A stretch of 64,000 nucleotides of DNA, from contig NW_003314295.1 of the NCBI RefSeq assembly GCF_000143415.4, positions 1,732,631 through 1,796,630 of the forward strand. The letters run 5' to 3'. The first letter of the stretch is position 1; each line of letters starts with the position of its first letter. Positions 1 through 64,000 of this stretch are shown in pieces. A program made the translations under genes and the position numbers. The notes beneath the pieces were generated by a model. It did no database searches. It saw nothing but the letters and a program-made list of their open reading frames with translations, and was not told the DNA's origin. The stretch comes from Selaginella moellendorffii (Eukaryota > Plantae > Lycopodiophyta).

Positions 1-1102
1 GAAAAGAGAATTCATAGAGAACACAAGCTGCAAATATTTCAATCCCGCCACCTTTCCTTTCACACTTACATGTGTGTTATGTGCGCAGGCGATTGACACC
101 CAACACCCAAGCAGAAAAGCCCATCTAGCTTTCAAGAGGTGGGGAAAGAGAGATCGATTTAAAATAATGCGGCAGCACAGCTTTATGGCAGAGAGATATC
201 TGTTCCAAACAAAGGGGCTTCGGTTACGAAATTTCCAAAACATCGCGAGCAAATGTACTTGGATCAGGCTACAGCCCAGCCATGTAAAAACTCAAGAAAA
301 AATGGAGAAAGAAAATAACCAATACCTTCTTATCCGATGGATCGATTCGATGAGAAACACTGGCTCCCCACAGCGAGATTTCACCACCCATGATAGGGCG
401 AGGGGGCTTGTGTACGAAACTGGGGCGACAAAGTGGCCAGCGTACGGCCCCAGTCAGGCCCATGTGCCAGTGCCCACTGACCCAGTGGCCAGTGGCCAGT
501 GGCCCATTCCGATACCACTATCACTCCCAAGTGTAGTGTGAGTGAGTGTATAGCCTCCTCCTAGCTAGTGGGCTCTTCCCATCTTTTCTCTTTTAGGTCT
601 CTCTTCGTCGCGCATTTTTCTTTTCTTTGTGAGATTTGCTGCTGCTGCTGCTCGCGCTACTACTGCTACTGGACCTTTGGATTCTTCGAGCGCACTGTGT
701 TCTTGTTTGGCGTGTCGCGCTGCCCATCTCCATCAATCAATCAATCTCACGCACCCACATTGGATTGACCATGGGTGGGGCGAGGTCGGAGGAGGAACAC
801 CCCCGGTGTGTGAGAGATCTTTGTTGCCGGCTGCGATTCGCATTAGAAACCCCTGTGTAGTTCCTAGCCTTGTCCCTGAGATGGTTGATTGCTCCTATAT
901 GCCCAGAGAGGGGAGCTGTTCAATCCTGTTTCGTCGGCAAATCGATGGACAGCAGCGCTAGACAGCTCAAATTCCCGAGGTAAACTGTGCCAGCATTGCT
1001 TCCTAGATAGCTCTCCGATCGATTGCTTCAAAATCCGGCTCGCAGGGGGCCGCAATCCTCGAATTCACTGCCCAAGAACTAGAAAACAGAGAAAGCAGAG
1101 CT

Positions 1103-1124
1103 TCTCTCTCTCTCTCTCTCTCTC
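1103..1124. repeat. (CT)n microsatellite in the PIN 5' leader
   Basis: tctctctc... run just upstream of the ATG at 1158. Confidence 0.9.
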
Positions 1125-1157
1125 GTCCGCGAAGGATTTCCCACTCGCCCGGGAAAG

Positions 1158-3625
1158 ATGATTAGCGGGGGCGATTTCTACCAAGTCATGGCCGCTGTGG
1201 TGCCGCTCTACGTCGCCATGATCCTGGCCTACGGCTCCGTGCGCTGGTGGGGGATCCTCACGCCCGAGCAGTGCTCGGGCATCAATCGATTCGTGGCGCT
1301 CTTCGCAGTGCCACTGCTCTCCTTCCAGATCATCTCCAAGAACAACCCCTACCTCATGAACCCCCAGTTCATCGCCGCCGACGCCATCCAAAAGGCGGCC
1401 GTGATGCTCGTCCTCGCCATCTGGGCGCGCTACTCGTCGCGCGCCAGCTTCGAGTGGGTCATCACGCACTTCATGGTGGCGACGCTGCCCCACACGCTGG
1501 TGATGGGAATTCCCCTCCTCTACGCCATGTATGGCGAGAAGCACGGCAGCCTCGTCGTCCAGGCCTTGGTTCTCCAGTGCATCGTCTGGTACACGCTCCT
1601 CCTCGTCATGTACGAGTACCGCAGCGCCAAGATCCTCATCCTGGAGCAATTCCCCGACACCGCCGCCTCCATCGTCTCCTTCAAGGTGGACTCGGACGTG
1701 ATCTCGCTCGATGGCCGCGACCAGCCCGTGCTGACCGAGGCCGAGGTGGGCGACGACGGCCGGATCCACGTCAAGGTCCGCAAGTCCACCTCCTCCGCGC
1801 AGTCCGCCAGGTTCTCCTCCGCCTCCATGCATCACTTCAACTCCAACTTCGGCGCTGGCCAGTTCAATCTCAACAACACCGCGAGATCGCCCATGGCATC
1901 GATGTTCTCGAGCAAGGCGGGCACTCCCCGCCCCTCCAATCTCACCGGCGCCGAGATCTACTCGCTGCATTCTTCGCGGAATATGACCCCCCGCGACTCG
2001 AGCTTCACCCGCGGGGACGCGTATCTCATGAGCGGCGGCGGCGGCGGTGGGAACTCGAGCTTGATGAGCTCCAACATCTTTGGACGAGCGAGCACTGGGC
2101 ATCACGCTGGGGGGAGTCCTTTGCATCACCACGCACACGAGGGAATGTCCACGGGGCTCCTGAATCAATCCGGGATCACTGCTAATCGCCTGAGCTTCCA
2201 GGAGGATCAGAGCAATGGATTCCACCACCACCACCACCAACACCATAGCAACAATAGCAACAACACGAGCAAGGTTTTGGGAGCGTACTCGCCATCGCCA
2301 TCCATGCAGCTCCCCAAAAAGGTGGCGAACAATAACATTTCCAGCACCACAGGCAAAGATAACAGTACGCCCAATGTTTTGCAAGGGATTCCACAGGGAA
2401 AATCGGCTGACTACGACGCCAAAGAGCTTCATATGTTTGTGTGGAGCTCGAGCGCTTCCCCAACGTCCGAGAAGGGTTTGCATGTCTTCGGTGGAACCGA
2501 CTTCAATGCCCGAGATGGAGCCAAGTTTGATCCAAAAGAAACCAAACTGGTCGTCGTCTCTGATGATGGTCAAGTGGAAGGCAAGTGTTTCACAACTTGT
2601 TCTTTGTTAGTTCTTACACTTTCCCTTGTTTCTGGCAATGGTTTAGATACGAGGGACCGAGTTCCAGAGTACTTGCACCAGGAATTCAGCTTTGCCGATC
2701 GAAACGGTGCGTATGATCCATCCGATAAGCTTGAGCCGAATCTTGCGAAGCTAGAATCGAGCTCCACTGTGGAGCTTGCTCCAAAAACTCCAAACTTGAA
2801 TGGTGGTGGTACTGGAGAAGGGAATCAAGCAATGCCTCCAGCAACAGTCATGACTAGGCTCATCCTTGACATGGTGTGGAGAAAACTCGTGAGGAATCCA
2901 AACACTTACTCGAGTCTCATCGGCTTGGTCTGGGCTCTCGTCTCTTTCAGGTACTTGTAGCAAGCTTGAGTTCATTCCCTCATTCCTCTTTGATAGCTAC
3001 TTATAGACTATGAAATTACTTTCTTGCCTGACTGAAGCTCTTGTAGATTTTTTCTAGGTGGAATGTCAAGGCGCCGAAACTCATTGAAAAGTCCATCACT
3101 ATTCTCTCGGATGCTGGCTTGGGGATGGCTATGTTCAGTCTAGGTGTGTGTAAAGTTTCTCTATTTCTTTCAAAACCTTCCAACACTGATGCTCAATCTT
3201 TTGTGTAGGACTTTTCATGGCGCTGCAACCGAGAATTTTGGCCTGTGGAACTTCCATGGCAATGTTTGGAATGTTGCTCAGATTTTTCTGTAGCCCGGCT
3301 ATCATGTCTGTGGCGTCCATCGCTGTGGGGTTAAGAAAGCTGGATCTTCGAGCGGCCATTGTCCAGGTATATAGTTTTTTTTTATAAAAAAATTAAAAAT
3401 TCATCTTTCTATTGTATTGATACCAGGCAGCTCTACCTCAAGGAATCGTGCCGTTCGTTTTTGCGAAAGAATATAATGTTCATCCAGATGTTCTCAGCAC
3501 GGCGTGAGTCTCTCTTTCTATTCTTTTCGTTCTTTAACTTGAGCTTTCTTGCAAACAGTGTGATCTTCGGTATGCTAGTGGCACTGCCTATAACTCTTTT
3601 ATACTACGTTTTACTTGGCATCTAG
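1158..3625 (+). CDS. PIN: Canonical long-loop PIN auxin efflux carrier. Exons about 1158-2580, 2647-2950, 3058-3143, 3209-3366, 3427-3503, 3559-3625.
   Basis: Motifs [71 protein letters not shown]. The 3' exons of 86/158/77 nt have GT-AG borders typical of PINs. Putative GC-AG intron at 2581-2646. Confidence 0.97.
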
Positions 3626-3751
3626 AAAAGCCTGTGCGCAGAAGATCAAAACACCCGCGAGGATTTCTTACATGTGTATGTATATTAATGTCCAAAATCA
3701 AAGGATAAGTTCTTTGAAATTTAAAAGATCTTAATTGGCGGAAATTCCTGC

Positions 3752-4230
3752 TTGGCATATGCCCGAAATGGGCATTTTAGCTTCTCCCGGTTCTAGACGA
3801 AACCCTTGATAACCACCAGCATACAGTTTATTGGGAGGAAGAGGAAACATCCCGACAGAGATGTTTATGTGCCTTGTTGTTGGAGATGCACTTCTCATCT
3901 TCTAGCAAGTATCTTTCGTTGCAAAATCTTAAATGGAAGCGCGTTTGTTGAGATGTTGCCCGTCGCTGGCATGTTGTAAAAAGCATTAACGTCTCAGAGA
4001 TGCCCGTTTAGGGCATCCGCTACAAGAAGCATTATCCATAAACGTTTGGGACCTTAAGACTGTTTTGAGTTGTGATCTGGTATGCAAGCATTTAATCGAG
4101 CATCAAACCGTAACAGAATTGCTTGCACAGCAATACGCTCGGATCTGTCCAAGCTCTAGAATCCTGTAGTAAATCGAGTCAAAGAGCTCTAGCCAAACCG
4201 TCCTCAAAGACCATGTTCGATCAAGTTACA
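3752..4230. pseudogene. Scrambled degenerate fragments of the adjacent PPR gene (5033-6757), in both orientations
   Basis: 3815-3857 resembles 5062-5110. The reverse complement of 3901-4020 resembles 5333-5454. 4090-4130 resembles 5653-5693. 4200-4225 resembles 5825-5850. Confidence 0.75.
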
Positions 4231-5032
4231 TCATCCATTCAGTTTCGACTGTCTTGAGATTGTAGAATGCTTGCTATTGAGCATACATGATCCATAGAAG
4301 GATAAAGACGCTGCTCAGGACTGGAGGTACTTGAGGTTAGTACCAAAGGTCGCGATAAATCCCAGACCAGAGTAGAGACTTGTAACCGACGCATATAAGA
4401 GAGTTGACCAATCGATCCCTACTCTTGTTTCTCGTCATGATCAGTATCCCAATGAGCCAAGAAGGGGCTCCCTAAGGTGTTTGATCGCACAGACATTTTA
4501 AGAAAATAACGAATATATTATTTTCTAAAATCATATTTACTGAATTTAGAGAAGTTGTAATAACAGATGATATCAAAGTTGCTCTTGTAATGGTAATTCG
4601 CAAATTAATTAGAAAATTTTGATTACTTTCTATCCTTGAGAAGAGGAGATGATGTGAGGTCAAGTGTATACCTATAATACTATATATTAATATTATTTTG
4701 ATAGCTGTCAGATTGATTTGAATTTAGACAACTATACATTAGGGTTTTTCTATATTCTATTTATACACTCAGTTAATAATATTAACTTTTATGAAGAATA
4801 ATTGTATTATTATGTTTTAGATCTTTCTACATTTTGTAAGTATTTTTCATAGATTGGAATCAATTGTCATTACGAACGATCAGCAAGAGCAACAGTGGAG
4901 GTATAGCCACTCTCACAGTGGAGGCAAAGTAGAGAATGCTATAAGGCGTAATGCTCCATGCCAAAATCTCGTGGTTCTAGAGGATAGAATGACCAGCGGG
5001 GATCTGCCGGGCGATAAGCCTTACTTTCAGCC

Positions 5033-6757
5033 ATGAGCGTCGCAAATTTCTTCACGCTTGCGCACCGGCATACGGTGGATTTTGAGGAAGAGGAAGAACA
5101 TCCCGATACATTACTCTTTGCTCGGCAGCTTCGAGCGTGTGGGAAGAAGAAAGATCTTAAGCAAGCAAAGCGCTTGCATTTCCAAATCACAAACAGCGGC
5201 TACCCCCAAAACAGATTCCTCTGGAACATCTTGATAGAAACGTATGGGAAATGTGGCAGCCTCGAAGAAGCCCGCTGGACTTTTGACGATCTCAAGGACC
5301 CCAACATTTTCTCTTGGACAATGCTGGTTGTCGCGTATGCCCAAAACGGGCATCTGCGAGACGCCAAAGCTCTTTACAACAGCATGCCAGACAAGAACAC
5401 TATCTCAGCAAACGCGCTTCTAACGGCATTTTCAAAAAAAGGATACCTGCTAGAGGCACGAGAGCTTCTCGATCAGATAAGAAATCCATCTCCGACATCA
5501 TACAACACCATGATTTCAGCGTATGCCCAAAGCGGGCATATGAACAAAGCTCGCAGCCTGTTTGAGAGCACTGATAAGAAGGACGTGGTTACATGGACAA
5601 CGATGATTCAAGCGTATGCAGAGGGTGGCAACATAGCCGAAGCAAAGATTCTGTTTGATCGAGCTCCAAAACGTGATACCATTGCTTGCACAGTGATGGT
5701 CACAGCATATGCTCAAAACGGGCATATGAAGGAGGCTAGAGAAGTGTTTGACTCAATCCTTATCAAGGATTCCAAAGCTTGGACAGCCATGATCAAAGCG
5801 TATTCCAAGGCTGGCGACATAGCCTCCTCAAAGACCCTGTTCGATCAAATGCCACGCAAAGATATCACAGCACTCACGAGTATGATCTCTACTTACGCCC
5901 AGAATGGAGACTTTGAGCAAGCAAAGCTCTTGTTTGATGAGTGCGAGCAGCGAGACTCTGTGCTCTATGCAGTGATGATGCGCGCTTACTCCCAGCTCGG
6001 TGAAGTCGATCAAGCCAAGCTCATGTTTGACAACATCACACACAAAACCATCCTGTGCTGGAACTCGATTCTAACGGCATTTGTAAAACACGGGAGATTT
6101 GAGAATGCCAAGGACGTATTTTTGGACATGCCAAAGCGTGATGTGGTGTCCTGGAATGCGATGATCGATGCCTACGGCAAGAATAGGCAGGGTAAAGAAG
6201 CGATCAAACTTTTCCACCGGATGGAGGCCGAGGGGATCGATCCGGATGAGGCTACCTTCGTTACCATGCTCGAGATTTGTGCGACTTTAGCGTCGATCCA
6301 GCAGGGAGAAGCCGTTTACAGGAGAATCCGTCGATCCAAGTATAAGAGACACACCAAAGTTTTGAATGCTCTGATTCACATGTACGGGTGCTGCGGGAGT
6401 TTGATACAAGCGAAGGAAGCATTCTCTCGGCTGGGACGACCGGACGAGTTCTCTTTCACCACCTTGATGTCCGCTTGTTCTAGGAACGATCACAGCAGGG
6501 AAGCACTCGAGATTCTCCCTTACATGATCCTCCAAGGTGTTGATCCTTCTTCCGTAACGTTTCTAGTGGTTTTGTCTGCGTGTTCCAGCGCCGGTTACTC
6601 GCCTGACGAAGCTCGAGGATGCTTTGTTGCGATGATTGATGATTTCTCCCTGCTACCATCCTCTGAGCATTACGACTGTTTCTTTCGTCTCATGCAACGA
6701 GCTCAGCCTCGGCTTCGTGCCGAAATGCTGGCAGATGAGCTCGCCGTTTTCAGATAG
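5033..6757 (+). CDS. Intronless PLS-class PPR protein ending in a truncated E domain
   Basis: About 31-aa repeats (WTMLVVAYAQNGHL) and a C-terminal PSSEHYDCFFRL; 574-aa ORF. Confidence 0.92.
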   Translation: MSVANFFTLAHRHTVDFEEEEEHPDTLLFARQLRACGKKKDLKQAKRLHFQITNSGYPQNRFLWNILIETYGKCGSLEEARWTFDDLKDPNIFSWTMLVVAYAQNGHLRDAKALYNSMPDKNTISANALLTAFSKKGYLLEARELLDQIRNPSPTSYNTMISAYAQSGHMNKARSLFESTDKKDVVTWTTMIQAYAEGGNIAEAKILFDRAPKRDTIACTVMVTAYAQNGHMKEAREVFDSILIKDSKAWTAMIKAYSKAGDIASSKTLFDQMPRKDITALTSMISTYAQNGDFEQAKLLFDECEQRDSVLYAVMMRAYSQLGEVDQAKLMFDNITHKTILCWNSILTAFVKHGRFENAKDVFLDMPKRDVVSWNAMIDAYGKNRQGKEAIKLFHRMEAEGIDPDEATFVTMLEICATLASIQQGEAVYRRIRRSKYKRHTKVLNALIHMYGCCGSLIQAKEAFSRLGRPDEFSFTTLMSACSRNDHSREALEILPYMILQGVDPSSVTFLVVLSACSSAGYSPDEARGCFVAMIDDFSLLPSSEHYDCFFRLMQRAQPRLRAEMLADELAVFR

Positions 6758-7039
6758 TAATAAATTGCAAGCTGCTAAGACGATCCTGGCATGGCATTCC
6801 TCGATCACGCTACAAGCTCTGAGCAACGTTACCTTCACTTCACAAGGCCTTGTCCATGCAAATCCAGCGCCGTGCGGTCTTGTCCGTTCTAGGCATACGC
6901 CGATATAAGCAAAGGAAACAACGTCTCTTTACAGCATAGAATAGAAGAGGCAGTGCTCTTATAAACCCTACTCTTTTTTGTGGCATCTCCGAGTGTACGA
7001 TCTTAAGCGTGCGAGCAGACAGAGCAGTTTTTGGCCTCA

Positions 7040-7560
7040 TTTAGTGACTTTATACACTTTATCTTAGTTTAAAAATTAATAAAAATAAAGACCTAATTTT
7101 ACTGAATAAAATTTTTAATGCTTTATTTTATTATTTATTTTTAACTTTGATTTTACCCTTTAATTTAACCTATTTTTATCAGTTAATAAATTTAGACATT
7201 AACCTTATAAAAAGTGGATAACTAATATTTAATATTTAAGCAAACCTATGGGTGTTATTTATAATTTATAAACATATTTATAATTATAAACTTTCTTAAA
7301 CACTTTCTAGCATATTCTAGTTTATTCTACCATATTATATTAATAAGAATAATTTTGTGTTTATAAATTATAAATATCCAATTGATCAATTGGATTTTTA
7401 AATAATACTAAATAGTAGTAAGCTGCAAATTATTTTATTACTTGGTTGTACCACTAATATAAATATTATTATTAGTATAAATCCCTTTCTAGATTACAGG
7501 TATAAGATATCACTTTAAAAAGGGATATATTTAGCATCTTCTAACAGTCTCAACAATAAC
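7040..7560. other. AT-rich block
   Basis: Abrupt switch to very low GC with no ORFs. Confidence 0.7.
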
Positions 7561-8310
7561 AATGACAACACAGTAGCAAGATCAGTTCTATTGCCTTTGC
7601 CATTCCTCCCATTCTTCCTAATGCTAACACTCCACCCTTGAGAGAACACTCATCATCACAGCTAGATCACCTGGAAGCGACATGTGCCAAAGTTCAATGG
7701 AGGAGGATCACCTAAGCTTGTGATCTTGTGGCAAGGCTATACGAAAGGCCGAGAGAAGACAGCTGTGCTAGAGCTACGGATCGATCTGTTCGTTCGGAGC
7801 ACCATTCTTTTGTTGTGATAGAGTGCTAGAGCTTGAAAGATCCAGCGAGATAAGTGGATCTAGAGACGACCTTTGAATTTGATTTATGGGAGTTATCCTG
7901 CAAAGGGATGTGGCCTGCATTTAGCGGCGATTTGAGCTTGCGTTTCTGGTTGGACTACAACTTGTGGTAGCAAATTGTGAAGGGCATGTTTTCCTTGTAC
8001 CAGCTATTTGCTCCAGTAACTCTCTCTTGACACGGAGACACGACTGAGATAAAGTAGCAGCAGATCACACAAAGCACGCCAACCCAGGTAGTCCGCCTTA
8101 AACGTCCAGTGAGCCACGTCAAGCCTTCAGACTCGAGCATCCCGAAGCAAAACCATGAGGAGTGATTTTGGGACATTCACCCCGAAATGGATCGTCGCTC
8201 TGTAGCGACAGCTCCATCTCACGTCCCTCTTGTCATCGTGCGCATGCTCTCAACCAGTTGATGTATGGATGAGTTCCCGCAACGGAGGACTGCTGGTGAG
8301 TATCCTGTGA

Positions 8311-8830
8311 TCAAAGTAACTTGCTAGAAGCACAGTCCAAGTGGAGTGCCTTTAGCCTGAGCAATGGAGCGATCGCAAGATCAAGACTCATCTGTGCTTG
8401 AGGCAGAGTTTTGTCACCCTGGGTGATCATCTCATCAGGTTCCAGTTTCCACAAATCCTCAGTAGTTAGGACTATAGAAGGCAAGAAAGTGCAAATCACA
8501 ACAGATTCTCACTTTTCTCACTTCCAACATAATGGGCGAGCAAACAGATCCTCACTCTTCTCACTTCCAACATAAGAATGCTCAACCTCAGGGCTTCCAC
8601 AATCACTCACCCATACAAACACTACGATTTCAAGGCTTGCGCTTGACAAGGGTGTGAGTGTAACCACTGAGAATTCTGCTGTTAGATACGTGAGCACCGG
8701 GCATGCTGCCAAGAGAGTGCCTTGAGAAGCGAAGTCGACACACCAGTGTCACGAAATTCGAGAGTCCGGAGCGGCGGTTGACCCATCAAAGCTCTGTAGA
8801 AGCCGAAGCGGAGCTCTTGCCATCGCTTGA
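8311..8830 (-). pseudogene. Degenerate tandem paralog of the neighbouring F-box/LRR gene
   Basis: Broken-frame peptides AACPVLTYL..LSSASLE and LAIAPLLRLKALHL resemble AASPALENL..VSSASLR and NFLAPLINLKRIHF of the gene at 8931-10242. Confidence 0.5.
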
Positions 8831-8930
8831 GCTCCATACCACGCATTCTGTTCAAAAGGTGGTGGCTCCGTTTCCTGCAAACCAGGACAATTAGAACAAG
8901 ACAATTGACAAGAACAAAACTTGTCACCTT

Positions 8931-10242
8931 TTAGCACTTGAGTGTGACTCGGCTTGGATAGAAGAGTAACAGGTCGAATAGAACTCGCCAGCATTCATAG
9001 CTCTCCTTGACGGACTTCGTTTCGTGGTCTGCCATCTCCTTGCAATGTACCACCAGACTCGGGATTTTATGAACTTCGAGAAAAGCCTTGAACAAGCTGA
9101 TATCAGGCGCCGCATAGCGGAAGTCCAAGTCCGCCCAGAGATGGACATGGAGCGCCTCTAATCTCATGTCTCCTCCTACAAACGACTGCAAGAGCCAAGA
9201 GAATCATAAAAAGAAGGAAAAGGGAAAGAAAAGTGAAGCATACCATCATAGCCAGGCCATAGAAATGGATCCTCTTCAAGTTGATGAGTGGAGCCAAGAA
9301 ATTGTCAATCCTTGTCTTTCCAGTGCTCCTCAGCCCAAGGTGGAGCACCGTGACCATGGGCGTGAACTGGAACACGTTCGCAACATTCTCCAGCGCCCAG
9401 TTTCCAGTTATCCTCAAGCTTTGCAGCAAATCACACCGGTTCTCGAGCTCGCAGGAGGAGAAGAGCTCCAGCGAGCTCAAGTTCTTCGACAGGAAATGGA
9501 TGCTCAGCCTGGCGCTTCTCGAGGGAAGGTTGCCAAACACAAAGCTGGCCAGCCTTGGCGCGTTGAGAACCACCTTGAACGCATCGCCATCCCTCCAGCA
9601 GCCGAAAAGCCTGAGAGTTCTCAAGCTGGCGCTCGAGACCGTGAGAGCTGGCCTGGAAACGTCCCCAAAGAAGTCGACGCTCAGATTCTCCAGCGCCGGG
9701 GACGCTGCGAGGAGCGCCTCGAGCAGCAAATTCGTCACGTTGATCGCCTTGGAGAATCGGCAGTAGCGCAAGCTCTGGAAGGGAGATTCATCCACCACCG
9801 GCAGCAAGTTCTTGCTGTAAAACCTCCCGACTATCTGGACGCCCCGGAGAGTGTCCAAGCGCAGCACCGAGTTCCACACAGCCGGCCCCCAGCGCAGAGA
9901 AACGGTGGCCTCGAGCCAAAGAGCAGTGAGGGAATCGGCCCACATAAGCCAGTGCCCGGTAGCTTCGGACGGCTCATCGCACCGGAGAGAGACCTTGAGC
10001 GTCTTGAGGCATCCGGGAGCTCTGTTCTTGGTGCGGCGGAGCACAGCGGCGATGACGTCTTCCTTCTCCCTCACCTCCTCCTTGCTGCGAGCCCTAAAAT
10101 CGAAATGCAAGCCTGTGACAGCCCAGCGCAGCTCCTGCCATCGCTTGCACACCAGCGAGCACTGCGCAATCTGCCGCGCATCCGCGATCCTGGACAAGAT
10201 ATCGACGAGCGCGCCATCGTCCAGGTCCACGCTTCGCCGCAT
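8931..10242 (-). CDS. F-box/LRR (RNI-like) protein. Exons 10242-9244 and 9185-8931.
   Basis: F-box LDDGALVDILSRI..CSLVCKRW after the ATG at 10242, followed by LRR-like repeats. A phase-0 GT-AG intron joins two ORFs. Confidence 0.88.
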
Positions 10243-10314
10243 TTCCTTCCCTCCAAGATCCAAAAGAAAAAGTAAAAGGACTCGAACCCAAACAAAAAGA
10301 GAAATTTTATACTC

Positions 10315-10388
10315 CGCTAGAAGGAGGGCTCGAACCTCCGACCTTGTGGTTAACAGCCACACGCTCTGACCAACTGAGCTACTCCAGC
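10315..10388 (-). tRNA. tRNA-Asn(GUU)
   Basis: GCTGGAGTAGCTCAGTTGGTCAGAGCGTGTGGCT-GTT-AACCACAAGGTCGGAGGTTCGAGCCCTCCTTCTAGCG folds into a full cloverleaf with A and B boxes and a downstream T-run. Confidence 0.97.
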
Positions 10389-10537
10389 TTTTTGTGACAT
10401 CCCATACAGCCCTTTAAAATTTAAATTTCTCTCAGCCTTTACAAAGTTTAAATGGTCATAACCTTTAAAAATTCTACGAGTAAAACCTTATTGTAATCAT
10501 TTCTTTTGCTATGGTACAACATAAACATATGGGTTGA

Positions 10538-11584
10538 TCATAGATAGATTGCTCCTGCGACTCCCACTGCCGGGCCGATAAACGTTGTTGGAAGCAAAAC
10601 GTCCACAAAGCATCCCAGCGGGCCACCGATGAACGGGACTTTCTTGACGACGCTCTTGGCCATATGGACGAGCATGACGCCGCCCAGCATGAACAGTCCC
10701 AGCCTCTTGCCTCGATCCAAAGCAACCCGCTTGATCAGCCGCCGGGCCAGCTGCTCGAATCTGTCGATGTCGATTGGCACGTCCACGATCTCTGGCGAAG
10801 TGTCGTACTCGAGGATCGCTTCCAGGTCCTCCTGCTCCACCGGCCGGAAGAGAAGCTTGCCGGGCTTTGGATCCAGTTCTTCCGCGAGCGTCTGGAAGGA
10901 GATAGAAGATCGTCAGTAAGGAATCTAAGCACTACTACCAAGCAAGCAAGGAATTGTATCTGATTTGTAAAACCCAGCTTCAAACATAAGCAAGACCATC
11001 CTGGAGTTCCGCAAAAGAAAAGCATCCTAGAAAGGAGAAAGAGCTTCAATGCTTCCACGACACAGTTCCAATGTGAAAAACACTCTAGAACTACAACAAT
11101 CTTGCAATGTAAGACGCGAAACACGAAATAAGCAAAGCATCGAAGAAAAAATCCAGAGAAGAAAGAGCTTGAATGCTTCTACAACACAGAATGGAAGGTT
11201 CCACTGTGGAAAAGCTCGAGAAGTACAACAATCTTCCAATGTGAACTACGAAAAGAAGACGCGGGAGAACAGAGAACACGAGATCAACAAGCCCGTGAAG
11301 CAAAGAGCACGGATTTTCACGAAAGAAAGACTTCTAGCACTGGATTTCGCGAGATTTACCTGGAGGAAGAGGCGCAGAGCTGACAGGAGGCATTCCTTGG
11401 GGATGACCGACGCCGGCGGCGGCTCTTGGAAGCGGATGAATGCGGCGTGGACGGCGGTGAGGTAGCGCGTGGAGCCATCGAGCAGGCGGTCGACAGCATC
11501 CGCCACGCTCCCGCTTCCCTGGAAGAATGGCGCGCGCTCCTGCTTCTCCGTGTCGTCCTCCTCGTCTCTCACAGACGACGCCAT
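10538..11584 (-). CDS. Hypothetical protein (~192 aa) with hydrophobic C-terminal helices. Exons 11584-11360 and 10891-10538.
   Basis: Two GC-rich ORFs joined in frame by a CAG|GTAAAT...CCTTCCAG intron. Confidence 0.7.
11019..11246. repeat. Two imperfect tandem copies (~100-115 bp) inside an intron
   Basis: aaagcatc..gaaagagctt(c/g)aatgctt..acacag..tacaacaatctt(g/c)caatgt occurs at about 11019 and 11134. Confidence 0.8.
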
Positions 11585-11816
11585 GATCAAGAAGAAGATT
11601 TTAGGGCTTTTTCCCCCTCTCCGACGTGGCAAAATAAGCCTATGACATGGCGTAAAGCTCACCCCTAAAAGATCTCCACCTCTATGACATGGATTGCGTG
11701 TATAAAAACGTTGAATGACGTGGCGGCACAAGATCGCCTGGCGTGGCAAAAGCGCGCCAGCTCAGCGTATAAGACGCATATTCACGAGGGATTCTATCTC
11801 TTTGGCCAGAGGACCT
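11585..11816. promoter_or_regulatory. Compact bidirectional promoter with ACGTGGC (G-box/ABRE-like) and TGACATGG motifs
   Basis: 232 nt between divergent ATGs. GACGTGGC at about 11623 and 11717; TATGACATGG twice. Confidence 0.55.
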
Positions 11817-13808
11817 ATGGCGCATCCTCTACTGGCGCTATCGATTCCATCGGCGCCCGTCTCGGCTTCCTCCTCCTCCTCCTCCGACGCTCACATTCTC
11901 CACTCCACAGGTTCGTCGTCGCCGCTCCTCACAGCGTTTCAATCGCCGGCTCCATCCGGGAGGATTGCTGCTGCTCCGGGCCCTTCCAGGGTTTCGCTCG
12001 CAGGGTTTTGCGCGTGCGCTAGGCAGGGGATTAGGGTTGATGCGGCCGCTGGTGGCCGCGGCAGGGTTTCGGCATTCCTGGACAATGACGCTGTCGATCT
12101 CAATCCCTCCTCGATGGTGCCCGTGATGAGGAAGGAATTTGGTGCCTTTGGCGGTGGCGCGACGCTGGAAAAATCCAAGCTTGACCTCTCGTCCACGTCT
12201 TCGACCAAGTCCAGGCCTCAGGCAAGCGAGCTCTTTTTTATTCTTTCGTAGCTGATGAAGAAGAAAAAAATGTTGTTCTTCCTTTCAGCTAGAGGACGGT
12301 GACAATGGTGGAAACATTGGCAAAGGAAACAGGCATGGCGGTGGTGATAGCGGCGACGATGGTGGAGACGACGACGCTTATTTCGGTGATGGTGACGAAG
12401 AAGAAGATGGTGGAAACGATGGTCTCTTTGGCAAACGAATAATTGTTCCAGAGGTACGAGAGATCCTTGGAATGAGAAAACTGACTTTGTTCTCTTCCTA
12501 AACAGATTTTCGACCGGAAAATCCTGGAGGCGGTGATGAAGGAATGGTACCGAACTATGAGTGACTTGCCTCTTGGTTTCAAGCAGGCTTTTGAGCTGGT
12601 AAGCAAAAGCTTAAATGGTCGCTCGCTCGTCTGACTGTCTGTGTCAAAAGGGATTGGTGAGCTCCGCGCAGCTCGTGAGATTCTTTTCAATGAGTGCCAG
12701 GCCAACGTTCTCAAGGGCGCTCTACAGACTGTTTCCTCCATCGCTTCCAAGGTTGTAACTTACCATTTCTTTCTCTCTGAACTTTGTTTTTCTGAGCCTG
12801 TTGTCTTGGTTTTTGACAGAATGCTTGCAGATCCAAGCTGGTATCCTTACAAAATATGCTTGGAGCAACTCGCTACCATTGGTTACGGATGTTGGTGGGA
12901 GTACCAGCGTCGGGGTGAAAGGTGAGCTCGTCGCTCTTCTTCTTTTTCTGTGTATGTTTGATTGAATCAATTTTTGTGCACAGGATCAAGGACGAGTGGG
13001 ATTTGGCTCTATGCAACGTCCTCACTCTCGCGGCTTGTAACTTAGCCGTTGTTTGGTCGCTCGCGCCGACAAGGTCCTACGGCTCAACCTTCAAGTACGA
13101 GTTTCAGAACGTTCTACAGAAGCTTCCCAACAACATCTTCGACAAGAGCTACTCCATGCGGAATTACAACATGGGGCAGAGGCTCTGCAGCTTTTTCTAC
13201 AAGGCAGGTGTGCTTGGCTTTTTGGGTGCGTTCCTTGGAGCTGCTGGAGCGGGATTGTCAAAGGCTTGCATTACTTTGAGAAAGCAGCGGTATGGTTTCC
13301 AAGACTTTTATGTTTGGTTCTGATGTACATATCATTGGCTGGCCTGTCTGTAGTGGTGCGAGCGACGAGTCTTCGGTGCCTTTGCCTTCGGTCCAAACAA
13401 GTGCTCTCGGCTATGGTGCTTTCCTTGGCTTATCCGGAAACTTTAGATACCAGCTGGTCTACGGAGCGGAACGCGCGATGCAAGAGCATCTCAATCACCT
13501 GGGCGTTGTGATCCTTTGCAGCTCCGCTTTGAGGTACGCACAAAAGCATGGTTTGTGAGTGGAAATTCAACTTTGTTTTTTTTTTGTATAGGCTGCTGTC
13601 GATTCGCGTAGGCGATGCCAGTCGAGTAGCTCTCCTCGGTTTGGATTCCGACGCGAAGAAGGCCCGAGATGGGAAAGCGTACCGCCGGCCTTCTCTCCCG
13701 TCCATGGAGTCCCTCAAGAACGGCTTCTCCATGTCCGGTTTGCTCGATGCCAAGAAGGATATCTTCGCAAAGAGGAAAGTCAAGAGGAGAGTTATGGCCG
13801 TGCAATAG
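11817..13808 (+). CDS. DUF3411 / RETICULATA-related plastid envelope protein, multi-exon
   Basis: Ser-rich transit peptide, GGGATLEKSKLDL, a Gly/Asp-rich linker, then EAVMKEWYRTMSDLPLG, RMLADP, WWEYQRRG, YGAFLGLSGNFRYQL. First intron is GC-AG (12222-12288). Confidence 0.9.
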
Positions 13809-14643
13809 ACGAGGATCCACCACCGCCGGAAGAGGTGCTACGTTTATTTCTTTTTATTTCTGACTGCCAGCTTTTTCTCATCGTCTGGCCGCCGCAAAGA
13901 ACGTGAGGTGTTTTCGCTGCGCAACTCTTCCTTTTTTTTTTTTTGTGAAATAAGAGAGGTATTCTACGTGGAATTAAATCCACCGGCCATGCAAGTGATG
14001 GAGAATACGAAAGTTTGCAAAGTCAAGAAAAGGAGGAAACAGTTCAATTGACGTTGGCCAGTCGGCGTTGCATGAAGTCACAGCTTTTTACGTGGAAATA
14101 CATACTTCTATTCTTTTTTGTTAGAGTTTGCCGAATCACCAGACACTACGGTCTCTGTCCTAAGCTTCAATGATGTAATCACGACTCTTTCGTGGAGTGG
14201 CGCTATAGCCGAAGAATCGGCCATAGCTGGAAACACAGTGCCAAGTTTCCAGAGAGAATTTCACTTCACTACGAATTGGACGAAGCAACGAAACGTGTTC
14301 TTGACCGCAAAAGTAAAAAGCTCGTTCGCGCGAACGTTCGCTCCGATGGCTCAATCCAATCCAACAAGCGTGCAACCAAAAGGTGGTGGCGGCCATCGTC
14401 ATGGAGCACAAGTAAACCCAAAATGTACGATCGATGGGATTGATCCACCACAACCATGGAAGACAAAAAAACTTTGACGTTATGGAGGGACCATAGCAAA
14501 GAATCTCTTTTTTTTTTAGTGGGGAGAAAAGAATCATCTATGTACAAATTTGTTGTTCCCCCGTGTCCACAGCTTACAAACTTATCTTCTCGAAACTTTT
14601 CTTCCCGCAACTTTTCTTCCCGATTTCTCGAGAGATCGAACGC

Positions 14644-16698
14644 TCAATGCCGCAACTGGACGGTAGTCACGCCACCCAGCGCGGTGCTAAAGCTCCTCTC
14701 CGATCTGTGGAGGATCCTCAGCAGCGAGCTCGCCTTCCTCTTAGCTCGCGGCGTCCCAACCGTGATGAGATTGTAGAGCGCCGGGACGGTGGCCGAGATC
14801 TTGAGCAGCTGGTTGACGATGGTGTCACTGCCACTCCGGCACAGCGCCAGGAGAACCGCGGTGGAGTTCTCCTTCCCTTTGGACGATCCCATTCTCAGCA
14901 GTCCCACCAGCAGAGGAATCGCCCCTGTTCCACTCAGTGCCAGGAGTCCCTCGGAGGAGCTGGCCAGTAGAGCTAACACCGCCAGCGCGTCGTCGGTGAT
15001 GTCCGCGTCCTCGGTGAGTAGCTCCACTAGCAAAGGCACCGCGCCAGCCGCGATGATCCTGCCTTTGTTGCCGTGGTAAACTGCCAAGTTGAAGAGCGCG
15101 GTCGCGGCATCGCGCTTCCCACGCGCGCTGCTCCCTTCTCGCAGCAGCGCGATGAGAGACGTGAAAGTTTCGCTCTTGCTGCCGATCAGGACCTTGTACT
15201 CGTCCACCACGGACAGGCTGAACAGCGTCGCCGCGGCATTCTCTCGAGACTCCACTGTGCTGCCTGACTTAAGCACCGCCAGGATCGGATCGACTGCCCC
15301 GGCCGAGACGATGAGCTTCTTGTTGGCGTCGCAGATGGACAAGTTGAGGATGGCCGTGATCGCGTTCTCTTGAGTCTTTGCGTCTCGCGATGAAAGCAGC
15401 GGCACCAAGAACGGGATCGCTCCTGCCTCGGCGATGCAAACCCGGTTGTCCGTTCCACATTTGGCCAGCAGCCTGAGCTCGTATGCCACTTGCTTTTGGA
15501 CCTCTGGCGGGCCTGACGCAAGCTTGCCAACCAGAAAAGCTGCCGTGAGCTTTGTAGCTTCCAGAGCAGCTCGTGTGGTCACGAGATTGTCCACCGAGAG
15601 CGTTGGCTTGTTGCCGCTGGCGTGGGAGTTGTATGGAACTTTGTGATCCTCGCACCACTGCCGGATCAGACTCCTCAGCGCGTGATTCGGAATCACGTTG
15701 ACGTGCGCTAGCTTCTGTCCGCTCTTCGGGCACGTCGAGTGGCCGGAGTCGATCCACCTCTGGATGGATACGCGGTCGTAAGTCTGGCCTGACGAGATGA
15801 TCACCGGGTCTTGCATCAGCTCCAGACTTATCGGGCATTTGAATTCGTCCGGGACGTCGGATCCGGTCGCTTGTACCGCTGCGTCGTTGCTGGCCTCCAC
15901 AGTGGTGGCCTCCACTTCGAGAGTCTCTTCTATGCACACGCCGAAGAGCACGCACTTGCAGTAACGCCCAAAGCTGATCAAGTTCTTGATGCTGATGAGC
16001 GCTGCCATGTCGCCACCCGTGGCCAAGCTCTCCATCTCCTCCTCCAAAAGATAGAGCTCCCTTTGGAGCTCGGAGCATATGTCGATCTGGAGGCTCTCGA
16101 AGAAGCTCCTCACTCTGAGCTCGTCGGGCGTTTCCTTCCTCTCCACTTCACTCAGCATGCCCAACACCTCGGCACGCATCTTCTCGTCGGACGCCTCGTA
16201 GATGGGCGTCGATCGCTTGGACTGCAATCTAAGCAGCTCCACCTGTTCCTTCACCTCCACGGAGATCTCCAAGAGATCAAGAGGGAGCCCGGATAGCTCC
16301 GACGCGATCTCCTGCGTGAGCTCGTAGAATTGCTCCGACACCCTTCGTGTTTGCATGAGCAACCATAGCCGGCTTCCTTCCCTGCACTCGTCAAGGAGCA
16401 ATTTTGCCCTCTGGATCGTGAGATGGAGCTCCCGGAAGGCCAACACCGCGGAGGGCGGCAGCGTTGGATGGCAGTCCTTGATCTCCTCGAACAGAGGGCC
16501 GAGGAGCTTGATCCGGCGCACGATGTTGGACTGATTGCGCTGCTGGATCATCCTCGGCCGCTCGTAGAACCCGACCTCTTGCGCGAGATTATAGAGCTCC
16601 TTGACGAGGCTGAGCGCGCTGGGACTGGGAGGAGGCGGCATCAGCGCCATGACCAGCCGCCTTCTCTTGCTAAACGGCGATGGCTTCCGTTGCATCAT
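14644..16698 (-). CDS. Intronless UND/U-box/ARM E3 ubiquitin ligase (PUB16/17-like)
   Basis: U-box VPDEFKCPISLELMQDPVIISSGQTYDRVSIQRWI, ARM repeats and GTPRAKRKASSLL; first ATG at 16698. Confidence 0.95.
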   Translation of the reverse strand: MMQRKPSPFSKRRRLVMALMPPPPSPSALSLVKELYNLAQEVGFYERPRMIQQRNQSNIVRRIKLLGPLFEEIKDCHPTLPPSAVLAFRELHLTIQRAKLLLDECREGSRLWLLMQTRRVSEQFYELTQEIASELSGLPLDLLEISVEVKEQVELLRLQSKRSTPIYEASDEKMRAEVLGMLSEVERKETPDELRVRSFFESLQIDICSELQRELYLLEEEMESLATGGDMAALISIKNLISFGRYCKCVLFGVCIEETLEVEATTVEASNDAAVQATGSDVPDEFKCPISLELMQDPVIISSGQTYDRVSIQRWIDSGHSTCPKSGQKLAHVNVIPNHALRSLIRQWCEDHKVPYNSHASGNKPTLSVDNLVTTRAALEATKLTAAFLVGKLASGPPEVQKQVAYELRLLAKCGTDNRVCIAEAGAIPFLVPLLSSRDAKTQENAITAILNLSICDANKKLIVSAGAVDPILAVLKSGSTVESRENAAATLFSLSVVDEYKVLIGSKSETFTSLIALLREGSSARGKRDAATALFNLAVYHGNKGRIIAAGAVPLLVELLTEDADITDDALAVLALLASSSEGLLALSGTGAIPLLVGLLRMGSSKGKENSTAVLLALCRSGSDTIVNQLLKISATVPALYNLITVGTPRAKRKASSLLRILHRSERSFSTALGGVTTVQLRH

Positions 16699-17290
16699 CG
16701 ATCTTGCTTTGCTTAGAACCCTACCTCTGCGCAATCTAGAGAAATCCCTGCGACCAAATGTACCTCGATCGATCGATTCTAGCGGCTAGAACATCGATTC
16801 ACTCCAGAGGAGAGCTAGCAATCTGCGCGGCAGCGCGTGTGGCGGCGGCCCTCTTCCTCTTGGGAAATATTTGAAATGGGCAAAAGAGAGAAAGCCCTCT
16901 CTATATAAATGAGCCTCCCTCCCATACGTTGAATAGAGCGGCGATTGACGGCTGGGATCCTTCCCAGCGGCGGTGGCGATTTACCGCGCCCACGTCGATC
17001 CGACGGCTGGCGCTCGCTAAGGTCGGCTATGTGCGACATGGCATGAAATTTGGGCCAGGTCCCATTCACTGTTTGCTCTACATCGCGTGGAGGGCCGGGC
17101 TTGCGAATTGTGGCCCGCCCAGATTTGGCCAATTCCAACACGCCCTGGAGCGGCGTCCAAATGGTAACGTTTGGAGGCACGATCGATTAAAATTAGCATA
17201 ACCCGCGCATAAACCACGTGTTGGAAGGCGTGCGCTCACGTTGTGTATGGATACGCTCGTTTAGTAGCTCGACGTGCTTAACAATGCCCC

Positions 17291-17414
17291 GGGATTATTA
17301 TAATGTAATGCGTGGTTAGCCACAACGTGGAGGCGTTCCATGACGGGATTATTCTAATGCGATGCGTGGTTAGCCTGCATGACGGGATTATTTTAATGTA
17401 ATGGATGGTTTAGG
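17291..17414. repeat. Three imperfect copies of GGGATTATTnTAATGnnATGnnTGGTT
   Basis: Copies at about 17291, 17345 and 17384, upstream of the U-box gene. Confidence 0.8.
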
Positions 17415-18114
17415 CACTACGTGGAAGACGGGAGCGCAAAACTCCAGCAGGAAAATGGAGAAGGCCCGGACAAGCAAAGCCAGTCCAAATGCAAGAAAAT
17501 CTTGGTAAGCAAACAAGAGAATAGTGGAAGATGGCATTTGGGCGTGACAATTGTCGCATGGGTTGATGAACCCTAATTGGCTGGCCGGCAAGTTGGCCGT
17601 CGGTGGTTTTGGTCGACGACACCGACCATGTTGGTTGAGACGTGATTTGCATCTTCTTTTTCCTTTCCGCGCAAGACGGATTGATCTGGTGTTGTTGGAT
17701 CGCACTTTTGTTTGCTGTGGCACCAAACTCAAACAGTTGACCTTGATGATCTTGAGCAAAAGTCAAAAACACGGCTGCAAGCCACAAACATTTACAGCAG
17801 CGATTGTCAAATGTCAACTGCACGAGGCTTCGTTCCGAGGCGCACTAGACTCTAATAGCCGACTTCAACCACGGTTGAAGTCAATGTGGCCCCCTGTTTC
17901 AAACGTGGGGTCAAAGAAACAGATATTCCATTCAAGATGCTCTGATTTCCCTTGCGAATCTTTCCTTTGCAAACAGGAGGGAATCGCAGTGATGGAGCAG
18001 CAAGAAACCACAGTGTCGATGGATTGCCACAAGTTTCTTACGAGATCCTCATTGTAAGTTTTCAGGCCCCACATTGATCCAAAGAATAGTGGAAAAAAAT
18101 CGTTTGTATCTTGA

Positions 18115-19167
18115 TCACGAAGATGTTCTGATCAACACAAGTGTCTGGAGCATTATCTGGACAAGGGCGCCGTACACAGCACTCGCGTAGTGCATGCCAT
18201 CGCCCGTACACCCTCTCCCACACAAGGAGCTCACCTCCTTCACGTCCAACACCCTGAAATCCCCGCCGGGGAGCGTGAGATTGCTCCTGCCCAGCTCCTC
18301 GTCGTAGCGAGACAGCAATGGCGCCGTCATCTTCTCGCGCTTGGCCGCGGTGTTGAGAAGCCCGGGCACCAGCACCGGAAGATTCAGCCAGAACAAGTGT
18401 GGCGCGCGTAGCGATCGAGCAGCCGCCGCCAAATCTCTCAAGCTGGCGCCGTAGTCGGATGGATCCGAGACGTGCAACATGTGCCACAGCCCGGCTCCCG
18501 CGATGATCACGTCCGGAGAGCGAGAGCGCGCGCTTGATCCTGATCCATTCCCGGAATGCTGGAGCTCGAGAAGCTTGCTGGTTAAGTTGGCGGCGTATGG
18601 AGCCCAGAAGAAATCCACTCTGAGGTGCTCGTCTTCCAGGGTGTGGGAGAAGTCGCTGTGGAACTTGAAGAGCTGGGATCTCACTGGCGCCGGATCCTCC
18701 AGGAGGAGCTCCAGCAGCGAGAGAAGGAAGTACCGAGCTTGGGAGTCGCCAGCCACGACAATCCACGTCCCGGACAGGAACTCGAGCGCCTCCTCCCTGT
18801 GGAGCTCTCGGAACTTGCAGGCAGAGATGGCGGCGGATCTCTTCCTCGTCCAGGCCCAGCGGATCTTCTCCTCGTCGTCGCTATCGTCGAAGAAATTGAT
18901 GGCGTAGAGGGAGTGGAGGCAGCCGAGATTGGAAGAAGATGAAGAGGAGGACGAGAGGACGAGCGAGGAGATGGTGGAGTGGAAGGAGGAGACGAGGCGC
19001 GAGAGGGATGGCGCGTAGGGAAGAATGTGGACGGCGGCGGCGAGGATGATGAAGATGATGGTGCTGAAGAAGAGGACCCTGTTGCGTGTGATGTGCCAGC
19101 CCGCCATGGCGAGCGGCGCGAACACCACAATGCTGGCCGCGAGCAGCCCCGCCGCTGCCATCACCAT
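18115..19167 (-). CDS. AXY9: ALTERED XYLOGLUCAN 9-like cell-wall O-acetylation protein, intronless
   Basis: PLAMAGWHITRNRVLFFS N-terminus, GDS motif (VAGDSQAR) and DxxH motif (DGMHY). Confidence 0.9.
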   Translation of the reverse strand: MVMAAAGLLAASIVVFAPLAMAGWHITRNRVLFFSTIIFIILAAAVHILPYAPSLSRLVSSFHSTISSLVLSSSSSSSSNLGCLHSLYAINFFDDSDDEEKIRWAWTRKRSAAISACKFRELHREEALEFLSGTWIVVAGDSQARYFLLSLLELLLEDPAPVRSQLFKFHSDFSHTLEDEHLRVDFFWAPYAANLTSKLLELQHSGNGSGSSARSRSPDVIIAGAGLWHMLHVSDPSDYGASLRDLAAAARSLRAPHLFWLNLPVLVPGLLNTAAKREKMTAPLLSRYDEELGRSNLTLPGGDFRVLDVKEVSSLCGRGCTGDGMHYASAVYGALVQIMLQTLVLIRTSS

Positions 19168-19261
19168 CGATACATGAAAGAATTTCACCTCCGATCCAGC
19201 CCGCCCAGATCACAAGAAACCCTAGGAGGAAGAACCCTAGAACTCTAGTCCCCATTGATTC

Positions 19262-20694
19262 ATGAGTGATCTCCACGCCCAGGAGCTGATTCGATCGTGC
19301 CGGGGCCTCGCGGAAGCGGTAGCGCTGCATTCCTCGCTGTGCGATCGAGTGCATCTCGGCGTCTATCTCTCCAATCTGCTGGTCCAGATGTATGGGAAAT
19401 GCGGTTGCCCCGATCGCGCGAGGGCCGTCTTCGATGGAATCCGACCCAAGAATCGCTTCTCCTGGTCCTTAATGATCACGGCGTATGTGCAGAATGGATG
19501 TTTGATCCAAGCGCAAGAGCTCTTCGATCGAATGCCTGAGAGAGACCAGACCGCGTGGAACATCATGATCTCGGCATATGCCCAAACTAGGGATCTGGAG
19601 GAAGCCCAAGAACTCTTTCAAAGGATGCCCGACAAAGATATCGTGTCGTACGGTGCCATGCTGGCGGCATATGCTGAAAATGGCCAACTGGCGCGAGCCA
19701 CCGAAATTTTTAGAATCGTGCCGTACAGGGACATGCTGATGTGGACGAGCATGCTGACAGGGTATGCCCAGGCTGGGCAAATGGGCTTGGCGAAGAATCT
19801 GTTTGGTGGCATGCCCGAGTGGGACATGGTGAGCTATACGGCCTTGCTGTGTGGATATTCTCAGAACAATGCCTCGGAAGACGCGTGGCAAGTATTTACG
19901 GCAATGCCGCGGAGGGATCTAGTAACCTGGAACGCGATGCTTGCAGCATATGCCCACAGCGGGAATCTGCTGGAGTTTGAGAGATGCTTTTGGAAGATGC
20001 CCGAATGGAGCATGGCTTCTTGGAACACGATGCTTGCCGCGTACTTCCAGGCCGGAGATTTCCAGCGTGCGTCTCAAATCTATGACTCGATGCCGCGACA
20101 CGATTTAATCTCGTCGACTACGATGCTTGAGGTGTTTACTCAGCTGGGGCTTCTGGATTCAGCGAAGAAGCTCTTTGAGACGATGGAGGAGCCTCCTGGA
20201 CAGTAATGGTGAGCGCGTATGGACGGTCGGGATTTCTTGATTACGCGAAAGCCCTGTTGGAGAGCATTCCGGAACGGAATGTGATGCCTTGTACCGCTAT
20301 GCTTGCTTGTTACGCACAAAATGGGCTTCTTGACAAGGCCAGGAGAGTTTTGGACGAGATGCCCGAGCATGACGTGGTGCCGTGGAATGCCATGCTGGCA
20401 GGATATAGTCAAGGTGGGAGGCGTGACCTGGCAAGCGAGCTCTTTCAAGCAATGCGGCTGCAAGGACTCAAATCCGACCAGATCTCTTTTACGTGCTTGT
20501 TTCTGGGATTTAGTCACGGCGGAAAGATGGAAGACGCTCTAAGATGCTTCCTTTCGATGCAAAGTGATGATGGATTGGAGCCAGTGTTGCAACAATACTG
20601 CTGCATGGTGGATCTGCTGGACAGGGCTGGACGAGAAAAGGATGCCAGGAATTTAACTGCGAGCATTCCCTTCGAAAATCTAGGAATTCACTAG
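19262..20694 (+). pseudogene. PLS-class PPR gene split by a frameshift at about 20192, with a truncated E domain
   Basis: The repeat MEE[..]SWTVMVSAY continues in a different frame (ORFs 19262-20206 and 20206-20694). Confidence 0.8.
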
Positions 20695-20742
20695 TAGAGT
20701 AAATTATCACTGGCACAAGACAAAGAACATATTCATATTGAC

Positions 20743-21180
20743 ATGCCAAAGCACAAGTTAATCTTGTGGAATATTTTGTTGACTGGGGGGGGGGGATTGG
20801 ACGAAGCAAAAGAAGTTTTTGCAAGCGTCAAAACGGGCATCTTCGCGAGTCAAAGAGAATCTTCGATGCGATGCCAAACCATGGCTTGGAACTTGGAACT
20901 CCATGTTGTGTTGACTGGATTCTTCATAAGGAAGAGGCAAAGGGCCTGTTCAATTCGAATGCCATTTGGTGACCTGGTCTCATCGCCGAGCATGCTACAC
21001 GCAACGCGCGTACGCGGAATTAAGAAGCTAGCCAGTTCTTTGCAAATATGCCAGAGCTTACTTATACTACGCCCATAATGCCACCTCGGGCAAGCTCTTG
21101 GATTTCGGAGTCCACCATGCTTGCGGCTTATGCAAAGTGTCGGGGATTCTTCCAGGCCAAGAGTTTGTTCGATCGATTTA
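20743..21180 (+). pseudogene. Condensed shadow of the PPR at 43518-45464 (or a close paralog), sense orientation
   Basis: MPKHKLILWNILL..GLDEAKEVF and MPFGDLVSSPSMLHA match MPKHNLISWNALL..GLDEAKEVF and MPFGDLVSSTSMLHA. Confidence 0.85.
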
Positions 21181-21469
21181 GTTGTACCTACTCTTAAGAC
21201 TCAACCACAACTAAGTGAACATGACTCTTAACAATTAGAGACGATCACTCTCTTTGCCGCATCGCTCAGATGACAGTGTTTGAGGAAAAGCCACTCAGTC
21301 GCGCATCTCCATTATTTTTTTTTATAAAGTATTGTCAAATAATAAAGTTATTAGCTAATAAAAGATATGACAAAATCAAGAATAAGTCCACTTAATATCC
21401 TTGTCAAAATAAAATTTAAAGCATAAAATATAATCAACACTCGCCTCCATTCCAAGAAACAAGGTTTAG

Positions 21470-21700
21470 CTCTGGTAATCAATCGAACAGACTCTTTGCA
21501 GCAAGCATGGTGTTCCACTCCACAGAGTCCTTTTTGGCCAACACAAGCTCAGGTTTTAAGACGAGAAAAAACCACGAGGAGCGAGTTCCAAGTGACCATG
21601 GATTCAAATTCCCAAGAGCTTGCTTGAGGTGGCCATTCTGGGCGTAGACAAAAACCATGGCAGTTCAGTAAGCTCTGGCATATTTGCAAAGAACTTCTTT
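21470..21700 (-). pseudogene. Second, inverted shadow of the same PPR segment
   Basis: Matches 44000-44300. Perfect 29-nt inverted repeat with 21034-21062. Confidence 0.85.
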
Positions 21701-21804
21701 AATTCTTCAACACAAAAGTGTATCGATGGATTTTAGCTTAGTACATCTTGGTGAGGTGAAAGACCTGTTCATCAAATGCCATTTGGTGTCTTTGCAGCAC
21801 TTGG

Positions 21805-22110
21805 ACGTTCCATCCACAGTGACTAAATCCCAGAAATAGAGATCTGGTCGGCTTTGAGGCCTTTCAGCCGAAAAGGTGCCCATTTTGCAGGTAATATGCA
21901 ATCATGGCATCACATTCTGCTCCGGATGGTCTCCAACAGGGCTTTTGTGTCATCATCAAGTCCTGAACACCCATACGCCCTCACCATTACTGGAAGTTGC
22001 ATCTTCTCAAAGAATCTAAGAAAAGACCTAAAACATTGTAGTCAACAAGATTAAATTGTGCCACAGCATTACCAATTTCTGGCATGGAAGTATGTGGCAG
22101 GCATCAATGC
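21805..22110 (-). pseudogene. Inverted condensed shadow of the 3' part of PPR 19262-20694
   Basis: The reverse complement contains cagtaatggtgag.gcgtatgg, aaagccctgttggaga, ccgaccagatctct and ttctgggatttagtcac, as in 20200-20530. Confidence 0.85.
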
Positions 22111-22919
22111 TTCCTTGGAAGTCTAATAGACCCATATTTACACATATTTTGCACATATAGGATAACCATCAAAACTTATATTTGATATTTAAACACTTAA
22201 TTTGAGAAAATCGTGTGGAAGAAGTTACTTTATGAAATAAGGAGACAGTGGAAGGCGCGAGAGGGACGGACTGTGGACGAAGAAGAACCTCCCAAGGGGT
22301 GCTTTATATTTTTTGGACTATTAGTTCAGGCTAAATAGTTCTGTGAATCAAAAAGTGTACAAGGTAATAAGCAATTTTTTTAAAAAATGTCTTAAGTATA
22401 CCACCCCTATGTCTTACAAATTAAAGGCCAGCCCTAAACTATTTAACAAATCAGCTAGTTTAATTCCAGTTTTTGTGTCAATTCGATTCATAACAAAAAA
22501 AGACCAATATATTAATCAAGTGAACTAAACAACTTAGAAATTGTTTAATCAACCAAAGAAAACCTTTGGAGGTTAATCCACAACAACTTGTTGGTTTTGT
22601 GACAAAAACCAACAATTTCGGTGCCCTGTAAAGGCAAATTAATCTTGGAGAAAAATGTCTGGCAAGCTTTTTACAGAACACGTCAGTGGAGAGCTTATTA
22701 TAAGTAACAAAGGATCAAGTGGAAGCTATATCTTTTCACATTGACCGAGATTCCAGTTTTTGTGAAGAAGTCTATAGTCCAAAGTGATGCGATGCATGGA
22801 AAATATGAATTCGAATGGAGGTGAACCAGATCGATAATGCACTGAGATCAAAGAATCTAACAGAATCTTTGATCTCAGCCGTTGGGAGAAAAAGGTTTGT
22901 TCCCTTGGAGATCCCAGCG

Positions 22920-23870
22920 ATGTCGATCGCGTCGCCCGCCGCAGCGAATTCATCCGCTTTGCGATCTCAGCTAGCATTGGCGCCAGCGCCGCGTCCAGTA
23001 GCAGTAGCAGCAGCAACAGCAGCAGTGTACTCTTGTGAGGTCATTTCGTCCGTCTACGAGCCCTATAATCGGGTGGCAAGGGAGACAAGGGACGAGCGCA
23101 CAAAGAGTCGCGTGATTCGCCTTCAAGAGCTTGACAATGCAGTAAAACAGTGTCTTTTGTCAGAGTTTATTGGTGGCGGTGGTGGTCGGGTCTTGGATCT
23201 GGCTTGCGGTAGACGAGGCGACATCTTCAAGCTGGATGGACTAAGAGTGCACAAATACGTGGGAGTGGACTTCTCCATGAAAGAATCAGGGAGGCCGAGG
23301 CGAGAGCTCAAGCCTGTTTGTGGAGTACGATTGTTTCTCGTCACGTTTGCCTCAAGATGTCACAGCGGAGGAACCGTATGACGCTTGCAGCTGCCAGCTT
23401 GCAATACATTACGCTGCATCCAACGAGGCTACCGCACGTACAGCCCTGTACAACATCTCGTCGTCGCTAAAGCCGGGCGGATGGTTTGTAGGCACCACCG
23501 TGGACTCGCGGGTGGTTTTGGACAAGCTAAAGAGGGTGGGCAACACGACGGTGTCCAACAGTGTGCAGCTTGAAGAAACCCGTGAACAAGGAGCTGGTGT
23601 TTGGCAACGAATACGACTTTGCACTGGAGGGCATGGTCAATGACTGCCCTGAGTACCTTGTGTTTTTGATGCGTGGGAGAAGCTTGCAAGGGAGTATGGT
23701 CTGGAGCTGGTCATGTACCAAGAATTTGCTGGCAAACTGGGCAGGAAGGTTGGCGGGCTCACAGCCGCGGAGGCAGAGGTTTTCCCCCTGTATTGCGTCT
23801 TTGCTTTCCAAAAGCTCCCCTGTATGAGCAAGAATAAGAAGCGCAAACGAAATTAATTTGGTGAAATGAA
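22920..23870 (+). pseudogene. Intronless, frameshifted mRNA cap guanine-N7 methyltransferase (RNMT/Abd1 family)
   Basis: SRVIRLQELDNAVKQCLL, VLDLACGRRGDIFK, YVGVDFS, CQLAIHYA, LKPGGWFVGTT, GNEYDFALEG.VNDCPEYLV, spread over several frames. Confidence 0.85.
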
Positions 23871-24218
23871 TGTATAAAAGTCTCTCAATCAAATCTTGTT
23901 GTTTGCAAAAGGCAGCGTTCCCTACTTTCAAGTCCCACTTCTTGGAAGCTTGCCTCCATTCGATAGCATCTTCATAAAAGGCACGTCGAGTTGTCCTAAC
24001 AATGCAGCAAAGTGCTTTAAATTCAAAGTCCACGACCATCAGCCCTGGAAAAATCTAATGGTGAAATGAAGCTGATTGATGATTTAAATTGATGGAAAAA
24101 TGAAAACTAAAGTACATGTGTGCAGGTTACAGTGCAAGATGCTAGCACATAAGGTTTCAGCTTCTGCAAGTCAAGAGTAATGTAGCTAGCGCAGAACACA
24201 GATTTTTTTCCTCGTGAT

Positions 24219-25080
24219 CTATGTTGTTCTCTGATCATTCGCAGCCGCTTGACTCCAGCAGCTCAGATTGTTGAAACAACCACAATCCAAGACATTTGGT
24301 GACAAAAGAGAGTATAGCCTCTTACCTGGAGAGTTACGTCGAGAGTAACTTGTAGGTGAGACGATCAGCTTGGCAAAGTCGAGACTCGTACGGCATGTCA
24401 TCCACCTCCAGGTCACCGTAAACACCCTCCAACACCAACTTTAGACACCGGGCACTTGCGCTCCGTCACAACTCCACCGCGCAACAAGTGGAGTAGCTGG
24501 GTGGTGAGGTCGTTTCCAAAGTTGGACACCCTACCAGCAATCCCGCTGTAAACCTGGAACGCCACTGCTTCCTGAGTTCGACCTGGTTCTCACTCCTCGG
24601 CTCGAGCCTCAACCCGTCCAACTCCAATTCCATTGGAGCCATCGTAGACAAAGAGCGTCGATCGCCTCGCTGCGTCCTCGTGTATGGAACAAGGCGCAGG
24701 CAGGCAGTCGAGAGCAGAGAGAGGAGGAGATGGTCCTGCTCAAACACAAGAATCCCGCGAGTCGACCCTGTCTCCTGTCCGTGGCAGAAGCTCCACCTCC
24801 TGTCGGCTGCGTCCCAGGCAAAGAGCTCGAAGCTACCAGTGCACACATACCCGGCAACCAAGGAGCCACAGAGCGCAGCCAAGCACTTCCCCTCCCTGTT
24901 CTCTCGCTGCTCGCAGGAAGCTCGCCCATGAGGTGCCAGTGGCTTGCTTGGATCACATCGCACGTGGACAGCGCGATGCAGAAGTAGAGGGAGCCAGCGC
25001 TGGAAAATACCCTGAATCTCCGCTCCCATGCAGGGTTGTCAGCCAAAGAGAGAGCTCTCACACTGGACAGTCACGGGAAT
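24219..25080 (-). pseudogene. GC-rich gene-like remnant, possibly derived from an F-box/LRR gene
   Basis: Coding-like composition with broken frames. LLVGCPTLE resembles LLAASPALE; weak. Confidence 0.25.
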
Positions 25081-25157
25081 AGGGGAAGCTTGAACCACTC
25101 GTCACAGTAGCCATAACATGTGTATGCACTCCACGAACCACAAGAACTAAGTAATCT

Positions 25158-26947
25158 TCTAGAATGGTGGAAGCATTAAGCTACCGTAAATTGCTTTTAA
25201 GTTTTTGATAGTAATTACAAGTATTATAATGTCACTTTTAACAAAAGAGGGTTTTTTTATTGTTCATAACGTTAATTAATGTCACAACAATTGTAAAGTT
25301 CTTAGTTAACCTCATTTGCCATGATAATTCCAAACTAAATTGGTTTTTACTGTAATAACTAATTAATTGATAAGCTTTGGAGTAATTCCATTGTTCTCAA
25401 GTTGATCGACTTTCGTTATTTAGTTGCTTGATACTTTGCATGAACCTTGATGGCAAGTTAGTGAAGTATTTAATTCATTATTTGATTGTGAGTATAATTT
25501 TTTTTCTAATGAGAGTATAATTTTCATATTGGCATGGAATGCATAAATAAATTTTTTTATCTCCTTGTTAATATGAGAAAAATTTCAAATGGTAAACCAC
25601 ATATCTATATAAAAAAATTATAAAAGTTAAAATATTAATTTATTGTGAACTTTGTTTTCACTGAAAATATATCCATGGCATCCATTAAAGAATGTAAGTC
25701 CTCACAAATTTTGAGGGTAAACCTGGAAGAAGTTAGTTCTCTTCCACACCAAAAGAAGAGAGTATAAATTTAAAAGGGATGTAATGTCGTAAATTTCAAA
25801 AGTTTGCATTTCTAGAATTTTTAATTGTTATAGCAAAACATGTTTACCTCAATGTTTTTTTGGTGTAGCTTTGTACAATCGTGATGAACGAGTCTATGGC
25901 TTGTGAAAAAAACCGGAAAATTTAATTATATAAATTCCAAAAGAAATTTTTATGTAACTTTAACAATAATTTTTTTTTAATATTATTTTAGATCTTTTTT
26001 ATATTTTTATCTAGTGTGTGCTAGGTAGAATCACAAAAACTAGGTAACCCTCTAGAATGGTGGAAGCATCAAGTTACGCCACAAATTGTTCCCAAACTCT
26101 TGATAGTAGCCACAAGTGTTATAATGCTACTTTTGGCAAAAGAGGGTATTTTTATTATTCATAAGGTTATACAATTAAATTTTAGGAGTTAATGCCACAA
26201 CAATTGTAAAATTCTCAGTTAGCCTCATTTGCCATGGTAATTCCATTGTTTTCAACTATATTAATTTTTGCCGTAATAATTAATTGCTTGATAGGCTTTG
26301 GAGTAACTCCACTGTTCTTAAATTGATTGACTTTCATTACTTAGTTCCTTGATACTTTGCATGAACCTTGATGATAAGTTGGTGAAATATTTAAATCATT
26401 ATTTGATTGTTAGTGTAATTTTCTTTCCAATGAGAGTATAGTTTCCATATTGGCATGGAATGCATAAATAAATTGTTTTGTCTCCTTTTTAATATGAGAA
26501 AAATTTTAAATAGTAAACCACATATCTATATAAAAAAATTATAAAAGTTAAAATATTGATTCACTTGTGAACTTTGTTTTCACTGAAAATACATCTATGA
26601 CATCCATGGTAGAATATAAGTCCTCACAAACTTTGAGGTTAGATTTGGAATAAGTTAGCTCTCTTCCATACCAAAAGAAGAAAGTATAAATTTAAAAGGG
26701 ATGTAATGTTGTAAATTTCAAGAGTTTGCATTTCTAGGGTTTTTAATTTCTATAGAGAAATGCATTTATCTTAATGTTTTTTTTTGTGTAGCCTTGTTCA
26801 AGTGTGATAAATGAGTCTATAGCTTACGAAAATAACATAAAATTTAATTATATAAATTCCAAAATAAATTTTTATATAATTTTAATAAAAATTTAATTTT
26901 TTAATGTTATTTTAGATCTTTTTTATCTTTCTACCTAGTGTGTGCTA
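25158..26947. repeat. Tandem direct duplication of a ~880-bp AT-rich unit
   Basis: Units start ctagaatggtggaagcat (about 25159 and 26052), end ctagtgtgtgcta (about 26022 and 26947), and are collinear throughout. Confidence 0.92.
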
Positions 26948-28140
26948 ATTTATTTTTGATAGCATAAGAATGCACTTCCAATATTAAATTAAAACTATGA
27001 TCTTCGCAAAGTTTAATCATATTACATTTTAAGTAAATATACATTATGGTTATTGTTAACGAGGGGATCAGTGTTAAAATGTAAAATTATTTCTACTTTA
27101 TTTAGCATTAAAATGTAAGTCCTTTAGTATAAATAATAATAGATGTCGAACTCTCACCCAACTCATTATACCAAAATGTAAAAATCAAGAAGCCTTTTAT
27201 TGAATCACTCTTATACATTTTAATAATTGGATTTTACAAAATACTTATTTAAGAAATAAACTTTTCTCCCACTTGTTAATATTATATGCCTTTTTAATAG
27301 AAAAAAAAGATTCAAAATTGATGGTATATTAATGATTAAGGGTTGTGCATTTTTCTTCCCTAAGACTTTATAATTGAGTTAAATTTGATAAAAGTGCATA
27401 AAGGTTGATTATCTGATTTATAGCATGCCATTATTTTATGGATTTATTGTGGGTAGCTACATAATGGCCATAAAAAACTAGATAAAAAGAAATTTAATCC
27501 ATGTTTCAATTGAAAACTTTTGATCATAAATTTGTAAATTTTAAATTTTTTTTTATTATTGATTTTGTATATTTATTTTAAGCTCTCACATTACTAAACA
27601 TAAATGGTTTTAATTGTCCTTAAGGAATGCTTAGATTTTCAAGAGTACTATCAAAAGGTTCATACAACATTAGTTAATCCAGTATTCATATTTCAAATTT
27701 ATTTTAGATTTTTCATTATATTGGTCAATGTATGTTCAAATTATCTTTTATTACCATATATTACTATCTATTTAGCTTTACATCACGTGGAAAAAATTGT
27801 AAGTAACAAAAGACAGCAGTTAATTAGGGTTTAAATCTTTTTTTAATTGGTTAATTGTCTTGGGATACATTGAAGTTATCTATATACTACTTTTTGAATT
27901 AAGTAATATTAGGTTGAGTGACTTGTTTGGAAATTTTTGGTTTAATATACTAAATATAAAGGGTGAGTCGGGCTTTTGAAATTTTTAACTTCTATTTATG
28001 AAAGTATTAATTTATAAGGAAGCATAATAAATTATAAATAACAAAAGAAAAAAACTTAAGAGCAGTTTATTAGAGTTCAAACAATAAATTACAATCCAAA
28101 ACAAAAAGTTAAAGTGTCATTGGGTTTAAATAGTATTAAG

Positions 28141-28345
28141 TTGGGTAAACTAAATCTTCTATAAAATTTAAATTTAGGAACTTATACCAATCTTTATTTT
28201 CTATGCATGTATGCAAGATGAAACAGACTTAGCAACAGCAGGTGAATGAGATTGGGTAACCTTCTATAAAGTTCAAATTTAAAAACTTATACCAATTTTC
28301 ATTTTCTATGCATGTGTGTAAGAGGAGATAGACTTAGTAACAACT
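28141..28345. repeat. Two tandem ~110-bp imperfect repeats
   Basis: ttgggtaa..cttctataaa..aacttataccaat..ttttctatgcatgt..agacttag at 28141 and 28252. Confidence 0.85.
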
Positions 28346-28689
28346 GTATGTATACATATGACAAACCTAGCCAGACCTAGCTATGCATGTACATGATCAT
28401 ATACTTCCTTGTATCTTTTCCATTTATCTCATTTTCTGATTTTTTGTTTGTACCTTTGTTTTAATAATGTAAATGAGTCACATAATATTATCAAACGTAG
28501 TCAAATTTATAAATTTGATTTGCTAAGTTACAAAATTGAATGGTTTGCACCTTGCTCTTTACCATTTTTCTTTTATACTCTTGCATTCCTCTTTGAATCT
28601 CTTAGATGTGATCTTTGTGAGACAACAAATGATTGGCTTAAGAAGGAGTATCTGAATTCCTCACTTCAACGATAGAATCCGTAGTCATG

Positions 28690-29700
28690 GGCTTCCTCCA
28701 AGGGAGAAAACATTTAGCCGGGGTGACTAATAGATTCAAGCAACCAGACTATTTTCCTCCATTGTCTTCACCCAGCACTTGCCACTTTAAACTGAGATAG
28801 AGATCCTTACATCTGCCAGAGCTCTGAAAGAGGAGATCACCTCCAAGTCAAGCTCCTTCTCCAAATGTTCAATAGATAGCACATTCCTACCAAAAGGCAT
28901 TGCCACCAAAGTGGCAGAACAGCTCGATCTGCTAAATGAGATTAGTAACTGAAACAACATGGTTGTGCTATTTTGTTCACCTTTCTTGTTACACAAGAGA
29001 CTTTGAACAAGTATATCATCTCGTATAGCTGCCGCTCACTCAAGTACTAACCAAGAAAAGCTTGCAGCATACCATTTTATCCATGCTCTTCACCATCTGA
29101 CAAAGAAGACCAAAATTACCTTGAAGAAACAGCAAGAGCTCATTTCTTTTAATCATTACTGTAAGCGCATCCATAGGATATAAAATGTAGCTCAGAGTCT
29201 CACCTATTCAGATAATTGCCAAGTGTAAGTTCCGGGAAACAGTGGGACTGGACGAGTAGGCGAACAAGTGATTGATCTCCACGGACTTGTGACAAAAACC
29301 AGTTTTCATTTTCACGGCCGGATCTCTGCCATGCCACAAAAGATACTCATATGGCAAAAGAACTCCCAGCACCTCCAGCATCTGTGGTACCACCACGGAG
29401 TCAAGTAGGTTTGAAAACCGAAGTACCTGCGGCACAAGAATCAACGCGTTGCAAATTTGCACAGACAGTACCTCTGGATCATACGTATCTGGCATGAATG
29501 TTCAGTATTGTAACTTGAGAACCTGTACCTGTGGATGAAAGTAGAGTAAACAAACACAAAAGAGCATAGAAATGGCCAGCACCTTTGCAAGAAGATAAGA
29601 AAGAGAACCCTCACATAGTGCACGAGACAATCAATCAGCTGCAAACGTTTTCCAGAAGCACCGTAGAGAAAACCTCAGAGCTTTATGAGCGAAAAGAGAA
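28690..29700 (-). pseudogene. Remnant of an unidentified multi-exon gene
   Basis: Series of short exon-like segments with GT..AG borders on the minus strand (e.g. VLRFSNLLDSVVVPQMLE) but with in-frame stops. Confidence 0.35.
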
Positions 29701-29702
29701 GT

Positions 29703-30075
29703 TCATCTCACCGCTCCACAGGTCGACGGCAAGAGATGTTCCAGCTTATGCCGCTGACAGATACAAGTATAGAGATTTTCGACGTCCATGCCATCTGGTT
29801 GTGCTCTTGCATGTTCTCGTAAGTGCTCTTCAAATCTGTAACACCAACGTAAAGCATTCCAGGACACGACATTTCTCTCTGGCATGTGGGCAAACGTTTT
29901 CAAAGCTTTATCGATATTCCCGCAATCGGCATAAGCTGACAGCATAGAGTCCATGCCAGGCGACTTCTCTCCACCATAGAGTCGAGCACAAGCTCAGATT
30001 GCTTGAGGCTGCTGCTTTGGGCGTACGCAGCCAACATGGCGTTTCTGACGGACGCCCTCAAACATTTCTGGGGAT
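29703..30075 (-). pseudogene. Shadow of PPR 43518-45464 (segment about 44750-45240)
   Basis: SMLSAYADCGNIDKALKTFAHMPERNVVSWNAL versus SMLSAYAHCGHLDKAEKTFTHMPERNVVSWNAL. Confidence 0.85.
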
Positions 30076-30110
30076 GTCCTGAACAAGGTGCCAAATGTAG
30101 ACATTCCTGG

Positions 30111-30916
30111 CGAGCTTCTCGCCGTAGCAAGAGTGTCTTCTCGCGCTTGGTTGAGAAGCCCAAGCAATTGCGCTTGATCCTGATCCATTCCCGGAGTGTG
30201 GAGCTCGAGAAGCTCGGTGGTTAAGTTGGTGCTCGTCCTCCAGGGTGTGGGAGAAGTCACTGAAGGTGCGAGAGGGATGGACTGTGGACAAAGAAGAGGA
30301 CCCTGTTGCAGGTCATGTGCCAGCCGCGGCGCAAACACCACAATGCTGGCCAAGACATGAAAGACTTTCACAGATCTGGGGAGGACGAGCAACCCTGTGA
30401 TTCGTGATTAATCAGGAGCTCATTTGCATCTCGGTGTCCATATCTCTCCAATTAGCTCGTCCAGATGTATGGGCTATGTGGCAGCCGCGAGGGGTGGAAT
30501 TCGACCCAAGAATTGCTTCTCCTGGTCCGCGAAATGCTTGCTGCATATGCCCACATCGGGGATCTGGTAGACTTTGAGACATTCTGGAAGATGCATTGCT
30601 TCTTTGAACACGATGCCTACCGCGTGAGATTGGCCAGCGTGCCTCAAATCTATGACTACCTCGAGCATGGTAGTCGACGAGATTAATCGTGCCGGACGGT
30701 AATGGCGAGCGCGTATGGATGTTCGGGACTTGATGACGACACGAAAGCCCTGTTGAATGAACACAGTGTGATGCCGTGATTGCATGTTACTGGCATCTAC
30801 AAGACCTCAAAGCCGACCAGATCTCTTTTACGTGCTTGTTTCTGGGATTTAGTCACTGCGGAAGGATGGAAGATGCGGAAGGATAGAAGACGCTTTAAGA
30901 TGCTTCCTCTCGATGC
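30111..30916 (+). pseudogene. Collinear condensed copy of 18291-20560 (AXY9, shared promoter and PPR)
   Basis: Ordered blocks match 18291, 18529, 18623, 18994, 19068, 19172, 19350, 19933, 20198 and 20461. Confidence 0.92.
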
Positions 30917-31164
30917 TCGTGGAACGCTCTAAACGGGAGCAAAAGGAGTTTTCGATCGCAAACCATAGCTTAGTAACTTAGAACTCCATCTTGGCTGGGT
31001 TTGTCATCTGAAAGAGGCAAAGCCTTCTTATCTTGGAACTCGCTCCTCTGTCGTCGCAAAACAGGATGCTGTGAAATGCTGAGCTTGTGTTTGAAGAGAT
31101 GGCCAAGGGACTCTATGGTGTGACCATGCAGATGAGAGCAGGGAACGCTGCCTCTTAACAAAGT

Positions 31165-31810
31165 TTAATTGAGAGGCTTTTATTTCACCAAATTAGTTTC
31201 GTTTGCGCTTCTTATTCTTGCTCATACAGAGGAGCTTTTGGAAAGCAAAGACGCAATACAGGGGGAAAACCTCTGCCTCCGCGGCTGTGAGCCCGCTCAG
31301 CCTGTGCTTGCCAGGAAATTCTTGGAAATTGGCAGGCATGACCAGCTCCAGACCATACTCCCTTGCAAGCTTCTCCCACGCATAAAAAAACACAAGGTAC
31401 TCAGGGCAGTCAATGACCACGCCCTCCAGTGCAAAGTCGTATTCGTTGTCGTGTTGCCCACCCTCTTTAGCTTGTCCAAAACCACCCGTGGTGCCTACAA
31501 ACCATCCGCCCGGCTTTAGCGACGACGAGATGTTGTACAGGGCTGTACGTGCGGTAGCCTCGTTGGATGCAGCGTAATGTATTGCAAGCTGGCAGCTGGA
31601 AGCGTCATACGGTCCCTCCGCTGTGACATCTTGAGGCAAACGTGACGAGAAACAATCGTACTCCACAAACTTGGCTCTCATAGCTCTTAGGGCTTGAGCT
31701 CTCGCCTCGGCCTCCCTGATTCTTTCATGGAGAAGTCCACTCCCAAATATTCACTCCTAGTCCATCCAGCTTATTGCCTCCGCTACCGCAAGCCAGATCC
31801 AAAACCCTGC
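31165..31810 (-). pseudogene. Second mRNA cap methyltransferase pseudogene, an inverted copy of 23185-23890
   Basis: Long near-identical stretches (EYDCFSSRLPQDVTAE..CQLAIHYAASNEATARTALYNISSSLKPGGWFVGTT). Confidence 0.9.
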
Positions 31811-32652
31811 AATAAGCCATCAATGAAAATAAACTATCACTAAAGATTGTCAATCACTTTTTTATTAGAGATGCATAGTTATTATTTAAAAATAATTCAC
31901 TTGGTGAATGACAAATTATTCATTATCAATCAAGAAAAACTTCTAATAAAAAATGATAATCAATTATCACCAAAAATAACAAGATGAGGAAATTAACTCA
32001 AACATCAAATCTAATGAGCTATCCATAAAAGCACAATGATAAACTAGATGATCTGTAAAATATCAGGAGCCAAAACATTTAAAGTCTTGAAAAGCCACTA
32101 TAGAGACAACAATTATTGAACACTGCTCAGAGACAAAATTTACAATTGCAAAAAACATTGCTAAGCCAAATTCACTTGGTGCTTAAGAAAGTTCATAAAT
32201 TATAAACTGAAATAAATGAATTTCCTAGAACCCCATTTAGCCCTGTGGATGGCAAGGAAGGATTGAATGCCAAGGCGCGCAGTGGCAGCATTGATGCTGC
32301 AGCCATAACATTAACCCTGCAAAATATAAAATATTTGGAAGCTCATACTTGTCTATTGCCTTGTGTCCAAAAAAATATATGTATATTTTAAGAACTCACT
32401 ATTGTTCACAAAAATCTGTGTGGCCTATTCTCAAAAATATCTTGGGAAAGAATGTTAATTTACAGAGAAAAAGTATTTTTAAATTTTTGGCCTCTGCAGA
32501 GAGAAGGAAAATTTTGATTAGAATTTCCCAACCATTTTGACTGACCACATTTATTATTCTATTGACTCCAAGTGCACATACATATGCCAAGTTGGAGGAC
32601 ACCATAAGAACACAAAAAGGGCAAGTAACTCGGAGTGTCTCTGCTTTGCTTC

Positions 32653-34722
32653 ATGAGTTCAGGCATAGTGATTGTTCTTCTCGTTTTTTGCTTCATCTGC
32701 TCTTTCTCGAATGCAAAAGAGGAGTCATCTGTGCTTTTGAGCTTCAAAAACTCTGTGGACGATCCATCTAAAACTCTGTCCAGCTGGAATACAAGTGTTA
32801 ACTTCTGCCAGCACTGGAACGGCATAGCCTGCACGGCGAAAGGCCGAGTTTCCATTCTTGCACTTGAGAATTTAGCACTTCCAGGGTCGCTCTTGGTTTC
32901 CACAATCAACTCTTTGCCCTTCTTACTCGAGCTATCTGTCTTGGGAAGCAACTTCACTGATGCTTTGAATTCCTCCAAACAAGCCTGCTCACTTGAGTTG
33001 ATCAAACTGTCGGGTAATCAAAACATGTCTTTCACGACCAATTTTGATGCTATGCTAGTCTGCAAAGGTCTAAAGATTCTCAATCTTTCAAACAATCAAA
33101 TTGAGGGTAAGATTCAGGTGCCAATAGGCAGCGTTTTGGAAGTAATGGATCTCTCCAACAACTTATTTAGTGGGGAGCTTCCCCACTTACTGTTTTCACA
33201 GTGCAAGAGATTGAGATATCTAGACCTCTCCCACAATCATCTCACCGGAGAACTTCCAGAGGATCTTTTTAAAAATTGTACTAATCTGCAGCAAATCTCT
33301 CTGGCCTCCAACAGCTTCCGTGGCACATCATTTCCCTCTATTCACTCCTTGCCATCGCTAGAATTTCTCGACGCTAGCTTCAACAACTTCACAGGTCCGG
33401 TTCCTGCAATTCATGAGAACCTCAAGCATCTTAATCTTAGCTCAAACAATTTCAGCACAACCAGGGAAACCTTATGTCCATCGCTCAACTCCTCGAGGCT
33501 GGAGAGCTTGATCCTGGTCAACAACAAGCTCACCGGAAGGGTATTGGACAGCGTCATGAATTGCTCTAGCCTTAGGATGTTGGATTTGAGCTTCAATTCG
33601 TTAACAGGAGAGATTCCAAGCAGCATATGCAAACAACTTCCCAAGCTCGAGCACTTTCTCGCGTGGGTAAACAACCTCCAGGGGCAGCTTCCCCAAAACC
33701 TTGCATCGTGCAGTAACCTCACCGAGATCATCCTCACTTTCAACAATCTCAGTGGAAACATTCCACCTGAGCTGTTGTCCAGCACAAAGAGCCTCCAATG
33801 GTTATGCTTGAGTAATAACAGATTGAGTGGAGAGTTGCCTGATTCATTGGAGCATGCAAAGGAGATGATAGTGCTTCAGCTGAGCAACAACAGCCTGCAG
33901 GGCAAACTGCCCAGCAACATGACCATGCAGACGATAGATCTCCGTGGAAACAGCTTGAGCGGGAGGATTTCAGCCTCTTTGAATGGTTTCACAGGCACCA
34001 AATCTGCCAAATCCAACGTTGCTGGGACGAGCTTGAAGCTAGCAACAGGGATAAAAACATGTGGTTGCATCGACAACATTTTTATCTTACAAGGAATCTC
34101 TTTGGAAGAAATGGAGAGGCTACTTTCTGCCAAGAGCGGTGGCTGCAAATGCTCCATAAGTTTCCTTCCAGCAAGCTTTTATGGTTTCTCCACCACCAGC
34201 CCTTCCTTCATCGATGTTTCATTCAATAGACTGGTGGGAGACATCCCGCGGGAGCTTGGGAGCATGCAGGACGCCAATTACCTCAGTGTTGCACATAACT
34301 TCCTGTCCGGAACAATCCCCGTGGAGCTCGGGTATCTCAAGAAAGTGATAGGGATGGACTTGTCATTCAATGATCTCCAAGGAAGCATTCCAAGCTCGTT
34401 TTCGTCTCTCCAGTCCCTCACAGGGTTGAATGTGTCGCATAACAACTTGTCCGGTCCAATTCCACAGGGTGGTCAGCTTTGGACACTTGATCCGAGCAGC
34501 TATGCAGGAAATGCCGGTCTGTGTGGTTTCCCTCTAGCGTCATGCATCACATCACCACCAACAGCGACGAATCGTGCTGACCATGGCGATGGCGATGGTG
34601 GATTGGGAGCAGTTCTTGCGGTGAGCTTTGCAATTGGGGTGCTGGTCTCGGTTATCTCCTGTACAATGGTAGTCACCATTGATAGTAGGAAACGCTTTGT
34701 GGAGAGAGCTTGCTATGGATGA
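32653..34722 (+). CDS. Intronless LRR receptor-like protein (signal peptide, LRRNT, LRRs, island domain, 4 LRRs, Cys cap, TM, short tail; no kinase)
   Basis: LLSFK..DP..LSSW..C.HWNGIAC cap, LxxLxLSxNxLxGxIP repeats, GNAGLCGFPL, TM LGAVLAVSFAIGVLVSVI. Confidence 0.93.
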   Translation: MSSGIVIVLLVFCFICSFSNAKEESSVLLSFKNSVDDPSKTLSSWNTSVNFCQHWNGIACTAKGRVSILALENLALPGSLLVSTINSLPFLLELSVLGSNFTDALNSSKQACSLELIKLSGNQNMSFTTNFDAMLVCKGLKILNLSNNQIEGKIQVPIGSVLEVMDLSNNLFSGELPHLLFSQCKRLRYLDLSHNHLTGELPEDLFKNCTNLQQISLASNSFRGTSFPSIHSLPSLEFLDASFNNFTGPVPAIHENLKHLNLSSNNFSTTRETLCPSLNSSRLESLILVNNKLTGRVLDSVMNCSSLRMLDLSFNSLTGEIPSSICKQLPKLEHFLAWVNNLQGQLPQNLASCSNLTEIILTFNNLSGNIPPELLSSTKSLQWLCLSNNRLSGELPDSLEHAKEMIVLQLSNNSLQGKLPSNMTMQTIDLRGNSLSGRISASLNGFTGTKSAKSNVAGTSLKLATGIKTCGCIDNIFILQGISLEEMERLLSAKSGGCKCSISFLPASFYGFSTTSPSFIDVSFNRLVGDIPRELGSMQDANYLSVAHNFLSGTIPVELGYLKKVIGMDLSFNDLQGSIPSSFSSLQSLTGLNVSHNNLSGPIPQGGQLWTLDPSSYAGNAGLCGFPLASCITSPPTATNRADHGDGDGGLGAVLAVSFAIGVLVSVISCTMVVTIDSRKRFVERACYG

Positions 34723-35360
34723 TGGACACACCGAATAAAAAAGAGAGCCCTCAGACTAAGGCCATGTTTTCTCCACACACAACCGAGCGCTCTCTTTCTC
34801 GACAAATCCATTCGCAGCAAAGAGACGAGACCCACAAAGGAAACGACCCAACACTCGTTCTCGAGCCCAGTCTCGTAAGGAGACCAAACAAATGCTCGAT
34901 CAAACAAGCCAGGGCCGCCGCCAATGCGAAACCCCTCTTACCGCAACTTCATCCCTGCCGAGAAAACGAGAGCGCCCAGCCACAAATTCGGTGTGGTTAA
35001 GACAGTGGTCATCACCGGGCTGATGAAATAGATCTCAGCGAAAAGGATTTCCTCACGCTTCCAGGAGCACTGGGAAAGATAACGCAGTGAAAAAACCATC
35101 ACAGATCTGCTAGTAAAAGGGGCATCTCAGAAACCAGGATTAGCAGCTGGTATACCGTGCATCTGCATCGGATCCACAGAGAGACCCATGAAAGCGCAAG
35201 GATAAACAAGGAAATCCTCCCCGATGCCCAAAGAACCCTAGCTACTGACCAAGAACCCTAGTCCCAATAGCGAATTTTATACAGCCAAGAACCCTAATTC
35301 AAGGGCCTCCAAAATTGGAGTAAGAAGATATTTAAAAACGAAAGTTTCTTCGGCCGTAAG

Positions 35361-36004
35361 TTATCTTCTCGCTCGCAGCAATTCCTCGATGACATCTAAT
35401 CGCGTCTCCACTCCGGAGATTCTTGACATGATCGCCTGCCAAAGAGAGCTAGATCGAAAGAGAAAAAAGAAAAACCCATGGATCATACCTCTTCCTTCAT
35501 CCTCCTCTCGTCTTCCTTCCTCGCCTCCTCCTTTCTCTTGGCTTCCTCCGAGCGCGCGTTCCTCGACACCTCGAAAATCACCACTGCTCCTCCAACCTGG
35601 AAAGAATTTTTGGGAAGAATCTCTCAATGCGAAAAGGAATCGAATCGAAGAGTGGCACTTTACTGACCCCAAAAATGAAGAACTCGCCCAGCATCTCCGA
35701 CGCGGCTTGCACGGCCTTCTCCTCGTTGAGCGGCCGGATTTCCACATCCGTGGCGTGGCCATAGATCCGCCTTTGCAGATTCACGCTAAACCTGTGGTTG
35801 AGCTGCAAGAAATCGCGACAACAAGCGCGAGGAGCCAGAGATTTCGAGCGAAATATCGCAATGCCACCGCCATACCTGCGCCATTTTGCTGATCGACTCG
35901 CGAAACCTGGGATGATGCGCCGCCGTCTTCTTCAACCGATTCGCCACGGGCTTGCTCAGCGTCCGCAATGCCAGAGTGGCCAGCTTCATCAATGGGAAGA
36001 TCAT
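35361..36004 (-). CDS. OPA3-like protein, 4 exons
   Basis: FPLMKLATLALRTLSKPVANRLK and IRPLNEEKAVQAASEMLGEFFIF OPA3-family motifs with GT-AG introns. Confidence 0.92.
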
Positions 36005-36152
36005 CGCACCGCATTGACCGGATCGGCCGCGCCAATTCAATCTATACTCGCTACTAGCGCCATCCCAGCAGCTTCTACCATCGCTTCCAACATAAACCCT
36101 AAACTTCGAGAGATTAAAGAGTAAACACATTTATTAGATTAAGCTATCGCGT

Positions 36153-38726
36153 TTAAGCCAGCGTTCTAAACCATGACAGCGTTTTGCTCAGCGCTTGGTC
36201 CAAAATCCGTGAGCCTTGCTCGATGCCTGGCAGGAAAACCCAAGAGTTTTTCAAGTTTTTCGCTTAGATTTCTTGCTTCGATCGATTGAAAAGGAAGAAC
36301 TTACCGAGATCTACAGCCACTCTGTGACCACACATCATTCCAGAGAAGGCTACCGCAATGACTCCTTGGCCGGGAAAGCAGCTATCTCCAACGCAGTATA
36401 GTCCTTCCACTGCCTGGAACATCGACTGTGATGAATCCAATCTATCTTCCAGAATAAAAAGCTCTACAGGTTTTTCGCAAACTCACTGTTGTGTTGAATG
36501 GCATCCCGAGAAGTCCTTTGGGCTTTCCAACAGGGATTGGTCCGTAAGTTCCTTGGTCTCGAGCGAGATAGCGTCTGTGAGTTTTAGGCGTCCCGACCTT
36601 TGACACACGAAAGTTACAAAGTCTAGCGTGAGAGAAATGAAAACAAGGAAGGAAACTTGAGAGCCTGCTCGTACCTCTCGAAGAACTGTTGCGTCCTTGA
36701 GACCGGGAAACAGTTTCGCTTCCAGTCTCTTAACGATCACATCGGCCACAGCCTCCTTCTTGTCATTGTACTCCGAGCTACTTAACCCCTGCGATATCAT
36801 CAGAAATTTTAGTCTTTTCTTTGAAAGCTTGTGTGAAAGCTATGGAGCTCCACGTACTTGCCAATCATCGGCCCATGCGGTGGTAAATATGTGAAGAATA
36901 TGGCGATCCTCTGGAGCTAGCGAGGGATCCAAAACAGTGGGAATGCTCAAGAAGATCGTACCATAAGGCTTCTCGAGGTTATCCCACGAGTCCTACAAGA
37001 GAAAACCAAAGACTCAAGCTAGAAGAAATGAAAAGCCCGAGTAGCATACCTCGAGAACGAGATGATGGCACTCGGTTCCTTGAGGCAAAACTTCGGCTTT
37101 CACTCCCATATGTATTGAGAGAAACGATGGAGCTTTCTTGTAGACTGTCTGGAAGCGTCGTTCTTCGTCTGGCATTTCAGAATCGAGCAGCTTTTCTGGT
37201 GATCGAAGCAAACGCAAGGTCATATTCTAGAAACCAAATTCACCATGATAGTCGAAAACAGTACCAAAAGTATCCCATCGCGTAGCATTGGAGATGACTG
37301 TTTTGCCAAGCAATCGTGTTCCATCCGCTAGTTGCACGCCAACCTGAACACCTGAAGCGACCTCACACTCGTTAAACAATCTTGCAAACCAACAGAAGCG
37401 ACAGAAGGGAAAAATATATACAAAGTGGAACGAAAAGAGTGAAAGCTCACCGCTTTGTTTTGCTCCATCAAGATTTTCTTCACGTTGGACTTGTAGCGAA
37501 TTTCGCCTCCTCTCTCAATCAGGCCGTCTGCCAGCTCTTGTGCTATCAATCCAACACCTCCAACGGGATAGTTGATCCCTCCGAAGTGTCGATCGCAAAT
37601 CACCTACAAAGCAAAGAGTGTTTGCTATAATCTGTTCGTCTTCTTTGGAAAGAAGTGTTACCATGCTCGCATTGATCATTGGTGTACACAACGCGTCGAC
37701 GGTACTGACGAGGAAGCACTAGAACAAAATCACAGTTAAGCCGAAACTGGAAAAAAAAAAAGTTCTAAAGCTTACTTCGGTATCTATAAACGACAGCAAA
37801 ACTGGATCTTTGATGTACTTCCTCGCAATATCACCAGCATTTTGGGGAAGATAGTACGCTGCGCGAAACAAAAAATGAGAAAAACCAATGTCTAGAATCG
37901 AGTTTTTCAACTCACCAAGAGTCAAGCAAGCAAGTGGGTTTCTGAAAAACTGGCCGAAAAGGTAGAGCGGCTCCTCGAGAGATTTAAGCTCCAGCGAATT
38001 CAATGCGTTAAAAACCTGTGCATGGATGGTTCGTCGACGAGGAAACAACGAAAAGCGAGCAAAAAAAACCTTCCAGCATTCTCCGTAGAAGCCTCGTATT
38101 CCTTTCTCTTCGTGTGGAAACTGGTCGACAAGCTCGCCGATGAAATCCTCGTAGTCTCGATGAACTCTCACGGACAAGTTGTTTGGCATATGGTAGTGGA
38201 CAGTGGTGGGATCGGGTATGAGCTCCAACTTTCGTCCGACAGCAGCCAAGGCACGAGTTATCAGATTGATCGACCCCTGGATGGAGCAAGAACAAAAAAG
38301 AGTTGGAACTCTTCTCAAGAACAAACTTTGTCCACTTGCCTTGTCGCTGAAACCAAACATGACGGACGATCCAACATCGAAAGTGTAGCCATCTCGCTTG
38401 AAAAACCCAGCACTTCCACCAGGAATCACGTACTTCTCTAGCAGCAGCACCGAAGCGCCCCGGATTGCGAGTTGACTTGCTGCAACCAAGCCCCCGATTC
38501 CAGCGCCAACCACAATCGCATCGTACCTCTTCTCCGCGAAGAATCCCTGGCTTCCATCGCTAGGAGCTGCCGAGAAGGAAGCTTGGCTCGTGGAAACAGC
38601 CGCCGCAGCAAAACCGGCGTGGGTGCCAAGACGCACGGATCTCTGCTTGCTTGGAGCTCCAAAACAAGGCAAAGGACTCGTGGGTCTTGCGGAGACTCCA
38701 CAAGGAGCGAGAATTGCCGGTGCCAT
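36153..38726 (-). CDS. CRTISO: Carotenoid isomerase, multi-exon
   Basis: [73 protein letters not shown]-terminal WFRTLA*. Confidence 0.96.
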
Positions 38727-38986
38727 CGTCGTGACGAGTGGACACTAGCGCACCATTGCGAGAGATTTTGAGTGACCCAACAAAGTGGCCTCCACCTTGA
38801 AGATAAAAAAATACCCAAGGAATCAAAGCAAACACCGAGATTCCATCAAGAACAAGACGAGCTCTTAGTTTGTCCTCCGAAAGAGAAGACTTGTCAGTTA
38901 GTTTTTTCTTCTTCACGTCCAAGAACACGACGACACTGGAGAAGAAAAGTGTGAAGAAAAAAGATTAGTTTTGCGAGGAGCGAAGC

Positions 38987-40488
38987 TCAAATGGAAGAGA
39001 TTTGATCTCTCAAAAGCCGGAGCAGCGGTTCCAAGGCGTTGGGCGAGAACTTCCTCGCAAAGAAGAGGCACGTACCGACGGTGCGGCCATTGTAGGAGCA
39101 ATCCCCAGCGCGCCGGAGCCTGTCCAAAAACTCTGGAGTCACGTCATCGCGGCCAAACATGGCCGGGTGCGCGCCACCCCGAGACCAATCCACCGCCGTC
39201 AAGCTCCGGTTGGCCAGCGCAGAGCCAAACTCGATGCTCAGCATCGTCGGGATGTAGTGCTCGTCGACGTAGCACGCGGGCCGGCAAAAATCCCGAAACT
39301 TTGGATAGTACTTGTTGTCCGCCACCAAATGGAGCGCCAGCTTCCGCTCCATCTCGAACCACTGCGAGCCTTTCCTCCACTGCTCGAGCTTGACCTCGGG
39401 CAGCATGTTTGTGCTGTATCGCCCGCGTCCAAACGGGCCCGGATCGTCGAAAACTCCCACGAAGCTGTGCTGGGATTTGATCACGTAGCGGTAGAAAGTG
39501 GTGAAGTTGTGGAGCGGGGCGCAGCTCTCCGAGAGGAGCACGAACCTGTGGTTGGAGTGGTCGAGGAGAGCGTTGGCTACGAGCCGCCTCTCGGCGTCAC
39601 ACATTGTGATCTCTCCCCACTGCGTGTCCTGGAAGAACGAAGTTGCACAAACACTTAGTTCCCGAGTAAGAAGAACACACAAAAACGAGATTTTGGAGGT
39701 GTGATGCATCCATGTTCACTCTCTGGATCGAAACCAAGGAGTGTGGAGGAAGCAAACCATCAGCTTTTCAGTAAACGAAGTTCGAAGAACACACAAAAAC
39801 GAGATATTGGAGGTCTTCACTGTCTGGATCAAAACCAGAGAGCGTGGAGAAAGAAAAATATCAACTTTTCAGGAAAGGAGGCCTGGAAACACATCCAGAA
39901 AATCATCCACGAACTTACCTCACGGAGAAAAAGATGGTATAGCAAACACACTCTAGCAAGCCAAACAACCAAGGACGCGAAAAAGAACAGTGAGAGAGCT
40001 TGTCGCCATACCTGGCTTGGAATGTGCCGACCATAGAAAACCGAAGTTTTCGGAAGATCCATGGCGAAGCCCGGGAGAGCATGGATGTAGATCGAGTAGC
40101 GGCCTTCGTTCCCCCGGAAGAACATCTCCCACAGCGGGGCCAGAGGGAGAGGCCCCCTCGTCATGAACAAAAACGCCACCTTGCGGATCTTCTTCACTGG
40201 CGGTCCCTGGCGCAGTGGAGCCAACGAAGCCAACCACAAGAGCTCCGGATCGGAAACGTTGTGCTTGACGGGAAATCCCCCCCACAGCCACTCCCTGGCG
40301 AACTTCAAGCTGTCGATCGAGGAGGAGGAGGTGTAGCAGCCACTGCCTGGATTTGCCGAGAGAAAACCACGCCGGAGGTTGAGATAGTCGGACATGTGAA
40401 GGCTGGCCAGGACCCCCAGGAGCAAACCTGTGAAGAGCGCGATGCATAGTAGCATGAACTTTGCGAGTCCTTGCGGCCACTTGATCAT
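38987..40488 (-). CDS. Core-2/I-branching (GT14-like, DUF266/BC10) glycosyltransferase. Exons 40488-40012 and 39628-38987.
   Basis: KVAFLFMTRGPLPLAPLWE, DAERRLVANALLD, LLSESC, WRKGSQWFE, DEHYIPT, FARKF. Confidence 0.95.
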
Positions 40489-40894
40489 GGTGGCGGTGGC
40501 GGCGACCTGGAATCTGGAAGTCAGCAGCCTCTCACACTACTGCCGGCGCAGCTAAATCTTGAGTCATGGACTGGAAGAAGAACCAAAACTTTTTTTTTTC
40601 TCTGCAGCTCTCAGCACCAATTCAGCTCATACCCACTGTGAAAAATAGGGCGCTGGGAGAAAGAGCTCCTGGACCACTGCTCCACATTCTCGCACTCGCT
40701 CGAGAGAAAAAAATCGAGGAAACCTGGAGAATTGCTTGCGCTGCTGGGTTTGCCCAGTATCGCTCCTTGTCCTAGCTTAGCGCTAAGTCCCTGCTTACCT
40801 CTCTCTTGACATCTCGTGATTCCAGCCCTTACGCATATTCCACAGGATATTTCCCCTTAGATCTTACCGAAGTCAATTGGTTCTTTACCTTCCA

Positions 40895-42745
40895 ATGGAT
40901 AGAACCCAATGCTACGATTCCATTAGGCTTTGCAGTAGCGTAGATGCTCTCGCTCGTCTTCACTCTACCATCAAACACCACCTTCCAGATGACCTCAAGA
41001 TGGCTAACATGCTGCTCCAGAAATATGCCCAGCTTGGGCATTTGCAGCAGGCAATACACGTCTTTGACTCTATCCTCCACAAGGACAGTTTCTCTTGGAA
41101 CTCGATGCTATCCGCGTATGCCCGTGCCGGAAAGCTCGAGCACGCAGAGCGGATCTTTACCCAGATGCCAGATCCAAACCTTGTGTCTTATAACGCAATG
41201 TTGTCTTCATATGCCATCAATGGGCATATTAGAGATGCGGAAAAACTCTTTGATTCCATCCCTCTAACAAATCAAGTGACTTGGGCAGCTATCCTTGGCG
41301 CATATGCCCGAAACGGGCATATGGAAAAAGCTAAAGGAATCTTTAGCACGATGCCGGAGTATAGCCTTGTCTCGTGGAACTTGATTCTCTCTGCCTATGC
41401 CGATAGAGGGCATTTGAAAGAGGTGGTGGAAGTTTTCCAAACAATGAAAGAAAGAAACGTGGGATCTTATAATGCATTGCTCTCTGGGTATGCTTTTGAC
41501 AGAAGCCAAATCTCAAAAGCAAGGAATATACTTGATACGATGCCAGAGAGAGATTTGGTGTCGTGGACTGTCATGCTAATAAGCTATGCCCAGAAAGGGC
41601 ATCTGGATGAAGCTCAGGTGATTTTCGAGAATATGGAAGAGCGGGATGTGGTTACGTGGAATGCAATGTTAGCTGCCTACTCTGCAAATGGCCGCGTCAA
41701 GGAAGCCAAGAAAATGTTTGACAAGATGAAAGAGCACAGCCTTGTGTCGTGGACCACGCTGATATCAGCATATTGCCACAATGGACGCGTTGGCCAAGCT
41801 CTTGATTTGTTTAACCAGATGGAAGAGCACGATTTGACTACGCGTAACACTATATTTGCGATGCTTGTTCAAAACAATGAATTTGAGGATGCCAAAAGAA
41901 TCTACGATCGTACTCCAATTCTGAACGAAGTAAGCTTGACTATTATGGTGGAAGCATATGCCCAGAAAGGCCATTTGGAAGAAGCAAAATGCATGTTTGA
42001 TCGCCTGAAAGTCAGAAGTTTGATATCTTCAACGGCAATGTTGTGTGCATACGATTTATTCGGATTCACAGAAGAAGCAGAAAACATGTTTCACTCCATG
42101 CAAGAGCACGATATTGCCTCGTGCAATGCAATGGTGTCAGCATATGCCCAACATGGGCATATCTGTAAAGCTAAGTTCTTATTTGATGCGTTGCCATTTC
42201 GAGATCCGATCTCCTGGAACGCAATGCTCTCGGGCTACATCCAAGCCGGGAAGCTCCAAAAGTCTTGGCAATTCTTCACGAAAATGCCAGAAATAGATTC
42301 TTTCTCGTGGAACTCATTCCTTGCCGGCTATGCCCAGCGCGGAGAAATCGATTCCCTCGCCACCCTGCTTCACTCACTGGCCTTAACGCTCCTCCCAGAC
42401 GAGATCTCTTTCGTGTGTGTGTTCTTGGCACTCAGCCACAGTGGTAATCTCTTCTCGGCCTGGAAATACTTCCTGTCCATGAGCAGTGACTACAACTTGG
42501 TTCCAACAAAGCAGCATTTTTGCTGCATGGCCAATTTGCTGGGTCGAGCCGGTTACCTGAAAGAAGCCGAGGACTTAATCGCGACCATGCCGTATGTGGG
42601 CGACGATTTGGACTGGACATGTGTGCTTGCGTCTTGCGGCTTACACAAAAACATGGAGCTCGCTAATCGAGCTAGCAAACGTGTGCTTGGCTTCAACAGC
42701 AAATACGCTCCAGCATACTTATTAGTAGCAAACATGGCAGGATAA
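40895..42745 (+). CDS. Intronless PLS-E PPR protein
   Basis: 31-aa repeats and E domain HFCCMANLLGRAGYL..W..LASC..H..Y.LVAN. Confidence 0.93.
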   Translation: MDRTQCYDSIRLCSSVDALARLHSTIKHHLPDDLKMANMLLQKYAQLGHLQQAIHVFDSILHKDSFSWNSMLSAYARAGKLEHAERIFTQMPDPNLVSYNAMLSSYAINGHIRDAEKLFDSIPLTNQVTWAAILGAYARNGHMEKAKGIFSTMPEYSLVSWNLILSAYADRGHLKEVVEVFQTMKERNVGSYNALLSGYAFDRSQISKARNILDTMPERDLVSWTVMLISYAQKGHLDEAQVIFENMEERDVVTWNAMLAAYSANGRVKEAKKMFDKMKEHSLVSWTTLISAYCHNGRVGQALDLFNQMEEHDLTTRNTIFAMLVQNNEFEDAKRIYDRTPILNEVSLTIMVEAYAQKGHLEEAKCMFDRLKVRSLISSTAMLCAYDLFGFTEEAENMFHSMQEHDIASCNAMVSAYAQHGHICKAKFLFDALPFRDPISWNAMLSGYIQAGKLQKSWQFFTKMPEIDSFSWNSFLAGYAQRGEIDSLATLLHSLALTLLPDEISFVCVFLALSHSGNLFSAWKYFLSMSSDYNLVPTKQHFCCMANLLGRAGYLKEAEDLIATMPYVGDDLDWTCVLASCGLHKNMELANRASKRVLGFNSKYAPAYLLVANMAG

Positions 42746-42898
42746 AAAATCTCTCAAAAGAAAATCTTTGGTAAAGTTGTTCGTTGAAGATTTTTTCCAA
42801 GGCATGGAACACATGTCTCTACATGGTTCCCGCCTTACACTGTAGAACTCTTGTTCTTTTTTTTTTTTTAATCGCAATCCGAGAAGAGGGTTTCGGTG

Positions 42899-43494
42899 AT
42901 GGCGGCCTTGACAACAATCTGGCAGCCTGCTACTTCGGAACGATCAGCCACTCGAAGATCTTCCATGGTATGTATGAGCATCTGTTTGTAGGATACATCG
43001 AACGAGCGCATTTCCAGATCCACACGGGATTTCGCCGACTCACACCAAGAGCCAAGAGAAACTCTACAAGGTGCTCAGTGTCACACCAAGAGCAAAGCTG
43101 CTCGAATAGAGTTCCAACATTCTGGGAGCGTTTGTTGCTTGCCTGGCAAGTTCTCTTCCCGCCTTCAAACTCTAGCGCAGAGACAAGTGCCAACATCGCG
43201 AAGCAGCGGTTGAAGATGGTTCTCATCGCAGATAGGTGTGCTGTAAGCGACGCAGCGAAGCGGATGATCGTCTCCAACGTTGTTGGAGCAATGTCTCATT
43301 TTGTCGAGGTTGAGTCGGAGGAGAAGGTCCAGCTAAACGTGACGACCGATTCTGAGCTTGGCACCATTTACTCCATCACTATTCCGGTGAGAAGAGTAAA
43401 GCCAGAGTATCAGCTTTCCTCCAAAGATTTGGAGGGCGTGGAGCTAGCGGAAGGATTGACGTGCAACATTGTTCTCGATCCTCGGGAACCATAG
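42899..43494 (+). CDS. MINE1: Plastid division topological specificity factor MinE. Exons 42899-42967 and 43018-43494.
   Basis: SANIAKQRLKMVLIADRC, FVEVESEEKVQL, LGTIYSITIPVRRVKPEYQ; 50-nt GT-AG intron. Confidence 0.92.
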
Positions 43495-43517
43495 CCAGCA
43501 GCATCCAACTCTTGTTT

Positions 43518-45464
43518 CTACCTCGTTGTTTGCAAACGAGGTAGTTTGATTGGAGCAAGGAAGTTCGACACCAGCACATAGTTTGCAGCTTCTTCTGTTT
43601 GTAGAGACGCTACGTTCCCTGCTACTCGACTCCCTCCACGGAGATCATTCTTGGAAGCTCCAAGAACACATCTCCATTCCATAGCATCCGGCACAAAAGG
43701 CATGTTCTTTACCAGATCGTGGGCCTCGTCGAGGTGTCCAGCCCGTCCTAGCACGTCGATCATGCAGCAAAAGTGCTGCTTCCCAGGTCTAATCCCAAAG
43801 TCCACCACCATCGAAACGAAGAAACCGATAGCAATCTCCACGGTGCCCCCGTGACAGCACGCAACGTAAACGGACACAAAGCTCGTCTCGTCCGGCATCG
43901 CCAAGAGCTTCATGGTGCTGAAAAAGTCGAGAGCATCGCCAAAGAGTCCATTACAAGAGTAAGCGACGAGCATGGCATTCAGAGCAACAAGGTTCTGCTC
44001 TGGTAATCGATCGAACAGACTCTTGGCCTGCAAGAACCGCCCACACTTTGCATAAGTCGCAAGGATGGTGTTCCACGACACAGAGTCCCTCTCGGCCATC
44101 TCTTCAAAAACAAACTCGGCGTGTCGCAGCATCCCGTTTTGCGAGAAGCCGCAGAGCAGCGAGTTCCAAGTGACCACATTCTTCTCGGGCATTTTTCCAA
44201 GCAATCCAAGGGCTTGCTCGATGTGGCCATTCTGGGCGTAGGCAGTAAGCATGGCCGTCCAAGTAACTACGGTAAGCTCTGGCATGTTTGCAAAGAACCG
44301 GCTAGCTTCTTCCACGTACCCGCGCGACGCATAAGCGTGTAGCATGCTCGTCGATGAGACCAAGTCCCCAAATGGCATTCGATCGAACAGACACTTCGCC
44401 TCTTCCAGATGATCAGCTTGGACGAATCCAGCCAACATGGAGTTCCAAGTTACCAAGCTATGGTTTGGCATCGCATCGAAGATCTTCTTTGCATCGCGGA
44501 GATGCCCGTTTTGAGCGCTCGCTCCAAGCATCGTCGTCCAGGACACAAGATTCTTCTCCGGCATGCGCTTGAAAACCTCTTTTGCTTCGTCCAAGCCCTC
44601 ATTCAGCGCAGTCGCAGACAACAAAGCGTTCCACGAGATTAAGTTGTGCTTCGGCATGTCATTGAATACGTTCTTTGTCTCGCCCAAGTGACCGTTTTGG
44701 CCATATCCAGTAAGCATGGCATTCCACGACGCCAAATCCCTCAACCCCATCTCATCAAACAAGCGCTTGGCGCCCTCCACATCGGCGGCCTGGGAATAAG
44801 CCGAGAGCATCGCGTTCCAGCTTACCAGGTTCTTCTCCGGCATGCCGCTGAACAAGATACTCGCCTCCGACAGATGCCCACGCCGGGCAAGTGCAGAGAT
44901 CATCGATGTCCACGTCACCTGGTTGTGCTCCGGCATTTTTTCGTACGTGCGCTTTGCATCTTCAAAGATGGCGTGCTGGGAGTAGCAGCAAAGTAGAGCA
45001 TTCCAAGATACCACATTTCTTTCTGGCATGTGCGTAAACGTTTTCTCAGCTTTATCGAGATGCCCACAATGGGCATAAGCTGACAGCATCGAGGTCCACG
45101 TCAGAAGATTCCGCTCCGGCATCGTGTCAAACACCCCTTCGGCCTGATTAAGTTTGCTGCTTTGGGCGTACGCAGCCAACATGGCATTCCACGTAATCAC
45201 GTCTCTAACCGGGACGCCCTCAAACACCTCTCGGGCGTTTTGCAGATGCCCGTTCTGGGCATATGCAGCCAGCATCGCCGTCCACGTCGTCACGTCCCGG
45301 CACGGGCACTGGTCAAAGATCTCCTTCGCCCGCTCGACCTGCCCAACTCGGGCGTAAGTCGATATCATCGAATTCCAGTTCAGTGGATCGCTGTTAGAGC
45401 TGTCGGGGAGAACCCGGTTCGCCATGCCCAAGCTCCCAATCTCGCCTCTCTTGAGTTGGGCCAT
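43518..45464 (-). CDS. Intronless PLS-E PPR protein
   Basis: 31-aa repeats and E domain HFCCMIDVLGRAGHL..MPFVPD..W..LGAS. Confidence 0.93.
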   Translation of the reverse strand: MAQLKRGEIGSLGMANRVLPDSSNSDPLNWNSMISTYARVGQVERAKEIFDQCPCRDVTTWTAMLAAYAQNGHLQNAREVFEGVPVRDVITWNAMLAAYAQSSKLNQAEGVFDTMPERNLLTWTSMLSAYAHCGHLDKAEKTFTHMPERNVVSWNALLCCYSQHAIFEDAKRTYEKMPEHNQVTWTSMISALARRGHLSEASILFSGMPEKNLVSWNAMLSAYSQAADVEGAKRLFDEMGLRDLASWNAMLTGYGQNGHLGETKNVFNDMPKHNLISWNALLSATALNEGLDEAKEVFKRMPEKNLVSWTTMLGASAQNGHLRDAKKIFDAMPNHSLVTWNSMLAGFVQADHLEEAKCLFDRMPFGDLVSSTSMLHAYASRGYVEEASRFFANMPELTVVTWTAMLTAYAQNGHIEQALGLLGKMPEKNVVTWNSLLCGFSQNGMLRHAEFVFEEMAERDSVSWNTILATYAKCGRFLQAKSLFDRLPEQNLVALNAMLVAYSCNGLFGDALDFFSTMKLLAMPDETSFVSVYVACCHGGTVEIAIGFFVSMVVDFGIRPGKQHFCCMIDVLGRAGHLDEAHDLVKNMPFVPDAMEWRCVLGASKNDLRGGSRVAGNVASLQTEEAANYVLVSNFLAPIKLPRLQTTR

Positions 45465-47179
45465 CCACCTAGCATTTAGTTTCCCCTCTCTTAAAGCTCT
45501 TGATTTGATGACATCAAAAGCCTGTAATGCATAGATCCTTCTTCCTTGCTCCCGGGCAGAAAGCCAGCGTCACTGTTCATCCCCACCACTTTTCGCCACG
45601 CACACGGCATCGCCCCCTTTCGTAGCTTTCTCCTTTCCAGATGGTGCTTTCCAATTGATGAATCATCCTCTACACCCAACACGTCTCTCCCAAGAAATCA
45701 AGAAAAATTCCCAAATTTATCTTTGGGACCCAAGACTGGAGAGATCTCTCCACCAACAACAAACACAGACACACACGAGTGATGGATCAAATAGACGCCG
45801 CGCAAAGATTCCTGGGATCTTATTTTTTCTGACCACCAAACCAACAACACACCACCCTAGTGTGATGGAATCGAGGACGAAGACGTCTCTTTCCAAACCA
45901 TGAGATATGCAAAACGGGAAGGGTTAGCGTGATTAAACGAATAATGCGTCAACCAAATGCCAGCTGTGGGTATATGGGCATGTTTCACATTGTCGCGTTG
46001 TATACTGCTAAGAACTACAAATTAGTGAATAAACTAATTTCCAGGATTAACATATAAGAAAAGGTGACGCAGCCGATGATGACGACACATGGTATGATTT
46101 CACGAACTGAAAAATAGTACGTAGTAAAAGATTGATCGCTTTGCATGGCTTTGCGCTTGGGAATTGGAAGATGGACCGAACCACATTTTTTGTTAGGAAG
46201 TGCAAATTTACCATGTATTTATTATTTGGGGGAGATTTACAATGGTTATTTGTCATGTTGGTTGATCCACAAAGTCCATGACAAGAAATATAATTTACTA
46301 AGTCTAAACCCTGCCCAGTAGTACTTTTTAGCATGGGAGGAGTGGGCGCTGCTTTGAAAAGATCGCGAATCCAAATCACGAGCTCTCGAGGAGGAGGAGA
46401 TGTGAATCCCCGATGATTCAAGTCATGGCTGTTGCGTTGTACGAAAGATCTGACCATGCAAGGAGAAACTTTTAAAAAAAAATTTCCCAGCTGATACTTG
46501 AGATCAACCAAGTCCAATTGCAAACATTCTGTCCTGTCTGGAAAATCTATACACAATTCGACGCTGTCAGGAAGAATAGAATATAGATAAAGGTAAAAAA
46601 GAGAACTAAAAAGGATAAGAAAAAAAACCATGGATGGATCAAAAACCATCCAGGCAGGGAGAGAAAGTGGATCAATCCATCTCTCAATTGTTGTGTTGTT
46701 GATCCCTTTTGGCAAAAGTTTTGCTGGCAAGTTGCTGTTGCTATCACAGCAAACATAGAGCAAGCAAACAACAACAGCACAGCATGGGACAATATACAAA
46801 TCAATAATTTCATATACTCGCAAGTCAAAGATTAAAACGCAAAGATTAGAATTCTATCGCAAAAGTTCGGCATTTTCATTTCTGTGGGCTGAAATTTCCG
46901 TCGTGCATGTACGGGGTTGGCTGGAGAATATTCCAACAGGGGTAAAATCACCCATTTAAAAGCTCGAGGGTGGTAACAATTCGTTGTCATGGTTCCGGGA
47001 TAATGCATTTTGTACCCGCCCCGTTTGACCAATCAATGCGTTACAGCGTCGCCTGGAAATACCAGAAGGATACGGCGGACGTGGCATCGACCAACATACG
47101 TGGATTTGCGCCTAATCGCGCTTTGCTTAGCCAGAAAGAGAAAAGGAGGCTGCCTGGCCGAAGAAAAAAAAAAAGAAAA

Positions 47180-47420
47180 GAAAGAGAGAAGAGAGAGAGA
47201 GTGTGTGTTGTGTGTGTGTGTGTGTGTGAGCGAGAGAAAGGTCATAGGGAGTTCTTCAATCCAGCGAAGAGATTTGTAGAGTGTGTGAGGGATTCCTGGG
47301 CTGTGGAGCGCGAGAGAGAGAGAGAGAGAGAAGGAGCTAAGCTTGAGGTTCTCCTTTTTTTTTTTTTCTCCTCTCCTTGCTTTCTCGTGTGCTTGCTTGC
47401 TTGCTTGCGCTTGCTCGCTC
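47180..47420. repeat. Microsatellite cluster (GA)n, (GT)n, (GCTT)n upstream of the PP2C
   Basis: Runs directly visible. Confidence 0.85.
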
Positions 47421-47974
47421 GCTTCCAGCGGATTCCACAGCGTTCTCTCGTGCACACACACTGACACACCCCATTTTCCCATCCCTTTCTTCTCTCTCTC
47501 TCTTTTTCTCTACTCTCCTCGCATCTCTAGCACAAGCCCTCGTTTCTTTCTTGCTCCCAGTGCCAATTCTTCGCGGGCGAATCCGGCGCCCTCCTCCTGG
47601 GCGTTAGGGATTGGAGCCGCGGCAATGGCGAGGCGAGCAGCGCATTGGGCTGCATTGGGCGCGCTCCAAATCAGGTGAGACTCGTCCCAATCCCAGCTCC
47701 GCCGAAATCCCAGATGGGTTCCACGGAATTCCTCCCCCAGGGCTCGTGATCTGCTCCACTAGACTGGAATCGCAGCGTCGGCTCGCTCCAGGACATGCGG
47801 CGGGCGTGCTTTTGATCCCCGGGGCTGGATTCGCCGGCTGGAAGCACTTTAGGCTGGATTCGCAGGGTCGCAGCAAATGCCCAGTGGCGGCATTTGGAGG
47901 TGTCGTCCGAGCTCCCGCGAGTGAACAACGATGAGAGATGGGAGAAGAGGAGGAGGAATGTGTAGTGGTGATGG

Positions 47975-49761
47975 ATGCCGCTGGGGGTATGTGATAGCGC
48001 GGCCGGAATGTCTGGGCTCGTTCCATCGTCCTCGGAGGCAACACCATCTTTGTCAACGCCGCCAGCCTACGAGAGCGATCTCATCTCTTCCGAGAGACAC
48101 GACAGGAGGAATGCCAGTAGCAGGACTAGTAGCGGCAGCAGCCTGAGCAGCGGTGGGAGCTCCGGCGCGCTGCTCGATCAAACGCAGCAGCACAGATTAC
48201 TCCCGGATGGAAGGGATAGCCAGGAAGAACAGGCGTCGCGCGACCAGGGTGGCGAGGGTGGCGAGGGTGGCGATTGCGTGGCTGCCAACGATATCTTCCC
48301 GAGCTATGGATTGGTGTCCTTCATCGGACGCCGCAAGGAGATGGAGGACGCTGCTACCATCGCTGGAGACTTTCTGTCACTTCCCTGTGACATTGCCCGT
48401 CACTCCAGCCAAGATGGTCACCATAGCTCGCACCACTTCTTCGGTGTTTACGATGGGCATGGCGGATCCCAGGTAGTGGCACTCTTCTTCATTGTTTGTT
48501 CTTGATCGTCTTTCCAGGTAGCACACTTTTGCAAGGATCGTCTCCACGTCGCTCTAGTGGAACAGATCAAAGAGTCGATAGCTCTGGCCGGGTTTGCCAG
48601 TGCAAACGAGGTGACGTGCTGGAACACCGTGTGGGAGAAGGCTCTCGAGTCGTGCTTCCTCAAAGTTGACGGCGAGATCGACTCGATGTGCCTGCGGCCA
48701 GGCAACTGCGACAAGTGCGAGGTGAACACGGGCGTTTGCTGCGAGACGGTCGGATCCACCGCGGTCGTCGCCGTGGTGAGCTGCTGCCGGATTGTCATAG
48801 CAAACTGCGGGGACTCGCGGGTGGTTCTTTGCCGCGGTGGTCGGGCCATTCCACTCTCGGTGGATCACAAGGTACGTTCAACACACCCAACTTTGCGTTG
48901 ATCTCTCGTGTTCCAGCCCGAAAAGGAGGATGAGATGCAACGCATCGAGGACGCCGGCGGTCGAGTCATCTTCTGGAACGGCTACCGAGTCATGGGAATG
49001 CTGGCCATGTCCAGAGCGATCGGTGAGCTTTGCCATCTTTCGCTTTGCTTTGCTATAAGTTCCATCTTTCGCTTGTTCTTCGCATTAGTTCCATCTTTGT
49101 TCTTCGCATGCTTTGCTATAAGTTCCATCTTTCGCTTGTTCTTCGCATTAGTTCCATCTTTGTTCTTCGCATGCTTTGCTATAAGTTCCATCTTTCGCTT
49201 GTTCTTCGCATTCTTGCTTGTGGATTGTTTTCGGAGAGAGTGACACAGTCGCATTGGTTTTTTCCAGGCGATCGCTACCTCGACCGCTTCGTCATCCCAA
49301 ACCCGGACGTCAAGTGCGTGGTGAGGAGCGACGAGGATGAGTTTCTAGTCCTGGCCAGCGATGGCTTGTGGGACGTTCTCACCAACGAGCAAGTGTGCGA
49401 GGTGACGAGGATGTGCCTGGCGGGGCGGTGCACCAGCAACCTCGACGCTCTCTCGGCACACACGCACGGCACCGAGACCTCCCACGCCCGCGTCGCCGCC
49501 GCCTACCTCACCAAGCTCGCCTACAATCGCCGCAGCGGCGACAACATCAGCGTGCTCGTCGTGGACTTGAAAAGCGGAGTAGCGGCGGCGGCGGGGATGC
49601 TCTCCTCGGTTTCTATAACTTCCTCCTCCTCTAGCTCTAGTTCTTCGCCCGCGATGCCAGTTTCTACGATGACAAGTACTACTACTACTGCTGCTGCTGC
49701 TTCTACCGCTACCGTCGCTGCTGGATCAACTCCAACATCGGAAGTAGCAGCCACGCCTTGA
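47975..49761 (+). CDS. Clade A PP2C (ABI1/HAB1-like). Exons 47975-48472, 48518-48871, 48917-49022, 49268-49761.
   Basis: [46 protein letters not shown] (ABA-sensing Trp), [14 protein letters not shown]. Confidence 0.95.
49046..49211. repeat. 63-bp minisatellite (~2.6 identical copies) in PP2C intron 3
   Basis: Unit tgctttgctataagttccatctttcgcttgttcttcgcattagttccatctttgttcttcgca. Confidence 0.95.
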
Positions 49762-50062
49762 GAGATTTCTCTTTTCTTATCTACGTTTTCTTTTTTTCTT
49801 CCGCGATCGTTCTCCTCCTCCTTGGTCATCGTCACCTCTTAAGTTTTGGATCTCCTTCCACACGATCTGGCCCAGAGAGACTCGTTCTCTTGTTGAATCA
49901 CTGTGGACTACTATTAACAAACGAATTTGTAAATTTATCTCTTGCTCTTTTTGGTGAGAGGTGCTGCTGGGCTGCCAACGCACACTTCTTTTACCCTTGA
50001 CTCAACACAATCAATGCCAAGTATCGAAGAAAAATAGCTTACCATAGTCCAAATATCAAAGA

Positions 50063-50065
<3 letters not shown>

Positions 50066-50111
<46 letters not shown>
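50066..50111. repeat. (CT)n microsatellite
   Basis: Directly visible run. Confidence 0.95.
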
Positions 50112-50117
<6 letters not shown>

Positions 50118-51307
50118 ATTCGTAGTCGTAGTCGTAGTAAACAAGTGTCAATCAGCGTGGAGTTTTGATTTCTTGTCAAGGCCTGGCCTGGCAGAAGAAA
50201 AACACAGCCACACAAAATGGACCTTCTCTCGGCAGCTCGGAGGAGAATTTGACCAGCAACTAAAAGCTAGGCTATTCCTCTCTCTTGGAGTTTTTAACTC
50301 TTCCAGTATCATCCTCCTTCGTCCGCGTAATTTCTTGTGCTCTGGGCCGAGGAGGGGCGAGAGGCCATTTTTTCAAATCGCCCCCATGGTCCTTGAGGCA
50401 AGCTTCGCCATAAACAATGTTACAACCTCAGTCTCAAGAAGCCGAGCCTTTACAGATGCCCATTCCCGGTATGTGTCTCAGCGTGCGTGAACTATAAACA
50501 AATGGTTGCGGGCTGGCCGGATTAGATTAAACATGACACTTGGGTACATTGGTTACTTTCAAAGCTGTACCATGAATCTTCAGCTATGGCGGCAAAGGCT
50601 TGCTGTGTCACATCTTTTCATTTATAAAAGCTGAAGTAAGCTCTTTGAGGTGATGGGCTTGCTGCGTGGTGGACTGATCCAAGAGGGGTGGACCAACATT
50701 TTGTACTGAACGATGTCCTTGTTTATTATTTATTTATATTTATAGTATATATATAATTATTATATTACTATTATTAGTAGTAGTAGTATTGTCTTTGTGA
50801 TAGAATTCCCCGTGGGGATCATCCTCCACCATTTTGTCTTGAGGATCCATTCATGGGAATGTGAGCGCAATTTGCTAAGTTAAGCGCAGCTCGATTTCAC
50901 ACAACTCAAAGCTGCCGGAAAGATTAAAAACTTTCTCTCTTTCCTGGAGAGGAGCAAAGGTTCTCAAATCCCCATGCAATGGCTGCCATCACCTCAAGCA
51001 GAAGAAACCATTAAAATCGAGAGAGGGATAGATAGACAAGAATATGGTCATGTCATTGAGCGCATCTTCTAGCTTATTTATACCCGTGATTAGATTACGA
51101 TCGATCCTCTCTAGGCTCTAGTTCATCTGCGGTGCTAATAGCTTTTGTTCTTACAGTTTCGAAGGCTATGGTTTATAGTATCTAGTGTGTCTGCGAGTGT
51201 TTGTGTGTGCTTGGACGCGAGCGTTCGTGTTCCTCTTTTGTGTTGTTTTTCACCGGTTCTTTAGCTAGAGAAAACCCAGAGAGGTCAACGCCGCTTCAGA
51301 TCACTCG

Positions 51308-51940
51308 ATGTGCAACATGCCAAGGCGATATCTCTGCGAGATTGTTCTTGTTTTGCTCGCGCTGCAAGCGATCCTGGCTCGCGGCAGATTCAATAGCGAT
51401 GGTAAGAGCTGCAACCCGATAATCTTGTGACTCACACTCGCCTTGTGCTCTAGAGAAACTATGCTGCAGTGACGAGCCACCCGCGAGGAGCGGCGCCAAA
51501 GAATCCTTCCAGGTTTGTGTCTGGATCATCTATCAATACGTAATCGTCTATCTCTTTCGCAGAAGCACAAGGCAGCAAGAGCACCGAGAACATCGAGCAC
51601 AGCTATGGACAAGACAGTGGTTGGATCAACGCCTCCGAGCTGCCTGAACAAATGCGCCTCTTGCACACCGTGTCAGCTCGTCAAGGCTCTGGGGGAGGAC
51701 AAGAAGATCGGATCGAGCCCCCCGAGCTGCAATAACAAGTGCAACGCTTGCGTTCCTTGCCAGGCGGTGCAAACACCCATGTCGTCCTCGAATCCCCGCG
51801 AAGAACACCAAGAACAGCCGCGTGAAGAGCGCGATAATCAAGACGATCGCGAGGTCGGGGAGCACTTCATTGTTGGGTTCTCAAACTACATGCCAGAGAC
51901 TTGGAAGTGTAAATGTGGCAACCAGTTCTTTAGTCCGTAA
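51308..51940 (+). CDS. EPFL: EPF/EPFL secreted Cys-rich peptide (EPFL1-like). Exons 51308-51401, 51454-51512, 51563-51940.
   Basis: Signal peptide YLCEIVLVLLALQAILA; IGSSPPSCNNKCNACVPC...SNYMPETWKCKCGNQFFSP; 52- and 50-nt GT-AG introns keep frame. Confidence 0.92.
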
Positions 51941-52004
51941 GTAGAGCTTAGCTATCTCCAAAATAAAAGGAAACTTTGATAGAGTTTGATCTATCTCGCG
52001 CTTG

Positions 52005-52310
52005 CTAGAATGGCCATAGCTCCTGCGATCCTGTGGCTCCATCTCCATAGTGCGAGCAAGGATCCGCCCCTTGTTGACAACGCTTGCCTTCCTCCACAAC
52101 AAGCTCATCGATGCCTACGGCGGGCGAGAGCTGTTTCCATGCCATGCCCAATGCGAGTGAGAATGCCTTCACCTGAATGTTCATTGTTTCAGCATACAAG
52201 CAAAATGGACCTGAAAGTGGCCTGAGCCATGATCTTGGCAAAGAGCAAAATATCTATTTCTGTATCTTGGACCACTATTTTTTATGACAAAAGAGGGTAT
52301 TTAGCAATTT
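52005..52310 (+). pseudogene. Condensed shadow of the 5' part of PPR 55869-58424
   Basis: gccttcctccacaacaagctcatcgatgcctacggc is identical to 55971-56006; tgtatcttggaccac matches 56351. Confidence 0.9.
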
Positions 52311-52329
52311 TTGCTCCAGGTGATAATTT

Positions 52330-53850
52330 GTGTTGGGTGGTAGAAAATATGCTTGAATCTTCTAGGACTTTTTCAGTTGTTATTTATTTAGATTATGTTG
52401 TGTTTTTTAGTATATTCTTATTCTCCTATCATAAGATTAATTTTGTGTTTATAAATTATACGCTTACTTATAATAACAAACTTTCAACAAACATAAGGAT
52501 ACACATTTTTAAGATAACTTTTATAACTAATTCTCTAACACTCTAAAGTATGAAATAGTAAAGTTGTGAAAACTTATAATATGATTAGTATAAAGAAGTT
52601 ATCTGATTACTTACAAAGATATAACTACATGATTACTCATAAAGATTGAAAAAAAAGTTACATTTAGAATACTTATTTAGCTCTCGTATAAACTTTTATT
52701 TTAGCAAATTTGAGAATTTTTAACTAAATTACACATTAATAAATTTAATTAATAATAGTATTAAACAAAAAGTAAAACATAATTTTTGTTGTATATTAGC
52801 TCATATTGACACTATTATTTATAGTTTATATTGTCCTTGTAACAACCAACAATATTAAATGACCAAAATCTATACAAACAAATCTATTTTATATAACTCT
52901 ACTACAAAATAATAATCATCCAAATCATATTTAAACATACCCTTAAAAATTTCAAATAGTTCTTCAAAGTTATGCATTTTATGTATATAACTATATAAAA
53001 AATTTATTTAATAAGGTTTTTTATTGTTTAACCAACTCATAGAAAAACATTCTATAAACTTGTTTATATTTTAATTTCAGTTTTTATATTTCATATAGAA
53101 AAAAGATTAGGATTTTAATTATGCATTTGTTAGAATTAATTTTTAGCAGATTGCATATGTATGATTTTATGAATATTTTTTCAATAATTTTTGTAAAAGT
53201 TTTACTTTTGGAAATTTTGATTCATATATTTGAATGTATAAAGATTAACTTTGGATAAGTTTAGTTTTCTTAAATTATATGGATATTACATAATAAATAA
53301 TTACTCTCATTTAGTAATTTTTATTCTTTAAAGTCTTCTAAAGGAATAAATATGTTATAATTAGATTTAAGATTGATTAAAATATAATTAAATTTACTAA
53401 TTGAGCCCATCAACTTAAAATTTATATGGTCAAAATCAATAAAGAATAATCTTCTTTAAAATTTTTGTGTTAAAAAAATTTAATTTGTCAAAGTGATTAA
53501 TCTTTGTTTACATTTTTTTGATTGCCTTCTAAAGGAACTACCAACCTTTATTGTTGTTAAATCAATAAATTTTATAGTGGTAATAATCCCTTATGGTGTT
53601 GTAGTAATTAACAAACTAAATGATTATTTTCAGACATATTAAATTATATTATTTTTAAGAAAAATTTAACTAAAAAATTAAATATATATTAACATTAAAA
53701 ATTATGTTCAATTGAAAAATATCCTAAAATATACTTACATTTTCTAAATAAATTCTTATATTGAATCAACATTAATAATTTTGACATAATTTCATAGACA
53801 ATTCTTCTTATATAAAATAGGTATGTTTGTGAAATTTAAATTTTCCATGA
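52330..53850. other. AT-rich block lying between the 5' and 3' PPR shadows
   Basis: Very low GC, almost no CpG. Confidence 0.75.
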
Positions 53851-53859
53851 ACACCCTAG

Positions 53860-54365
53860 GTTGAATATCTTGGAATGCCATTACTACCACAATGGTCTTA
53901 CTGAGCTAGTTGTTAATCTAGATGCCCAACTCAACCAATGCTCATCCCAAAAGAAAGTTTTGCAACACAAAAGATCACTTTGTGTTGATGGCTCTTGACT
54001 TTTCTTTGTTTTGCACCAAGCTACACTTTTGTGAACTTACAATTGTATGTTCTAACTTTACACATTTCAATTTAAGATTTGGAGTTTGATAAAATATAAA
54101 TGAGTTTCAAAAAAGGAAATTTTTTGGCTGTTTTAAATGCTAGCTTAACAATAGCCCTGCCACGTCATCAATTGAGCGTTTCGATTAGCTGGCTAGGTGA
54201 TCGTGCTGAGCAAACTAAATGTAACCACAAGCAAAAGTTGATTAAGCTTTTTCACTTCAATGCTCTCCGTTTGATGTCCTGGACAAAAACTGGTGTGCGA
54301 GCTTCTGCCAGGTTTCACGGCTCCTTTGACTGTGTCGCTCAACTCCTTGGCTCTTTTTCGCAGCT
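53860..54365 (+). pseudogene. Shadow of the PPR 3' end and the PPR/UGT junction (57940-58550)
   Basis: 53860-54031 matches 57940-58163; 54228-54365 matches 58407-58553. Confidence 0.88.
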
Positions 54366-54420
54366 CCAAAAGTCGCATCTAAGTTGGTAGTGAATGAGCA
54401 AGTTTTGTGTATGGAAGCTC

Positions 54421-54815
54421 ATGGATTGCCAGCCTCCGTTCCTGCCCAGGGTCATATACCTGATCATGTCCGCAAGCTCGCCTCGTCATAACTTTCCTCA
54501 AAAGAAGCAATTCAGGTACCTATATATAATCTAGCTAGTTATTCCATTTACACGAGTGCCTTTCATCTGGCCGACTTGGAAGCAGTCTCCATGTATCTCG
54601 AATCTCGATGCGGTGGAGGGCTTTCGAGAAAACCGTGGCGCAGCTCATGGGCGATTCCCAGCGGCCGCCACTCACCTGTATACTCAGTGACTCTCATTGG
54701 GTGGACTCAACAAGGGTGAATTTTGGGACGGGCTGCGGGACACGGGGTCTCGCGTATCTCGTTGCTCGAAAGCAATGGCCTCCTCCCAACACGCGGTAAA
54801 AACCACTTCAATCTA
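54421..54815 (+). pseudogene. Inverted condensed shadow of the UGT 5' half
   Basis: MDCQPP..PAQGHIP and [23 protein letters not shown]; retains the intron donor ggtaaaaaccacttcaatct. Confidence 0.9.
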
Positions 54816-54870
54816 GGCAGACGACTCGGAGATAGTTAAGCTTTACAAGTTTATATAATCAGGGATGGTT

Positions 54871-55443
54871 GCGAAATAGACGATCATAGCTCTCCGCAGA
54901 CGATACGATGATACATTACACGAACCTGGACGGATTCTTTGGCGCGGATGGCTCGTCACTGCAGCATAGTTTCTCTAGAGCACAAGACGAGTGTGCAGCT
55001 CTTACCATCGCTGCTGAATCTGCCGCGAGCCAGGATCGCTTGCAGCACGAGCAAAACAAGAACAATCTCGCAGAGATATCGCTTTCGCAAGTTCCACATT
55101 GAGTGATCTGAAGCGTCGCTGACCTCTCTCTGGGTTTTCGCTAGCTAGGAACCGGTGAAAAACAACACAAAAGAGGACTAGCACACACCAAAGCCTTAGA
55201 AACTGTAAAGGATCGACCATAATCTATAAATACGCTAGAATGCGCTCAATGACATGAAGTCATCCCTCTCTCGATTTTAACGGTAATTGATGGCGGATTG
55301 CATAGCGATTTGAGAACCTTTGTCCCAGAAAAGAGAGAGTTTTTAATCTTTCACCCCGGCAGCTTTGAGTCCAGCTGCGCTTACATTCCCATGAATGGAT
55401 CCTCAAAACAAAATGGTGGAGGATGACCCCCACGGGGAATTCT
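54871..55443 (-). pseudogene. Inverted condensed shadow of the EPFL promoter and exons 1-2 (50802-51560)
   Basis: The reverse complement is collinear with 50802-51560 apart from several deletions. Confidence 0.92.
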
Positions 55444-55726
55444 TACGCGATGTAATGACGTGAATCCAAATTGTCCCAGTCTAGAATCTCCATGGATCGA
55501 AGACACGATCTATTTTTTCGCCACCATCTCTTACAGATGAGGAGGTTACAGAAAGGTCTGATCATCTCTTAGGCTCTCGAGTCAATGTTATCTCTAGATC
55601 ACCATGGGTTGAAAGTTTTCTCAGTGCCATCGATCGCAAGCAGTGCTGGAATGAATCCGTAGTCTCGCATTGCGGATGGAACTCGCAGTTCCCCTGCTGT
55701 GCTTGCCGACCAAATTTTCTAAGTAG

Positions 55727-55840
55727 GAGCTGGAACCCAAACTTCGTTCCAATTGGGCCCTCCGTACTCTCATCCGTACACACCTTTCGTCTCAACAAGC
55801 CTCGCGATTCTCAGTTGCCGATCACGCTCCGTGGAGGCGG
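55727..55840 (+). pseudogene. Inverted UGT mid-gene fragment directly upstream of the PPR ATG
   Basis: gctggaacccaaacttcgttccaat and gccgatcacgctccgtggaggc are the reverse complement of parts of 59107-59199. Confidence 0.85.
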
Positions 55841-55868
55841 CCTAATTACAGTCTACTAAGAATGGGCC

Positions 55869-58424
55869 ATGGATCGAGAGGATTGTCTCCGGCTCCTTCG
55901 ATCCTGCGCTTCCATCTCCGCGGTTCGAGAGGCTCACGCTAGGATCCGCCCCTTTTTGGCGCCAAGCGATGCCTTCCTCCACAACAAGCTCATCGATGCC
56001 TACGGCCGGTGTGGCTGCGCCCAGAGCTCGCGCGCTGTTTTCGATGCCATGCCCGACGCGACCAAGAATCCCTTCTCCTGGACGCTCATCGTTTCGGCCT
56101 ACGCGCGAAATGGGCTTGTTGACGATGCTCGCGTGCTGCTGGATGCGATGCCACATTGCAAAAGAGTGGCCTCCACCACCATGATCTCGGCGTATGCCAG
56201 ACACGGGCATATCGACCGTGCCTGGGACGTGTTTGAGGCGATGCTGGAGAAAGATCTAGTTGCGTGGAACACAATGCTAGATGGGTTTTGTTCTTGTGGC
56301 TTTACGCAAAGAGCAAAACATTTATTCGATTCCATGCCTCGTAAAGATGCTGTATCTTGGACCACCATCTTTACCGCATATGCCAAGGAAGGGTATCTAG
56401 CGGAAGTTGAAGTTTTGTTTCAGAGGATGCCAACGAAAGACCTTGTTTCGTTCAACGCGATGCTAGCGGCTTACGCACGTAATTTTTGTACAGGAGAAGC
56501 TAACCGCTGTTTTATCTCTATGCCACAGCATTGTTTTATTTCTTGGACAACACTCTTTTCAGCATTTGCCACTGTTGGGGATGCTGATCACGCAAACAGC
56601 TTGTTTCAGAGGATGCCGGAGCACGACCTTCTGTCAGCAAATGCAATGCTGGCATTGATGAGCTCGCGTGGAGATACCATCGAAGCAGAAAAACTCTTTT
56701 TTTCAATGCCAAAAAGAGATTTGGCTTCGTGGACCTCCCTCCTTTCGACATATTCTCACGCGGGCGATCTCCAGCAAGCTAGGGCCACATTCGATCGGAT
56801 GCCACAGCGGGATCTCTTCTCCTGGGCAGTGATGATCGGTGCTTACGGTCAGAGCTCACGGCCCCGGGACTCGGAAAAGATCTTCGAGGAAATGCCCGAG
56901 AGAGATATTGTTTCATGGAACTCGATGCTCTCGGCGTGTGCTCGATGTGGACGATCCCTCCAAGCAAAGATTGTTTTTGATCGAATGCCACAGCATAACG
57001 TCGTCTCATGGACGGCGATGCTTTCTCTATATAGCGACATGGGTTGGATCGAGCAAGCCAAGCTACTGTTCGATGGAATCCAAGAGAAAAATCTGGCCGT
57101 CTGGAACGCCATGCTTGCTGCTTATGCTCACAACCGGCTTCTGCCCGAAGCTAGCCAGATATTTCACTCGCTTCCAGAGCACAACATCGTTTCCTCGACA
57201 ATCATGGTTTCGGCTTTAGGCCGAGAAGGGCATGTTGAGGAAGCAATGGACATATTTAACACGGCCGAGGACGACAATATCGTGCTTAAAAACTCCATGC
57301 TCTCTGTGTATGCCCAAAACGGGCATATCCTCAAAGCCAAAGACATGTTTGATAAGATGGGGGAGCGTGATCTTGCGTCGTGGGATATAATGCTATCCGG
57401 CTATCTTCGACATGGAAAGATGCTAGACGAAGCAAGGGATTTGTTTCATAGAATGCCCGAGCAAGACACTCTGTCGGTAACTTCACTGTGCTGCGCATAT
57501 GCCCAAGAGGGGCATATCGAAGAATCCAAGCGCTTGTTTAGAAGAATGCCGGGAATGGATCTGATCTCTTCAACATTGATGCTAAAGAAATTTTCGCAAA
57601 ACGGAGATATCGCCAGTGTAAAGGAGATCTTTGATGCCATACACGAGAAAGACAGCGTTGCATGGAATGTGATGCTCGATGCTTATGGCCGGAGAGGAGA
57701 CTTGGAAGAAATGAAGCTCCTCTTTGATGAAATCCCTCGCTCCGAGGTATCAATGGCGACTTGGAACACGATGCTCTCAGCTTACTCCCAGAGACGCCAT
57801 TTAAAACATTCTCTGGAAGTGTTCCATAGGATTCCCGAGAAGGACGTGATCTCGTGGACGGCTCTTCTCGCAGCCTACGCTCAAAACGGGCATTTCAGCG
57901 AAGCTCGCCGGGTTTTCTATGTGCTCCCAGAACCCGACCGAGTGTCTTGGAATGCCATGATCGCTTCTTACTGCCACAATGGTCTTACGAAGCAAGCTCT
58001 CGACACCTTTCACTCCATGAAGATGGTCCAGATGCCCGACTCTGCAACCTTCGTCTCGGTGCTCATCTCGTGTAGCTCCCAAGGAAAGCTCTGCGACGCG
58101 AGACATCACTTTGTGTCGATGGCTCTCGACTTCTCCTTGCTTTGCACCAAGCAGCACTTTAGCTGCATGATCGATCTCCTCGGCCGGATGGGACGTGTGG
58201 AAGATGCAAAGGAGCTCATCAGCACAATGCCGTTTGTTCCAGACATTCTAGAGTGGGTTTGTCTCCTCGGTGCTTCGCGAAACCACAGCGACGTGACAAA
58301 CACCGCAAGCTCCATCACTGCTTTGAGCAGCCCGAGTGGCCAGGCGATCACATCACATTACGTGCTGCTAGCAAACTTGTATTCACTCGATCAACCAAGC
58401 CTCGTACAAGCAAAAGTTGATTAA
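55869..58424 (+). CDS. Intronless PLS-E PPR protein (851 aa)
   Basis: Long 31-aa repeat array and E domain HFSCMIDLLGRMG..MPFVPD..W..LLGASRNH..YVLLANLY. Confidence 0.94.
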   Translation: MDREDCLRLLRSCASISAVREAHARIRPFLAPSDAFLHNKLIDAYGRCGCAQSSRAVFDAMPDATKNPFSWTLIVSAYARNGLVDDARVLLDAMPHCKRVASTTMISAYARHGHIDRAWDVFEAMLEKDLVAWNTMLDGFCSCGFTQRAKHLFDSMPRKDAVSWTTIFTAYAKEGYLAEVEVLFQRMPTKDLVSFNAMLAAYARNFCTGEANRCFISMPQHCFISWTTLFSAFATVGDADHANSLFQRMPEHDLLSANAMLALMSSRGDTIEAEKLFFSMPKRDLASWTSLLSTYSHAGDLQQARATFDRMPQRDLFSWAVMIGAYGQSSRPRDSEKIFEEMPERDIVSWNSMLSACARCGRSLQAKIVFDRMPQHNVVSWTAMLSLYSDMGWIEQAKLLFDGIQEKNLAVWNAMLAAYAHNRLLPEASQIFHSLPEHNIVSSTIMVSALGREGHVEEAMDIFNTAEDDNIVLKNSMLSVYAQNGHILKAKDMFDKMGERDLASWDIMLSGYLRHGKMLDEARDLFHRMPEQDTLSVTSLCCAYAQEGHIEESKRLFRRMPGMDLISSTLMLKKFSQNGDIASVKEIFDAIHEKDSVAWNVMLDAYGRRGDLEEMKLLFDEIPRSEVSMATWNTMLSAYSQRRHLKHSLEVFHRIPEKDVISWTALLAAYAQNGHFSEARRVFYVLPEPDRVSWNAMIASYCHNGLTKQALDTFHSMKMVQMPDSATFVSVLISCSSQGKLCDARHHFVSMALDFSLLCTKQHFSCMIDLLGRMGRVEDAKELISTMPFVPDILEWVCLLGASRNHSDVTNTASSITALSSPSGQAITSHYVLLANLYSLDQPSLVQAKVD

Positions 58425-58430
58425 ACTTTT

Positions 58431-60011
58431 TCACTTCAATGCTCTCCGTTTCATGTCCTGGACAAAAGCTTGCAAGTTGGCATACGAGCTTCCGCCAGGT
58501 TTCACGGCTCCTTTGACAGTGTCGCTCAACTCCTTGGCTCTTTTCCGCAGCTCCTGTCCACTTTCCCCCATTACGAGCCTTACCACTTTTTCGATGCGGT
58601 GAGCGCTGGTTTGCTTGTCATGCTCCTCGACCGTGGCACGAAGACCCACTTTAAGATGATCCACGACCAAGGCACAGTTCGTGATCTGGTCCCCAAAGCA
58701 CGGCTTGCACAGCATTGGAACGCCGGTAGCCAAGGCTTCCGTGATGGAATTCCAGCCACAGTGTGTGAGGAATGCTCCCACAGACTTGTGCTCAAGAACC
58801 TGTCGATAAGAACTTTCTTATAAGCTTTCACTTAATTGTTTCGCATGGTTACCTCCAGCTGAGGAGCCCACGGGATGACGAGGCAATTTTGGTTGTTCCT
58901 GACCGTAGCTAAGATCCTTTCTCGGGTGTCCTCGTCTTCAAAGAGATCCAGCCTCGCCACCCACAAGAAAGCACTGCCGCTCTTGTCCAGTCCGGCGAGA
59001 ATCTCCTCCGCTTGATCGTGAGAAGCGGTTGCCAGGCTCCCAAACGAGATGTAGAGCACCGAGTTTGGAGCTTGCCGGTCGAGCCAGTCCAAGCAGCTTC
59101 GGTCCTGCCTCCACGGAGCGTGATCGGCGACTGATAATCGCGAGGTTTCGTCCGATAGACAGTACAATGGCCCGATTGGAACGAAGTTTGGGTTCCAGCA
59201 CCTGGAGATCTCCTTGATCTGCGATGGCTCCACCTCCAGGACGGAGTTGACGAGCACCCAAGCGTCGTTTCTCATTATCTCGTTCCTCTGCTTGCGTTTG
59301 AGAAAGCCTGGATCGTAAGGCTCCTCGACCTGGAGCGTGTCGGGAAGATACTTCGCAGCAAAAGAAGATGGCATTCCGGGGACGAAATCCAAAACTCTGC
59401 TACTTCCTGCAAAGAAAGCTCGTGAATGGAAGATTGAAGTGGTTTTTACCCTGTGCTGGGAGGAGGCCATTGCTTTCGAGCAACGAGAAATGGCAATACG
59501 CGAGACCCCGCGTCGCGCAGCCCGTCCACAAAGTTGCCCTGCAAATCCCGAACTTGTTGGCCACTTGCTGAGTCCACCCAATGAAAACGTCACTGAGTAT
59601 ACAAGTCAGTGGCGGCCGCTGGGAATCGCCCATGAGCTCCGCCACGGTCTTCTCGAAATCGCCCCGCAAGCCCTCCATCGCGTCGAGATACATCTGGAGA
59701 TTGTTTCCAAGCCGGCCAGATGGAAGGCACTCGTCCGAGATGCTCATGAACCTGTTACACAAGATCGAGAATCGATTCAAAGGAGCTTCTCCAGGGAAGA
59801 TCGAGTAAGATTTAACACAAAAGAACTACATCTGTGTGAGGCACCTGAATTTCTCGTCACCAGTGGCGCTGCTTTTGTTCTTGCTGCCAATATTGAGGAA
59901 AGTTATGACGAATCCCATGGAGGAGAGCTTGCGGCAGAGATGCAGCATCGGAGGTATGTGACCCTGGGCCGGAAATGGAAACGCGAGAACGTGAGGCGCC
60001 TGAGAATCCAT
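58431..60011 (-). CDS. UDP-glycosyltransferase (GT1), copy 1. Exons 60011-59845, 59751-59450, 59406-58853, 58799-58431.
   Basis: FPAQGHI, ILSD and PSPG box [35 protein letters not shown]; the spliced frame is open (463 aa). Confidence 0.94.
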
Positions 60012-60479
60012 GGCTTCCTCGATCTACCATACCCAAAACCTACATCTTTTCCAAATGGGAAAAGACACTCGAATAGAAAATTACTTTACGTTCGGCATCC
60101 ATGTCCTCCTTGAAACATGGAACTCCGACTTTGAGAGTCTGAAAACTTGCTGGGCAAAGCAATGCAAGCACAGCATGGAAACTCCTGGACTTGAGAGTTA
60201 AAGTTCCATTTGCAATGAGAAAAAAAATACAAAGTGAATATAATTCATCTTAATTAATATTTTAAAATTAATTTTTACTACTTACTTCACAATATAACTT
60301 TGTAATTTTGGATTAACTATTAACACTATAATTATCAAATCTAAATATTTTTATTTTAGTTTACATTCTAAAAGAATTGACTACCATCCCCATTTTCTCT
60401 ATCTAATTTATTAGAAACTAGCATGAAGCAAGCAATGCCCTCCTCCTCATTGATGCCCACAGTAACAATAACTTCACAA

Positions 60480-61050
60480 GATGAATTTCGAAGCTATTTA
60501 GAAGAATGCTTGGAAATATTTTCTTTTCTCAAAACTGAGATGTCGTCCATGCAAAGGAGATCTTCAATGGAATACAAGAGAAAGATTGTTGCGTATGCTT
60601 ACGGTCAGATAGGAGACTTGGTATTAATGAGAACGGCCATCTAGAATATTCCTTGGACATGTTCCATGAGCAATCTCATGGATGGCTCTTCTTACAGTCA
60701 CCGAGTTTTTCATGGGCTCCAGAGCTGGATCGAATGTCTTGGATGCCACAATGGTCTCACGATACAAGCTTTTTGACACCTTTCACTCCATGGAGGTGGT
60801 CCAGATGACCGACCTGTCTCAGGGCTAATCCAAGGAAATGCAAGATATCAATTTTGTGTATGGTTTGAAGGAGTCTTTGTAGCAGTATATTCTTAATATT
60901 CTACAGCCGTTTGTTCCAGACACTTTGAAGTGCTCGTAGAGAACACAAGTTTGCTAGCAGCAAGTAAGTAATGCTATGTGATCTTTTGGCCACTCGGGCT
61001 GCTCAAAGAAGTGGCTTTTGTCAGGTCGCTGTAGTTTCGCGAAGCACCGA
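60480..61050 (+). pseudogene. Third shadow of the PPR 55869-58424 3' half
   Basis: tttagaagaatgc, atgcttacggtcagataggagacttgg, gacacctttcactccatg, gccgtttgttccagaca; 60985-61050 is the reverse complement of about 58260-58343. Confidence 0.8.
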
Positions 61051-61149
61051 GAGGAAAATTCAACGCATGCTTGTTCTTGGAGCATTTTCTCTGATCGAGG
61101 GACAAAGAAAGCCTATATTGCTGGTATAGATCGCAGAAAAACACCTTTG

Positions 61150-62723
61150 TCAATTCAATGCTCTTCGTTTCATGTCCTCCACAAAAGCTTGCATGTTGGC
61201 ATACGAGCTTCCGCCATGTTTTACGGCTCTTTTGACGGTGTCGCTCAATTCCTTGGCTCGTTTTCGCAGTTCCTGTCCACTTTCCCCCATTACGAGCCTC
61301 ACCACTTTTTCAATCCGGCCAGCGCTGGTTTGCTTGTCCTGCTCCTCGTCCGTAGCACGAAGACCCACTTTGAGATGATCCACCACCAAGGCACAGTTCA
61401 TGATCTGGTCTCCAAAGCAAGGCTTGCACAACATTGGAACTCCGGCGGCCAAGGCCTCCGTGATGGAATTCCAACCACAATGTGTGAGGAATGCTCCCAC
61501 GGACTTGTGCTCAAGAACCTGTAGATGTACAGAACTTGATTATGAGCTTTCATCCTATTGTTTCTGGTACCTCTAGCTGAGGAGCCCACGGGATGACGAG
61601 GCTGTTTTGGCTGTTCCTGACCGTAGCCACGATCTTGTCTCGGGTGTCGTCGTCTTCGAAGAGATCCAGCCTTGCCACCCACAAGAAAGCACTGCCGCTC
61701 TTATCCAGTCCGGCGAGAATCTCTTCCACTTGATCGTGAGAAGCGGTTGCCAGGCTCCCAAAAGAGATGTAGAGCACCGAATTTGGAGCTTGCCGGTCGA
61801 GCCAGTCCAAGCAGCTTCGATCCTGCCTCCAGGGAGAGTGACTGGCGACTGCTAATCGCGCGGTGCGGGTGTCATCCGTACTTAGACAGTGTAAGGGCCC
61901 GATTGGAACGAAGTTTGGGTTCTCGCTCCTGGAGATCTCTTCGATCTGCGATGCCTCCACCTCCAGAACGGAGTTGACGAGCACCCAAGCATCGTTTCTC
62001 ATTATCTCGTTCCTCTGCCGGCGCTTGAGAAAGCCTGGATCGTAAGGCTCCACGTTCTGGATCGTGTCAGGAAGATACTTCGCAGCAAAAGAAGATGGCA
62101 TTCCAGGGATGAAATCCAAAACTCTGCTACTTCCTGCAAAGAGTTTTGTATAATAGTAGCTATGGAAATGGTTCTTACCGTATGCTGGGAGGAGGCCATT
62201 GCTTTCGAGCGACAAGAAATGGAAACACGCGAGAGCCCACGTCGCGCAGCTCGTCCACAAAGTCGCCCTGCAAATCCCAAACTTGTTGGCCACTTGCTGA
62301 GTCCAACCAATGAAAGCGTCACTTAGTATACAAGTGAGAGGCGGCCGCTGCGAATCGCCCATGAGCTCCTCCACGGTTGTCTCGAAATCGCCCCGCAAGC
62401 CCTCCATCGCGTTGAGATACATCTGGAGATTGTTTCCAAGCCGGCCAGATGGGAGGCACTCGTCAGAGATGCTCATGATCCTGTTTACATGAAGTTCTCA
62501 AATGGGTGTTGATAATCGATTCAAAGCACTCTCCAAGAGCTCGAGCACGAAAAAAATACCTGAATTGCTCATCAGCAGTGGAGCTCATGTTCTTGCTGCC
62601 AATGTTGAGGAAAGTTACGACGAATCCCATGGAGGCGAGCTTGCGGCAGAGAAGTATCATCGGGTTTATGTGACCCTGCGTGGGAAATGGAAACGCAAGA
62701 ACGTGAGGCGGCTGGGAATCCAT
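61150..62723 (-). CDS. UDP-glycosyltransferase (GT1), copy 2 (tandem paralog)
   Basis: FPTQGHINPM, PSPG box, and the same three intron positions as copy 1. Confidence 0.93.
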
Positions 62724-62783
62724 GGACGCTTCCTGATCTACCTTACCCAAATACTTTGTTACAGAAAAAACAATTGGTTATTA

Positions 62784-62828
62784 TATAGGCTAGTGGTTAC
62801 GACATGAGTTCGAATCTCGGTGGGACCT
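62784..62828 (+). pseudogene. tRNA-Gln-like relic lacking the anticodon arm
   Basis: ctagtggttacgaca joined to gagttcgaatctcggtgggacct, i.e. the D-arm, T-arm and 3' acceptor strand of a plant tRNA-Gln. Confidence 0.7.
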
Positions 62829-62949
62829 CGAAATCGTCACTTTCGTTTTAGGATCGCTAATGCCATTGAATGATTAACATGAGGTGGGAGGTCAGATGGA
62901 TTCCCCGGGATGAATCTCACATAAAGTCGCTTGTAGAACTTGCTTACCA

Positions 62950-63959
62950 GGTCGCCATTGTTTCTGAGATGCCGGGAGATGGATCCCTCGGTAATGTTCA
63001 GAAGGAAACTTCAGCTGCAGCATAGCTTTGGAGGCTTAGACCGTTGGAAATTGTTGGAACCAAACACTTGCCCTGGTCGAGTGTGAGGATCGCGAATGAT
63101 TCCCCGGTTTCGGCATTTGGTTTTATCACCTCGTCAATGGTCCTGAAAAACCAAGGCATGCAGAACGTAGCATGAGTTTCGCGATCAATCAGTTCCTGCC
63201 GTAAAACAAGTTTGTCATGGTTCCAGAAACTATATGCATGCGTACCTCTTCGACCATATCGTTCCATGCCAGCTCCAAGCGTGTAACATGCCAGTCCTCG
63301 AAGGACGTGAACTAGGGTTGGCAACTCGCATCCGTGAGAACAATCAAGCAGAGAATTCCTCCAGGAACAATCTCTTGTGCTCGGCAGGATAAGAACCGGC
63401 AAAGATCCTCATGAGCTTGCACCACAAAGGCTTCATTCCTCGCCGTGAATGGACCACACCGATCATCCACGTTCCTCTCCGGAGTCTGGAGAGACGACCA
63501 AAATGCCCATAGAAGGAAGAACTAAATCGAAGGAATGAACTTGAATCCAGTCTCACCTTGGACAGCCAATGCGACGATATGTTACACATTACAATGTGGA
63601 GGCTGGAGCTGGGAAAGAGACGCTCGTAAAAGGATCCAGAGACAGCGGCAGTGAAGCGTCGCAGTGATGGCGATGACTGTTCTAGCTGCTGGAACAGCGT
63701 GTTGAAGTCATTGGAGCTCAAGTCCGAGAAGAAGGCTTGGATCTCGAGCATGCTCGAATTGCCTCGGCAACAAGCCCCACTACACGGATTGTGTTGTAGC
63801 CAGACGCACATCCCAGATCGGCTATGCGGACCGAGCTCGTTTCGTCATAGCCAAAGTCACTTGCTGCTATCACATTCTTGAGAGCTGGAGCAATGAGCGA
63901 GAAACCCATCGCTTGCTTGGCGGAGTTTCGAGTGTATTGATTCCCACTCCGCCCAGCAT
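62950..63959 (-). pseudogene. SABATH (SAM-dependent carboxyl) methyltransferase, frameshifted
   Basis: MLGG.G..YTRNS..Q, IADLGCASGYNT, FFSDLSSNDFNTLF, GSFYERLFP..SLH, SHWLSK; frame breaks at about 63940 and 63755. Confidence 0.85.
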
Positions 63960-64000
63960 TCTAACTCGCCAGAAGAATGTCCCTAGTTTATAGATCCTGT

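Follow-up and report, generated by a model that had tools for sequence, protein, structure and literature searches.

One proposed explanation of compact genomes is that non-functional DNA has a short half-life, with a bias towards deletions and with deletions of medium size. In Drosophila, Petrov and colleagues reportedly described how dead-on-arrival elements and pseudogenes lose DNA neutrally. Among repair routes, polymerase-theta-type end joining leaves templated insertions. Selaginella moellendorffii has a small genome and has undergone no whole-genome duplication.

Two published cases of DNA loss in plants are close to the locus described here. In maize, duplicate genes are lost through the accumulation of deletions of 5-178 bp, and direct repeats of 3-24 bp flank 10 of 16 such deletions (Woodhouse et al., 2010, PMC2893956). 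Removal of DNA by illegitimate recombination is ascribed in that paper to Devos et al. (2002). In Selaginella lepidophylla, haplotype-specific deletions of 4.8-85 kb, which fall mostly on LTR retrotransposons, have been described as 'bloat and purge' (VanBuren et al., 2018, PMC5750206).

The window, that is, the whole stretch of 64,000 nucleotides that was analysed, belongs to Selaginella moellendorffii scaffold GL377599.1 (assembly GCA_000143415.2, in which both haplotypes are assembled). It holds an eroded copy, called shadow B, of a segment that comprises an AXY9-like gene, the pentatricopeptide repeat (PPR) gene PPR1 and the upstream DNA that the two share (Table 1). Shadow B is most probably a non-processed pseudogene fragment, a DNA-level copy that decays neutrally under strong deletion bias, and a special shredding system for duplicates is not supported. 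Among published cases, the loss of duplicate genes by short deletions (PMC2893956) is its nearest counterpart: here as in maize, a redundant copy is removed piecemeal while still collinear with its intact partner, the size ranges of the deletions overlap and there are several deletions per gene. Shadow B is a local segmental duplicate, whereas the maize copies are homeologs from a whole-genome duplication. Its decay is also consistent with rapid DNA purging in Selaginella (PMC5750206); the two cases share the genus, heterozygous structural variation with rapid deletion and a genome of about 100 Mb, but the shadows show the 2-400-nt end of the spectrum, and show it on copies of gene fragments.

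Table 1. Features of shadow B, its parents and the neighbouring copies (positions in the window).
Feature	Position	Strand	Description
AXY9-like gene	18115-19167	-	Annotated, 350 aa; PC-esterase/TBL-like by feature search
Upstream DNA shared by AXY9-like gene and PPR1			94 nt
PPR1	19262-20694	+	PPR Pfam matches
Parent segment of shadow B	18285-20560	+	AXY9-like gene, 94-nt shared upstream region, PPR1
PPR2	43518-45464	-	Intact 648-aa PPR gene; parent of pieces b1, b3 and shadow L
Shadow B	30105-30916	+	Eroded collinear copy: AXY9-like gene, shared upstream DNA, PPR1
Inverted block in shadow B	30658-30691	-	34 nt; reverse complement of about 20101-20134
17-nt tandem duplication in shadow B	30857-30890	+	No counterpart in source or haplotype 2
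Further deletion in X1	30172-30548		377 nt; 2-nt junction overlap; X1 contig joins 30171 to 30549
Mosaic piece b1	29764-30064	+	PPR2 fragment, matches 44863-45226; 79% identity, 5 deletions
Mosaic piece b3	30953-31117	-	Eroded PPR2 fragment, matches 44473-44079
Mosaic piece b4	31133-31807	-	Inverted copy of mRNA-cap methyltransferase fragment 23188-23930 (PF03291)
ORF in piece b4	31193-31681		Annotated 162-aa gene
Copy C	21809-21992	-	Inverted fragment, 3' part of PPR1
Shadow L	20707-21178	-	Eroded PPR2 copy, matches 44691-44005

The original prediction, made from the letters of the window, described shadow B as an ordered chain of short blocks copied from 18291-20560. Such a chain is confirmed: both blastn and a global alignment that tolerates gaps, scored by log-odds and with gap costs almost independent of length, match 30105-30916 to 18285-20560 in order. 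The chain consists of 36 blocks, 27 of which are at least 10 nt long, and its alignment score of 525 compares with 2.2 ± 1.4 (maximum 5.3) for 30 shuffles of the shadow. Of about 830 shadow bases, 763 positions are aligned, at 88.5% identity; 29 gaps correspond to 1,575 nt of source removed, and six insertions add 70 nt. Self-blastn likewise resolves 30136-30916 into ordered short matches to 18330-20560, among which 30658-30686 is an inverted match to 20133-20105. The block of some 35 nt that had been said to be flipped in place is thus real. It occupies its proper place in the chain, between source positions 20087 and 20196, with a loss of parent sequence of 13 nt on one side and about 61 nt on the other, and an independent contig of run X6, covering 30549-30715, confirms it at 100% identity.

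Because the chain spans two divergent genes and the DNA between their starts, shadow B is derived from DNA, as had been proposed, and a processed pseudogene (retrocopy) is ruled out. The span once described as AXY9, divergent promoter and PPR gene holds; the name AXY9 itself reaches no further than the PC-esterase/TBL-like assignment of the feature search. The longest ORFs of shadow B, on either strand, are of 73-132 aa, and none carries on a parent frame, so that the copy combines collinearity with its parent, non-coding DNA included, with the loss of any intact reading frame, as a non-processed duplicated pseudogene does. The 17-nt tandem duplication is a recent insertion in the window haplotype, since source and haplotype 2 both lack it.

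Haplotype 2, the allelic scaffold GL377591.1, covers window positions 8105-48749 at about 95% identity; the haplotype comparisons given below refer to about 37 kb of aligned sequence in this one region. The chain is found in haplotype 2 too, where about 22 of the 29 junction pairs of shadow B recur within 3 nt, and most of the leftover differences are alternative placements of tiny blocks. The independent DNA run X1 represents a third allele of shadow B, about 2% diverged, which has some but not all of the haplotype-2 variants and carries the same junctions wherever it covers them. Contigs of run X6 (30245-30547 and 30549-30715) and of the RNA libraries X4 (30377-30637) and X10 (30430-30696) match the window with zero differences. 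With the chain present in haplotype 2, in X1 and in 100%-identity contigs of X6, X4 and X10, an assembly chimera is ruled out.

Shadow B sits within a 2-kb patchwork of local gene fragments (29764-31807) in a PPR-rich region. The patchwork runs from a PPR2 fragment (b1) through the AXY9-like/PPR1 chain to a PPR2 fragment in opposite orientation (b3) and an inverted cap-methyltransferase copy (b4). It was not copied from the 20.7-kb shadow (shadow L) in its present form, because piece b3 retains PPR2 sequence that is gone there. Similar chains recur across the window, as had been noticed at the outset: 3.9-4.1, 20.7-22.3, 29.7-31.8, 52-55.8 and 60.5-61.1 kb all give local matches. Those at 20.7-22.3 kb comprise the PPR2 copy and, inverted and more eroded, a copy of the PPR1 3' end and PPR2; the sources of those at 52-55.8 and 60.5-61.1 kb are a fourth PPR gene and a tandem pair of UDP-glycosyltransferase-like genes. 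The broader statement that shadows always copy genes of the window stands as far as local matches go, but not for an intact source gene each time, the cap-methyltransferase source (22.8-23.9 kb) being itself an unannotated fragment. This source, 22815-23930, matches Pfam profile positions 11-205 of 315 only, in two frames, and has no gene annotation in the window haplotype; it is probably a fragment of a gene sited elsewhere.

The deletions in shadow B differ in age. In a three-way alignment of parent positions 20180-20600, shadow B and copy C, the two copies depart from the parent in the same ways, by a 10-nt deletion whose ends coincide, a large deletion that is nested (about 121 nt in copy C, 138 nt in shadow B) and many substitutions, and each of them has private indels besides. 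Because of these shared deletions and substitutions, together with the private indels, both must descend from one copy that had already decayed, and both have decayed further since. Five deletions, of 2, 3, 4, 10 and 377 nt, are still polymorphic. Deleted from the window haplotype are TGC after 30581 and GC after 30640, letters that haplotype 2, X1 and the parent still have; deleted from haplotype 2 are GTGG (30284) and 10 nt (30811), both retained by the parent; and X1 has a depth of 0 across 30172-30548, a segment that haplotype 2 keeps. Haplotype 2 has also gained a 14-nt palindromic insertion in shadow B, templated from adjacent bases (snap-back). In shadow L, the old deletions are common to both haplotypes, and deletions of 22 and 10 nt are found in haplotype 2 only. 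Since the deletions of shadow B are shared with copy C, shared between haplotypes or still polymorphic, they accumulated stepwise, in at least three age layers. Of the two processes first put forward for the shortening of the copy, iterated deletion agrees with this layering and serial template skipping does not.

The density of deletions in shadow B had been regarded as exceptional and as the mark of a process aimed at local duplicates; neither view survives comparison. Gaps per source site per unit substitution divergence, counts of which vary with the alignment penalties, amount to 0.12 in shadow B and to 0.05-0.36 in the other duplicates of the window. When the haplotypes are compared, 34 indels to 117 substitutions (0.29) fall in the shadows (20695-22300 and 29764-31807) and 46 to 185 (0.25) in five nearby stretches of non-duplicated non-coding DNA from the same region, which gives an odds ratio of 1.17 (Fisher P = 0.61); indels are almost absent from coding regions. 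Extrapolated by hand, a figure of about two deletions in 0.8 kb for each lineage at 1.8% divergence agrees in order of magnitude with the 25-29 or so deletions of shadow B at 12.5% divergence. Shadow B looks extreme through a few large deletions (103-335 nt) and through substitutions being countable only in the sequence that survives. At similar divergence it has lost 67% of its DNA, compared with 17% for the adjacent methyltransferase piece b4, and this gap calls for a difference in age, for large deletions, few in number, that fell where they did by chance, or for a 162-aa ORF under weak constraint.

Microhomology-mediated deletion, also suggested at first, finds little echo at the junctions. 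At the 14 old junctions of shadow B that are robust, being clean and well flanked, the mean overlap is 0.79 nt as against 0.72 nt by chance (P = 0.41), and the 34 recent indels between haplotypes that are 4 nt or longer show a weak excess (1.26 vs 0.74 nt, P = 0.005). The signature of illegitimate recombination between direct repeats (flanks of 2-13 or 3-24 bp) does not characterize the 14 old or the 34 recent junctions. Overlaps of at least 3 nt occur at 0 of 14 old and 5 of 34 recent junctions, in contrast to 10 of 16 in maize, and deletion sizes in Selaginella, unlike those in maize, have a mode at 8-13 nt. The molecular route may therefore differ from the maize one, since the junctions lack flanking direct repeats of 3-24 bp. 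Both the deletion:substitution ratio and the junction microhomology, on which the original prediction had staked the case for special shredding, are essentially ordinary, and this counts against it.

Deletions far outweigh insertions, as was expected of a compact genome. In nine pairs of shadow and parent, deletions number 96 (3,609 nt) and insertions 33 (653 nt), a ratio of about 3:1 by count and 5.5:1 by bases. Deletion bias, deletions of medium size and short-lived non-functional DNA are the features shared with the Drosophila work mentioned above; organism and data type differ. For the nine pairs, a small and non-random sample, the median of a rough loss rate derived by hand is about 4.7 per substitution per site, corresponding to a half-life near K of about 0.15. 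The deletions that separate shadows from parents number 31 at 8-13 nt and 7 at 4-7 nt, and the 131 haplotype indels of window positions 8105-48749 include 24 at 8-10 nt compared with 10 at 5-7 nt (binomial P = 0.012), a secondary length mode at 8-13 nt as seen in this single region. Small in-place inversions recur, with one of 34 nt in shadow B and one of 119 nt in haplotype 2.

The most probable course of events begins with duplication of the AXY9-like/PPR1 segment at the DNA level, after which the redundant copy evolved neutrally. It has lost about 67% of its length via some 25-30 independent deletions, mostly of 8-35 nt and a few of 100-335 nt. As the repair pathway we infer end joining of breaks with little or no microhomology; in-place inversion, tandem duplication and snap-back templated insertion were rare additions. 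The 14-nt snap-back insertion, the 17-nt duplication and the in-place inverted blocks resemble the templated scars of polymerase-theta-type end joining, whereas most shadow junctions are clean, with 0-2 nt overlap; judged from the sequence, that pathway is a candidate route.

The inverted block, the mosaic and the snap-back insertion of haplotype 2 imply that template-using repair acts at the locus, and the same three features, with mosaic pieces drawn from four local sources in mixed orientation, would suit an origin in one step, in which a polymerase skipped along the parent template, and once reversed on it, in a single event (MMBIR/FoSTeS or patchwork filler DNA). Such an origin is nevertheless highly unlikely for shadow B as a whole: the ages of its deletions differ, some being shared with copy C, most being common to the haplotypes and five being polymorphic, junction microhomology stays at chance level, and the number of deletions is as predicted by the polymorphism-level indel rate. 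Template switching may lie behind the inverted block and the mosaic at the kb scale, though it does not explain the shredding. That an already decayed fragment was copied again, as the common decayed ancestor of shadow B and copy C implies, is what might be seen if the mosaic at 29.76-31.81 kb were the cargo, later decayed, of a Helitron- or Pack-MULE-like element. Yet neither terminal inverted repeats flanking the mosaic nor a nearby transposase or helicase ORF was found, read depth over shadow B is that of a single copy (about 141, compared with about 128 in the flank) and every source lies within 15 kb; on these features transposon capture is improbable.

A different view would have local repeats recognized, by siRNA, methylation or pairing, and preferentially deleted or mutated. 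The numerous shadows of the window, the low-depth RNA-library contigs identical to 30377-30696 and a neighbouring AT-rich block, with a haplotype divergence of 12-17% and 76% transitions, would accord with it, as would the GC-rich segments taken by small deletions in shadow B (64% vs 57% expected, P = 0.003). This GC bias is, however, absent in the other shadows and loss of CpG-rich segments from shadow B is borderline (P = 0.057); preferential loss of GC/CpG-rich sequence is accordingly treated as unconfirmed. The view is further opposed by the indel/substitution ratio, which is no different between shadows and non-duplicated non-coding DNA (P = 0.61), and by the lack of C>T hypermutation in shadow B, where GC>AT changes number 26 and AT>GC changes 20. 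Erasure directed at duplicates is, on these grounds, extremely improbable. The substitutions of shadow B comprise 46 transitions and 39 transversions, and its CpG observed/expected ratio is 0.86; RIP-like or methylation-driven hypermutation, with neither a C>T/G>A excess nor strong CpG depletion, is ruled out for shadow B.

Neutral decay of a duplicated pseudogene thus being the preferred reading, the striking pattern is an ordinary one, and a candidate for an undescribed system is removed. The locus provides instead a small polarized sample of how neutral indels accumulate in a lycophyte with a genome of about 100 Mb, in which deletions are still segregating among alleles. It is possible, though rather doubtful, that indels in neutral DNA of Selaginella moellendorffii have an unusual spectrum, left behind by one particular route of break repair that governs its fast DNA loss. 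The features in question are the second mode at about 8-13 nt (close to one turn of the helix), junctions that are practically blunt, the excess of deletions, and recurrent inversions and snap-back insertions. If such a spectrum is real, shredded shadows would be its most visible product and not a separate system. A literature search found no published study of the indel spectrum in Selaginella, which is not proof of absence. Should both the mode at 8-13 nt and the bluntness of the junctions prove general across the genome, the explanation of Selaginella compactness by DNA loss would be directly testable.

Decay may have reached one of the parents too. At about 20192 the window haplotype lacks 10 nt of PPR1 that are present in haplotype 2, so that the frame is broken, and the gene is annotated with 278 aa in the window haplotype and 439 aa in haplotype 2. 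The haplotypes differ in PPR1 by 3.7%, which is equal to neutral DNA. Because its frame is broken here and its divergence resembles that of neutral DNA, PPR1 may itself be sliding into decay.

Several observations concern the neighbourhood of the shadows. Inside the cap-methyltransferase fragment, at 23621-23729, haplotype 2 carries the in-place inversion of about 119 nt, defined relative to the window haplotype and to the copy at 31316-31432. A haplotype-2 gene model with a methyltransferase Pfam match lies on the strand opposite to the methyltransferase-like ORFs of the window haplotype, which may reflect this inverted piece. The AT-rich block (26267-28267) has a GC content of about 25% and a CpG observed/expected ratio of 0.25; its haplotypes differ by 12-17%, compared with 2-4% in flanking non-coding DNA, and about 76% of the differences are transitions. 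These properties fit ongoing hypermutation of the C>T type within the block.

Contigs of RNA libraries from two different studies are identical to the shadow and to the methyltransferase copy, at 30245-30715 and 31342-31543. Their depth over the mosaic is low, at 3-4 compared with 14-64 for gene transcripts, which suggests that the pseudogene mosaic is weakly transcribed; carry-over of DNA is an alternative source of the contigs. In haplotype 2 (L004:14262-20406, about 28400-34700 of the window), a 395-aa gene model extends over about 6 kb, takes the whole mosaic as an intron and joins upstream DNA to an LRR receptor-like gene; it is probably an annotation artefact. Directly upstream of the LRR receptor-like gene, at 32200-32634, haplotype divergence is 9%, indels are numerous and X1 contigs link the two strands and fold back on themselves; a small hotspot of rearrangement may lie here.

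Follow-up and report, generated by a model that had tools for sequence, protein, structure and literature searches.

Selaginella elongates under brassinosteroid, yet it has been reported to lack a BRI1 homolog. The same view is found in papers on brassinosteroid-receptor evolution, which describe Selaginella as being without a homolog of BRI1/BRL (Cheon 2013; Zheng 2022), and the initial annotation of the present locus stated it for canonical BRI1 receptors in lycophytes in general. At least one of these surveys used the kinase domain as a criterion for selecting candidates. The locus analyzed here lies in a 64,000-nt stretch of Selaginella moellendorffii DNA (64 kb, hereafter the window) and encodes an LRR protein with a BRI1-like island and no apparent kinase. 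It raises the question of whether the BRI1/BRL lineage has persisted in this lycophyte in a form without a kinase and, if so, whether such a protein could sense a steroid.

An intact, transcribed receptor-like protein without a kinase

The gene is a single intronless open reading frame of 689 aa at 32653-34722 on the + strand in window coordinates, the frame being open from 32635 and the first ATG lying at 32653. Its translation contains every string quoted in the initial annotation, namely SNVAGTSLKLATGIKTCGCIDNIFILQGISLEEMERLLSAKSGGC, FIDVSFNRLVGDIPRELGSM and GQLWTL..YAGNAGLCGFPLASC. The features of the locus are as follows.

32586..35236 (end approximate), + strand: span of the RNA-assembly contigs (contigs from 4 runs)
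32653..34722, + strand: coding sequence of the LRR receptor-like protein, stop included (open reading frame, BRL3/BRI1 alignment, gapless RNA contig cover)
32653..32715, + strand: signal peptide MSSGIVIVLLVFCFICSFSNA (hydrophobic N-terminus, second Kyte-Doolittle peak at residue 1; predicted cleavage site)
32719..32835, + strand: LRRNT_2 N-terminal cap (Pfam PF08263, E 2.2e-10)
32845..33981, + strand: about 16 LRRs upstream of the island (repeat parse and Pfam LRR families)
33982..34200, + strand: island domain, 73 aa, aa 444-516 (alignments; the stretch breaks the LRR register)
34201..34488, + strand: four C-terminal LRRs, the C3 region (repeat parse, alignment)
34474..34485, + strand: QLWT, the QxxT/S loop of the last LRR, aa 608-611 (alignment, motif scan)
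34489..34602, + strand: C-terminal cap (GNAGLCGFPLASC) and Asp/Gly-rich outer juxtamembrane segment (repeat parse, motif scan)
34603..34680, + strand: TM helix, aa 651-676 (Kyte-Doolittle maximum at residues 650-656)
34681..34719, + strand: cytoplasmic tail DSRKRFVERACYG, 13 aa, no kinase (translation, Pfam, tblastn)

The island coordinates proposed earlier correspond exactly to residues 444-516 (73 aa, for which about 70 had been given), and the repeat parse agreed with the description of exactly four LRRs behind it, starting at aa 517, 541, 565 and 589. This arrangement is the ID+4LRR architecture in the definition of Ngou et al. (2024; Nat Commun 15:308, PMC10834447). The cap and the TM helix were likewise found where they had been described, with a tail of 13 aa instead of about 15.

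The gene was present in 20 RNA runs from 10 studies, and the RNA contigs added to the coding sequence untranslated regions of about 67 nt (5′) and about 0.5 kb (3′). These contigs represent RNA, since the introns of neighboring minus-strand genes are removed in them. In the contigs of 4 runs, no + strand splice led from the gene into the downstream DNA; the downstream joints were all of the CT..AC type and therefore mark minus-strand genes. The contigs read through the stop codon unspliced, which speaks against the splicing to a downstream kinase that the initial annotation had named as a possible refutation of its kinase-less protein. Pfam recognized LRRNT_2 and LRR families only in the 689-aa protein, with no kinase, and tblastn of four full-length BRI1/BRL kinases against the 64-kb window returned the ectodomain match only (32665-34710) and no kinase, although the same four queries recovered the kinase in a control locus. 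In the 6-10 kb of flanking DNA fetched around three paralog loci, tblastn found no kinase, nor did Pfam in 11 further Selaginella members, and the tail and stop codon were conserved in the paralog P0001. These data show an intact, transcribed gene whose product is an LRR receptor-like protein with about 20 repeats, an island and a single TM helix, but no kinase.

Relationship of the ectodomain and island to BRI1/BRL receptors

Residues 22-638 of the ectodomain aligned collinearly with the BRL3/BRI1 ectodomains. In a phmmer search of the PDB, BRL3 ranked first (1.3e-108; one HMMER stretch covering query residues 142-644), followed by BRL1, BRI1 and BRL2, whereas PSKR1 reached 3.5e-60. A profile of the Selaginella proteins produced a single alignment through the island (positions 2-304) only on BRI1, BRL1, BRL2 and BRL3; on PSKR1 and RXEG1, it aligned only after the island. 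PSKR1, a phytosulfokine receptor of subfamily Xb, likewise carries its island ahead of the four final LRRs and uses a SERK co-receptor, as is proposed for our protein, but its alignment breaks at the island; in this comparison, PSKR/PSY1R receptors are represented by PDB PSKR1 alone.

Maximum-likelihood trees pointed in the same direction. The kinase-less Selaginella proteins, at least nine in number and drawn from several loci with alleles included, formed a clade restricted to Selaginella (96/88); the fern and seed-plant BRLs were supported at 100/99 and the two together at 99/97, while ten RLPs formed their own clade (99/98) apart from this grouping. The grouping of Selaginella proteins with BRLs had reached 100/99 in an earlier tree and kept 94 SH-aLRT when the island columns were removed. 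Within the sampled tree, the Selaginella clade was thus placed as the sister of the kinase-bearing fern and seed-plant BRI1/BRLs, and the ectodomain, including the position of its island, is assigned by the search, the profile alignment and the trees to the BRI1/BRL lineage proposed by the initial annotation and not to PSKR or generic RLPs. Island-bearing RLPs and members of LRR-XI/XII served as the only outgroups; since PSKR, PSY1R, EMS1, NILR1 and bryophyte BRLs were absent, the trees do not fix the sister position or the direction of change (kinase loss versus a kinase never gained). Kinase-bearing BRLs have been reported from some mosses, which makes secondary loss the more likely history; this loss most likely took place in the Selaginella lineage and preceded the divergence of the paralogs.

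The RLP outgroups were taken from a word search with residues 436-640, which returned mostly generic LRR kinases and RLPs matching the four LRRs repeatedly and gave no discrimination among families. A large representative search retrieved mostly giant multi-LRR proteins, together with further Selaginella members and one fern BRL.

The island, taken by itself, was far more divergent. It has four Cys and a conserved core, C.D.....QGI.L......L......C; a weak in-register core, C..N..F.QGI..E.L..C, is shared with the BRI1/BRL islands. PF20141 (Brassinosteroid receptor island domain) gave no match on four separately scanned Selaginella islands (E<=1-10) or on any other Selaginella member scanned, while its controls scored 110.8 bits (BRI1-type), 73.1 bits (BRL2-type) and 50 bits (fern BRL). 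PDB searches with the island as a single sequence and as a 4-sequence profile returned nothing usable, and the ESM Atlas returned only generic LRR clusters, below 0.9. The expectation that the island alone would score against BRI1 was therefore not borne out by PF20141 or the PDB, and what was detected was a weak similarity in register: a BRL-island HMM gave 5.6 bits on the Selaginella island (equalled by 2/500 shuffles), hhalign gave P 0.0026, in register, and, in the reverse test, a Selaginella-island HMM ranked the BRI1/BRL islands top among 230 LRR proteins (Mann-Whitney p 1e-6). An AlphaFold model built with BRI1/BRL alignment rows adopted a BRI1-like island fold (Z 35, 297-302/311 residues superposed, compared with 249-265/311 for PSKR1). 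With Selaginella rows only, the island was not folded (pLDDT 24-48), so the BRI1-like fold of the first model is not independent evidence. The alignments and profile comparisons identify the island as homologous to that of BRI1/BRL receptors, though strongly diverged.

The protein thus shares with BRI1, BRL1, BRL2 and BRL3 (LRR-RLK subfamily Xb) a collinear ectodomain, an island of some 70 aa that precedes the four final LRRs, the island Cys pair, the GI..E.L core, the QxxT SERK loop and its place beside them in the trees. It differs from them in ending after the juxtamembrane segment, without a kinase, in having about 20 LRRs instead of 25 (about 16 before the island, compared with 21 in BRI1), and in an island that lies outside PF20141 with most brassinolide contacts replaced. 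LRR-RLP counterparts of BRI1/BRL had already been noted (Ngou et al. 2024); they lack a kinase, combine a BRI1/BRL-like ectodomain with the ID+4LRR layout, and are described as highly similar to BRL1/BRL3 with the brassinosteroid-binding residues kept (PMC10834447). In our trees, the angiosperm proteins P0014, P0029 and P0222, which lack a kinase and carry PF20141, were nested inside the BRI1 or BRL2 clades. Unlike the published counterparts, the Selaginella clade is old, comprises multiple genes and falls outside all euphyllophyte BRLs; its members no longer have the pocket residues, and their genome is, by published accounts, without a kinase-bearing BRL.

Probable partner-dependent signaling or a possible decoy

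The reading that we favor, with a probability of roughly 0.6, is that of a BRL-lineage receptor that lost its kinase in Selaginella, binds a ligand other than brassinolide and signals through a kinase provided in trans via SERK. In this model, the receptor-like protein would sit in the plasma membrane and bind its ligand, probably neither brassinolide nor castasterone, in the groove that the island forms with the inner LRR surface. A SERK co-receptor would be recruited by the conserved surface of the last four LRRs, including the QxxT loop, and kinase activity would come from SERK, perhaps with a further adaptor kinase. The QLWT loop was also found by motif scan in P0001, P0004, P0007, P0281 and P0353, and it is the equivalent of BRI1 QFET with T750. 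The QxxT/S loop is a SERK-contact motif (PMC10834447), and Selaginella has SERK/BAK1 homologs. Signaling via a partner kinase is, judged from these sequence features, the most likely mode of action.

Immune LRR-RLPs such as Cf-9, RLP23, RXEG1 and EIX2 depend on kinases in trans and carry the same QxxT/S SERK loop (PMC10834447). They share the kinase-less order in which a signal peptide and LRRs are followed by the island, four further LRRs, the TM helix and a short tail. The trees, however, put the Selaginella proteins with the BRLs, and the Kx5Y/Yx8KG lysine motifs occurred in 0/4 Selaginella islands versus 9/10 control RLPs. The hallmarks of SOBIR1 association, an acidic outer juxtamembrane segment and GxxxG in the TM helix, were weak: the helix contains small-xxx-small motifs with no strict GxxxG inside, the GDGDG of the outer juxtamembrane segment lying outside the helix, and this segment has 3 Asp before the helix. 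Among the control RLPs, GxxxG motifs number 1-4 and acidic residues 3-9.

The weakness of these hallmarks, which are associated with SOBIR1, would suit a decoy or negative regulator whose ectodomain titrates the ligand or SERK co-receptors and transmits no signal. The lack of a kinase, a 13-aa tail without a recognizable motif, the conserved SERK-contact loop and the divergent islands of several paralogs are all compatible with such a role, as is the apparent tolerance of a likely null allele. P0003, the allele in the reference genome (97% identical), stops at residue 391 and is apparently frameshifted; its ending fits a 14-nt deletion at 33817-33830 of the window, the frameshift being read from the end of the protein alone. 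This suggests that the gene may be dispensable or redundant. The pattern of constraint is less favorable to a decoy. Relative to the intact paralog P0001 (dS 0.27), dN/dS was 0.25 overall, 0.37 in the island and 0.15 in the juxtamembrane segment, TM helix and tail. The TM helix and tail are thus the most constrained region between the paralogs, which fits contact with a membrane partner better than a passive decoy, and we consider a decoy function unlikely.

The remodeled steroid pocket and the weaker alternatives

The pocket positions (I563 to I706) are given in the numbering of the BRI1 structures. I563 is changed to Q, W564 to T, and Y597 and Y599 to L; further changes are G611 to C, G613 to D, Y642 to F, G644 to P, H645 to A, S647 to F, M657 to S and I706 to G. 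Among these 13 aligned positions, F658 is the sole identity, and conservative replacements occur at Y642 (F) and Y597/Y599 (L); in addition, I540 is changed to V. Since most brassinolide-contact positions are replaced, steroid sensing by the Selaginella protein is unlikely, contrary to the initial suggestion of steroid sensing.

The reading built on that suggestion is of an ancestral-type, stand-alone BRI1-like ectodomain sensing a brassinosteroid or related small ligand via a co-receptor. It would explain how Selaginella responds to brassinosteroid without BRI1, and it draws on the BRI1/BRL ancestry of the ectodomain, the BRI1-like length and position of the island, the retained QxxT loop and the pocket positions that are kept or still hydrophobic (F658, Y642 to F, I540 to V and the two Leu at Y597/Y599). 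More broadly, Selaginella might sense a steroid or small lipophilic ligand through the kinase-less clade together with SERK and a separate kinase, and the clade could preserve a state preceding the kinase; this is compatible with an RLP-first origin (Ngou et al. 2024), as the Selaginella clade and the next outgroup, the RLPs, both lack a kinase in the sampled tree. Both versions appear highly improbable to us. The replaced positions include both pocket and island-scaffold residues (I563, W564, G611, G613, G644, H645, S647, M657 and I706), PF20141 detects a fern BRL but none of the Selaginella islands scanned, and Arabidopsis BRL2, with a far better conserved island, is reported not to be a brassinosteroid receptor, while the moss BRLs favor loss of the kinase over an ancestral absence. 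The proteins of this clade are nonetheless candidates for explaining how Selaginella responds to brassinosteroid, even though their sequence speaks against classical steroid binding.

It is just as improbable that the gene is a decaying, functionless remnant of a BRL receptor gene after kinase loss, as the truncated allele P0003 and the highly diverged island might suggest. The open reading frame is intact over its 689 aa, the low dN/dS was obtained against an equally intact paralog, transcripts occur in runs of 10 studies, and at least nine intact kinase-less members of the clade retain the same architecture. Our findings demonstrated that the lycophyte Selaginella keeps the BRI1/BRL ectodomain lineage in a form that is expressed, under purifying selection, kinase-less and remodeled in its pocket. 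This corrects the history of the BRI1/BRL gene family and provides a natural example in which a lineage of Xb receptor kinases persists as receptor-like proteins, which bears on the common origin of RLPs and RLKs (Ngou et al. 2024).

An annotation or assembly artefact, with the kinase exon located elsewhere or spliced on, is hardly credible given the absence of kinase similarity across the window and in the fetched flanks of the three paralog loci, the stop codon crossed unspliced in 4 runs with no + strand joint leaving the gene, and the tail and stop codon kept in P0001; no support for it was found apart from one irregular contig. This low-depth contig, from one run, skips 61 nt within the coding sequence (33391-33453, GT..AG).

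Gene structure, transcripts and the absence of a kinase

The plus strand carries one open reading frame running from a GTG at 32635 to 34722, whose first ATG (32653) opens a protein of 689 aa. All peptide strings quoted in the initial annotation were found in this translation, its island coordinates correspond exactly to residues 444-516, and the repeat parse recovered the four post-island leucine-rich repeats (LRRs), transmembrane helix and short tail described there.

Features of the receptor gene, its product and the adjacent gene
32653-34722, plus strand: LRR receptor-like protein, 689 aa
33982-34200, plus strand: island, aa 444-516
Before the island: about 16 LRRs (repeat parse)
After the island: four LRRs, starting at aa 517, 541, 565 and 589 (repeat parse)
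Directly after the fourth post-island LRR: C-terminal cap GNAGLCGFPLASC
Between cap and hydrophobic helix: Asp/Gly-rich stretch
aa 651-676: hydrophobic (transmembrane) helix
After the helix: C-terminal tail, 13 aa
35311-36225, minus strand: exons of an OPA3-like gene, convergent with the receptor gene

The Pfam scan of the protein returned an LRRNT_2 cap and LRR families and no kinase domain. Four full-length BRI1/BRL kinases used as tblastn queries matched the 64-kb window only at 32665-34710, while the identical queries found the kinase at a control locus, and no kinase similarity was found within the 6-10 kb flanks examined at three paralog loci. The gene is present in 20 public runs from ten studies, and contigs from four of these runs were placed on the window. 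These contigs are RNA assemblies, since the introns of the adjacent minus-strand genes are gone (CT..AC joints between 35434 and 37776). They span 32586 to about 35236, running through the stop codon, and no plus-strand joint leading out of the gene was found in the four runs; there is therefore no splicing to a downstream kinase. The earlier statement that no kinase follows thus agrees with the Pfam, tblastn and RNA data alike.

Single RNA contigs (34634-36108) join the receptor 3′ UTR to the 3′ end of the OPA3-like gene, the two transcripts overlapping or abutting tail to tail. One low-depth contig from one run (X4) skips 61 nt (GT..AG) inside the coding sequence at 33391-33453, which would shift the frame; either infrequent mis-splicing or a minor isoform may account for it.

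Placement in the BRI1/BRL lineage

In a search of all PDB sequences, the best match of the window protein was BRL3 (1.3e-108), followed by BRL1 (3.8e-107), BRI1 (about 5e-104) and BRL2 (4e-100), with PSKR1 reaching only 3.5e-60. Because repeat matches inflate total LRR scores, collinear profile alignment is more telling. A profile built on the final 311 ectodomain residues of Selaginella proteins crossed the island in a single stretch (positions 2-304) only with BRI1, BRL1, BRL2 and BRL3, whereas its alignments to PSKR1 and to the receptor-like protein (RLP) RXEG1 were restricted to the post-island part.

Maximum-likelihood trees were built on the last 315 ectodomain residues, with ten island-bearing RLPs and LRR-XI/XII kinases as outgroups (support: ultrafast bootstrap/SH-aLRT). 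Nine Selaginella proteins formed a clade (96/88), as did fern (Adiantum) and seed-plant BRI1/BRL1/3/BRL2 (100/99) and the ten RLPs (99/98). The Selaginella and fern/seed-plant clades grouped together at 99/97, at 100/99 in a smaller set, and still at 94 SH-aLRT with the island columns left out. The BRI1-like ectodomain proposed initially is thus borne out by both alignment and tree. Since the Selaginella clade is sister to the fern and seed-plant BRLs, the gene tree appears, within the sampled sequences, to mirror the species tree, a lycophyte clade being sister to a euphyllophyte clade. The trees were computed without PSKR, PSY1R, EMS1, NILR1 and bryophyte BRLs, and therefore fix neither placement inside subfamily Xb nor the direction in which kinase presence changed. 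BRLs have been reported in some mosses, with loss inferred elsewhere (Zheng 2022); an originally kinase-less condition is on this ground less likely than loss of the kinase within the Selaginella lineage.

The nearest database proteins are kinase-less S. moellendorffii proteins: P0001, a paralog 86% identical to the window protein on a different scaffold with unlike flanks, and P0003, 97% identical over 391 aa and probably the other allele. Exhaustive searching added P0258, P0281, P0287, P0300, P0305, P0353, P0371 and their cluster mates, which matched neither a kinase nor PF20141, the Pfam brassinosteroid receptor island domain. In contrast, P0014, P0029 and P0222 (Shorea, Sesbania and one run) are kinase-less with a good PF20141 island and lie inside angiosperm BRI1 or BRL2 clades; they could be either recent truncations of the kind described by Ngou 2024 or incomplete gene models.

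RefSeq names these Selaginella proteins "BRI1", "BRI1-like 2" or "BRI1-like 3" by similarity, and RLP counterparts of BRI1/BRL that keep brassinosteroid-binding residues are known (Ngou 2024, PMC10834447). Papers on brassinosteroid-receptor evolution state that Selaginella has no homolog, as the initial annotation had noted for canonical BRI1 in lycophytes, or take kinase-bearing Selaginella proteins as outgroup; at least one survey chose candidates by domain content. No description of the kinase-less Selaginella clade was found in the literature searched.

The island and the ligand pocket

The initial comparison of the island with BRI1 held in part. The island alone matched nothing in the PDB, either as a single sequence or as a four-sequence profile, nor PF20141, which gave 111 bits for a BRI1 island, 73 bits for a BRL2-type island and 50 bits for a fern BRL, but a weak, in-register signal emerged from profile comparisons. 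Against an HMM of 113 BRI1/BRL islands, the window island scored 5.6 bits (reached by 2/500 shuffles), the P0007 island 5.5 bits (0/500) and the P0001 island 2.5 bits (14/500), the P0004 island not being significant; hhalign paired columns 26-51 with 27-52 (P 0.0026). Conversely, when a Selaginella-island HMM was run against 230 full-length LRR proteins, BRI1/BRLs filled the top eleven ranks, and all eleven matches fell within the island with the same offset. The best match fell inside the island in 47 of 117 island-bearing BRI1/BRLs, and none of 113 other LRR proteins, RLPs included, exceeded -0.4 bits (Mann-Whitney p 1e-6). Both groups of islands share a Cys pair and the core N..F.(A/Q)GI..E.L. 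We take the window island to be homologous to that of BRI1/BRL but strongly diverged. Neither Kx5Y nor Yx8KG occurs in any of the four Selaginella islands examined, whereas 9 of 10 control RLPs carry such motifs; an RLP-type island was therefore rejected.

Residues 330-640 were modelled with AlphaFold from a 97-row alignment, mostly BRI1/BRLs (mean pLDDT 85.5; island 50-80). This model superposed on BRI1, BRL1 and BRL3 over 297-302 of 311 residues (Z 34-35, rmsd 1.7-2.0 Å), compared with 249-265 for PSKR1, 246-263 for RXEG1 and 234 for MIK2. With four Selaginella rows only, the island was left unmodelled (pLDDT 24-48); its fold match thus derives from the BRI1 rows and was discarded as independent evidence.

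Pocket-contact and scaffold positions, numbered as in published BRI1 structures, were aligned with a Theobroma BRI1 ortholog as guide. F658 is retained, and the replacements are I540 to V, I563 to Q, W564 to T, Y597 to L, Y599 to L, G611 to C, G613 to D, Y642 to F, G644 to P, H645 to A, S647 to F, M657 to S and I706 to G; W564 is substituted in all four Selaginella proteins aligned. These replacements make classical brassinosteroid binding, and with it the steroid sensing first suggested, unlikely, as does the reported lack of brassinosteroid-receptor activity in Arabidopsis BRL2, the island of which is much better conserved.

Proposed function, selection and alleles

The window protein combines a secretory signal, a BRL-lineage ectodomain and a transmembrane helix with no kinase, and its gene is transcribed and under purifying selection. 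In its last LRR, the QxxT/S loop is retained as QLWT, corresponding to QFET with T750 in BRI1. In BRI1, PSKR and RLPs alike, SERKs are bound through this loop; SERKs are present in embryophytes and Zygnematophyceae, whereas SOBIR1 is reported from embryophytes (Ngou 2024, PMC10834447). Selaginella has a BAK1 homolog (73% identity). The protein may thus act as a ligand-binding receptor-like protein whose conserved last four LRRs would recruit a SERK, kinases being supplied in trans. A SOBIR1-like adaptor is an uncertain partner, since the transmembrane helix lacks GxxxG. The main rival reading is that the protein serves as a decoy.

Against P0001, dN was 0.067 and dS 0.274; by this ratio of 0.25, both copies have stayed intact after duplication, and the kinase-less state is older than it. 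By region, dN/dS was 0.37 in the island, about 0.2 in the LRRs and 0.15 across the juxtamembrane segment, transmembrane helix and tail. The C-terminus of P0003 (...LSNRVA) equals the window product after a 14-nt deletion at 33817-33830 (AACAGATTGAGTGG) followed by TGA, and judged from this protein end the allele on the other haplotype is probably frameshifted. With one allele null in the sequenced plant, the paralogs may be redundant. A break at 33789/33869 in the run X1 contigs is what a heterozygous indel would produce.

P0004 and P0005 are two models of one paralog (GL377566.1, L003:10001-12380), P0005 being without about 36 island-core residues; this may reflect either an annotated intron within the island or an island-less isoform. 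A 119-bp fragment (L001:4265-4381) some 1.6 kb upstream of the P0001 gene shares 81% identity with the window gene's 5′ end (32622-32738); it represents a stray, incomplete duplicate of the start of the gene. Two 2-kb blocks of the window (26001-28000 and 52001-54000) have a G+C content of only 25%, the rest ranging from 40 to 57%.
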